Source: Octopus vulgaris (Eukaryota). Taken from it: a stretch of DNA of 64,000 nt. The stretch lies in NCBI GenBank assembly GCA_951406725.2, contig OX597818.1, positions 62,806,001 through 62,870,000 of the forward strand, given 5' to 3'. Below the pieces are notes generated by a model. It was not told the DNA's origin and did not search any database. It saw only the letters and a list, made by a program, of their open reading frames with translations. This document shows positions 1-64,000 of the stretch, one piece after another. The translations under genes and the position numbers were made by a program. The stretch's first letter is position 1. Each line of letters begins with the position of its first letter.

Positions 1-312
1 AAGACATAAATCCAGTGCTTGCAGAGAGCTGAAGTCTACTACGGAATGGTAACTTTGCATGTGCATAAGCGTTTTTGTGTATATCACTCAAGTGAGTGCT
101 CGTTAAATTTCAAACAGTAGCAAAATATGTGGCCGTAGGTGGGTAGCTGGAACTTATAAAGTGGATGTGGTCCGACCCACTCCGAGAGTAAGGAATTAAG
201 GGCCGAAAAAACAGCTATGAAGAAATCGTCTTCTCTGCGCTCATTTTGCTTCACAGCTCGCCTTAGCTTTTCGAATTATTTTTATATGTATATCTACACA
301 CACACATACACA

Positions 313-367
<55 letters not shown>

Positions 368-1442
368 TATATATGTGTCTAAATATACATACATTCAGAT
401 ACAGAAATCTATAGAGCTACATATACTGATGGAAAACTATATCAAAGAACCTTCTCATATTTCTATGAAAGAGAATATTAAAGTATTTATTTTGGAAAAT
501 TCCTACTCCTCCAGTATTTATATAAAATAATTCATCTGAATATATGAAATATAAAGATAAATTTTGCCCAAATATTATTCGTAATTTCATATTAAAAATC
601 AAACATGAAAGAGTGGCTACAAACACCTTATGTTCATTTTATTCATTAATATCTCTAGTTTGCAATTTGTAATAAAAGAGTTTTGGCAACAATGCCTCGG
701 TACAAAATTAGTAAAAAAGATACAAAAAATGAAGAAAAAAGAAAGAATCAGAATATTAGAAGGAAAACAAATTATAATGCTAAGAAAAAAAAACAAGATA
801 AAACAAGGAATTTATTAATTTATGTCTACTTTTTGAATAATGAGATGTTTTTTTTTTGTTTAATATATAATATGTTTTATTTCTAATTTTCATATATGTA
901 AATATCTGCGATCATATCTTGTCGGCAACACTTGTTATCATTCGAGTTTCATTAAAAAAAATTCTAATAGGCATTGCTTCAGTATTCAAATGGACTTCGT
1001 ATAATGATATAATAGGTTGGAATAAAACAGATCTTCTATTGTGCTATCACTCATAAATAATACGGCCTCAGTTTAAGAACACCGCATTGTATTTTGACTA
1101 TATCAACCTTAAATAATTCTTTCAGATTCTTAAGTTGCATGGTTCATAGCCCATACATGTCTGTCCGACGTCTAAGATTCACAAACAATAACAAATCTAA
1201 ATATATAAAATTTAATAAAACCTCGGATATAAAATATTGAAACGAAGATAAAAGTCACTCCCTAAACAACAAGAAATATAAGCCTGCATACATACATACC
1301 TACATACATACCTAGATTACATACATACCTACCTACCTACATACATACATGCATACATACATACGTACGTGCATACATGTATACATACATATATATGTAC
1401 GTACATATGCATGTATACACCTATCTGTGAATATAGCGAGAG

Positions 1443-2700
1443 TTTACGAATAAAACAAAAGACGAAGACAGGCGGTGTACAAAACAAACAGATGTATTAG
1501 AATAACGCCCAGGAATAGAAAAAAGTATTTTACGTTTCGAGCCAACGCTCTTCTAAAGAAAGGGACACAGAAAAAACAAGGAGAGAAAAAAATGTGTGTA
1601 GTGGCTAACGATCTGTGAATATAAACATATAAACGTATATATATGCGTGCTATGAACAATGCAATTGAAAATCTCACTTCTTTCTAGTCCATAAGTAATT
1701 CGTTGCATGCCATGGTAGAGTGTGCAGTGACAGGGTACAGTATCGTGGAGGAATATGACGGGGCGAGTGTGTCCCGATGCCTATGGCCCTTTATACTTTC
1801 AATACACTCCCTGCTCTAGTTCTTCAAGAAAATCTGATTGGCCAACATGTAGACAATTTCTAAATATACACCAAGGATATGGCTGCTATGAAGAAACGAT
1901 AGAGCCATTTTAGGACAATCACGAAGATATAGAAATGTAGATTTACCAGGATATGTGTTCTTACATGGTTGTATAGCGACGAAGAATCACAATCGCTTCT
2001 CAAGACGTTACTACCGATGGCCTGAATATTGTCTCGTCAGCCGATGAGAAATTCTACATAAATATTTAAAAATTGATGAAAATATTTCCTATGATAGAAC
2101 CTGTAGTAAGGAACGTGTAACCGAGGAGGAGTATAACGCCAGGTTAAAAAAGGAAAGGTCCCTACAAGTTCCTGCATGCAATAAATTCCTATCTCACAAT
2201 GTTTCTGCCGACTTCGTCCCGAAAGCATTTGGGCTGTTCAGTAGGTCACTAGATGAGATCCAAATTGTTATTAAAACTTCCAAAGTGAAAACTTCTACCG
2301 GAAATTTCGATACCCACAATGATATACATAGTACATAGCCTTTACTTTAAATGAAAGAAGGCGGTAGAAGTGGCATTCATCGAAACCAGCCGTTAGTTTT
2401 CGCATAATATTCCTTCAACGTCATCCACTAACTGCCTACCGTCTAAGTCCTCTCATGGATCATGTGTCTGCATACATTAAACGTGGGTTAGAATGGAAAT
2501 TGTTGGAAAGGAGTCTATATCTGATTACCCGTAATATACACCCACAGACGTACCCGCTTTACATTAGCAGCCCAGAACAGATGATGTGTAAATGCCAGCA
2601 AAATTTTAAGCATCCGTATACTCTTCAAAGTGACTTCTACATTGACAAATGGAGTAGTCTATCCTATAAAAACAACCAGCATAGCTGATGTTTCTTTAAT
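1443..2700 (-). mobile_element. Highly decayed Penelope-like retroelement (RT C-terminus and GIY-YIG relic, then a pLTR with a degenerate hammerhead-like motif)
   Basis: On the minus strand, broken frames give GTFP.. and YV..SHRL..H, loosely resembling the GIY-YIG region. The terminal segment 1443-1615 reads ..GAAGAGC-GTTG-GCTC-GAAACGTA.. and recurs at 7530-7608 (opposite strand) and about 53990-54040. Confidence 0.4.
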
Positions 2701-2794
2701 GAACATGATTTCGTAATAGAGAAGAACTAACCACCAAATACAGAAACGTGATATGTAAAGAAAGATATAGGGAGTAAGTCATACTTGCGGCTAG

Positions 2795-3176
2795 TGGAAG
2801 CACTCCGTCGGTTACGACGACGAGGGTTCCGGTTGATCCGAATCAACGGAACAGGTTGCTCGTGAAATTAACGTGTAAGTGGCTGAGCACTCCACAGACA
2901 CGTGTACCCTTAACGTAGTTCTCGGGGATATTCAGCGTGACACAGAGAGTGACAAGACCGGCTCCTTGAAATACAGGTACAACAGAAACAGGAAGTAAGA
3001 GTGAGAGACAGTTGTGGTGAAAGAGTACAGCAGGGATCACCACCATCCCCTGCCGGAGCCTCGTGGAGCTTTTAGGTGTTTTCGCTCAATAAACACTCAC
3101 AGCACCCGGTCTGGGAATCGAAACCGCGATCCTATGACCGCGAGTCTGCTGCCCTAACCACTGGGCCATTGCGCCT
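2795..3176 (-). mobile_element. SINE family A, full length (tRNA-derived head)
   Basis: The minus strand starts aggcgcaatggcccagtggttagggcag (A box) and contains ggtttcgattcc (B box). Target-site duplication (TSD) tactt(g/a)cggctagt on both sides. Near-identical copies occur at 11693, 26151 and 54527. Confidence 0.9.
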
Positions 3177-3442
3177 ACTTACGGCTAGTATATATGAAGG
3201 CAATGAGCTGGCAAAATCGTTAACATGCCGAAGAATATGATTAGCGGCGTTTCGTGTGTCCGTATATGAAGTCTACGTCGCATTGCATCCATTCGAGGGC
3301 GATGAAATATGTACCAGTTTAGACCTGGGAGTACCTGTAACCGACTACCCTGATAAATTCCACTCCATTTTTTCATAGAAATATACATAGTGTTTCAAAT
3401 TGAAGCGACCTCACTTGCCTATCAATTATTTTCTGCTTTAGT

Positions 3443-4456
3443 AAGGCGGCGAGCTGGCAGAAACATTAGCACGCCGGGCGAACTGCTTTGCGGTATTTCG
3501 TCTGCTGCTACATTCTGAGTTCAAATTCCGCCGAGGTCGACTTTGCCTTTCATCCTTTCGGGGTCCATAAATTAAGTACCAGTTACGCACTGGGGTCGGT
3601 GTAATCGACTTATGACCTATGTCTCTCCTTGTTTGTCCCCTCTATGTTTAGCCCCTTGTGGGTAATAAAGAAATAGGTATTTCGCTTGTCGTTACGTTGT
3701 GAGTTCAAATTCCGCCGAGGTTGACTTTGCCTTTCATCCTTTCGGAGTCGATAAATTAAGTACCAGTTACGCACTGGGGTCGATGTAATCGAATTAATAC
3801 CTATGTCTGTCCTTGTTTGTCCTCTCTGTGTTTAGCCCCTTGTGGGTAATAAAGAAATAGGTATTTCGTCTGCTGCTACGTTCTGAGTTCAAATTCCGCT
3901 GAGGTCGACTTTGCCTTTCATCCTTTCGGGGTCGATTAAATAAGTACCAGTTACGCACTGGGGTCGCTATAATCGCATTAATCCGTTTGTCTGTCCTTGT
4001 TTGTCCCCTCTGTGTATAGTCCCTTGTGGGTACTAATGAAATAGGTATTTCGTCTGTCTTTAGGTGCTGAGTTCAAATCCCGCCGAGGTCGACTTTGTCT
4101 TTCATCATTCTAGGGTCGATCAAATAAGTACCAGTTACGCACTGGGGTCGATGTATTCGACATTAACCCTTTATCTTTCCTTGTTTGTCCCCTTTGTCCC
4201 CTGTGGGCAATAAAGGAACAAATATCTTTCGTTTTAGTAAGACGGCGAGCTGGCAGAAACGTTAGCACGCCGGGCGAAGTACTTAGCAGCATTTCGTCTG
4301 TCACTATGTTCTGAGTTCAAATTCCGTAGAGGTCGACTTTGCCTTTCATCCTTTCGGGGTCGATAAATTAAGTACCAGTTGCGTACTGGTGTCGATCTAA
4401 TCGACGGACCGCCTTCCCCAAAATTTCGAACCTTGTGCCTAGAATAGAAAAGAATA
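3443..4456 (+). mobile_element. SINE family B tandem cluster: head plus four 184-nt internal units, followed by a second copy with a different tail
   Basis: Head aggcggcgagctggcagaaac; B box gagttcaaattcc; core gtcgactttgcctttcatcctttcggggtcgataaattaagtaccag. Units restart at ggtatttcg at 3492, 3676, 3860 and 4044. The second head is at about 4240. Confidence 0.9.
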
Positions 4457-5193
4457 TCTTCTGTTTAGTATTTTACACATTCAGTAGCTAAAATTTTTGA
4501 GAATATGGAAGACAGTATTTTGCGAAAAAATCAGTTTCTCTGCCATATTGGTAATCAGAATGAAAGAATGTACGGACATTCTGTGCAATGGAGAGAAATT
4601 AGCATATACTTATTGAAACACGCAGAAGGAATTGAATTCGTGTATGTGCATGCGCAACAAGCGTAAGTCAATAGGAATTGAATTTGAGAGATGTTTTGAA
4701 CAATTTCAATAAATCTTTAGAAATTCAACAGCATGCTTATGATAAATTCTAAGATGCATTATTGATCGGGTGAAGGTCCTATCTTTATAAAGCACTCTTG
4801 CTTACCAATACTAACAACAAAAATATTATCCGAAAGTAATCAGCAATATGAATTATCAAAACTTCTTTACTATTAGAAGGACTTGAATCGGATTAACAGG
4901 ATAAATATTTCACGTTGGCTAAAGTGTGCTCTTAAGTTTATTGTAGCAATGCAGGCAGCTGCTGATAGCCAAGAAATTCATGAAATACTGCGTTGTTTAG
5001 AAGTGAAATTAAGCGATTCCTTGCAATGAAAAAAAGAAGCCGGGGATATATTTTTCTTATTGAAATCATTAACCAGTGTTCTATGATGTCCAACGACACT
5101 CTTTGAATCATTCACGAGAAGGTCCTTGTTTTTATTAACGGGGATTTTGAAACCAAAAGAATGAAAAGAGTGACATGACTGTGTGGTGTGGTA

Positions 5194-5360
5194 TAGGCGC
5201 AGGCGTGGCTGTGTGGTGAGAAGTTTGTTTTCCGACCATATTATCTCAGTTTCGGTTCCGGCACGTGCCAACTTCGGCAAGTGTCTTCTATTATAGCCTC
5301 GGTTCGACCAAACTCTTGTGAGTGGAATCAGTAGTCGGAAACTGAAAGAAGCCCATCGTT
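5194..5360 (+). mobile_element. SINE family C, 5' half
   Basis: aggcgcaggcgtggctgtgtggtgagaag...ggaaactgaaagaagccc, homologous to the full copy at 14997. Confidence 0.75.
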
Positions 5361-5401
5361 TACGTATGTGTATACATACATACATACATACACACACATA
5401 C

Positions 5402-5489
<88 letters not shown>

Positions 5490-5494
5490 GTGCG

Positions 5495-5692
5495 TGACTT
5501 GGTGGTTAGAGCATTCGGCTCACGATCGTAGAGTTTCGAGTTCGATTCGCGGCTGAGCAATACACTTTATTTCACGTTGCTCTAGTCCACTCAACTGGCA
5601 AAAGTGAGTTGTACCTGTACTTCAAGGGGCCAGCCCTGTCACATTCTGGGTCACGTTGAATCTCCTTGAGATGTATGTGAAGGGGTACGCGA
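5495..5692 (+). mobile_element. Older SINE related to family A (tRNA head, shared gtacctgta..gtcac body)
   Basis: tggtggttagagc A-box-like, gagttcgattc B box, and a body similar to family A. Confidence 0.6.
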
Positions 5693-6229
5693 ATATATAT
5701 ATATATATATATTATCCGAAATACACCGGTTTAGGGAATCAGTAAGTTTTATGCGTGTACACAGTGTGTATAAATGACAAATGATGACAATATACGTTTT
5801 ATAACCGTCCTATGCTATACATTCGCGCCATATTGAAATCAATGGAAACTTCGATTGGCTGACATTTTAAGAAATAAGATTGCTAGATATGCGAATAAAA
5901 ATGTCAGTAAGTAAGAAATGGAAAAGGTATAAAACGACTACATATGTTTCGAAGCTGAACGCTCTTTGTTACATAACTTGTAAGACACACAAAACATATT
6001 TAGCTGATCCTCAGGTCATTACGATCAGCTAAACAGATTGTAAATGTCTTTTTTACCCTTCATTCCTTATATATACACTTATATACACACACAAAACGCA
6101 ATGACCCGCGGGAGATGGGGGAACTTAGCTCTTTAGCTGTTCATGAATTGGAACGTAACATTGTAACATCATACAAACCTTTCATCCGTTTGTTACTAGT
6201 CACATGGCATTTGTTGCAACCGACAAATG

Positions 6230-6800
6230 CAAATCAGAAGAAGTAGAAATTGGGACTGGGTCTCTGAAATCAATGACGGCTATCATAATATTCAAAATAC
6301 TGGCATCGCCAACAGAAAAACTACAGCTTTGAATCTGGTCACAAGAGACGGTAGAGTGATGGTTTCTTGCATACTGCCTTTAATATCTCTTGGCAGTCGG
6401 ACACAATTAACAAGATTTTATGTAGCCGTCTTCCGAAGAATCAAATCTCAACGGAAAGTGTCATCTAGCTCTTGCGGGACATGCGATAAGACATATCCGT
6501 TCTTGACCTATGATAACACTCTTGGGCATGGTCACTCGAACCTGACCCTCAAGAAAACCATGAAGGAGCCTCATGTTGTGACCACGATTCTAGAAGTTAT
6601 CAAGATGCAGGGTTTGTATGATGTCACATTCCTTTTCGTCAATTCTAAGAAATCCTTTGTTGGGGTCCTGATTTATTCCTTAGATGGGATCCCGATACCT
6701 TAGAACAGAGCTGAAGACAATGGTGTCTAAGAGACGGTTCCACACTCCTCGCACGCACGAAACTACTGAACCAGATTCCCATTACTAGATGCAGGGCCTC
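6230..6800 (+). pseudogene. Decayed non-LTR (RTE-like) reverse transcriptase fragment
   Basis: ORF 6227-6703 contains AVFRRIKSQ (cf. QAGFRxxRST) and LFVNSKKSF (cf. FVDFKKAFD). Confidence 0.5.
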
Positions 6801-7605
6801 GATATCAAAATACTCACATAGATATATAAATTAGAGTTGATCATTAACTATTTCAAGTCTATAAGTCAGGAATGATCTGTTAAATCTCTGAATGCAACAA
6901 CAAAACCAACAGCAACAACATCAAAAGCAACAATAGCAAAGACAAGAACAATAACAGCAACAACAGCAACAACACGCTCAAAACTTCTCTTTCAAATAAA
7001 TAACATGGAAACAAATTGCCAATTGTACCGTAAACAATTACTCTTGATTATTCTAAAGCTGAAAACCAGCAGTGCACCCTAAGGGAAAATATATAACAAT
7101 TTGTTCAAGGTTTTTCAGAAATACTTTCAAAGATGTTATCAATAAACAAAATAAGTGAGCGAAAACGAGAGACAAACAGTGAAACAAATATAGAATATTC
7201 ACATTAAGTGGATTCGAGTCGTTAATGTTAGATAACGATAATACGGCGTCAAATCAAAGTGTGACTCATTTCTCAAGAGCATAGCACTTCCGTGTCGGCT
7301 GCTACCTGCAGATTTTACGATGCTCCGTCCGTCGTTCGTTACGTTTGCAAAAATGAACATTGCCTTATTTATTTATCTATTTTCTTCTTCCTGTCTGCTT
7401 TTCTGATATATATATATATATTTATATATATATATATATATGAATATATGTGTATGTATATAAATATAAATATACACACATACATATATATATTCATATT
7501 TATATACATACATATATATATATTTCTATTCTTGAGCGTTATACTAATACATCTATTTGTTTTGTACACCACATGTCTTCGTCTTTTGGTTTTTTCGTAA
7601 ACTCT

Positions 7606-7647
<42 letters not shown>

Positions 7648-8044
7648 GTATGCGTGTGTGTATGTATGAGTGTGTATACAATATATGTATATACAATATA
7701 CATGCATACACTGACATTTACACACATATAGCTACATCGGATATCTTCGTTTTGCAAGGAATGGTTCGGAGATGTGACGCATATAACTTGAATCAATTTG
7801 CGTATTTCAGTATTTTCTACAAACGAGCAATGATTTATTTCGACAAAAGCTTTATCATATTTATAATACCTTTTAGTGCGGTTTTATCAATCTTCAAATC
7901 ACCGCATTAAACCATTTACACAAATGTATTCCAACTTAATACCACATATTATAATCTTCAATCCTAGCTTACGATTGAAATTGCGTATTGCATACAATTT
8001 GATAGTTATCATTACTTCAATACTAAAATGTCTAGGTATACGCA

Positions 8045-8437
8045 CACGCATTTTTGTGTGGTAGGCAACTTGCTTCCTAGGCGCTTGGTTCCAGGTTCAG
8101 TCCTACTGCATGACTACATGGGCAAGGGTTTCCTTTTATAGTCTCGCGTGGACCAAAGACTTGTGAGGGTATTTGGTGAACGGAAACTGAAAGAAGCACA
8201 TTGTATCTATATATACATATATATTTGCGTGTATGTATATATATATATATATATGTATATTTCCACAGGGAGCTAAACGTAGAGGGGACAAACAAGGACA
8301 CATAAAGGGATTAAGTCGATTACATTGACCCCCAGTTCTTATTTAATCTGCCCCGAACTTATGAAAGGCAATGTCGACACCGGTGGAATTTGAACTCAGA
8401 ACGTAAAGGCAGACGAAATACCGCTGAGCATATGCAT

Positions 8438-8504
<67 letters not shown>

Positions 8505-8529
8505 TATATATATGCATATATATATATGC

Positions 8530-8600
<71 letters not shown>

Positions 8601-8900
8601 TGTGTGCGTGTATATACGTTTGTATGTGTGACTTTGTGTATGTGTTTTTTTTTACATATGTGTATCTCTTTGTATTTGTGCTTGTTCCTAGTGACTGCCA
8701 TCGAACCGGTTTTGGTGTGTTTACGTCACCACAACTTAGCGGTTCAGCGAAAGACAAGGATCATATAAGTGCCATGCTTCAATGAAATAAAGAAGAAAAA
8801 AAACGTTCTGGGGCCTAGTGATTGTCTAAAATTCCAGAAGGCGATGCTGCAGCGTGGCCGCAGTCTAATAACTGAAATAAGTAAAGGACGTAAGATAAAA
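8045..8900 (+). mobile_element. SINE family C interrupted by an antisense family B copy (8262-8430) and by microsatellites
   Basis: The 5' half is at 8045-8200 and the 3' half (ggtgtgtttacgtcac..aactgaaataagtaaa) at 8690-8900. The family B core is on the minus strand between them. Confidence 0.7.
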
Positions 8901-9809
8901 AAAAACAAAAAAACATCTGATTCAATAAATGTAAATTAACACATAAGAATTTGTTGGCTTTTGGTGATTACCAAACCGTTACAACCCTAAAATTTAGAAT
9001 TTCACGTAATTAATCTCATTTCATTTTGTCAGATCACGTGTGTAACACGCAATTACAAACATTGTGTCGTTTTGCAGTGAAATTTAAAAAAAGAAAAGTA
9101 TGTGCGAAGAATAGTTAAATCAAGAAATTCCAATTCAAGTCATTTTAAGTGTGTCTGGTAAGGTGCAAAACGTAATAAGCTTTCACATTTTACAACGAGA
9201 GAAACAATATGAAAGAAAATAAAAAAAACGAAAAATAAATATTTCAAAAACCATTGAAATTGTCAGAAAAAGTTAGACTTTTAACAATGATTTGCGGTGA
9301 TTACATTATTTTATGTCTGCATCAGATAGAAAGGTTATAGTAAGCCCAATTACTTTTTCGAATAAAGCTATAATTATGAGCCAAACACCATATCGAGTTA
9401 CTGACATGTAATAAGCAGTCATATTTCATATTAATGTTCTAATTAAACCGATGATTACATCACTACGAAATGAAATGTTAGGCTAAATGATTGAGGTGCC
9501 AATGCTGCAGATGCAGAACAATATTAGAAAGTAAAACAACTTGAAACTAATCTTTTTTTTTTTACCTGTTTTCTTTTCGTTGTTTGATGAATTGAATTAA
9601 AACAGTACATATATGTTTGAAAGTTTTAATTTGTTGAAGAAGGTAACAAAGTTATTAAATTTAGAAGACATTGAATGTCTCAGTAAAACCATAATTAGCA
9701 CTAAAATCACTGAAATATTCTTCATTTGATCAAATGAATATCTTCAGACTATGAAACGAAGAAACAACAATTTATGTTCCATCATGATTTCAAGGTGACA
9801 TGGCGACTT

Positions 9810-10260
9810 ACTGACTTTCGTCTGTCTTTACGTCCCGAGCTCACAGGCCGACTATGTCGACTTTGCCTTTCATCCTTTCGAGGTCGATAAATAAAGTGCC
9901 AGTTTCACACTGGGGTCGATGTAATCGACTTAATCCGTTTGTCTGTCCTTGTTTGTCTCCTCTATGTTTAGCCCTTTGTGGGTAGTAAAGAAATATATGT
10001 CGACTTTGCCTTTCATCCTTTCGATATCGATAAAATAATTAACCACACTGGGGTCGATGTAATCGACAATCCGTTTGTCTGTCCTTGTTTGTCTCCTCTA
10101 TGTTTAGCCCTTTGTGGGTAGTAAAGAAATATATGTCGACTTTGCCTTTCATCCTTTCGATATCGATAAAATAATTACAACTTGAGAACTGGGGTCGATG
10201 TAATTGACTTTCTCCCTCTGTCGAAATTACTGGACTCTTACCAAAATTTGAAACCAGTCT
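9810..10260 (+). mobile_element. SINE family B, headless tandem of three units
   Basis: Repeated gtcgactttgcctttcatcctttcg and tgtctgtccttgtttgtc..aaagaaata blocks. Confidence 0.8.
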
Positions 10261-10827
10261 TTCAAAGTGAGGAATCGGAAAATTCATTAGAGCGTCGAGT
10301 TGAATAATTTTCAATTGACATTAAGACCTATTGGCTTGCGTAGTTACTGTTGATAAATGGAAACAATGGTAACATTCTTGACAGATAAAGTACCAGCCCA
10401 CGGCCCTATCCCTGTTCCTTGGTATTTAGAATTTCAGACGTTTGACCTTGTTACAGAATGTTACAGTAATTCTGCGCAAGGATTACATATCGGCAGAATG
10501 CATAGCTATTAATCCGTTAATCTCTCCAGTACAAATACAGTTGATGGAAAAATCAAATATTCATCGTGAATTGCAACGGAGGATTTTCCCATTACAGTAT
10601 TTTACGAAAATAAAGGAAAGGTGCAGAGATCTTTCAAGCTGAAAGTATCATCACACATTATAATAGAGACGTAATACTGAAATAGTGTAAGAGATAAAAC
10701 ATTGTTCTGGGCTCGCATTAGGCAAGAAGTTGGAATTTATTTTGGCTCATGTCCACTGCATGGACCTTGGCTTTTGTATTTGACAGCTGTTGCTTTAAGT
10801 ATTTTCTTGCGATTTTATGTATATATG

Positions 10828-11398
10828 TATGTATGAGCCAATGACGGAAACCTCTACATGGTGGTCAGACCTATTAGAAATAGCAGCCAAAGCTCCCTCA
10901 AAACACCCTACTGTCTTAATCCGGCATTTCTGCTTCTTATGTAGTTTGAACGAGAAATTGTAACTAAAGATTAATATTATTAACCCAAAAATTTTACGCG
11001 TTTTATTAGCAATCAATTTGTTTTCTCTTTTTTGCGTTGTTTTTCACGTCAGCTGTAAAGGTGAAGAGGGTTAACTTGGACGCTGTTAAGTAGTCCGGGG
11101 ATGTTTGGTAATTGTATGTGGTGGTCATTTTTGACTGTTCCTTCTCAATAAGAGTAAGAGAGAGAGAGTATATGTATGAGCCAATGACGGAAACCTCTAC
11201 ATGGTGGTCAGACCTATTAGAAATAGCAGCCAAAGCTCCCTCAAAACACCCTACTGTCTTAATCCGGCATTTCTGCTTCTTATGTAGTTTGAACGAGAAA
11301 TTGTAACTAAAGATTAATATTATTAACCCAAAAATTTTACGCGTTTTATTAGCAATCAATTTGTTTTCTCTTTTTTGCGTTGTTTTTCACGTCAGCTG
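10828..11398. repeat. Direct duplication of about 228 nt (10828-11055 and 11171-11398; period 343)
   Basis: Both copies read tatgtatgagccaatgacgg...ttttcacgtcagctg and give identical ORF translations. Confidence 0.9.
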
Positions 11399-11645
11399 GC
11401 GAAATGAATGATATCTGCCGGTTGTCTGTGCAAACTCGTTGCTTTAAATGGCGGAACAAACAGGAAAAATAGATTACAAAATTAGCGACTCTCACTTTGA
11501 AACTAACAATTTTGAAAGTGCTTTTACATTCTCGGGACGCCCCGCTCTCTCGTGTAGCCATGCTTAAAATTTCAGCGCGATTGGATGAACAATACTCGAG
11601 TTATAAGCGTACAAACAGACAGACATAGTGAATATATAGTATATA
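11300..11645 (+). mobile_element. Helitron/Helentron-type non-autonomous element 3' end
   Basis: aaaatttcagcgcgattggatgaac..gagttataagcgtacaaacagacagac..atatagtat resembles the Lep1/DINE-type terminus with an (ACAG)n repeat. Confidence 0.4.
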
Positions 11646-11692
11646 TATTATGTGTGTTCGTGTGTGTCTGTGCGTGTGTGTGTGTATGTGGG

Positions 11693-12068
11693 TGGAAGCA
11701 CTCCGTCAGTTACGATGACGAGGGTTCCGGTTGATCCGATCAACGGAACAGCCTGCTCGTGAAATTAACGTGTAAGTGGCTGAGCGCTCCACAGACACGT
11801 GTACCCTTAACGTAGTTCTCGGGGATATTCAGCGTGACACAGAGAGTGACAAGGCCGGCCCTTTGAAATACAGGTACAACAGAAACAGGAAGTAAGAGTG
11901 AGAGAAAGTTGTAGTGAAAGAGTACAGCAGGGATCACCACCATCCCCTGCCGGAGCCTCATGGAGCTTTAGGTGTTTTCGCTCAATAAACACTCACAACG
12001 CCCGGTCTGGGAATCGAAACCGCGATCCTACGACCGCGAGTCCGCTGCCCTAACCACTGGGCCATTGC
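11693..12068 (-). mobile_element. SINE family A, full length
   Basis: Near-identical to 2795-3176. Confidence 0.9.
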
Positions 12069-12399
12069 AGTGAATGTGTGAACAGACCACTAAGTATGAA
12101 TGCCCGTCAAAATAGTCAGCAATGCCTGGGCATTTTACGAAAAATTATAGACACCTCATAGACTCTTATAACCCAGTTGATATGATCCAAATGTAAGATA
12201 TCTAGTGCCAACGTGGGTCCCAGGCTCAGGAATGTGTAAGTGCCGTGATCTCAAGCACAAACAAACTGAGCCCCCTTATGTCCAGAGACTTTCCCCGCAT
12301 ATCCAGTTTTATAATAGAATGATATATCCAGTTTTATAATAGAATGATATATAATAGAATGACAAATCTTGCAGGATACCTCATGTCCAGTAGTATTTC

Positions 12400-12760
12400 A
12401 ACTTGCCAAACGCGAACCCACAGTTTTTGAGAGCCCCTGTTAATGTTATATTGTCATTGAATGTTTTGCAAACATTGATGCAATAGTGCACAGCACCTAT
12501 TACGCAGAACTGGACATATTGTTCGGATGAATGATCAAAGTATCTACAAACAGATGATTATGGAAAGTGAATCCTGCAGAACCCAAGCCAATGGTTTAAG
12601 GATTGTAGAAATTTTCTTTGAATTCCTGTGAGATATGGGAACTGAAGTGGGAAAGCAATGGTTGCCATTGCCAGTAAAGGCGTAAACGAATAAACGAACG
12701 AGCGAGAGGTTTTGATGAAAAACGGCTCGAAAACGAATTCCCACTGCAGTGAATAGGAAG
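12400..12760 (+). pseudogene. RTE-clade LINE ORF C-terminal remnant
   Basis: Reads LLRRTGHIVRMNDQSIYKQM (cf. LRWAGHVxRMxDxRxPKQ), with frameshifts. Confidence 0.55.
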
Positions 12761-12782
12761 AGATTCTATCAGCAGCAGCAGC

Positions 12783-13125
12783 AGAGGTGCAATGGCCCAG
12801 TGGTTAGGGCAGTGGACTCGCGGTTGGAGGATCGCGGTTTCGATTCCCAGACCAGGCGTTGTGTGTGTTTATTGAGCGAAATCACCTAAAGCTCCACGAG
12901 GCTCCGGCATAGGATGGTAGCGATCCCTGCTGTACTCTTTCGTCACAACTTTCTCTCACTCTTTCTTCCTGTTTCTTGTCCCCGACTTCCTACGCAACCG
13001 CTGTGCCTGGATGCGCATTCATCCATCCGCCGATGCTCGCGGTGTCGGGGTTTGACCTGCTTTCTCTTCTGTGGGTCTTACGAATAGCACTACGGGACGA
13101 AGACCGCTTCGCTCAACAAACAAGC
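12783..13125 (+). mobile_element. SINE family A head and body with alternative 3' tail (variant 2)
   Basis: Matches family A to cttcctgtttctt (about 12976), then switches to an unrelated GC-rich tail ending caacaaacaagc. Confidence 0.7.
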
Positions 13126-13953
13126 AGCCGTAGTGGACGTGAATGTGTACGAATAGCTGGAATCATTAGGCACAATGGCACAGGAGTAAAATATGATGTT
13201 CTTTGTGTGCAGAGACAGTTTTTCTCGGTCATGAGAGGACAGTTATCACACACACACACACACATATATATATATACACACATAAACACATACAAACCCG
13301 CACACAATTTTATACCCTCATCTCTGCGTTCAGATTGTTTAAGTGTTTTAGAAGTGTATTCCATTACGCAGGGGAAGGAACAAGAAAATCAAACAGAAAA
13401 AATATCGGGGAATCGTTTCAATAAACTATAATACACGGGTTAAAACATTGGTCCCATTCCTGATGAAAAGGAATTTTTATTTATTACATCTACATTCAAT
13501 CTGTTCGCATGCTTCTCTTTATAAGTACGTGATAGGTAATCTATGCAGAGGCAATTTCTGAAGATGGGTTTCCCCCAAATATTTCCTTATATCTTCATGT
13601 TTAAAGATGAATGATTCCATATCCTTCCGTTGAAAAAATATATATATATATATTTGAAATATTCCATTTTATGTACAAATTTATATCTGCCTGTATGAAG
13701 AATAAAATGTAAATAAGAAATCAATGCTCATCATTACAATTTGATTTCTATTCAATGGAAGATCTAATACTCACATAATGCAATATTATATGTCTCATTG
13801 TTTGCATTACTTTCAATTTATATATAACTTCAGCTTTATATATCTAAATACACATCGCTACATTGATAAGACCAAACATCATCCGAAATGCATACACAAT
13901 AAATACAGATACATTGACATTCATACATATGGATGTCGCTGTATCTATGTGTA

Positions 13954-14400
<447 letters not shown>

Positions 14401-14996
14401 ATGCGGATATATTGACAAATACGTGTGTATCGATGTGTGTGTGCTTGTGCGTGTATGCACGTGTGTGCGTGTGTCTATGAATATATATATGTTTCTATGT
14501 ATGTATATATGTATATCTTTGTGTACATACAGATGTGTGTATACAGAATCTATAAAAAAAGAAACAACCCACATACATACAAGTATAATTTTGCTGGTGC
14601 ATATAAGCATTCCTGTACACTGCAAAAAGAAAACGATATTATTGAAATGAATCTCATACTTTCTAATCCAGTTAGGAAATGTTATATGTTCTCTTCGAAA
14701 AATGTTCAGAAATCTTCAATATTTATCTTTACTTTGAATGATAAAATTTGATGATTTTTTTCCTCTTCCAGAAGTATACATTTTTGTTTTGTTTCATGAA
14801 TAAACCTTTATATAAATTTATTTAAATCGAAAATGTACAGTATATTTGTATTAGCTGCGTTCAGGAAAAATAAAACGTGAACCCCAAATATAAAAGGAAA
14901 GAAATGTCAGGATAAGGTTTAAACAGAGAGTTGTATATATAAGCTGGTAGGTCGTAGGGATAAGACTGTAATAGTAAATATTATGTACTTTATGAT

Positions 14997-15304
14997 AGGC
15001 ACAGGAGTGGCTGTGTGGTAAGTAGCTTGCTAACCAACCACATGCTTCCAGGTTCAGTCCCACTGCGTGGCATCTTGGGCAAGCGTCTTCTGCTATAGCC
15101 CCGGGCCGACCAATGCATTGTGAGTGGATTTGGTAGACGGAAACTGAAAGAAGCCTGTCGTATATATGTACATACATAAATACATACATACATACATACA
15201 TACATGTATGTATGTATGTATGTATGTATGTATGTATGTATGTATGTATGTATGTATGTATGTATGTATGTATGTATGTATGTATGTATGTATGTATGTA
15301 TGTA

Positions 15305-15368
<64 letters not shown>

Positions 15369-15575
15369 TGTGTGTGTTTGTCCCCTAGCATTGCTTGACA
15401 ACCGATGCTGGTGTGTTTACGTCCCCGTCACCTAGCGGTTCGGCAAAAGAGACCGATAGAATAAGTACTGGGCTTACAAAGAATAAGTCCCGGGGTCGAT
15501 TTGCTCGACTAAAGGCGGTGCTCCAGCATGGCCGCAGTCAAATGACTGAAACAAGTAGAAGAGTAAAAAGAGAGT
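14997..15575 (+). mobile_element. SINE family C, full length, with internal (TACA)/(TATG)n(TG)n microsatellite
   Basis: tRNA-like head aggcacaggagtggctgtgtggtaag..ggttcagtccc, a cttgggcaag motif (CORE-like), an internal repeat at 15165-15378, and tail aatgactgaaacaagtagaagagtaaaaagag. Confidence 0.85.
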
Positions 15576-15929
15576 ATATCAATAGAGTCGAAAGTTCATA
15601 GCGCTGAGTGAGGCACATTCCACGAGTCTTATGAAAGTGGTGGCAAAACAGAAGACCATTATTGGATATCTTTCTTCTGAATAATTCAAGTAATCAAAAA
15701 TAGAGAAAGTATCTTTGAAATATAAATGTTCAATAATTAAATAATAGATTTACTTCTATTGATGGAAGAACATTTAGCTGGAAGATACATTTTGTGGCAG
15801 CATCAATTCTATCTATCTGTCTCTTTGTCTGTCTTTCTGTTTGTCTGTATGTCTGTATACATATATACGAGTACTATATTAATACATACGTATAGTTTCA
15901 TATATAAGTATTTCTTTTATTTTATTCTT

Positions 15930-16080
15930 TTGTTTCTGTTATATTACTGCGGCCATGCTGGAGCACCGCCTTTAGTCGAAAAAATCGACCCCTGTAAGTC
16001 TAGTACTTATTCTATTGGCCACTTTTCCCGAACCGTTTAGTTACAGGGACGTAAACACACCAACATTTGTTGTCAAGCGA
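15930..16080 (-). mobile_element. SINE family C, 3' fragment
   Basis: actgcggccatgctggagcaccgcctttagtcg is the reverse complement of the family C tail. Confidence 0.7.
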
Positions 16081-16114
16081 TATATGTATACACATTTATA
16101 TATTTTTATATACA

Positions 16115-16185
<71 letters not shown>

Positions 16186-16558
16186 TTATATCGACTCGTG
16201 TAACTGGTATATATATATATAGTATATATATATATATATACGTATACATATACGTTTATATATATATGTATATATATATACACATATATCTATATATAAA
16301 TATATTATATATGTGTATATATATATATATTTACATATATACGTATTTGTTTTTACGTATACGTATATATACATATATATTGCAATGCTGTCACTATTAA
16401 AAGTATATACATACACACACAGATATATATACACGTACATACACACATATGTATATCACACATGTACACACACACATATATATGTATACATACATTTACA
16501 TACCCACATACACCCCCACACATATATAGAAGGATATACATGCATAAGTAATTACAAC

Positions 16559-16600
<42 letters not shown>

Positions 16601-17039
16601 GATAGCAGGAGATTTTTGAAATCGCTGCTTTTCATGCTGGCGATTAGTCAGTCGAATGAAAGATTGCAATGTGATAATTTATAAGAGAGCCCATTTGAAA
16701 CACATTGACGATTATTGTTTATGTATATTTGAACACTTGCCAAATGAACGTTTTAGAAAAACGTCAGATATTAATATTTTGAATGACATATTTTTTTTAC
16801 CTAATCACAAGTAAATTCACAGAGCACTTTTATGATTTCTGTATCACATGCGTAAAATTGAAAATGTGGGTAACGTGTCAAATGACAATTTGTTTTGAAG
16901 TGTTTTGTTTTTAATATATGACTAATTTTGAAGTTATGGAAACCTCTGAGTGCGAAGTATATCTTTGTAGACAGTTCATGCTTAGAAATTCATGTGTATA
17001 TATAAACACCAAGTAGATAAATAATTTGCTTTGTGATCA

Positions 17040-17620
17040 TGAGTGCACCAATGATCACGTGTGTCTATGCTCATTTTTGCAGATGTGTGTATGAACGAGT
17101 GTTCTCTCGTGCCGTGCAGCTTGCTCTAGGGCGTTTATACATCCATATCTGTTGACGGTTATTTGTAGTACTTTTCTCGCTTGATTGCGTGCTCGTTTCT
17201 CTTTTTGTCATCTGTGATTTTATTTTTAATCTTGTATATAAATGACGATATTTCCTCCGTCTGGCTGTTTTTTCTCTCTGCAAAACAGAAAGTCCCTTTG
17301 CGGAACAGTTATTTTTACGAGTTGCATTTATTTATCACCCAACGAAAGACATCTGCACCACTGGATGCTCCCCAGCCGGTTGTTGAATATTTATATGGAT
17401 TGTAGTACTCTGTGTCAACCAATATTCTGTGCATGTTTGAATATACATATACAGTACCAATACCAATATCAATTCCTTCTGGAAACTATCTTAAGCATGT
17501 CCTTGAGAATGATTATTTTTGTAGTAATCTTTTGTGCCCAATATTTTAAGGAACTTGTTGAACTTTTTTATGTCCTTAACATGTCCCTGCCACCAAAAAC
17601 TGTATATATGTAATGTAGCA
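17040..17620 (-). pseudogene. Decayed CR1/L2-like RT remnant
   Basis: Minus-strand relics in the expected order: DIKK..VP (cf. DFxKAFDxVP), TVPQ (cf. GVPQG), INALEQAAR (cf. DIxxLERVQR). Confidence 0.35.
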
Positions 17621-18704
17621 ATATGCAACAACCAATAATTAACGCAACCAAACTTCTACATGTTACTTTTGACAATCTTTTTCCAAAGAGTGAAACCGCT
17701 AAAGTAAATAAACATCTTTTAAATTGCATTTTCAAACCTTCTTTCGTATATAATTCCACTCGTGCGGTACCCTACAACTCCACTTTGTTATATATATATA
17801 ATTTTGGGTGCGGAAATATCCATACAGTTTCAAAACAAGGTGAATAAAGTGATATATATATATATATATACATAACAAATGAAAGACGGAGGATGGAATA
17901 TACGAGAATTTATTATTAATCACGACAGTTGTTTGGACACATCTACCCTCGATTCCTCTTGGGTGTGTTGGGCGGGACATTCAATCATCAATATATATAT
18001 TGAGGATTGTGTGTGCAAGAGTTCATGAATTGCATTTTTTCTACTAATATGAAAAGATATCTGTAATCGCATGTTGTATGTCTCGGATTAACAACGATCA
18101 CCATATTTCAGTGTGATGTTCGAGAGACGAGCTACGAGGATTGTTGCTATTAAATATGGAATAAATTTGCTTCATCGTATTGGAAAGTTTTCTTCGGCTT
18201 AAACTAAATTGTATGGTGCAACTTAAGCGGTATTTCGATTAAAGGTCTTCTGATAACGATGACCTAAGCGAAAATGGTTATTTATAAGGTTTAAGCAAAT
18301 CTCGTTATATTAAAATAGATATTTAAAATAAATGGAGTTTTATACCATGTAATATATTGTTTCCTATATCTAAATTGTCAAGTAATAACATTATGCTATA
18401 TATTATATATTCTCATGTTATTCAACGCATTATTGAAAATAAATAGTTCGTTTAGTGGATTAATCGGGAAATAAGATGCTTGTTATGCGTTTAAAAATTT
18501 ATTAACTGTCTTTCGATTATTTCTAAATGAATATATTTTTTTTACTTTTACGGTCGGCAATGAAATGTTAGTAACTGTGTGAGTGGTTGTTTCTCCATAC
18601 CTGTTTTCACAATCACACCTGTTTTCACTCATTAGAATATTCACTAACAAGACCAATCACGAGGAACAGGCTTCTTTTCTTCTATTTTATGATACCAGAT
18701 TTTA

Positions 18705-18932
18705 AGGCGGCGAACTGGCAGAACCGTTAGCACGCCGGGCGAAATGCGTAGCCGTATTTCGTCTGCCGTTACGTTCTGGGTTCAAATTCCGCCGAGGTCG
18801 ACTTTGCCTTTCATCCTTTCGGGGTCAATAAATTAAGTACCAGTTCACTGGGGTCGATATAATCGACTTAATCCGTTTGTCTGTCCTTGTTTGTCCCCTC
18901 TGTGTGCAGCCTCTTGAGGGCAATGAAGAAAA
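18705..18932 (+). mobile_element. SINE family B monomer
   Basis: Full head, core and tail, with TSD tattttatgata(cc/tg)agattt. Confidence 0.9.
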
Positions 18933-19049
18933 ATATTTTATGATATGAGATTTGTTTTCTTCATTCGTTCACACAAACGTCTATATGTCGCTCCTCTTTT
19001 CTCTCTCTTTCTCTCTCACACTATCTCAATATCACATATAAGCACCGGG

Positions 19050-19230
19050 TAATGAACTGGTACAACCGTTCACACAGCGGACATGATGCCCAGTGGCATT
19101 TCGTCCGTTTTTTCATTCTGATTTCAAATTCCACCGAGGTCGATTTTGCCTTTCTTCTTTCGGAGTCGATAAAATAAGTACCAGTCGAGTTCCCAGCCTC
19201 GAAATTATTAGCTTCGTGTCAAAATCTTAA
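19050..19230 (+). mobile_element. Degenerate SINE family B
   Basis: ttcaaattccaccgaggtcgattttgcc..gtcgataaaataagtaccag. Confidence 0.6.
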
Positions 19231-19879
19231 AATAATATTACAGACAAGTTTGCCTTTGTGTTCAAACACACAATCACACATGCACAAACACCTATGTGAA
19301 TGTGTATTTTCATAAGAAGTTTACATTATAAGAACTTAGAAATTACGCGAAATATTAAGCAGATTATTATTAACAATGGAAATCGTGAAAATAATAGCTG
19401 GCTAAATTTTTTATCTTCGGAAAAGGGTCGATAGAAACCTCAAACAGATTTCCATCAACCGTATATTCTGAAACAATGTTTTACATGCCTCTCGTTAATA
19501 GCATTAACTACTTCGAGTTCAATTGTAAAAATTAATCTACTAAGCGCATACATATACACATATACTACAAACACACCTACATTCATTTAACAGAAGAAGA
19601 GAATGGAGATTAGGAAGTTAATAATTATTTATTATTAACAGAAAATTGGTCATTTTTAATTACAACTGTTTCTATTAATACTCAATGAAAATTGAATTTA
19701 CATTTATGCGACGTGAGCATTATATCGTCAGAGGTAAAACGATTTACTTCTGATGCTATATGTGTGTTTGTGAAATACTTATTATGTTAAGGAAATACAT
19801 TTCCTCCAAATATTAGATATTGAATCAGTATTTCCCAGGATGAAACTATCCCTTCATGAGGTTAACACATCTAATTAAA

Positions 19880-19956
19880 TATATATATATATATAAATGT
19901 ATTGGTATCGATACTGATACGAGTGTGGAGTCTAATGTCAGCCTTGTATTAGCATG

Positions 19957-20003
<47 letters not shown>

Positions 20004-20037
20004 ATATATATATATTGTGTATGTGCGTATATATATC

Positions 20038-20072
<35 letters not shown>

Positions 20073-20377
20073 ATAAGTATACATATATATATGTATATAC
20101 ATATATATATATATATACATATATACATATATATATACATATATATATATATATATGGATATATATATATACATATATGTATACATACATACATATACAT
20201 ACATACATATATATATACATACATACATATATATATACATACATATATATATATACATACATATATATATACATACATATATATATATATACATACATAC
20301 ATATATATACATACATACATATATATATATACATACATATATACATACATATATCCATCTATATATACATATATCCA

Positions 20378-20435
<58 letters not shown>

Positions 20436-20960
20436 TGCGAACACATGCACACATCCACACGTCCACTCACGTACGGTCCTTGCGTGAACATCTACATAAG
20501 GAAGTATACACTCCAAAATTACTTGATTGATTCATTGATTGCAAAACAGCAAGTCTTTAAACATGGCTGGCATTACACATAGAAAGACATAGCTGAAAGA
20601 AATATTGATGTAGCCCTGTTTTAAATAATCAAATGAAGCGTAAGATTTTAAGCGCAGTTAAGATTTTACTTGCCTTTTTTGAATTATCAATATAAGAAAT
20701 ACAATTCTCTCACATTCTTTGTAGTTTGGACTGATTTCTTTTTAAAATATTATAGTTGTTTTATATGGTGTTCATGTTTTGCTGCGTGAAGTATCATTCT
20801 CAGAGTATCTATCAACGTATCTATGGATGTAGTTCTATCTGTCTGTTTCTCATTCTGTCTCTTATTCCCCCTCTCCTTATGTGTGTCTCCATCAATCATT
20901 TTCTCCTTATCTACTTCTGGCTATATGTACGTAGGTACGTATGTATATGTATGTGTGTAT

Positions 20961-21054
<94 letters not shown>

Positions 21055-21106
21055 TATATCCCTCTCTTCTTCCCTTTTGTTATATATTAACACGAAGAAT
21101 GCGTCA

Positions 21107-21164
<58 letters not shown>

Positions 21165-21288
21165 ATATATACACATACATATATATGTAGGCCTAAGTAT
21201 ATGATATATTACAACAAGCAGATGCATACATTCGTGTGCAGATACCAACTCATACACATCTCTCTCTCTCTCTTTCTCTGTCCCTTTA

Positions 21289-21327
<39 letters not shown>

Positions 21328-21798
21328 GCGCACACACACTTATATATGCTTATATATATATATATATATATGAATGAATATACGTGTGTATATATGTATG
21401 TATATATGTGCGTATATATGTTTGCGCATGTATGTATGTATATATATATTTTATATATATATATATATAAAAAATATGTATATGTGTGTGTGAGCGCTTA
21501 TATGTGTGCGTGTGTGTGTGAGTGTGTGTATGACTCTAAACTTGACTTCATTCATTCATTCATTCTGAAAGAGCAAGCGAATGAGTCAGGTTATAAAAGA
21601 TGTTGCTGTGGAACAGAATTGATTTCCATTTTATCTAACTAATTTACCCAGCGAATGGCTTTTATGATAGATTCCGTTATTATAACAGGCAAGATATTTA
21701 TGAGACGCAATCATGTACTTTTAAGGTAAAATTGCATCTAACAATGTATGTATTCAAATAAGCACACAGATATATGCTCCTATATCTTAATTTGAATA

Positions 21799-21853
<55 letters not shown>

Positions 21854-21859
21854 ATATAT

Positions 21860-21918
<59 letters not shown>

Positions 21919-22014
21919 TCTATATATATATGTATATATATATATGTATATATATATATGCATATATACATATATATATATACATGTATATATATATATA
22001 TATATGTGTATATA

Positions 22015-22077
<63 letters not shown>

Positions 22078-22123
22078 GTGTATATATATACATATATATA
22101 TGTATATATATATTATATATATG

Positions 22124-22154
<31 letters not shown>

Positions 22155-22268
22155 GTATATATATGTATGTATATATATATATGTATATATATATGTATAT
22201 ATATATATATGTATATATACATATATATACATATATATATATAGATACAAATATATATATATATACAC

Positions 22269-22325
<57 letters not shown>
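19880..22325. repeat. Cluster of (TA)n, (TACA)n, (CT)n and (TATG) microsatellites
   Basis: Tracts at about 19880-20435, 20965-21480 and 21800-22325. Confidence 0.9.
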
Positions 22326-22327
<2 letters not shown>

Positions 22328-22688
22328 TAATGATATTCAGACAATTACGTATATACGCGTTTTCACCTTAACATGTTGGAATTATTGAAATGCAAGTTAT
22401 TGAAAGCTTTACATGAATACGCAATTTATAATTTGCTGTGCATATATGCGCTGGAATTTAATAAAATGTATATCGGGCAGATAAGAGTAAAGGAACGTGC
22501 ATGCAATTATGGGATTTATAAACCTATGTTTTATGTGTAGATGTAAAACGTCTACGGACTCACGCAACATGTGTGTATATATGTAGATATATGCATAAAC
22601 TAACATATACGCACAGATGGCCAGACACACACACGGATGTGTATACAGATATAGACATGAATCTATTGCATTGTAATTATTCATCTTG

Positions 22689-22734
<46 letters not shown>

Positions 22735-23562
22735 TTCTCTCCCTCTCTCACTCTCTTTATCTATCTTTCGCTCTCACACCTTCGCTTTTTCTTTGCAAAT
22801 ATATAGGATGCGAGCATACAAATACCGATCTATATCTATCTATTTATATACATATGTATACATACACGGGCACACACGAATACACCACTTATTGCATAAA
22901 AGAATGTACAGGTATATATATGTCTATGTATATGCCGGCGTTGTTTGGGGATTTTTGAATTTCATACACCCAGCCACGTATACACATATACACATATATA
23001 TATAAAGCGAGGGAGAGAGAGAATGAAATTAAAGCGAGTACCACACACACATGAACGCACACATATATATTGTATATGGATATGTGTGTATTCTAATACA
23101 CACGCAAACACATTCTTTTCACCTACGTAGTATGAACCTGTGTGTATATATATATATGACTGTATCAAAATGAATTCGTGAATACAGTTTCTTATTTCAA
23201 ACAAAATTTTTTTTTTTTTTTTTGGTTTTCCTCTGAACATAACCAACACACCGAATAATTTACAGTAACTACCGTACGAAGTAAAATATACATATTAAAC
23301 TCCATGGAACTTGACATTTTACCAATGTGGACGTAAGACTATAAAAGATTTAAAACAAAAAACAGAAGCACTATGAATATATAAATCAAGGATATTCTCT
23401 CTCGTTTTCTAAAGTTGGCAATAAATAATGATTTATTCTGATTTTGTAAACTGTCTTACCACCTTCAAGTACATTACACGTTTGACAGGGCAGTATATAA
23501 TACAGCGAAAGAAGTGGAAGAGAATAGGAAAAGCAGTCTTGACCCAACTGTCTCTTTTCTTC

Positions 23563-23597
<35 letters not shown>

Positions 23598-23836
23598 CCT
23601 TAGTACTTCTTTTACTCATAAAATGAATCTAAGAAAAATAAACTTAGCAAGAAATATTGTTGGTATCTCTTTAAATATATGTGGAAATAAAAAAAAAAAT
23701 CTTTCCGAAATAAAAACGCACGAACAGAATATACAATGAAACACGTACATTTTAGAATATTTGTATTATGGGTTTTAATATTAGAATTATATACAAAAAA
23801 AATAAAAGACAAACTAATATGTATATGTATACGTGT

Positions 23837-24350
<514 letters not shown>

Positions 24351-25009
24351 GTATTAAATTATATTATATATTTGATGAGTGTGTGCGTGTGTACATACGT
24401 AAAATAAAAAAATGAATAAAGCAAGGAATAAATAACACATGAAAAACGAAATGAATGAATAAAATTGTTCGATTACACGCTTGTGAGTCGGTTGTGGAGA
24501 AAAATTAAATAAAAAGCCCTACAGATGCACACAACCGTGAACAGCAAACTTCTCGAGTTTTCTATGTAGTGACATTTCAAAGGAAAACAATTCATCTTTT
24601 GAAATCTGAAAGGAAAAATCTCTGTGTTGGAAGAATTAAGAGTGAGCGTTTGGTGGCCCCTCCCATTGCCAAATCAAAAAAAGTAAAATAAATAGGAGGA
24701 AAAAGAAGAAAAAAAATGTATTGAAGAGATATTGGCAGGAGATCTGGAGAGGAACTGATTGATAGCTTTGTAATTGAGCAGTTAAGAAGGCTGTCGGTAC
24801 TATGTTCGGATTTAATTAGTGATCTGCACTTTACGGCAGACTTTGTAGTTACACACAAGTAGCTACCGCGGCGAAACACCATCATCCACGGCCAGCGTCG
24901 TCGGCGTCGTCAATAGGAGCACTAACAACAACAAGAACAACGTGAACAAAGGATAAAGAAAAAAAAAGAGGCTCATAATAGCCTCATAAAAATCCCTCCT
25001 AAAGAACAC

Positions 25010-25010
<1 letters not shown>

Positions 25011-25057
<47 letters not shown>

Positions 25058-25312
25058 AATAATAATACAATAATAATAATTATGTTGATGATGATTATGA
25101 TGATTATGATTAGGATGATGATGATGATGAGGATGATGATGATTATGATGACGATGATGATTATGCTGATGATGATGGTGATTATGTGGATGATTATGAG
25201 TATTATGATGATGATGATGATGACGATGGTGATTTCATTTTATATTTTATTAATAATAATTATATTGATATTATTATTAGTATTATTTGCATTAACATCA
25301 TCAGCATCATCA

Positions 25313-25374
<62 letters not shown>

Positions 25375-25506
25375 GTTATTATTATTATTTACTAGCAGTA
25401 GTAGTAGTCTTTGTAGTGGTAGTATCAGAATCTGTGTAACTGCTACTACTACTGATGATGATGATGACGATGATGATGTTGATGATAATGTTGATGATGA
25501 CGATGA
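25011..25506. repeat. Trinucleotide cluster (AAT)n, (GAT)n, (TTA)n
   Basis: Read directly from the sequence. Confidence 0.9.
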
Positions 25507-26150
25507 TTGTCATTATTTCTTTTTGGCAACCAGAACGAAAAGCGAAGTCCTATACAAGACAGCTGGGGGAATTTATATGGTCTAGAAAAGAGAAATCAGC
25601 AAAAATTGAAGAACAATATTAACGGAATGATTTGTAATCGCCATAAAGCAAAGAGAGAAAAAAGAAATAATGCAGAAAGGATGTTTAAATTGGGGTACAA
25701 CTTGAGGTTGATTCGGGTCACTCCATTCAAAACTCTGTGTTACTCTGACATACCAAAGACAAGTGATAGTTGCTCTCTTGCTGTCAGATTACCCCCCACC
25801 CATATAAATTTGAGCAGGTCCATTTAACCACATTGATTTCGCCATTGTCACCTACTTTACTAAAAATTTCTTAATGGGCCGCACATCCCGCTTTCTTTTC
25901 GCGTTTCATTGTAAGGAGTCCTTAAAGAAGATGAAACAGGATTCATTTGAAGGAATAGTCTCTGAGATGAAATATTCCAATCGCATCTATCACAAAGCTA
26001 TCTTTGTATTTACGTAACAGAAAACTACTCGCAGTTCTTGACAAAGACGTGACGCGTTCGTCAGACAGAATCCAGTGTTTGTGAACAACAGCGTTATATA
26101 ATTTCAAATACAAGCCATTATTTTAATTGTCTTCGTAATCATACCATGGA

Positions 26151-26501
26151 TGGAAGCACTCCGTCGGTTACGACGACGAGGGTTCCGGTTGATCCGATCA
26201 ACGGAACAGCCTGCTCGTGAAATTAACGTGTAAGTGGCTGAGCATTCCACAGACACGTGAACCCTTAACGTAGTTCTCGGGGATATTCAGCGTGACACAG
26301 GTACAACAGAAACAGGAAGTAAGAGTGAGAGAAAGTTGTGGTGAAAGAGTACAGCAGGGATCACCACCACCCCCTGCCGGAGCCTCGTGGAGCTTTAGGT
26401 GTTTTCGCTCAATAAACACTCACAACGCCCGGTCTGGGAATCGAAACCGCGATCCTATGACCGCGAGTCCGCTGCCCTAACCACTAGGCCATTGCGCCTC
26501 C
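26151..26501 (-). mobile_element. SINE family A with a short internal deletion
   Basis: TSD aatcataccat (26137-26147 and 26502-26512). The deletion joins gacacag to gtacaac at an acag microhomology. Confidence 0.9.
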
Positions 26502-26519
26502 AATCATACCATACGTGCA

Positions 26520-27170
26520 TGGGCGCACATCATACAAACAGAGAAAATTGTAACTACAAAAAACAATATAAAAACAATATTTCTACAACGTTATCATTAC
26601 AGAGATGAAACATAAGAGGAAAACAAAACGACGCAGAAACAACTCCCGGGAAATATAAGCTTAATACAAAGGTTTGATATATCGTGGAATATACCCTGCC
26701 AATATCCTAATATACTGAAAATATACACAAAATTAGCACATAACAACTTTGATAGGTTTCGGCCAGTATAGGCCCAAGCGATGTCTAGCTTAATAGCACC
26801 ACCAAGTAACTTAATAGCACCACTACATTACAAGTTCTTACAAATCTACTAAAATGAAATACAACATATAAATACATGCAGCGACTAACATGTCGTTACT
26901 ACATTAGGTTTCACCTCTCGAACTTTCTGTCAGAGCATAAAAACGACCTACAACGTCATATTAAATACACAATCTCTTTGACTCTCAATAAATCCATTTA
27001 TGGAATGTATGGGAACAAATGTTTTTGAAGTCTCATGTTGTCGTTCAATACTCGAAATAAGGCGAAAATAGTCACCCGATAACTGATGAAGGGTTTTTCT
27101 CAAAGCTACTTGTCCTGGTTTCCATTTCTCTCTCGTTATTTATGTATTTAACTCGTTTGTTTTCGTACTT
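26520..27170 (+). mobile_element. Penelope-like 3' remnant (GIY-YIG relic plus pLTR with CTGATGA)
   Basis: tactacatt..ttcacctctcgaactttc reads YYI.FTSRTF (cf. YIGxTxRxF). CTGATGA is at 27083-27089, but the rest of the hammerhead core is decayed. Confidence 0.4.
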
Positions 27171-27221
27171 CATGTCATTTACACAGTTGGTGACTTCCTG
27201 TACCCATAAACAAATACATAT

Positions 27222-27604
27222 AGACGCACGAGTGGCTCTGTGGTTCCGAGTTCAGTCCCACTTCGTGGCAGCTTGGGCAAGTGTCGGCTACTCTAACCTC
27301 GGGTTGACCATAGCCTTGTGAGTGGATTTGGTAGACGGAAACTGAAAGAAGCCCGTCGTATATATACATATATATATATATTATATGCATATGTTTCTGT
27401 GTCTGTGTTTATCCTCCCACCATCACTTGACAACCTCTGTTGGTGTGCTTACGTTTCCATAACTGAGCAGTTTGGCAAAGAGGCCGATAGAATAAGTACT
27501 AGGCTTACAAAGAATATGTCCTGTGGTCGATTTGTTCGAGTATAGGCAGTGCACCAGCATGGCCGAAGTCTATTAACTGAAGCAAATTAAAGATTAAAAG
27601 AATA
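27222..27604 (+). mobile_element. SINE family C, near full length
   Basis: Collinear with 14997-15575, with a shorter internal (TA) tract. Confidence 0.85.
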
Positions 27605-28549
27605 ACTAGAATAATTCAAAGAGCATTTTATACTGAAGGTGAGTGTATAAGAATGAGAAGAAATACAAGGAGTAAAAGCTGGAATCTGAGTTGCTTAATA
27701 TAATGCGAAATAATTGAAGAAGAGAGGAGAATACGTAAACATCGACACTAAGTTTTAGAGTAAAATTTAATTGAATAAGACTTCCATCGGTTGATCTTTT
27801 CAATATGAATAGACATAAATGAACAGGCCTGGGTATAATAATTTGAGGAAGCTTCTCCCCTGGAACTCCATCGGTCTTTATCAAGTCAAAGCCGCTGACT
27901 TTGCAGAACAGTTTGAAACCATTATAATTTCAGGTAATACTGTCTCAACTATTCTATATACTGCGAGATATTTTGTTCGAATCAATGAAAGTCACTCTAA
28001 ACCACCAATCTTATTTTGTATAAGTTCACCGATCTCGAAATAATGAAAGTCAAAATTGATCTCGGTCTTACTTCATCTCTGCGCACAGAGAATTCAACCA
28101 AACATCGCGAGACATTATCTAATTTGCCATTAACCATAAACTATTTAAGACTGTTGAAGCTTGATTATAGAGTGTATTTTGAACCACAATGACAGCTTAC
28201 AGATGAAAATACATTGATTCATATTTCAGAGGTTTGTAAAATGTTTGGTTCGTGGTAGAAGAAATGAGTGAGTCGCATAAAGTGGAAGCGAATGCAAATG
28301 TCATGTATCTGACAGTCTTATTCTTACTAGAAATATATTAATGACGTCTACAGTTTAGTGAACACAGAGGCTAACTCTGGAATAACGGTTTAAGAATAGT
28401 AGAAATGGCATAGTTGAGATCGATCGTACGGTTGATTTTGAGCAGCAGTAAGAACGTATTTTTTTTTTAATAATGTAGTTTTATTAAAAAGAAAAGGTAA
28501 TTTATATAATGTACAGCCTTTATTAAAGATTCATAACGCGTTTCCGTTT

Positions 28550-29330
28550 TTCAATCACAAGTGAAAGAAAATCGTTTGTCTTTGAAAAACACTGAATTCA
28601 ATTAAGAATTACTGGTATATTCTTATTGGGAAGGTAAAAGTAATATCTTGTTTCAGCCGCTTGCGTACTTACGGAGTATACGACCAGCTGAATTTAAGAT
28701 AGCACAATATATATCACAATGTTTTAAGGTTTTCCTGGCCGACAGCCATTCATAAATTAAATATAGAGAATAGATTTTAAGAAAGGTAAAGAAAGAATTT
28801 GAAAAATTTAACCAATACAAGTCATTAAGCAAATATCGGAAGTGAAGTGTATATATACCTGTAGATTCGTGTGTATAAAAATATGATTAAGGGAATGATG
28901 TATACCGCTGTGAGACAAGCTCCTTAAAATGATGAATGGATTTTACCTCAACATTAATCTCTGAAGATCATATTGATCAAAACTGATCTAATGCTACTTA
29001 AAACGAGAAGATTGCGTGGAGATATCTTCTAAATATTTAAAATTCCTTAGGCAGGGTTTGGTAAATGTCGATTAAATATTTCATTCGGTATATAATCTTT
29101 TGTCTTTGTTTCTGTTGTCATTGCAGTTGTTGAATAATCTCATTCAGCCCTGCTTGAATAGATTTATAGCACTTAAGTCGGTTTATTGAAAACACGGGAC
29201 GATGAAAATCAAGCAATGTCGAGAATGTTGTTTCAGTCTCGACTTGGATTATGGAACATTCAGTCGATTATTATAGGCCAAATGTTATTGTTCTGACAGT
29301 GTTTCAGTCACACATATCCCACCTTTATTA
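28550..29330 (+). pseudogene. CR1-like LINE ORF2 3' remnant
   Basis: LKTRRLRGDIF*IFKI at about 29000 (cf. LExRRLRGDLIxxFKI), with downstream TR/WN relics. Confidence 0.5.
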
Positions 29331-29959
29331 TGTACAAGTTATCATGAGATTTAGTATTTATACGTAAGGTCTTCTCTCTAAAGCTTTAATTATGTTAGCG
29401 TGATTTAGAACACACACTGCATTGTTAAATCGACATGTAGAGTGATTATATACACAGAACTCGCTTGCATAAATTGTTACAATTTTCATAAATTATTGGA
29501 CAACACAATGTCTTCGCTACGACTTAAATTGAAAGTATATGCTTCAAACGAATAAACGCTGCACAGAGGTTGGCTCCAGAGCTAAATAAATAATTATGCA
29601 GGTAATGGAAATAAAGATGGATAACTGAGTTAATATGACCCTTAAAATGCTGTAACAGAAGAAAGTTACCGTGAGACTCTATTCACAAGAAGCAAAAGAG
29701 TCAGGACCATTAATCTTAGTAGACTTAAAGAAACCCATACTGTTAATTAATAATACCTATGCAGCATGAGAGAAAACACTGTTCAATGACTAATGCTACG
29801 CCAATCGAAGAAGTTAGGGTGATTGTATCTTGGAAGGAAATATGTTTAATAAAAAATATCTTACAAGAAAAAGAACAACACAGATTTGATGACTAATGTT
29901 AATTGTGGAATGACGGCGCTGAGCCGCCATGTGTATATATACAAATTTGTTAGCGATTA

Positions 29960-30365
29960 AGGCGGCGAGCTAGCAGAAACGTTAGCACGCCGGGCGAGAT
30001 ACTAAGCGGTATTTTGTTTGTCTTTACGTTGTGAGTTCAAATTCCGCCGAGGTCGACATTGCCTTTCATCATCTCGGGGTCGATAAATTGGGTACCAGTT
30101 ACGCACTGGGGTCGATATAATCGACTTAATCCGTTTGTCTGTCCTTGTTTGTCCTATCTGTTTAGCCCCTTGTGGGTAGTAAAGAAATAGGTATTTCGTC
30201 TGTCGTTACGATGTGAGTTCAAATTCCGCCGAGGTCGACTTTGCCTTTCATCCTTTCGGGGTCGATAAATAAAGTACCAGTTTTGCACTGAGTGCATGTA
30301 ATCGACTTAATCCCTTTCTCTGTCCTTGTTTATCTCCTCTGTGTTTAACCCCTTGTGGGCAATAA
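29960..30365 (+). mobile_element. SINE family B, head plus two units
   Basis: Long TSD atatatacaaatttgtta(g/c)cgattaag on both sides. Confidence 0.9.
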
Positions 30366-30495
30366 ATAAATATATACAAATTTGTTACCGATTAAGATAT
30401 GCCTGGAGCACATTCGAAGCCGCAGGAGAGCCATCCATTGTATATTTTTATGAAGATAATGTAACGCTATTAACAAAGAGGTGTAAATTCAGCGT

Positions 30496-30739
30496 GTCAG
30501 CTGACAGCGACAACTGACCAGTCTGTGGGGTGGGATGCATGCATTTCAAAGTGGTTATCTCCTCTTCAGCTGTAGATCAGAAAGGTTGTCGCTGCTTAGC
30601 GCTGTAACACCGCTGAATAGCGCAATCAGTCATTGTACAATGACGCAAATATCAGTAATGGTCTTTGCGGCTGGAGAAGAGTTAACCACTCCAAAATACA
30701 TGCATCCTACAGTCGGTTTACGTATCGCTGTCAGCTGAC
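30496..30739. mobile_element. MITE-like fold-back element with about 85-nt imperfect inverted repeats
   Basis: gtcagctgacagcga..gatgcatgcattt..agtggtta pairs with taaccact..aatacatgcatcc..tcgctgtcagctgac. Confidence 0.65.
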
Positions 30740-31430
30740 TCGGTGTAATAAAAATAGAAATGCTTTCTACAAGAGGGATCAATCCTGACATTTTGGGGAA
30801 GAGAACTTGTAGATTACACTGACTCCAGTGTTTAGATTTTGCTTTATTTTATCGACCATAGTCAGATCAAAGGTATAGTCGACACCACGGAATTTGAAGT
30901 CAGAATGTATAATCAGAAAAGCGGTGGCTGATCATTTTGTCTGGTAAGCTAACGATTCTGCCAGAACGATGCCTTCACTACAACAACGGCAACAATGATG
31001 ATGGTGATGAGGAGGAGGGGGAGGAGAAGGAAAAGGAGGATTGCGTTTATGATGATGACGATAATGATGTTGAGGATGCTGATGTTTTGATGATGATGAA
31101 AATAAACTGCTGTTATAACCGGAAATAAGAACTGACTAGCTGACAGAGTAAAGAGAGAAAACGTTTAATCCCGAATAGCAGCAAGCTTGGCTGTGCGGTA
31201 AGAATCTTTCTTCCCAACCACATGGTTCTAGGTTCAGTCCTACTGCGTGGCATCTGGCGCAAATGTCTATATTTTTATATACATACCAGGGACGTGCCAC
31301 CTTGGTAGGCAGTGCCTACCTTGAATAAAATAGATCGATAGCAACATTTACCTTTTATGGCAAAATATGCACCTAATTCAATAAAATTATGAAGGTTACT
31401 CTGATTACTATGCATAAAATACAAAATAAT

Positions 31431-31750
31431 ATTATGTACATTATTCACCTTATTTACATTATTTACATTTGACGGATATTTGTCCTCATCTTGTTTGTTG
31501 TTAACATAAAGTTTCGGCTGATATACCCTCCAGCTTTCATCAGGTGTCTTGGGGAAATTTCGAACATCCGTTCTCATTCTTAAGGTATTTTTCTATGATA
31601 TTATTATTATTATTATTACTATTATTATTATTATTAATATTATTATTCAGGTGACTGCCTGGAATCGAACTCAGAATTTTGGGCTAAGTAGTCCACGCTT
31701 TTAACTTCTACGCCATATGCTCGTGTTCGATTCCAGGCAGTGACCTGAAT

Positions 31751-31807
<57 letters not shown>

Positions 31808-31974
31808 TGTAATAACGATAATAATAATAACATCGAAAAATACCTTAGGAATGAGAAACCATTCGAAATTTACCCCAAGACTCCTGATGAATGCTGGAGA
31901 GAATATCACCCGAAACGTTGTGTTAACAACAAACAAGATGAAGAAAAATATCCGTCAAATGTAAATATTGTAAA
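31431..31974. mobile_element. Fold-back element: tRNA-headed SINE-like unit with a Penelope-type hammerhead tail (minus, 31720-31431) plus an inverted 5'-truncated copy (plus, 31724-31974)
   Basis: The two arms are reverse complements of each other. Head tggcgtagaagttaa..gagttcgattcc, an internal (AAT)n, CTGATGA..GAAAC in both arms, and an (aatgtaaat)n tail. Confidence 0.8.
31879..31924 (+). ncRNA. Minimal type I hammerhead ribozyme motif (partly decayed)
   Basis: gactc-CTGATGA-atgctg gagagaatat cacc c-GAA-ACGT-T-gtgtt, with a palindromic ACGT stem III. The mirror copy at 31503-31548 (minus) has better stems I and II (gacac; gctg/cagc) but a mutated stem III. Confidence 0.6.
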
Positions 31975-32266
31975 AGATAGTAGATTCAACATACGGTCGA
32001 ATGCAGTAATCTCTCGCCATATTGCGGTTCACCTATTGCGCACTCAGTACATCATGAATTTTTCTGGCTAATATATGTAAATCTATATCGCGTGTATCTG
32101 CGGTCGATAGATGTTTATATATTTTAGATTTTCATTATTTCTGTGGGAGGTTTCAGAACGTAACACGCGTGATAGTTCAGGTATTACTGTACTGGAGAAG
32201 GAAAAGTATGGGTTAAATATGGCGCGTGTTTAGTAACAGGATATTTCATGCGATTTCTAATACCTG

Positions 32267-32298
<32 letters not shown>

Positions 32299-32852
32299 CA
32301 AGTCTCTTTCAAAAGCTGCACCAGTTTGAAGCACATAATATTTAATTCCTAGAGAATTTTGTTGTGAGAAACCAAATAACCTAATTTCTCTAAGATGAAT
32401 AATATACTGAAGAAACTTTCTCTTCATTTTCTATTTTCGAGACCCATTTATCTTTAAACAACATTTTAAACCTGACAGTACACGTACAAAATGCTCTGAG
32501 CACATGAGTCGTTTTCTGTACATGGTCGAGTTGAAGTCGAAATCGGTACAAAATCAGCAAGTATTAGTTCTCTAGACACTACCTGTTTCATTAGGTGAAT
32601 TGATATGAAATTTTGCTAAGTAAACAAATGCCCAACGGCAGCAAAGGTCATATCAGAGACGAAGGCCATTAAGGATCATTAATGATACATTAAAGAAAGT
32701 AACGGCCATTTGACAATTAGAAGAAATACGGTATCATAAATACTGAAGAATTAATGAACGAGACAGCCTGGAACACATGCGTTAAAGGAAATAGCAAGTA
32801 GGAATTTTAGAGACACGTCACGATGAATTATCCTTAAAAACACCGCTAATGT

Positions 32853-33168
32853 GTATGTATATATATATATATATATACATACATATAGATATATATATAC
32901 ATATATATATATATACGTATACACATATATATACATATATATATACATACACAGATATATATATACATATATATATAGATACACAGATATATATATACAT
33001 ATATATATACATACACAGATATATATATACATATATATATACATACACAGATATATATACATATATATATACATACACAGATATATATATACATATATAT
33101 ATACATACACAGATATATATACATATATATATACATACACATATATATATATACATATATATATACAC

Positions 33169-33199
<31 letters not shown>

Positions 33200-33294
33200 T
33201 ATATACATATATATATACACATATATATATACATATATATATACACATATATATATACATATATATATACATATATATATACATATATATATAC

Positions 33295-33329
<35 letters not shown>

Positions 33330-33745
33330 CATATATATACACATATATATACATATATATATATACATATATATATACATATATATACACATATATATAC
33401 ACACATATATATATATATATACATATATATACATATATATATACACACATATATATATATATATATATATACATATATATACATATATATATACACACAT
33501 ATATATACATATATATATATATACACGCATATATATATATATACATGTATTTTATACATATATATATACAATTATATATATACACATATATATATACACA
33601 TATATATATACACATATATATATATACATATATATATATACACATATATATATACACATATATAAACACATATATATATACACACACATATATATATACA
33701 CATATATATATACATATATATACATATATATATACATATATATAC

Positions 33746-33788
<43 letters not shown>

Positions 33789-34405
33789 TACATACATATA
33801 TATATACATATATATATATACATATATATATACATATATACACATAACATATATATATATACATATATATATATACATATATATATATATACATATATTT
33901 ATACATATATATATATATACATATATATATATACATATATATATACATATATATATACATATATATATACATATATATATACACATATATATATACATAT
34001 ATATATACACATATATATACGTATATATATATACACATATATATATACATATGCATATATATATATACATATACATATGCATATATATATACATATATAT
34101 TTACATATATATATATATATACATATATATTTACATATATATACATATATATTTACATATATCTTTACATATATATATACACACATATATATATATGCAT
34201 ATATATATACACGCATATATATATATGCATATATATATACATATACATACATATATATACATATACACATATATATATATACATATATATATACATATAA
34301 ATACATATATATACACATATATATACACATATATATATATAAATACATATATATACACATATATACCTCTATATACACATATACACCTAGATATACACAT
34401 ATATA

Positions 34406-34476
<71 letters not shown>
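32853..34476. repeat. 1.6 kb (TA)/(TACA) complex microsatellite with an embedded 26-28-nt minisatellite (..atacatacacagat..)
   Basis: Read directly; units containing acacag repeat about 6 times between 32940 and 33125. Confidence 0.95.
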
Positions 34477-34479
<3 letters not shown>

Positions 34480-34559
34480 AGTGCGGAGAGGGTTTTGATG
34501 TGATTCCCATCAATATTCTAACTGCTGCCGTTATTCATTATTATATTGATCTCAACTGG

Positions 34560-35700
34560 ACGGTATAGTAATTATGAAGACTACGGAAAATAAATCCATG
34601 AAAGAAAAAACGAAAAATAATCATTGCTTTTAGAATATGTAACCCTAAATCTAATATAGAAACATAGTTTTTAACAAGAAGACCATTAAAATATCTATTG
34701 TATGATATACATTATAAGACTACAGAAATATCCAGTAAAGGACAATGGAAAGCTAATGGAAATGATTTCATGGCACGGGAAAAAAACGGTAAAGTATTTT
34801 CTGCATTTATAGAAAAGAAACACAGAAATAAAAAAAGGAAGTTTCGTTGGGAAATGAAAAGCAGAGATAAGACATTGGGAAACTGAATAAAAACTAAGCA
34901 AAAAATGGAGTGGGAGAATGTCATGCAAAAAACCCTCTGGTGGCCAAAATCCGAAGCATTGAAGTGTGAAGCTCTAATTAGGTAAGCTCTAATTGCTATA
35001 CTGTTTCAGAGGAACAGGACAGATAACTCAAATATTTGATGGTGGGACCTAATTAAACCTTTCACATCAGAAGATGCAAAACCCAAGCAATCAAAAAGAA
35101 TATATTTTACCGTTTGTTTCAATTGTTGGGAGGAACAATTGACAGCAGTCGCTGGCTTTTTCTAAAACTTTAAAAAGAATGCGTCTATAAGCCTGACAAA
35201 TTAGCAAGCTTCACATCCAGGAAATTACGCCAGAATTATTAAATGAAGACAGAACAGAAATAGAATAAACGTACTCTAAGAATGATAGCGGTGAATGACA
35301 AAACAACTATATTTAGGATAACCAATTCACAAGAACAGGGAAATCCACGTTTAACGACAGGATATTACCAAAAACTATCTGAAGAAAAGTGCTTCCTAAT
35401 TGAAATATCAGTCTTAAGTGACATTGAATTAGCTGGAAAAGATTTTACGAAAAAGTAACCAATGATAAAATCAGGAAATGTATGTAATCAAAACGCAGGA
35501 GTTGAATACAAAACACAATTGATAAATTTAAAAGTGCCGTAAAAATTAAAACTTCCTAACGTAGGTCTTACATCTGTCAGACATACACAAAATTAGAGAA
35601 TTAGAGAGACGAATCTACAGAGATATCAAAGCAGCTAAAAGCCATGGATCCGAATTGAAATAACGATAGACACAAACGGTTTACGTTTATCCACGCATTA
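34560..35700 (+). pseudogene. Highly decayed R4/Dong-like LINE C-terminal region
   Basis: Relics resembling ETIDH..GC and RxDI...KCFLIEISV (restriction-like endonuclease), with many stops. Confidence 0.35.
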
Positions 35701-35827
35701 TGACGCCACTACACAAAGTGACAGCAATATATTGCTTTCAAATACTTGTACGAAGCTAGTAATTTTAGAAGACGGGGTAAGTGGACAACATTCACCCCAG
35801 TACTTAACTAATATCTATTTCATCGTA

Positions 35828-36620
35828 AGGCAATGAGATGGCTGACACATAGCACGCCGGACGAAATGCGTAGCTGTATTTCGTCTGCCGTTACGTTCTT
35901 AGTTCAAATTCCGCCGAGGTCGAATTTGCCTTTCATTCTTTCGGGGTCGATAAATTAAGTACCAGTTGCGCACTGGGTTCGATATAATCGACTTAATCCG
36001 TTTGTCTGTCCTTGCTAGTCCTCTCTGTGTTTGGCCCCTTGTGGGTAGTAAAGAAATAGGTATTTCGTCTGCGGCTACGTTCTAAACTCAAATTCCCTCG
36101 AGGTCGACTTTGCCTTTCATCCTTTCGGGTTCGATTTAATAAGTACCACTTACGCACTGGGGTCGATGCAATCGACTTAATCCGTTTGTCTGTCCTTGTT
36201 TTCCCCCTTTATGTTTAGACCCTTGTGGGCAATAAAGAGATAAGTATTTCGTCTGTCATTACGTTCTTAGTTCAAATTCCGCCGCGGTCGACTTTTCCTT
36301 TCATCCTTTCGGGGTCGATAAATTAAGTACCACTTGCATACTGGAGTCGATCTAATCGACTGGACCCCTCCCCCCAAAATTTCGGGCCTTCTGCCTACCG
36401 TAGAAAAGGCGATTATCTGGCTGACACGTTAGCATGCCGTGAGAAATGCTTAGCGGCATTTCATGTCTTTACGTTCTGAGTTCAAATTCCGCTGAGGTCG
36501 ACTTTACATTTCATCATTTCGTGGTCGATAAATTAAGTACCAGTTGCTTACTGGAGTCGAGCTAATCGACTGGCTTCCTCGTCCAAAATTTCGGGCCTTC
36601 AGGCTAGAGTAGAAAAGACT
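35828..36620 (+). mobile_element. SINE family B tandem cluster with both tail types
   Basis: Four core repeats. The first two end in ..gtgggtagtaaagaaata-type tails and the last two in ..aaaatttcgggcctt..gtagaaaag. Confidence 0.85.
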
Positions 36621-36857
36621 ATTTGTTTCATCGAGTCCGAAACGATGAAAAGTAAAGTTGAAGTCGGCATAATTTGAACATCGATATGAATTCAATACAT
36701 TTCTTAATCGATCAGTGCAACGCAAATGAAAAGTAATTTTTATGAAAGTTTAGTTCACAATTAGAAAATAGAAATAAGAATAAGGAAATATCCTGGGGAG
36801 GTTCATAATGAATATGTATATAATATATACACTGATCTGACTAAGATAAAAAGTGTA

Positions 36858-37220
36858 GAGGCAATGGTCCAGTGGTTAGGGCAGAGGTACTCGCGGTCAT
36901 AAGATCGCGGTTTCAATTCCCAAACCGGGCATTGTGATTGTTTACTGAGCAAAAACACCTAAAGCTCCGCAAAGCTCCGGTTGGGGTTGGTAGCGAACCC
37001 TACTGTACTCTTTCACCACAGCTTTCATTTTTTCGTTCTTTTCTGCTATACCTGTATTTCACAGGGCCAGTCTTGTCACACTCTGTGTCACGCTGAATCT
37101 CCACGAGAACTACTTTAAGGGTACACGTGTCTGTACACTTGTACGTTAATTTCGCGAGCAGTTCTGTTTCGCTGATCGGTTCAATTGGAAAACTTGCCGT
37201 CGTGACCGACGGTGTATCAC
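36858..37220 (+). mobile_element. SINE family A (diverged)
   Basis: gcaatggtccagtggttagggc..gtcgtgaccgacgg, with TSD agataaaa. Confidence 0.85.
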
Positions 37221-37316
37221 GGAGATAAAAGGTCAGCGCCTACACTAAACAAAAGCCACACACACACAGAGCGATCTGATCCTGGAATTTAGGTTACGGT
37301 ATTCAAGTGGTTATAA

Positions 37317-37731
37317 AGGCGGTGAGCTGGCAGAAACGTTAGCACACCGGGCGAAATGCTTACCAGTATTTCGTCTGCCGCTACGTTGTGATTTCAAATT
37401 CCGCCGAGGTCGACTTTGCCTTTCATCCTTTCAGGATCGATTAAATAAGTACCAGTCATGCACTGGGGTCAATATAATCAACTTAGTCCGTTTGTCTGTC
37501 CTTGTTTGTCCTCTCTGTGTTTAGCCCCTTGAGGGTAGTAATGAAATAGGCATTTCGTCTGCCGTTACGTTGTGAGTTCAAATTCCGCCGTCGTTGACTT
37601 TACCTTTCATTCTTTCAGGGTCGATTAAATAAGTACCACTTACGCACTGGGGTCGATATAATGGACTTAATCCGTTTGTCTGTCCTTGTTTGTCCCCTCT
37701 GTTTGTAGCCCTTGTGGGTAGTAAAGAAATA
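37317..37731 (+). mobile_element. SINE family B, head plus two units
   Basis: 18-nt TSD ggtattcaagtggttata (37298-37315 and 37732-37749). Confidence 0.9.
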
Positions 37732-37759
37732 GGTATTCAAGTGGTTATAGAGTTGCTAA

Positions 37760-38930
37760 CAGATACGTGGTAAATTGGAGGCAATAATAAGTCGCCTTGC
37801 ACCTTACGTGCTTTGCCTGCATGAATAACGCGCAGGATAAATAAACAAGGATAAATAAAAAATAAAACATGTTCCCTGGAGAGCAAAATGTATGATTCAA
37901 AGCTTATACACGGCTATAATAATTAATTATCATTCAACAATGATATCAACGGCTGTAGAAGAACAATAAGTAGTCAAAGATGCCTTGGCGTGAATACAAG
38001 AATGCTTTTGTCAATGCTACGCTTGTATGGATCCTATTAACATTAAAAGAGATTAAATTATTTAGAAGCAGAAACATTAAAGACTACCGGAATAACAGGC
38101 CGAAATTTCTGCAGATAAAGAAAAAAATGGGATTTATAAAGACGTAAACCCATCTCCTTAAAGAGAGGAATTTTAAAAGGATGCTCTTTCTTTCTTCTTC
38201 TGCCTGTCATTAACTTATTTAATCAACTTGTTAAATTGTTTAGAGGACAATAAATAACAATTTTTGTATAGTTGACTTCTTCGTCAATTTTACAGATGAT
38301 AAACAACAAAAATACTTGAGATATTACGTCGATTTGCAAGAGAAATTGATATGAGATTCCGATTAGAAATATTTGCCAAGAGAAGACAATTAATTAAAAA
38401 TACTAAAATAATTCTAGATAATGAGATAGATATATGAGGAAGAGATTAAAAAAAAAGCACTCACTTAGGAATACTTAAGAATTAATGTGCAATAGAAGTA
38501 AATAGGGAAAAAAAATAGCGTTCGTGAAGAAATATTGAGTCGGCATTCATGATTGTGAACAAGCAAATAAAAAAAAAGGAAGAAAAATAACTGCCTTTAG
38601 AAAACACTCCTTAAAATGTGAGAGTGAAGAATTTTATTGGCTTCGAAGACATGGATGTAGGGTTTTTATGCAACAGGAGCCATTGTAGCAATATCTTCCT
38701 GAAATAGACTCACAAAATATCTCGTAAAAATAGCGGAGACTTAAATAGCTGCACAACAAAGCCAAATACTGAGTATTTTAAGGAAAAATAATATTTTTTA
38801 AGGACCAACAAAACACAAAACTGGAAAACAGAAGAAAAAATTAAAGAAGCTGAAACAGCAGTAAATTGTGAGAAAATCATAACAAGCTAAGGAAATGTTA
38901 GGCTACAATAGAGAAATTACATGCAATGGC
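37760..38930 (+). pseudogene. Decayed R4/Dong-like RT remnant
   Basis: RGILKGCS..LLFCLSL-like relic at about 38165-38215 (cf. RGIFQGDSLSPLLFCL), followed by a F.DD relic at about 38290. Confidence 0.4.
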
Positions 38931-39367
38931 GAATAAATTTCAGGTTGCCAGTATATGATAATATTAAACTGGTTTCAAATACACCAATGGGAACAATCAC
39001 AATACGTTGATCTATTTTTTCTTTCTTGTTTTTTTCGGTGCTTTTCATAATTTTTCTCTACCGGAGCTTCTGCGATGTTTGTCCAGCGAATGACTGAATT
39101 TTATTTCAATGTACAGGAGACATTTTACACTATTAAAGTGATGAGTTCTTTCGGGATATATCTCCATTTCACAGGTGCTTTACGCTTTCTTTTATATTTT
39201 ATGGCAATTTTAGTTAATTCTTGACTGTATGTTACATTTTATTTTCTGATTTTCTCTTCTCACCTTCAAGGTTACAATTTCTCTCTACTTATTCGCTTCT
39301 AGAAATAAAGACGGGGAAATTGCTTTCAGAATTCTTAGATACGTATGTTCCTAACTTGCACCGAGTA

Positions 39368-39752
39368 GGAGGCACGATGCCTCAGTGGTTAGGCCAGTGG
39401 ACTCGTGGTCGCAGGATCGCGGTTTCGATTCCCAGAGCGAGCGTTGTGAGTGTTTACTGAGCGAAAACACCTAAATCTCCACTCGGCTTCGGCAGGGGAT
39501 GGTGGAAGACCCTGCTGTACTCTTTCACCACAATTTTCTCACACACTTTCTTCCTGTTTCTGTTGTACCTGTATTTCGAAGAGCCGGCCTTGTCACACTC
39601 TGTATCACGCTGAATCTCCCTCGAGAACTACGTTAAGGGTACACGTTTCTTTGAAGTGCTCAGCGACGCGACTTACACATTAATTTCACGAGCAGGCTGT
39701 TCTGTTGATCGGATCAACTGGAACCCTCGTCGTCGTAACCGACGGAGTGCCA
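39368..39752 (+). mobile_element. SINE family A
   Basis: Full head and tail, with TSD taacttg(c/g)acc. Confidence 0.9.
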
Positions 39753-41139
39753 CGATAACTTGGACCAATAACCTTACGAATTTGTTCTTATATTTTGCAT
39801 GGATATGGCTTGTCAGGCTTTCTGCGTAGAAAATGCTTAAATGAATTTTACTGCCACATGTGTAGCAGCTACACTTGTAGATTCTGTGTTCTGTGGATTC
39901 CGTGTCTCTACGTTCTTTCGTTACCGGTCACAGATCAGGAATTATTTTGTAGTCATGCCGATTGCTGAGAAATTTTTCCAAAGTCAAACCATCCGATCAC
40001 ATACCAAAAATTACAACTACACTAGGTACTGGCGCACATTGTATTAATAATTAATAAAGTCACTACTGACTATTGGTCCACATTATCACCCATGACCACT
40101 CTTGTGTTTTTATGTCAAAAATACTGCTGAAATTATATCAGGTTTTCAGTATATGATAATGTTAAACTGGTTTCAAATACACCAAATGGAAACAATCACA
40201 ATACGTTGATCTTTTATTTTCTTTTTTGCTGTTCATCATTTTTCTCTACCGAATCCTCCGCGTTGTTTGTCCAGCGATTTGGGCTTAAACCCCGCTTTTA
40301 AAAATGACACATGATAACCCATGCTTCCCACCGCTACAATAAAGGTTTCACTTAAAATATTTGCCAAATGTATGCTGGTTCTGTATCTTAGGATGAAAAG
40401 AGCAAACCTCGAGTGGCCTTAACAAAATGCTGTTAACTTATTCTCCTCCTCCTCTGTGATGGATTGTAGCAGTCTATTGACTGTCTTCTGGTATAAAAGC
40501 TTCCACGCTTTTGTTTCTCCAGGTAAATGTTCCAGATTAAGCTTCTTTTGTTTGAAGAAACATTTGCAAAGGATATGTTTCTTTATTTACCCATAAAAAG
40601 GTTTACATAGAGGGGACGTTACAGGGACAGACACGGAACATGTAGGATACAAACACGCTTCTTTTATACAATATGAAAAGACAGATGGATTTACATATAT
40701 TTTATGAATAAGAGTTAAAAATATACATGATGATTGGATAGAATTTGGGTCCGGGTTAGTGAATTAACCCGCCGGCTGGTTATCCCTTTTGGTAATCATT
40801 TTCCTTTCATTTAAACATCCGACCGACCGTGCAAGCACAGCCTCGTGCATTCTCTCCTTTCTTACCACTGTCATCCATCTTTTCCCAAACGCTCTTTGTG
40901 GCAGGCTCCTCCTCTCCAGACGGATCTCATTTGCAAAGGACAGCGTATCACTAAGCCGCCATTCATTATTGCATTTGGCGCATCGTCTGCGCATGACTGC
41001 TGAGTATTTTCGCCAAATGTGTTTTGTATTGTGATGTGCTTCAGTGTTGCTTTAGTGTTTTACTTCGTGATATATACGTTTGTTCGTTATTTTATTTTTT
41101 TAATATTGATTTTTGTTTGTCTTATAGCTTTTTCGTGCG

Positions 41140-42585
41140 TTTCACGAGGGTTGTTTCAACTCACGGAACAGAGATTATGTGATCAAGCTACAGTAATAAG
41201 AAAAAATCATTGGTTCACAGAAGTAAAGCTCGAAGCTCTCAAAAGATGGGTCTTGGAAAACAGCAGCAGAGGAAACGATGAAAATACTGTACCTACTGAT
41301 AGAAGTAATCTCATAGAAGAAAACAGATGTGAGATCGATAATACACCACAGGAAAGGAACAGTGATGGCTTGCTCGATGAGAGGCATATAGATGGTTTGG
41401 AAGAAGACAATATAACTAATGGTGACATTACAGATGGACAAAAGGTAATATGTGACAGAATAAAGGCAAGGCTACAGGAGAACGATAGTAACATTATTTG
41501 CAAACTTAGAAAGGTTGATCGGTGGAAATTGAACCAAGAAACGAAAAATAGTAATGAAATTCTGAAATCCATCAGAACAAAAAACATCGCAGGAACAAAT
41601 AATTTGTTTAAGGCGGCAAGTATTGTTGTAGCAGAAAATATGGGTGTTGATACCAAGAAAAAGAAATATAATGGGAGGGACAAAAGCAAAGATCCATAGT
41701 GGAAAAGAAAAATACAGCCGGGGTTAGATATGCCCTCGAAGGACATTTCTGTATTAGACCGAAAAGAAAAGGAGAGCTTAAAAGGGAACAAAAATACAAG
41801 GCACTGAACAGGAAGTATAATACTGAAAGAAAGGGCCTGAAAGTGGTAATGGAGGAACTGAAACAGCGCCTCGTTGCAAAGAAAGCAAAGATGGTATGAT
41901 ACGACCAAAGAACGAAGGGTTACCAGCAGAATAGGTTTTTTAATTTAGATCAGAAGAGATTCTATAAAGAAATAAATGGAGAGTGTACAGTTGAAAAGTT
42001 GATACAGATAATATTGAAAACTAGGATTCGAACATGCTGATACATGGTATGAACATGAACTTAGTAAAGTACTAGAAAGTAAGAAACACAAGATGTTGTG
42101 GGATTTAGCATTCAAACTGACAGAGTAAAAGAAGCTACAAGGCCTGATTTGGTGGTGGTGGTAGTAGTTGTAGTAGTAGTAGTAGTAGATAAAGAAAATA
42201 GAAAGTGCCAGATAATTGACTTTACAGTCCAAAATGTTGAAGCAATCGATATGAGAAGTATAGAAAAAATATCAAAGTACCAGGACCTAGCTATGAGACT
42301 ATGGAAAGTGCGGGTAAAATTTATCCCAGTAGTATTAGTGCATATCCTTAACGATCTGAATTGGTGGATAAAAGAAATAGGCATAAGACCCAATTTAGTA
42401 CAACCGCAGAAAACAGTGTTAATAGGAGCAACTAGGATACTTTGGAGGGTTGTTGTCATCTACGGTTACTTGCTGTAACTCAATAAGACAGCGCTTGGCA
42501 TTTAAGGCTACTTGTTGTAGCCCGATGTAAGATTTCTTTTCTTTTCCAACAGTCTAATCTGTTGAGTGTATATGAAAATAATAAT
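41140..42585 (+). mobile_element. R4/Dong-like non-LTR retrotransposon, internally deleted (N-terminal domain joined to the RLE nuclease; RT missing)
   Basis: N-terminal motif TEQRLCDQ..IRKNHWFTEVKLE and QQNRFF..DQKRFY, then WYEH..LWD..IQTD..RPDLVV..IID..EKISKYQDL. The element ends in an aataataat tail. Confidence 0.75.
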
Positions 42586-42927
42586 AACAAGAGGGCTCAG
42601 AAAACCTCTGCTAAGACAACACCAACGTCCTCACAACGATTATTCAGAGATGATTTTTAAAATGAAAATATCTGAAATAAACGCGATTACTTTCACAAAC
42701 GGGAATAATAAAATTGAACCCGACTGCCTTCAAAAATTAAATAAAAAACAGGAAAAATAATCCAGAATCCATGTCCTGTACTGGATTGAACCAAAATCTA
42801 ATCAATTCATGCCAGTTACGAGGTCAAACATCCCTGAAAGTTTAAACCAAATCCATCCGGCGGTACTTGAGAATATCTTATCCAACGGACAAACAAAACC
42901 TCCGCCTAAGCGAAGGCGGAAGAAATA
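42586..42927 (+). mobile_element. Helentron-associated (HINE/DINE-like) non-autonomous element
   Basis: Starts aacaagag..aacctctgc and ends ggacaaacaaaacctccgcctaagcgaaggcggaagaaa with a terminal hairpin. Internal aaatccatcc..gagaatatc is typical of this class. Confidence 0.5.
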
Positions 42928-42929
42928 AT

Positions 42930-43120
42930 ATTAATGATTGATAGAGGAAATAGGCATAAACCCAGTTTAGTACAGCTCCATAAAACAATGCGATTAGGGA
43001 CAGGTAGAATACTTTGGAGGGTTCTTGGCGTTTTAAGTTACTTGTAGCCCGATGTTAGCAATAATTGTTTTGTTCCGAGAGTCTAATCTATTGTGCGCAT
43101 ATGAATAGTAATAATGAAAA
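42930..43120 (+). mobile_element. Second 3'-end fragment of the same R4/Dong-like family
   Basis: Homologous to 42365-42575 (gaaataggcataa..ttgtagcccgatgt..agtctaatct), with AAT-rich flanks. Confidence 0.7.
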
Positions 43121-44407
43121 TAGTAATGGTTTTAAATATTGGCTGAGGGCTAGTAATTAAAGGGGAGGGGTTTATCGAAGACATCGGCATCAGTACTTGA
43201 CTTTTTCTTATTTTACCAGCCTTTGAAAGATGAAAATAAAAAAAATAAAAAATCGACCACGGTGGAATTTGAACTCAGCATGTAAAGAAACGTCACTAAG
43301 CATTATTATCCAACAGGTGAACCATTATTCCAGCTCACCACCTTAATAATAATACTAACGCTGCTAATAATACTAATAAAAACAATAGCGACAATAACCT
43401 CTGTAGATAGAAATATCAAAAAAAACGCGAGTTTACAACATAGAAAAATTGAAGCAAATTTATAGGTGCCTCGGGAACGACAGAATAATATTAACAATGA
43501 TTTCTCGTATCTCTTTCACTATAGCGATTTCGTTTATATTTCTTATATTTTTTCATAAGAATGATACTAATTAAGGCAGAAACAAGCTTCATTAGTATAA
43601 CTACAGCAACAACTACTAAAACTAACTCAGTACACTCCACCGGCACCTCAACATTAATCGCAACTCTAGCTACAACGAATTTCTGGTGTGATATACAAAA
43701 TTTTTCTCGTCTGTTTTTTTTTTTTTTAATTGATACTAAATAGAATCATTTAATTTTTTTTTTTTTTTGCTTTTTGCTATTCAAAATGGCGTTGGGAATT
43801 GTTTTCTTTCATGTTTGTTGTTGTTGGCGATGATGATTCCTTATCTATATGCGGAACACTGAACTTACGAAAGTACTGGCTATAAAAGAACATATTTTTT
43901 CACGCATTTTGGTGAATTCCATTTCATCGATATTATGTTTGCTATTTTTATAGTCATTTTAGCTACTACATGGGCTTCCGATTTCATTTGTTGGCAATCA
44001 AGCTCAATTTCTACTCTATATTGTCCTCAAACTGCTTCTTTTACGAGATATTTTAGTGCCATCGTAATCCTCAATAGCATTGAGCAGCCACATCAACTGG
44101 AAAATTTATATACCATGTATTTTATTGATTTTCAAGTCTCTCCAAGAAGCCTCGTTCTTCTTTATCAGTTTTTTTTTCTTCCCATTCTTTCTTTTCTTTT
44201 TTTGTTTTCTTTCTCCAATAAACGTGGCGAAGGCTGTTGAGCGCCCCTCGGTGTGTGTCGGCTGGAAGCAAAGTTGAATAAAAACATTTTACTTTTACTT
44301 TGATACAAATCTATGTTTTATCAGCGTCGATATCTCCACATTATCTTTTTTTTCCTATAATTTAATATTTCAAGGTTTATATTCAAGGAACTTTGAATAT
44401 CTATTAC

Positions 44408-44679
44408 ATCAACAACAACAACAACAACAACTACTACCACTACTACTACTACTACGACGACGACGACGACTGCTACTGCTGCTACGACTACTACTACTAC
44501 AACTACTACTACTACTACTACTACTACAACCACCACCGCCACCACTACCATCACCAATACTACTGCTACCAGCAGCATCATCAACACCACCAGTAATACT
44601 ACCACGACTACTAATACTACCACCACCGCCAACACTACCATCACCACCACTACTACTACCAACACCACCACCACCACCG

Positions 44680-44746
<67 letters not shown>

Positions 44747-45063
44747 TACGGTTTCTCGATCAGCGAGAAATAGTGACGAAATGCCGTTACAATCGAAATC
44801 TGTCTTAAAAACTGGAACGAAAGGTTACATAATAAAGAATATTCTAACTGGGGACACATGCAAGGTCATGCGCATGTTTATCTTGATACAATATCACCAT
44901 GTGGCGCACATATGGTCGTGGTACATGTGCCTGGTGTACCCTGATCAAATGGGTGGTCTTGATGGGTATAGTGCGCTTCGTGTATTTTACCCCAGTGTCA
45001 CCGCGATGACATGAACTGCTCTCTCACTCAATAATAATAATAATAATGAAAATAATAATAATG

Positions 45064-45109
<46 letters not shown>

Positions 45110-45110
45110 C

Positions 45111-45160
<50 letters not shown>

Positions 45161-45550
45161 TAATAATAATAATAATAATAATAATGATAATAATGGTGAT
45201 GATGATGATAACAACAACAGTAATAACAATAACAACAACAACAGCAATAATAATAATGCTTTCTTTATTGGTCACAAGGGGCGAAAACAAAAACATACAG
45301 GGTCAATACAGGACAAGGGACAAGGGGTGGGGTCTAAATCAGAAAACGTGTAAACAATAAAATACAAAAACAGTTAAAAAATAAGTGAAAGGAAATTTTC
45401 TAATAGAGGGGAATCCCACCCAAGGCCAACCAGGGAACCCCATGCATCCTGCTACTACTGCTACTACTACAACTACTGCTGCTGCTACTACTGCTACTAC
45501 TACTACTGCTACTACTACTACTACTACTACCACTACCACTACTACTACTA

Positions 45551-45623
<73 letters not shown>

Positions 45624-45640
45624 CACTACCACTACTACTA

Positions 45641-45716
<76 letters not shown>

Positions 45717-45736
45717 CACTACCACTACTACTACTA

Positions 45737-45773
<37 letters not shown>

Positions 45774-45776
45774 GAC

Positions 45777-45815
<39 letters not shown>

Positions 45816-45843
45816 CACCACCACAACGACTAGTACTACTACC
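44408..45843. repeat. Trinucleotide microsatellite cluster: (CTA/CAC)n 44408-44749, (AAT)n 45030-45257, (CTA)n 45450-45843
   Basis: Read directly from the sequence. Confidence 0.95.
45258..45450 (-). mobile_element. Putative LINE 3' UTR fragment sharing its terminus with SINE family B
   Basis: The minus strand ends gccccttgtgaccaataaagaaa; the family B tail is gccccttgtggg(c/t)aataaagaaa. Confidence 0.45.
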
Positions 45844-46339
45844 GCTGGTTTTGCTGCCGCTGTTTTTGTCACTGCTACCACAGCGGTTGTCAATGTTACC
45901 ACTGCCGCTACTGCTAGGTGAACTTTGCACACTTTTTCCCTGTGTTTTTCTCCTCCCTTTCTCTTGTATTGTTGCCAGTAAAAGAAGGAAAGGGAAAGAA
46001 ATCTTTGGTAGTCAGCAGACCTGCGGGAGGGACAGAGTATTTTTCTTAACTCTTTCAAGATAGGCTCCGCCATCTTGTCGAATTATATATGATTGAACGC
46101 CCATCGAACTTATTTGGAGAGGAGGCGAATATAGCACAGGAAGGGGCCAAACAAACACAGAAATCTAACGTGGAACAAAATGTAAGCCGAAAAAACAGTT
46201 CCAAACTGGAGCAAAACATTTTTTTAGAAAGGACTTACTTGAAGCGTTCGATAACACGTCCGATGTACTCCGAAGCGAATATAATAATAATAATAGTAAT
46301 GATAACATTAATAATAATAATAATAATAATAATGATAAC

Positions 46340-46385
<46 letters not shown>

Positions 46386-46971
46386 TTAAATAATAATTAT
46401 AATAATAATAATAATAATACTTACACCTGCACTGGGTCCCTTGTTAGTTGTTTACAAGTCAAAACAATTTACTGATTGGTTCTTTGTATTACGTGCTGGT
46501 TAAACAATCAATCAATCAATCAATCAGTCGTTTGTTACTCACTGTTCCTTCGTCGCTATCCGTGACCACTTCAGTGAGTTGTTCTCTTTCTTCCAGGCTT
46601 TGCTTGACATTCAGGGTAAACTCAAACTAAATTACAGCTTGGTAGAACATACTTAAGGTCAAAGAGAAAATATTATCCGTTATTAAGTCGCCCCTTTATA
46701 ACGGTGACACAATATGTTATGCGTTCTCTTTTCATATGGAAGAGTTTCAATTGTGCCAGCACTGGCACTATTTCCTTGCAATTCAGCGTTTGAGCAAAGG
46801 ATGCCATATGATATAGACCACGAGGATGGCAAAACCGGTGCAAGAGAATCAAACTGCATAACAGATTCGTATTGCTTTCTAGGCACTGACTCATCATTGG
46901 CTACGCTTATTCCGAAGTATTCATGCATGTGTGAATATATGTCCCTCTCCATGTATATATATATATATATA

Positions 46972-47600
46972 TAAACATAGTAAATAGGGTAATAAAAATA
47001 AATTATTATTACCAGTGACTTAGCACAAAAGACGAATTAGTCATTAGACTATACGTTATTCATATATAGATACATTAAAAGGCTTCCAAATAAAGAAGCG
47101 TAGTTCTAGATACACAAAAAGGGGAAAATACATGAAATGGAATGAAAATCAAAAACGTTTACCATCTCAGCTAATCCTGTACTGCAGTTTCATCTTTTTT
47201 TTTGCAAATGAATAGAATTTATCTGCCAAGGCCAGAATCGTCAGCAGGAAGCCTTTGTAATCCGAGCTGTACATGTCGCTAGAGGTACGTGCGAATCTAA
47301 CGACCTGTATACCCTAACGTTTCAGACCAGTGCGCAGACGCAAATCATACCCGGCGAACAGAGAGGATGCCGGTAAAAATTTACGAGCAAATTTATCGAG
47401 CAATATTTAAACATAGTAAATAGGGTCATAAAAATAAATTATTATTACCAGTGACTTAGCACAGAAGACGAATTAGCCATTAGAATATACGTTATTCATA
47501 TATAAATACATTAAAATATATAAATACGTTAAAATTCATGAGTTTGTCCCCTTTTTGTGTATCTAGCACTCGCTTCTTTATTTGGAAGCCATTTAATGTA

Positions 47601-47610
<10 letters not shown>
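46972..47610 (-). mobile_element. Non-autonomous Penelope/retrozyme-like element: 436-nt monomer, terminal direct repeat, inverted terminal segment, internal hammerhead
   Basis: Direct repeat 46972-47080 / 47408-47516. Segment 47534-47610 is the inverted copy of about 47062-47137. (TA)n flanks both sides. Confidence 0.75.
47175..47249 (-). ncRNA. Type I hammerhead ribozyme with complete core
   Basis: Minus strand: TCCTG-CTGACGA-[stem II including GCAGAT/ATTTGC]-GAA-ACTGCAGT-A-CAGGA. Stem I TCCTG/CAGGA is a perfect 5 bp, stem III is palindromic, and the cleavage triplet is GUA. Confidence 0.75.
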
Positions 47611-47651
<41 letters not shown>

Positions 47652-48933
47652 GTATACATATGTACATACATATGTGTGTATATTTATTTACATATACATG
47701 TATATACAAAATATGTAAGCAAACAGTCACGTTGCAATTCATTGATTGACAGATTAATTTAACTCTTTCTGCTGTACTCTCTGTATATGCATATCATATA
47801 CATATATATATATAAATATATATTTATTATTTATATATGTATATATATATATATATTTACATATGAATGTATATATATATTTGTATATGTATGTATATAT
47901 ATATATATATTTATATACGTATATATTTATATATATATTTGCATATGCTTGAATATATATATATATATATACATATCAGTATCAACCTAGTTTTTAACGA
48001 AGCTCAATATATGCACTTCATATACGGTACGCAAACATATTATATGCATAAATATTTGACTTTGAATGAAATGGTGCACATGTAATTTGACAGGCGTAAT
48101 AGTAGCATACGTTATAAGTGCTAATTTTCATTATTGAACCTATTTCCTTCCAATGATAATTGAATGCACTTTCCATGATACAGTAGTATGGCTGTATAGC
48201 CAATAATCACATTTATGTCTGTGTGTGGGCGGGGCTGGGTGGGTTTATGGTTTGATATGTTCATGGAATATGCTGGACGACGATGTGTTACAGTTTGCAT
48301 TGAAGTTTTAAAACAAAAGGCGGATATCTATTTATTGGAAACATGTAATTACTATTTGAAAATGAGCCGCCGAGATATTCTCTTTGTAAAATTTCGAGGC
48401 GAACAAAATGACAGCTAAATGTCCCTGAAATCATTATTCTTCCAACTTGAAAAGAGAAAGATATATTGGATAATATATTTCAATATTGACTGTGAGAAAC
48501 CATTCCAGGAATATAACATTTGGAGTTATTTTGATGGAAGTATTGATTGGTGAGTGTTGCCTCTGAGTTTGAACGAGAAACATTGAACAATGGAATCGAT
48601 GGAAGTGCCATCAAGTACACATTTGACGTGTTAATCTGAATAGCAAATTTTCAGAGAAGAATGTAGGATTGTATTATAGAAGACAACTTGCTACACAGCC
48701 AGAAACAGCTCTGAATTGGGTCACCTGTTTAATCGGAAAGAACAGAGTGCTGAGTTGAAGTCTCGAAGTCACATGTCATCCACGCTGTAGGACAATCGTT
48801 TCTTATTTCCAATCTGTGGTCATCTCAGCAAGACACTGGTTGTATTGAGGTGTCATACAGACATCTGAGATAAAATGAAAGATACAAATGGACCTCCATT
48901 CATGGAAATGGAAAGGAAAGGAGATGCAATACT

Positions 48934-49048
48934 TGTTGTTGTTGTTGTTGTTGTTCTTCTTCTTCTTCTTCTTCTTCTTCTTCTTGATCTCATTATCATC
49001 ATCATCACCACCATCATCATCACCATCATCCTCATCACCACTATCATC

Positions 49049-49080
<32 letters not shown>

Positions 49081-49185
49081 CGTCGTCGTCGTCGTCGTTG
49101 TTGTTATTGTTGTTATTGTGTGCCTTGGGTATGTGCTGTGATTTGTTGTGATGCTCTGATGGTTATTGTATGGAAAGTGTTCTGC

Positions 49186-49251
<66 letters not shown>
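48934..49251. repeat. (TTG)(TTC)(CAT)(CGT) and (TTA)n trinucleotide tracts
   Basis: Read directly from the sequence. Confidence 0.9.
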
Positions 49252-49252
<1 letters not shown>

Positions 49253-49880
49253 GTAGTCTTATTTTTATCGCGTGCTTTCACTGCACCACCGAGCACTGCT
49301 CTGGGCGCAATGGGTGTGTGCTGTAGTTTGTTGTGGTGCGCTTATTTTCCCTCTATAGAAAGTGTTTTACGTAGGACCTGTGTGGTGCCTACTTGTGCTA
49401 TTTCTCGTATGTTATATATATTTGTAAGTCCTGGTGCGTTTGTTATGTATTTGTCTGAATATTTTTTTATCACATCTAATGCGCCTAATATGATAGGAAT
49501 TGTTTCTGTTTTTAGATTCCACATTTCAGTTACTTCTATTTCTCTTTTCTTATTTTCAATTTTGGAAGACTCCCCATTTCTTTTACAGCAAAATTGTCAT
49601 CTGTTGGTATGAATACATCAATTAGAAAGCTCTTTTACTTAGTGATCTCTGACAACAATATCCGGTCTATTAGCCTTAATTTCTCTTACTGTGCGAATTG
49701 GCATATCCCAGTGTATGGATGCTTTCTCCTTTCCTGTGACCTTTTATGCTGTGTGCTTATACCATTCTTTTCTGTTGTTATTCCACTGTATTAGCATAGC
49801 TTCCAATTTATATAGGTCCCAACGCTGTCATGTTTGTGAATATATACCTTACTAGCCAGTACTAGGCAGCTACAGACAAT
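49252..49880 (-). mobile_element. R4/Dong-like LINE 3' end (RLE domain plus 3' UTR) abutting (TAA)n
   Basis: Minus strand: GCPVLA..Y..HD-like, RPDIVV and WNLKTETIPIILGAL..LRKTLS. A short related 3' piece lies at 49120-49187. Confidence 0.75.
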
Positions 49881-50114
49881 CGGTGAGTAGGCTGAATCGT
49901 TAGCAGGCCGGGCGAAATGCTCTGCGGTATTTCATCTGCTGCTCAGTTCTATGTTCAACATCACCTCTCAACATTTCGGGGTTGAAAGATGAAATACCAG
50001 TTGAACGCTGGCGTCGATGTACTCGGCACATGTCCCACTCAAAGCGGCTGCCCTTGAGGTAAGATTTGAACCCATTATTATTAATATTGTTCTTGTTGTT
50101 GCTATTGCTGATGT

Positions 50115-50160
<46 letters not shown>

Positions 50161-50182
50161 GCTACTGCTACTGCTGCTGCTG

Positions 50183-50241
<59 letters not shown>

Positions 50242-50268
50242 ACTAATACTACTACTACTACTACTATA

Positions 50269-50343
<75 letters not shown>
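50115..50343. repeat. (CTA)n/(CTG)n microsatellite
   Basis: Read directly from the sequence. Confidence 0.95.
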
Positions 50344-50523
50344 GAGGAGCAAACTAGTAGAATCGTTACTAGTGCTCGAATAGACAGACAGAATGTGGCT
50401 AAGCATTTTACCCAACGTGTTGACGATTCTGGCAGCCCGCTGCCTTAGTAACATTTGAATACTAAATGCAAATTTTAGAAATTTACTATTTTTAAATCTC
50501 ACAACGTGAGATATTCAGCAACA

Positions 50524-50809
50524 GTACTTTGTAGTAAAGATTGTTTGCCAACTTAACATGGCAGTCCTAGTTTTAGGACTAATGCTGTAATTTAGCCCCA
50601 GGTGACGTCGTCTCCAGTTGGCTATACGACACGATCTGTGTCCTTATGTTTTCGAACAAGTTGCTAGATACCATTGTTCGAAAATATAGACACAGATCGT
50701 GTCGTACAGCCAGCTGGAGACGATGTCACTTGGGGCTAAATTACAGCAACATCAGTCCTACACCATGACTACCATGTTATGTTGGCAAGCAATCTTTACT
50801 ACATAATAC
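50524..50809. repeat. Long palindrome (arms about 135 nt, loop about 15 nt)
   Basis: gtagtaaagattg..gacacgatctgtgtc..ttttcgaacaa mirrors ttgttcgaaaa..gacacagatcgtgtc..caatctttactac. Confidence 0.9.
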
Positions 50810-51029
50810 AAACGTGTTACTCATTCAAATAGACTTCCGTTTTATTCAAACACATAAGAACAACATTCGCTGTATACACCGAATCAGCTCACAGAGCACT
50901 GGAGCCAGGCTTTATGATGCATGCATATCATAGTCATTATCTCTTCTTCAACCACAAATACCATCGAGTTGCTGAATGCAGAATAGTGTGATCAATCATT
51001 GAACGATGACAGGAATATAATAATTCTAT

Positions 51030-51410
51030 TATAGGCACAAGGCCTGAAATTTGCGGTGAGGCGGTAATTCGATGACATCGACCCCAGTGCATAACTGGTA
51101 CTTATTTAATCGATCCCAAAAGGATGAGAAGCCAGGTCGACCTCGGCGAAATTTGAACTCAGAGAACGTAGCGGTAGACGAAATACGTATTTGTTTATTG
51201 CCCACAAGGGGCTAAACACAGAGGGGACAAACAAGGACAGACAAACGGATTAAGCCGATTACATCAACCCCAGTGTGTAACTGGTACTTTATTTATCGAT
51301 CCCGAAACGATGAAAAGCAAAGTCGACCTCGGCGCAATTTGAACGCAGAACGTTGCGGCGGACGAAATACCGCTAAGCATTTTGCCCGGCGTGCTAACGG
51401 TTTTGCCAGC
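51030..51410 (-). mobile_element. SINE family B dimer
   Basis: Reverse complement of the head and two cores, with TSD aatataataat. Confidence 0.85.
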
Positions 51411-51610
51411 GATGCAAGCAATATAATAATACTGTCTTGTCTCTTTTGTCTGTTCACAGCGCCTCGCATTCAAATCACTGTGGTTGCAGGGGAAATAACC
51501 ACTAAAAATTACAAGGATCCCATCGTCTGTTTGGGTGCCGTTTTGAGCTTACTCGGCGTATTTACACCTTTTTGTCTACAGTGGAAAAATTTTCTCCATA
51601 ACAAAATACG

Positions 51611-51928
51611 TGGAGGCGCAATGGCCCAGTGGTTAGCGCAGCGGACTCGCGGTCGGAGGATCGCAGTTTCGATTCCAAGACCGGGCGTTGTGTGTGCTTA
51701 TTGAACGAAAACACCTAAAAGCTCCACGACGCTCCGGCAGGGGCTAGTAGTGATCCCTGTTGTACTCCTTCGCCCAAACTTTCTCTCACTCTCTCTTCGT
51801 GTTTCTTGAGTAACGCTGCGATGGACTGGCGTCCCGTTCAGCTGGGGGGAACACATACGCCACAGAAACCGGGAAACCGGGCCCGTGAGCCTGGCTAGGC
51901 TAAAAAAGTGCGCATAAAATAAAATGAA
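51611..51928 (+). mobile_element. SINE family A head with alternative 3' tail (variant 3)
   Basis: Family A to about 51807, then gctgcgatggactggcgtcccgttcag..gaaaccggg. TSD ataacaa(a/g)atacg encloses the whole chimera. Confidence 0.8.
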
Positions 51929-52683
51929 AATAACAAGATACGGTGAATGGCTTTCTTGCGGCTCTGAACATGCCTCAAGCATATTTGAACTTGTAACAAT
52001 CTTGTATATATACACACATCACTGCTTGGCGTTATCACTCCAAATTAAACAGTAATGTATTGTTGATGACGTAGTTATATTCAAACACTGTATACGATAG
52101 GTATTAATTCCTCAGCATCATTCGGATGAAAGGTAGATTCTACCCCCACCGGGATTGCAACTCGTAAACGTAAGAGACAATGCTTAGATAGCGTTAAGCA
52201 TCTCCGATTATTGAACCGATCGATTTTTGCATTCATTATGCCGGCTTCTCTGAAATTACAAGTAATATATTCAGATCGGCTGATTTACATACTTCCTAAG
52301 AAAGAGAGGCGCACGTCATATAAAATAAATAGAAATGGTGCACAAAGTGTGAAACAAATCTGGATTTCTTTATGATGTCTACTTCATTAACAGTGTTCTT
52401 TTCACGCAACGTAACGTCTTGCAAGCATTTCTTTTCTCTCTAAATCTTTTATCTCGTGTTAAGACGCTGGCGTGGGTTCTGCGGCTTTCAAGAACGAAGG
52501 TTGCCTTTGTGAAGATTCTTATATGTATATATATATTATGTGTGCATGTACGTAAGTAACCATGTATGTATGCATGCATGTAGGTGTATATACGTATGAA
52601 ATTACAAAACATTGCACTGATTCTCTCGTTTTCTTCTCTATTCCTCTCTCACTCTACACGTGCGTGCGCGTATATATATGCAC

Positions 52684-52754
<71 letters not shown>

Positions 52755-52874
52755 CATATATACATATACATGTATGTGTATATATGTATATATGTGTGTG
52801 GGCGTATGTTTGTAAGTAAAGGGAGCGACTTAGATTGAAATATATACATAGACATATATAGATAGATGTATAAA

Positions 52875-52919
<45 letters not shown>

Positions 52920-53354
52920 ATTCTGAGAAGTTCAGCTGGACTGAGCTAATGGGGCTGGTGTGAAATTAAACGCATCCACATCATTTCATTTCCTACTTTA
53001 GTGATTTTATTGGCAAGAGATCCACTTTTGCTTCTCACCACTCGACTTCATCTTTGAATACTTATTGCCGACTGGATTAAATTTTCCGTATCCCAAATAT
53101 ATATAATCCTGTTCTTGTTAAACATGTGATGGAACAAATCCTTCAAACTCATTAAAAAAGAAAAAATATCGTAAAGTAATAAGACAAACGGAACATTGCT
53201 AAAATTCATTTCCGGAATTCAATAAAAGTTATTTAATTATCATAGGTTTATAAATGAGATGCAAATAGAATAATTAAAAGAAACTCTACGAATATTTTTG
53301 GAAGGAGTTAAAATACTTGGATTGAATACAGATCAGTAAGCCAAACTAACCACA

Positions 53355-53670
53355 CTGGTGCTCCGTCGGTCACGACGATACAGATTCCAGCTGAGGCGAT
53401 CAACGGAACATCCTGCATATAAAATTAACGTGAAAGTGGCTGAGCACACTACAAGTACGCGAACCCTTCACGTAGTTCTTAGAAAGATTCAGTGTGACAC
53501 ATAATATGCCAACGTTGGCCATTTGAAGTACAGATGCAGCTCACTTTTGACAGCTGAGTTGACGGGACAATGTGAAATAAAGTGTTTTATCGAAGTTATC
53601 GAACTCCAGATATCAAACTCAAAACCTTACAATCGTGAGCGAAATAGCGGAACCATTAGACTACCTGCCC
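53355..53670 (-). mobile_element. Old SINE of the family A lineage
   Basis: ctccgtcggtcacgacga..gatcaacggaaca..aattaacgtg..gtggctgagcac. Confidence 0.7.
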
Positions 53671-54129
53671 TAAACAATAGAATATTGAGGTTGGGTCCTT
53701 ACACCGATTAAATGGTCAACAACCATATCAGCTGACCTGCTAAATGTAGAGTCGAAAGAACAGCAATCAACAACGACAATTATACTTTATCCATGATATA
53801 TAAGATTAATTTTTAGAATAGCTTTGCCAGTAGTGAGTGTAGTCTTGGCGAATAAAAACCTAATATTTAAACATCAATAATGTGTATATATACAGGTGTT
53901 TATGTGTGTGTGTGTGTGTATGTGTGTGTGTGTGTATGTGTGTGTGTGTGTGTATGTGTGTGTGTGTAGCTGAAATTTACAGAAAAAGAAAAGAGGAAGA
54001 CAGGTGTATGAACAACAAGCAGGTGTATTAGTTTGATGCTGTATATACAGAAACAGGATGTGGTGAACGTATTGCCGTCTAAATTACTCAAAAAGGAAAA
54101 TAACACTGACATCTCATTTTAACAAATAT

Positions 54130-55170
54130 ATTTACCAAAATTACATAGAAATATTTTGAAATAATAAAGAGTAAATTTCTTCAATAAAATCGTCATTGAC
54201 TCCAAACATAGCCTCCACACGACTTCAAAATCTCCTGCGACTCATCTGGACGGTCTTCTTGTTTAAGTTGGTGAATGCTGCCATAACCCTTGCCTTCAGT
54301 TCATCTTTGCTATTACAAGAAATGTTGTTGCTCTCACATATAATTGTCTGACAGCCATGACTGGGTTCTCTTGCTCCTGTGGCATGGTACAGTGACCTGT
54401 TGCTAGGATTAGGGTCTTCCGGCAGCCACCCGCTTGACCCGGGGCAGCACTACCGCATCCAGGTACTTGATGTAGGCCTCCGTGTTGAGTGTAAGGCCTT
54501 GTGGGAAGATGGATGGAGGAATGGGATGGAAGCACTCCGTCGGTTACGACGATGAGGGTTCCGGTTGATCCGAATCAACGGAACAGCCTGCTCGTGAAAT
54601 TGACGTACAAGTGGATGAGCACTCCACAGACACGTGCACCCATAATGTATTTCTCGGGGATATTCAGCGTGACACAGAGAGTGACAAAGCCGGCCCCATG
54701 AAATACAGGTACAACAGAAGCAGGAAGTAAGAGTGAGAGAAAGTTGTGGTGAAAGAGTACAGCAGGGATCACCACCATCCCCTGCCGGAGCCTCGTGGAG
54801 CTTTTTAGGTATTTTCGCTCAATAAACATTCACAACGCCCGGTCTGGGAATCGAAACCGCGATCCTATGACCGCGAGTCCGCTGCTCTAACCACTGGGCC
54901 ATTGCGCCTGCACGGATGGAGGAATAACGTCGCCATCACTAGTGATCACTCCAAAAATATTCGTATTGGAGGTTCCAGCGCAAATGCCAAGCAGTACAAA
55001 ATGCTGTTTCCAAATCTCTGGCAGAGTGGACTACGTGAAAGAACTGTTTTCTCACAGACAGTGTTCATCACACCCTACAATATTGTGTGTTCGAATAAAC
55101 CAAAAACAAGCCATGCGCCTGCGCGAAATCAAAAATATAAAATACCGACATTTTACCAATCGCGCCCTTC
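54130..55170 (-). mobile_element. Tc1/mariner (DD37D maT-like) transposon remnant interrupted by SINE A
   Basis: Minus strand IFGVITSDGDVIPPS | IFPQGLTLNTEAYIKYL..VLP..QQ..PCH.SKRTQSWL..ELKA..F*SRVEA. A putative TIR gaagggcgcgattgg lies next to TA at about 55170. Confidence 0.7.
54527..54910 (-). mobile_element. SINE family A inserted in the transposase
   Basis: 12-nt TSD ggatggaggaat (54511-54522 and 54914-54925). Confidence 0.9.
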
Positions 55171-55192
55171 ATATATATATATATATATATAT

Positions 55193-55525
55193 GATACTAC
55201 TCGACAACTGCGCAGGTCTACCGATTATCGGTGATGCGAGCAAAGTGCCCAGCCCATTTAAACTTGCTGCGTGTATATTCTACGATGACAACCTCACGCC
55301 AGACTTCTCTCTGATGAGCTCGCTACTGATGTGCTCTCTCAACGAGATTCCAAGCATTGACCTCTCCATGGATCTTTGAGCTGCTACTAATCTCTGTTCT
55401 TCTCTCTTTGTTGTAGTCCATGTTTCACTACCATATAACATTTCAGATAGAACTGTGCTATTGATGACGTTGGCGCGGGTGGTCCTGTCCAACTTTCCCT
55501 CGAGCACATCCCTTATGACATTAAA
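55193..55525 (-). pseudogene. RTE-clade LINE ORF fragment
   Basis: [62 protein letters not shown]. Confidence 0.85.
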
Positions 55526-55536
55526 CTTATATGTAC

Positions 55537-55637
<101 letters not shown>

Positions 55638-55657
55638 TATACATATATATTATTATG

Positions 55658-55728
<71 letters not shown>

Positions 55729-55815
55729 TATGGGTCGATATATATAGGCGGTGCTCCAGTATGACTGCAGTCACATGAGTGAAACAAGTAATAGAATAAA
55801 GGAATATATATGCAT

Positions 55816-57060
<1,245 letters not shown>

Positions 57061-57065
57061 GATGC

Positions 57066-57176
<111 letters not shown>

Positions 57177-58110
57177 AATCTCTGAGCGATGTATAGACAG
57201 TAGCAACAGGACATCGTGAAGTATATTTGCCGCCTAAATGTGGCTAACCTTTAAGGGTCGATGCTACTGTAGCTTGTAGCCACAGGAAGACATCTCCTCC
57301 AGCTGGCTATTGACACACTATCTGTGCCCTATCAGGATTTGCAAAGGGAAATCATCGTTCCTATCTGTAGCTTGACGTAATACCCACGGACATGAGTTTC
57401 TGGGTATTGACCTTGTGAAACTTGTACAGCTGTCGAACTGTTTCGATATTTGATTTGGAAAAGATGGATGCACATTTAACAAGCATGGTGTGTACTCTTG
57501 AAGGTGGAACTCGGATTTGATATCAAACGTATTGATTACTACCAAACAAAAGAATCACAGATAGTGCTTGCACTTTATAGAAAATAGAATGAAGAACTGT
57601 AACTGCCAGACAATAAGCATATTCGCATCTTCGCGGTTGATCATTCAAGCTCGAAATAACAGCTAAATATCAACATGTCATGAATGAGAAGTCCATACAT
57701 ATAACACATGTTAACTATTGCAATGTCAATAATCATTAAACTACGAATTAAGTTATAGTATTCGGGCATAAAATATTTCCGTATTTAAACATGTATCCGA
57801 CGTATGCACAATATGTAAATGTCTTTTAGCTATTTCAACTAGCTTCTGGCTTGTGTTTCCTTTAATTAGCAATTGATATCTGGTTATCTTCTCATGCAGA
57901 AACGATAGGTGTACGTAGTTTCTGACAAGTGGTCACCCAACCGTGAAACATTTAGGTTACTTTCTTTCATATTCCCGGTTTGAGAACAATTATAATGCAT
58001 CTGTACCTTGATTTGCTTTCTATATTCACACTTTCGCAAAGTGGACATTATCAACTGTTAGGTATTCTACACACACACACATATATGTAAATATGTATGT
58101 GTGTGTATAT

Positions 58111-58190
<80 letters not shown>

Positions 58191-58248
58191 CTTTTTATGA
58201 ATATACAATATCTGTACACCACTTCAAACACTCTATACATACATAAAT

Positions 58249-58290
<42 letters not shown>

Positions 58291-58341
58291 GTTTTTGGTG
58301 CTCTTTGCTGCATAAATACGTATTAATTTTAGCATATATAA

Positions 58342-58397
<56 letters not shown>

Positions 58398-58445
58398 TAT
58401 ATAAGTACATATATATAAATGTGTGTGTGTAATACATATGTAAAT

Positions 58446-58485
58446 ACAGGGGTTGGTCAAAATAATTGAAACAGTTGAAATTTAA
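58446..58485 (+). mobile_element. Isolated Tc1-like TIR
   Basis: TA-caggggttggtcaaaataattgaaaca; no partner TIR seen. Confidence 0.4.
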
Positions 58486-58616
58486 CTTCAATATTTCAAT
58501 GAGCCACTATATCATGAATATCCTTCCAAATTTCATTGTAAGTGATTTTGTCCTGTATTTGGTGGTTCCTTAAAAAATGGTCGAATTCAGAAACATATAT
58601 ATATCCTCTTTTCTTC

Positions 58617-58925
58617 TTTTATTTGTTTCAGTCATTTGACTGCGGTCATGCTGGAACATCCACATCGGTTGTCAAACGATGGTAGTAATGGTGGGGTGGT
58701 GGTGGGGTGGGGTGGGCAAACACAGACACAAAAATACACACACACACTCAAGCACACGCACACCCACATAAATATATACGACGGGCTTCTTCCATTTTCT
58801 GTCTACCAAATCCATTCACAATAGCCTCGGCCCGAGGCTATTTTAGAAGACGCTTGCTCATGTTGCTACGCAGTGGGACAGAACCAGAAACCATGTGGTT
58901 ACTTAGGACGCTACTTACCACCCAG
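58617..58925 (-). mobile_element. SINE family C (diverged)
   Basis: gtttcagtcatttgactgcgg..gtctaccaaatccattcaca..aaccatgtggtt. Confidence 0.75.
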
Positions 58926-59485
58926 ACAGACATTGCGATATTAAGAAGCCAGTGTAGAACTCAATATACAGCGATTCAGAACGATGCGTTTGTCTGATAC
59001 TGATAAAATGAAAATGAGAACGCAAAGGAATAAACAATTATATTATAAACTCCATTAGCTCACAACTGATTCTGCTATATCATGAAGTAGACGGGAATGA
59101 CTCAGTCACACCTCTTACCAGAAACAGCTGTAAGGTCACAAATTTCATAGGCTAATTTATTCCGTTATCGTCTCTCGTTTTAATTACATACGTAATACGC
59201 ACACATATGTATGTGCACACATACACACACAGAGTCACACACGCACTCACACAGCTATCATATATCCATAAAAGGCAACATGGATTAAATTGAAGAGGTG
59301 TACATTCATATCTAACTCTTGAACATTAAAGTATGAAAGGTATTCACTGCTAGAATTCGTGAAGAAATAGTCCTTCCCACAGGTATTCTGTGTAAAACCT
59401 TCTCACGAAACCCTGCTCAAATTAAGACCACTTGTTATTAAACATGCTGTTTCGGTTTGATATCGCAACTTTAGGTTTAAATACC

Positions 59486-59956
59486 TGTTTCTTTATTACC
59501 CAGAAGGGGCTAAACACAGAGAGGACAAACAAGGACAGACAAACGGATTAAGCCGATCACGTTGACACCAGTGCGTAACTGGTACTAAATTTATCGACCC
59601 CGAAAGGTTGAAAGCCAAAGTCGACCTCGGCGGAATTTGAACTCAGAACGTAACGGCAGACGAAATACCGCTAAGCATTTCGCCCGGTGCACTAACGTTT
59701 CTGCCAGCTAGCCGCCTTCAGGTTTAAATACCTATTTCTTTACTACCCACAAGGGGCTAAACACAGAGAGGACAAACAAGGAGAGACAAACGGATTAAGT
59801 CGATTATATCGACCCCAGGTACTTATTTAATCGACCCCGAACGGATGAAAGGCAAAGTCGACCTCGGCGGAATTTGAACACAGAACGTAACGGCAGTCGA
59901 AATACGGCTACGCATTTCGCCCGGTGCGCTAACGTTTCTGCCAGCTAGCCGCCTTC
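59486..59956 (-). mobile_element. Two SINE family B monomers in tandem, separated by a third copy of the TSD
   Basis: aggtttaaatacc at 59473, 59720 and 59957. Confidence 0.9.
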
Positions 59957-61003
59957 AGGTTTAAATACCATCACACAACCTTCTCATAACTGGTGAAACA
60001 CTGGATGGCAATTTCCTCACCGTCAGAATTTGAACTAAAATTTAGACGTGTTACTCTCGCGTAGCTTTGACCATCGTCTCTAAAATAATCTATCAGATAC
60101 ATTAAATGCAACGATACACTTTCCTCTTTGCAATACATTGTCTGTTAATTTGCCACTCTAGCCTTTAGCAACTTTTAAAATTTATCAACTAAAAATTTGA
60201 CAGCAATAATAAATTGTTTACTTCGGAAATACAATATATTCCATTAATATAATTGAAAAGATAAACAATTTATTTGGTATCCTATGCAGAAAAGTGTTAG
60301 CGTATTCACAGAAAATTCTAGATAAAATTATGTATGAAACAAAAGAATAGCTTTTTTTCATTGAGAGTGTTCGTCTGCGACAAAACTCATTCACGGTATC
60401 TTCGGTTAGGAAGAACGATAAGCGAACACTAAGAATAGGCAATATTGGTTTATACAAGGTGTTCATAAAGTCTTTCCACTGTAAGCATGTTATGGCAAAA
60501 TAAATAATTATAAAATGGTATAAGTTTAGGTAAAAGATATATTGGACTTTACAAGACGTTAAAAAACTTTATAAGAGGTGTTGAAAGTGTCATCCTTCAT
60601 TTTAAATATATAAGTTGACTCTTCTACACATGTTTTGAAAAACGTCTCGGGTAGTCTGACGCGGTATGGATCGCATGTAGGTTATGATTGCGAATTTTAG
60701 CTCATTAATAGATTTGGGCGATTCTTGTAAACTGATACTTTACTTGTTTCCCGAAAAATTCCCTACTGAGAGACGCTTTGAACACCCTGTTCGATGAATA
60801 TGTTTGAGTTCGGGTAGGTAGGTACATTGAATTATTTTGCAAGTACATGCGTGCATTTTATGGGTGTGACAATTTACACGTACACATACAAATACACACA
60901 CACACACACGAACACACACACACACAGACACGAACACACACACACACACACGCACGCACACACATACACACACACACACACGCATGATACATTGGCTCGT
61001 TAA

Positions 61004-61325
61004 TGCGCATGGCTTAGAAGTTAGGTTATTTGTGGTGTTGTAGAAGCCTGAGTTCGAATACCGGTTGCAGATTGCGTACTTGCGCGCGACACTTTTTTTT
61101 CCACGCTGCTTATATCCACTCACCTGGCAGCAATGCATTGTACCTGCAATGCAATGGGGGACGGCCTTGTTATGTTCGACAACGTTACGCTGAATCGCCC
61201 TGAGAACGACGTTCAGGATGCGGTTGTTTGTGGTGTGTTCGGTCAGTTGCACTTTAATTACGAGTAAGCTGTTCTGTTGATCGGATCAACTGAAACTCAC
61301 GACGCCATAATCAACGAAGTCCCAG
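61004..61325 (+). mobile_element. Old SINE with a tRNA head and family A-type tail
   Basis: gcgcatggcttagaagttag..gagttcgaatacc; tail gctgttctgttgatcggatcaactg. Confidence 0.6.
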
Positions 61326-61541
61326 CTGAATCTATACATACATACATACATACATACTTACATAGATAAATACATACATGCATACATACATATATATGTA
61401 TCAGAGGGTACTAATAGGCAGCTGATTCGGTTCTCTAGATTTGAATTCCTGTTATCAGATTAACTGCCGTTCCTTCTGCATCATTTGCGGAGGAAAGATA
61501 CAACTCCTACAATATTTACATGATTTACATTTGACGTATAC

Positions 61542-64000
<2,459 letters not shown>

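What the first reader, a model, noticed from the sequence alone, without database searches (positions are those of the whole stretch)
46972..47610. Retrozyme-like mini-element with a complete hammerhead core and Penelope-style termini
Seen: a non-coding 436-nt monomer bounded by a 109-nt direct repeat (46972-47080 and 47408-47516), followed by an inverted copy of part of itself (47534-47610), sitting in (TA)n. On the minus strand it carries TCCTG-CTGACGA-stem II-GAA-ACTGCAGT-A-CAGGA. Every core nucleotide is present, stem I is perfect, stem III is a self-complementary 8-mer, and stem II is unusually long with an imperfect base. Known: Penelope-like elements and non-LTR retrozymes carry type I hammerheads with palindromic stem III that cleave as dimers, form partial tandem repeats, and often have an inverted 5' segment. 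Retrozymes yield monomeric circular RNAs. Inference: this is a non-autonomous, self-cleaving and possibly circRNA-forming family mobilised by the Penelope elements whose relics are scattered through the window.
Basis: partly seen in the sequence, partly recalled or inferred. Interest (0 to 1): 0.8.

Follow-up and report, generated by a model that had tools for sequence, protein, structure and literature searches.

The report
Hammerhead-bearing mini-parasite of Penelope elements
This is one copy of a multi-copy, 436-base non-coding repeat that carries a conserved hammerhead ribozyme motif and has the tandem-plus-inverted ends typical of Penelope-like jumping genes, so it is likely a new family of the already described animal 'retrozymes'; self-cutting and RNA circles remain untested.

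Summary
Observation confirmed. The direct repeat is 104/109 identical with period 436, the inverted piece is 89% identical, both ends abut (TA)n, and a complete type I hammerhead core lies on the minus strand (0 of 20,000 monomer shuffles give one). Contigs from 4 of 4 public runs laid show a diverged multi-copy family covering the whole unit and its head-to-tail junction. Two helix pairs change on both sides (stem I C-G to U-A; stem II base U.U to G-C). Sister families share the 3' blocks but have a different GUC cleavage arm with another near-palindromic stem III. The 'imperfect' U.U base is a known active variant (axolotl HHR_Amex2). Stem II resolves into 4 bp, an internal loop and 9 bp. 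Best reading: a non-autonomous Penelope-dependent element, i.e. a non-LTR retrozyme, a class already described and already linked to Penelope elements in a 2026 preprint. Limits: this locus holds one hammerhead, so it cannot itself release a 436-nt circle. No autonomous partner was found, and the window's Penelope-like relics share no sequence with it. Cleavage, expression and circles are untested. New member of a known kind.

The parts
46954..46971 (.). (TA)n target run at the element's RNA 3' end
   Evidence: sequence
46972..47407 (-). full 436-nt non-coding monomer (RNA sense inferred to be the minus strand, from the hammerhead)
   Evidence: tiled end to end by contigs of other copies
46972..47080 (-). 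3' terminal segment, first copy of the 109-nt direct repeat; 46988-47070 is the deepest block in all four runs (candidate PLE-protein recognition and priming region, inferred)
47135..47173 (-). block just 3' of the cleavage site, shared with more abundant sister families that carry a different hammerhead arm
   Evidence: tables 2 and 7
47175..47249 (-). type I hammerhead: stem I 5 bp, CUGACGA, stem II (4 bp + internal loop + 9 bp + 11-nt loop), GAA, palindromic stem III, predicted cut 47180|47179
   Evidence: pair changes
47163..47269 (-). predicted extended hammerhead: distal stem I helix 47269-47262 with 47163-47170; possible 6-bp loop1-loop2 pseudoknot 47255-47250 with 47228-47233 (weak, post hoc)
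   Evidence: chance of such a helix 2.6-8.5%
47408..47516 (-). 3' 109 nt of the upstream monomer (partial tandem, pseudo-LTR-like)
   Evidence: junction seen in other copies
47516..47533 (.). 18-bp tandem duplication of the segment where the direct and inverted parts overlap (equivalent 47062-47079)
47535..47609 (+). 5' inverted piece, equivalent to 47136->47062; its outer end starts in an internal TA run and merges with the target (TA)n; it stops about 43 nt short of the upstream cleavage-site equivalent
47604..47650 (.). (TA)n target run at the element's 5' end
   Evidence: sequence

Best explanation
It is a 1.25-unit copy, with an inverted 5' piece, of a multi-copy 436-nt non-coding repeat family that carries a type I hammerhead motif and is likely a non-autonomous passenger of a Penelope-like retrotransposon (an animal non-LTR retrozyme). 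Shown: the anatomy, the family, the head-to-tail junction in other copies, and two-sided changes in the hammerhead helices. Inferred steps: (1) Tandem copies elsewhere are transcribed on the minus strand as multimers. (2) Hammerheads cut after GUA, probably in pairs through the palindromic stem III. (3) A PLE reverse transcriptase/endonuclease binds the conserved 3' block, nicks (TA)n and starts cDNA at a fixed internal point (46972), 208 nt downstream of the cut site, as the anole PLE protein does in vitro. (4) It reads through one uncut hammerhead into the next unit. (5) The second target end primes at an internal TA run of the RNA (equivalent 47062), which yields the inverted piece and the 18-bp duplication in the same event. 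I favour an incompletely cut linear multimer as template over a 436-nt circle (about 60:40); the insert fits both. This copy, with a single hammerhead, is likely a dead-end offspring.
For: Family: 80, 544, 278 and 87 contigs laid in X1, X4, X2 and X6, mostly 90-95% alike. In X4, summed depth at hammerhead positions is 3,710-7,329 against 44.3 on the flank (rough, not a copy number). Contigs tile the monomer (X1 records 2, 3, 5, 8), and only 1-9% of what was laid runs on into unlike sequence. Head-to-tail: depth just beyond the junction is 53-89% of that before it, and table 5c lists joints 47415->46995 in X2 (two) and X6 (one). Selection on the fold (12 shown substitution rows in 47173-47268): 6 keep or restore pairs, including both sides of 47247/47177 (C-G to U-A; X4 59% and 69%) and of 47237/47192 (U.U to G-C; X4 62% and 63%). 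By depth arithmetic all four of these changes lie in one X1 contig (record 3, depth 23.4). Three rows fall at unpaired or variable positions, including N7. None of the 40 shown rows hits an invariant core base. Loose ends behind 47173 in 4 of 4 runs read, on the minus strand, as a GUC cleavage triplet with a different stem I arm; in X1 and X6 they give GAAA plus a different near-palindromic stem III. PLE signature: partial tandem, inverted 5'-truncated copy and microsatellite bias (PMC8557442 passages); internal RT start and AT-rich nicking of both strands (PMC11167929). Class: 150-450-bp, low-GC tandem units with type I hammerheads (PMC7229834 sections 13-15, 17). U10.1.U11.1 occurs in the active axolotl HHR_Amex2 and in PMC3088659.
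Against: 47 of 87 variant rows and 112 of 136 loose ends were hidden, so core conservation is shown only among the displayed rows. Three shown variants (47245, 47264, 47268) would break a pair unless a hidden partner change exists. One sister arm (X2 consensus of 3 contigs) reads C where G12 is expected. ViennaRNA does not favour the hammerhead in this copy: stem I pair probability 0.05-0.08, double-hammerhead -38.9 against -53.3 kcal/mol for the dimer optimum (tertiary contacts not modelled). Rfam score is below gathering. No autonomous partner was found. The junction is not formally bridged by 31 letters on both sides, because my reference ended 23 nt past it. In 10.64898/2026.07.22.740005 only 1 of 9 predicted retrozyme dimers cleaved in vitro, and in PMC11167929 hammerhead cleavage was dispensable for insertion in vitro.
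Confidence: 0.75

Rival explanations
1. Circle-propagated retrozyme in the strict sense: arrays give 436-nt circular RNAs, and these circles are the templates that an RT copies more than once around, giving the 1.25-mer. This shares the identity in the best explanation and differs in the template.
For: Coral, mussel and axolotl units of this architecture accumulate as circles. The insert crosses an intact cut site. Differences between the repeated parts are compatible with private decay from one template: the inverted piece matches the closest subfamily at the sites checked.
Against: The insert stops before the upstream cut-site equivalent, as a linear template bounded by one cut would require. 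The predicted circle is only moderately paired (58% paired, -98 kcal/mol; linear monomer z -1.95). No RNA evidence was obtainable.
Confidence: 0.3
2. By-product of an autonomous PLE: a pseudo-LTR fragment or internally deleted copy, made rarely and not itself a propagating family.
For: All terminal features are those of PLEs, and hammerheads are standard in pLTRs. The 3' blocks are far deeper than the rest of the unit, so they could belong to an abundant autonomous parent. Most loose ends were hidden.
Against: The ORF-less junction recurs in all four runs at 53-89% of neighbouring depth, and few contigs run on into unlike sequence. The hammerhead is of the canonical-like kind (4-bp proximal stem II, no extra base after A9, a real stem III), not the minimal pLTR kind of PMC4209133.
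Confidence: 0.12
3. A satellite unit amplified at the DNA level that inherited a now-dead hammerhead; this copy is a stray fragment.
For: No activity or expression is shown, and the predicted folding of this copy is not the active one.
Against: Two-sided pair changes and re-written near-palindromes in sister arms imply selection on RNA structure. The inversion with an 18-bp duplication in (TA)n fits target-primed reverse transcription (established for PLEs).
Confidence: 0.08
4. Chance motif or assembly artefact.
For: Below the Rfam gathering score; the region is rich in simple repeats.
Against: 0 of 20,000 and 0 of 300 shuffles; the unit and its junction recur in four independent studies.
Confidence: 0.02

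Closest known systems
Animal non-LTR retrozymes (Cervera and de la Pena 2020, PMC7229834: coral, mussel, axolotl; sections 13, 14, 15, 17 and passages read)
   Same: Non-coding, low-GC unit of 150-450 bp in head-to-tail copies with one type I hammerhead per unit. Like axolotl HHR_Amex2 it has a 2-bp stem III capped by a tetraloop and a U.U at the base of stem II.
   Different: Unit is at the top of the size range given there; stem II is extended by an internal loop and a 9-bp helix; this copy has PLE-type 5' inversion and (TA)n targeting, for which my term search of that paper gave 0 hits ('inverted'). Circles and cleavage were shown there and not here. That paper has 0 mentions of octopus or cephalopod.
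Non-LTR retrozymes as non-autonomous PLE derivatives (Li, Clavereau and Pollet 2026, bioRxiv 10.64898/2026.07.22.740005; parts 1-3 of 5 read, supplements closed)
   Same: Proposes the same relationship: hammerhead-bearing tandem units (51-972 bp) derived from pLTRs and using PLE enzymes, with monomeric offspring copies.
   Different: Sampled 31 vertebrates, 3 insects and 1 coral, and states that other organisms were not examined. It argues from co-occurrence and pLTR homology; here the link is the insertion structure, and pLTR homology could not be tested.
Endonuclease-bearing Penelope-like elements and their pLTR hammerheads (PMC4209133 parts 1-2 of 4; PMC8557442 passages; PMC11167929 parts 1-2 of 4)
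   Same: Partial tandem, inverted 5'-truncated piece, microsatellite targets, a fixed end downstream of a type I hammerhead, palindromic stem III.
   Different: No RT/GIY-YIG ORF. The hammerhead is not the minimal type. The offset between the direct and inverted ends is 90 nt, not the usual 30-40-nt tail.
Rfam RF00163 Hammerhead_1
   Same: Full-length alignment, all core positions matched.
   Different: 19.8 bits against a gathering score of 34, with a 40-nt insertion in stem II.

Membership tests
Type I hammerhead ribozyme | Core CUGANGA, GAA, A15.1-U16.1, NUH | tested here: met
Type I hammerhead ribozyme | Stems I, II, III in type I order, kept across copies | tested here: met
   helix model; two two-sided pair changes; 3 shown variants unexplained and 47 rows hidden
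Type I hammerhead ribozyme | Rfam RF00163 gathering score | tested here: not met
   19.8 against 34 bits, E 0.013, long stem II
Type I hammerhead ribozyme | Loop 1 - loop 2 tertiary contact | tested here: inconclusive
   6-bp pseudoknot possible, chance 2.6-8.5%, no covariation seen
Type I hammerhead ribozyme | Site-specific self-cleavage | not testable with these tools
   needs in vitro assay
Animal non-LTR retrozyme | Non-coding unit of about 150-450 bp, GC below 50% | tested here: met
   436 nt, 36.5% GC, no long frame
Animal non-LTR retrozyme | Multi-copy, head-to-tail organisation | tested here: met
   (junction depth and table 5c joints)
Animal non-LTR retrozyme | [quoted passage not shown] 2026) | tested here: inconclusive
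   not met at this locus (one hammerhead); arrays elsewhere cannot be seen in the listed pieces of 82-216 nt and no genome is held
Animal non-LTR retrozyme | Expressed as linear and circular monomer RNAs | not testable with these tools
   only contigs of guessed-RNA runs were available
Penelope-like element (autonomous) | ORF with PLE RT and GIY-YIG endonuclease | tested here: not met
   no such frame in the unit; none detected nearby
PLE-mobilised insertion | Partial tandem plus adjacent inverted 5'-truncated piece | tested here: met
   compared with PMC8557442
PLE-mobilised insertion | Microsatellite target, target-site duplication not discernible | tested here: met
   TA-led loose ends at the same end in X1, X2 and X4 (weak)
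PLE-mobilised insertion | 30-40-nt tail at one end only | tested here: inconclusive
   the offset between direct and inverted ends is 90 nt
PLE-mobilised insertion | Sequence homology to the pLTR of an autonomous partner | not testable with these tools
   no genome held; the window's relics do not match
Minimal pLTR hammerhead (min-HHR, PMC4209133) | Extra base between A9 and G10.1; stem III absent or vestigial | tested here: not met
   A9 directly precedes 10.1; 2-bp stem III with tetraloop

The most novel reading that the evidence does not exclude
A superfamily of ORF-less PLE parasites in what is probably a cephalopod genome (host recalled from SINE likeness, not shown by any search). Members share one 3' recognition region, while their hammerheads have diverged into several sequence types that all keep a dimer-forming palindrome. 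This family's ribozyme would use an extended stem II and a loop1-loop2 pseudoknot, and would make ~436-nt circles that PLE protein copies from a fixed internal start. A single insertion carrying both a canonical-like retrozyme hammerhead and the full PLE insertion signature would be direct structural evidence, outside vertebrates, that retrozymes are moved by PLE machinery, and would give a compact substrate for testing whether the template is a circle or a linear multimer.
Probability: 0.25. Interest if true: 0.6.

Novelty: new member of a known kind. Interest (0 to 1): 0.38.

Why it matters
The class is known, so the value is incremental. How animal retrozymes are mobilised, and whether the circle is the template, is still open in the papers read. 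This family offers a testable case: a fixed reverse-transcription end 208 nt from the cut site, PLE-type 5' inversion, and sister families with diverged ribozymes on a shared tail. It would also extend retrozymes to a probable cephalopod; my searches for 'octopus' + 'Penelope' + 'hammerhead' and 'cephalopod' + 'hammerhead ribozyme' listed no paper on such a family by title or abstract start, and an octopus repeat annotation (PMC13282606, passages and its supplement searched) never mentions ribozymes. The library lacks most subscription papers and repeat databases, so the family may already sit in a repeat library.

Tried and rejected
No genome is held for this window, so no genome-wide BLAST, array census or partner search was possible. 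No RNA holder listed. X6 is only guessed to be RNA, is contigs, and mirrors the DNA runs; it is not used as evidence on expression. I laid 4 of the 24 listed runs, and only 46820-47430, so the inverted end was not checked in other copies. The X4 flank contig ends before the (TA)n run, so filled or empty site is unknown; the flank had no cover in X1, X2 and X6. A 20-mer scan of metagenome contigs gave 2 loci; both match only 21-32 nt and lack the first half of the core, so I treat them as chance. Pfam on 288 low-complexity-masked frame pieces: 17 weak hits below cut-off, none RT or GIY-YIG. That scan also missed the likely LINE relics, so it is weak. Protein searches meant to name the host or a PLE partner: no homologue, and two unnamed proteins. 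No tRNA gene in the window. The bacterial promoter scan is not applicable. I considered reading the depth fall at 47177 as 5' ends piling up at the cut site and rejected it: the deep block does not continue leftwards, and the loose ends show sister-family arms. For the same reason the depth peak at the 3' end mixes 5' truncation with sister families. I considered that the inverted piece came from a different template than the monomer and rejected it: the remaining depth at those sites is explained by one divergent subfamily, so the monomer's letters are probably private changes. Look-ups of earlier findings by sequence and place returned nothing.

Full report
Observation. 46972-47080 and 47408-47516 are 104/109 identical, 436 nt apart. 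47535-47609 is an inverted copy of 47136->47062 at 89.5%. Both ends merge with (TA)n. An 18-bp tandem duplication at the inversion junction repeats exactly the stretch where the direct and inverted parts overlap (equivalent 47062-47079), which points to one insertion event (inference). The unit is 36.5% GC and has no long reading frame. No second copy lies in the window.

The hammerhead. On the minus strand all core bases are present, stem I has 5 Watson-Crick pairs, and the stem III region is an 8-nt palindrome (self-duplex -11.1 kcal/mol); the predicted cut is between 47180 and 47179. A strict descriptor finds this one site in the window and none in 300 window shuffles or 20,000 monomer shuffles. 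Rfam misses it at the gathering score but aligns RF00163 over its full length at 19.8 bits, E 0.013, when given 151 nt. The long stem II resolves into 4 proximal pairs, an internal loop, a 9-bp helix and an 11-nt loop, and stem I can extend by a distal 8-bp helix. Against: thermodynamic folding of this copy prefers other pairings (stem I probability 0.05-0.08; double-hammerhead 14 kcal/mol above the dimer optimum), though tertiary contacts are not modelled. A 6-bp loop1-loop2 pseudoknot is possible but has a 2.6-8.5% chance rate; such pseudoknots are common in hammerheads (PMC3088659 passages).

The family. No genome is held. 20 of 24 listed public runs, from 9 studies and 4 organism labels, hold part of the stretch. 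I laid 4 of them, all contigs, on 46820-47430: 80, 544, 278 and 87 contigs, mostly 90-95% alike. In X4 the flank has depth 44.3 and hammerhead positions 3,710-7,329, roughly a hundredfold (not a copy number). Contigs tile the whole monomer, depth beyond the head-to-tail junction is 53-89% of depth before it, three records join 47415 to 46995, and 1-9% of laid contigs run on into unlike sequence. The 436-nt ORF-less unit is therefore a family, not a one-off deletion. The reference gave only 23 nt beyond the junction, short of the tool's 31-letter bridging rule.

Selection on the fold. Of 12 shown substitution rows in 47173-47268, 6 keep or restore pairs: 47247/47177 (C-G to U-A), 47237/47192 (U.U to G-C), 47203 (G.A to G.U, nearly all depth) and 47267 (G.A to U-A). 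Three fall at unpaired or variable positions, including N7. Three (47245, 47264, 47268) would break pairs unless partner changes are among the 47 hidden rows. None of the 40 shown rows is at an invariant core base. About 35-57% of depth lacks the change at 47237, so U.U is probably a subfamily state. It is documented in the active axolotl HHR_Amex2 (PMC7229834 section 15) and in PMC3088659. In 4 of 4 runs, loose ends behind 47173 read on the minus strand as a GUC triplet with a different stem I arm. In X1 and X6 they continue into GAAA and a different near-palindromic stem III; X2 shows C at G12; the X4 consensus is mixed (0.67 agreement). Depth at 47135-47176 is about four times that of the core in X4. 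I read this as more abundant sister families that share the 3' blocks but have diverged hammerheads (24 of 136 loose ends shown).

Mechanism. PLE insertions form partial tandems, often with an inverted 5'-truncated copy, and favour microsatellites (PMC8557442 passages). The anole PLE protein nicks AT-rich DNA on both strands and starts reverse transcription inside its RNA, downstream of the hammerhead, using mostly uncut RNA (PMC11167929). This element fits. The end at 46972 lies 208 nt downstream of the cut site. The insert crosses one intact hammerhead and stops about 43 nt before the next cut-site equivalent. The inverted piece starts in an internal TA run that can pair with the target. Transcription, cleavage, binding and priming are inferred, not shown. 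The template could be a partly cut linear multimer or a circle; I lean 60:40 to linear. With one hammerhead, this locus cannot release a monomer or circle itself.

Partner. The window holds one inverted pair of decayed minimal-hammerhead relics (31453-31597 minus, 31831-31974 plus, 88% alike), as described for truncated PLEs (PMC4209133). They lie in (AAT)n and share no convincing sequence with the element. Pfam found no RT or GIY-YIG in 288 pieces. The mobilising element is unknown. The host looks like an octopus from its SINE-like 184-nt repeats (recalled; no call confirms it). PLEs make up 6.83% of the O. vulgaris genome in 190 families (PMC13282606 supplement row).

Comparison and verdict. 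It works like, and on the testable features files under, the animal non-LTR retrozymes (PMC7229834), which a 2026 preprint already proposes to be non-autonomous PLE derivatives (10.64898/2026.07.22.740005, parts 1-3 of 5; its supplements were closed and may list related families). It is not an autonomous PLE, and its ribozyme is not of the minimal pLTR type. The defining RNA features, cleavage and circles, are untested, and only 1 of 9 predicted dimers cleaved in that preprint. What is new is the family, the extended stem II, the sister hammerheads on a shared tail, and a PLE insertion signature on a retrozyme-type unit in a probable cephalopod. New member of a known kind; interest 0.38.

Noticed in passing
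window 31453-31597 (-) and 31831-31974 (+): Diverging inverted pair, 88% alike, each with a decayed minimal hammerhead core, in (AAT)n: looks like stump PLE ends of another family. A 26-nt third match lies at 61515-61540.
   Followed up: partly
loose ends behind window 47173: Sister families with GUC-type hammerheads and different near-palindromic stem III share the block 47135-47173 and appear more abundant than the window's family.
   Followed up: partly
window 47082-47099 (-) and 47572-47589 (+): Small 6-bp hairpin kept in both the monomer and the inverted piece; could be part of a protein-binding site.
   Followed up: no
window 41004-42478 (+): Broken reading frames that look like an R4/Dong-type non-LTR relic (recalled); 41127-41696 is 53-55% identical to two unnamed proteins.
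   Followed up: partly
window 3492-4197, 9853-10209, 35876-36361, 37368-37737, 59469-59969: Tandem arrays of related SINE-like units with periods 136-237, resembling octopus SINEs (recalled).
   Followed up: no
window 57364-57522 (-): 53-aa frame with a weak SAM_2 hit (E 0.0065, below cut-off); possible exon, no homologue found.
   Followed up: partly
window 55385-55558 (-): Frame piece that reads like an RTE-type LINE relic (recalled); no Pfam hit.
   Followed up: no
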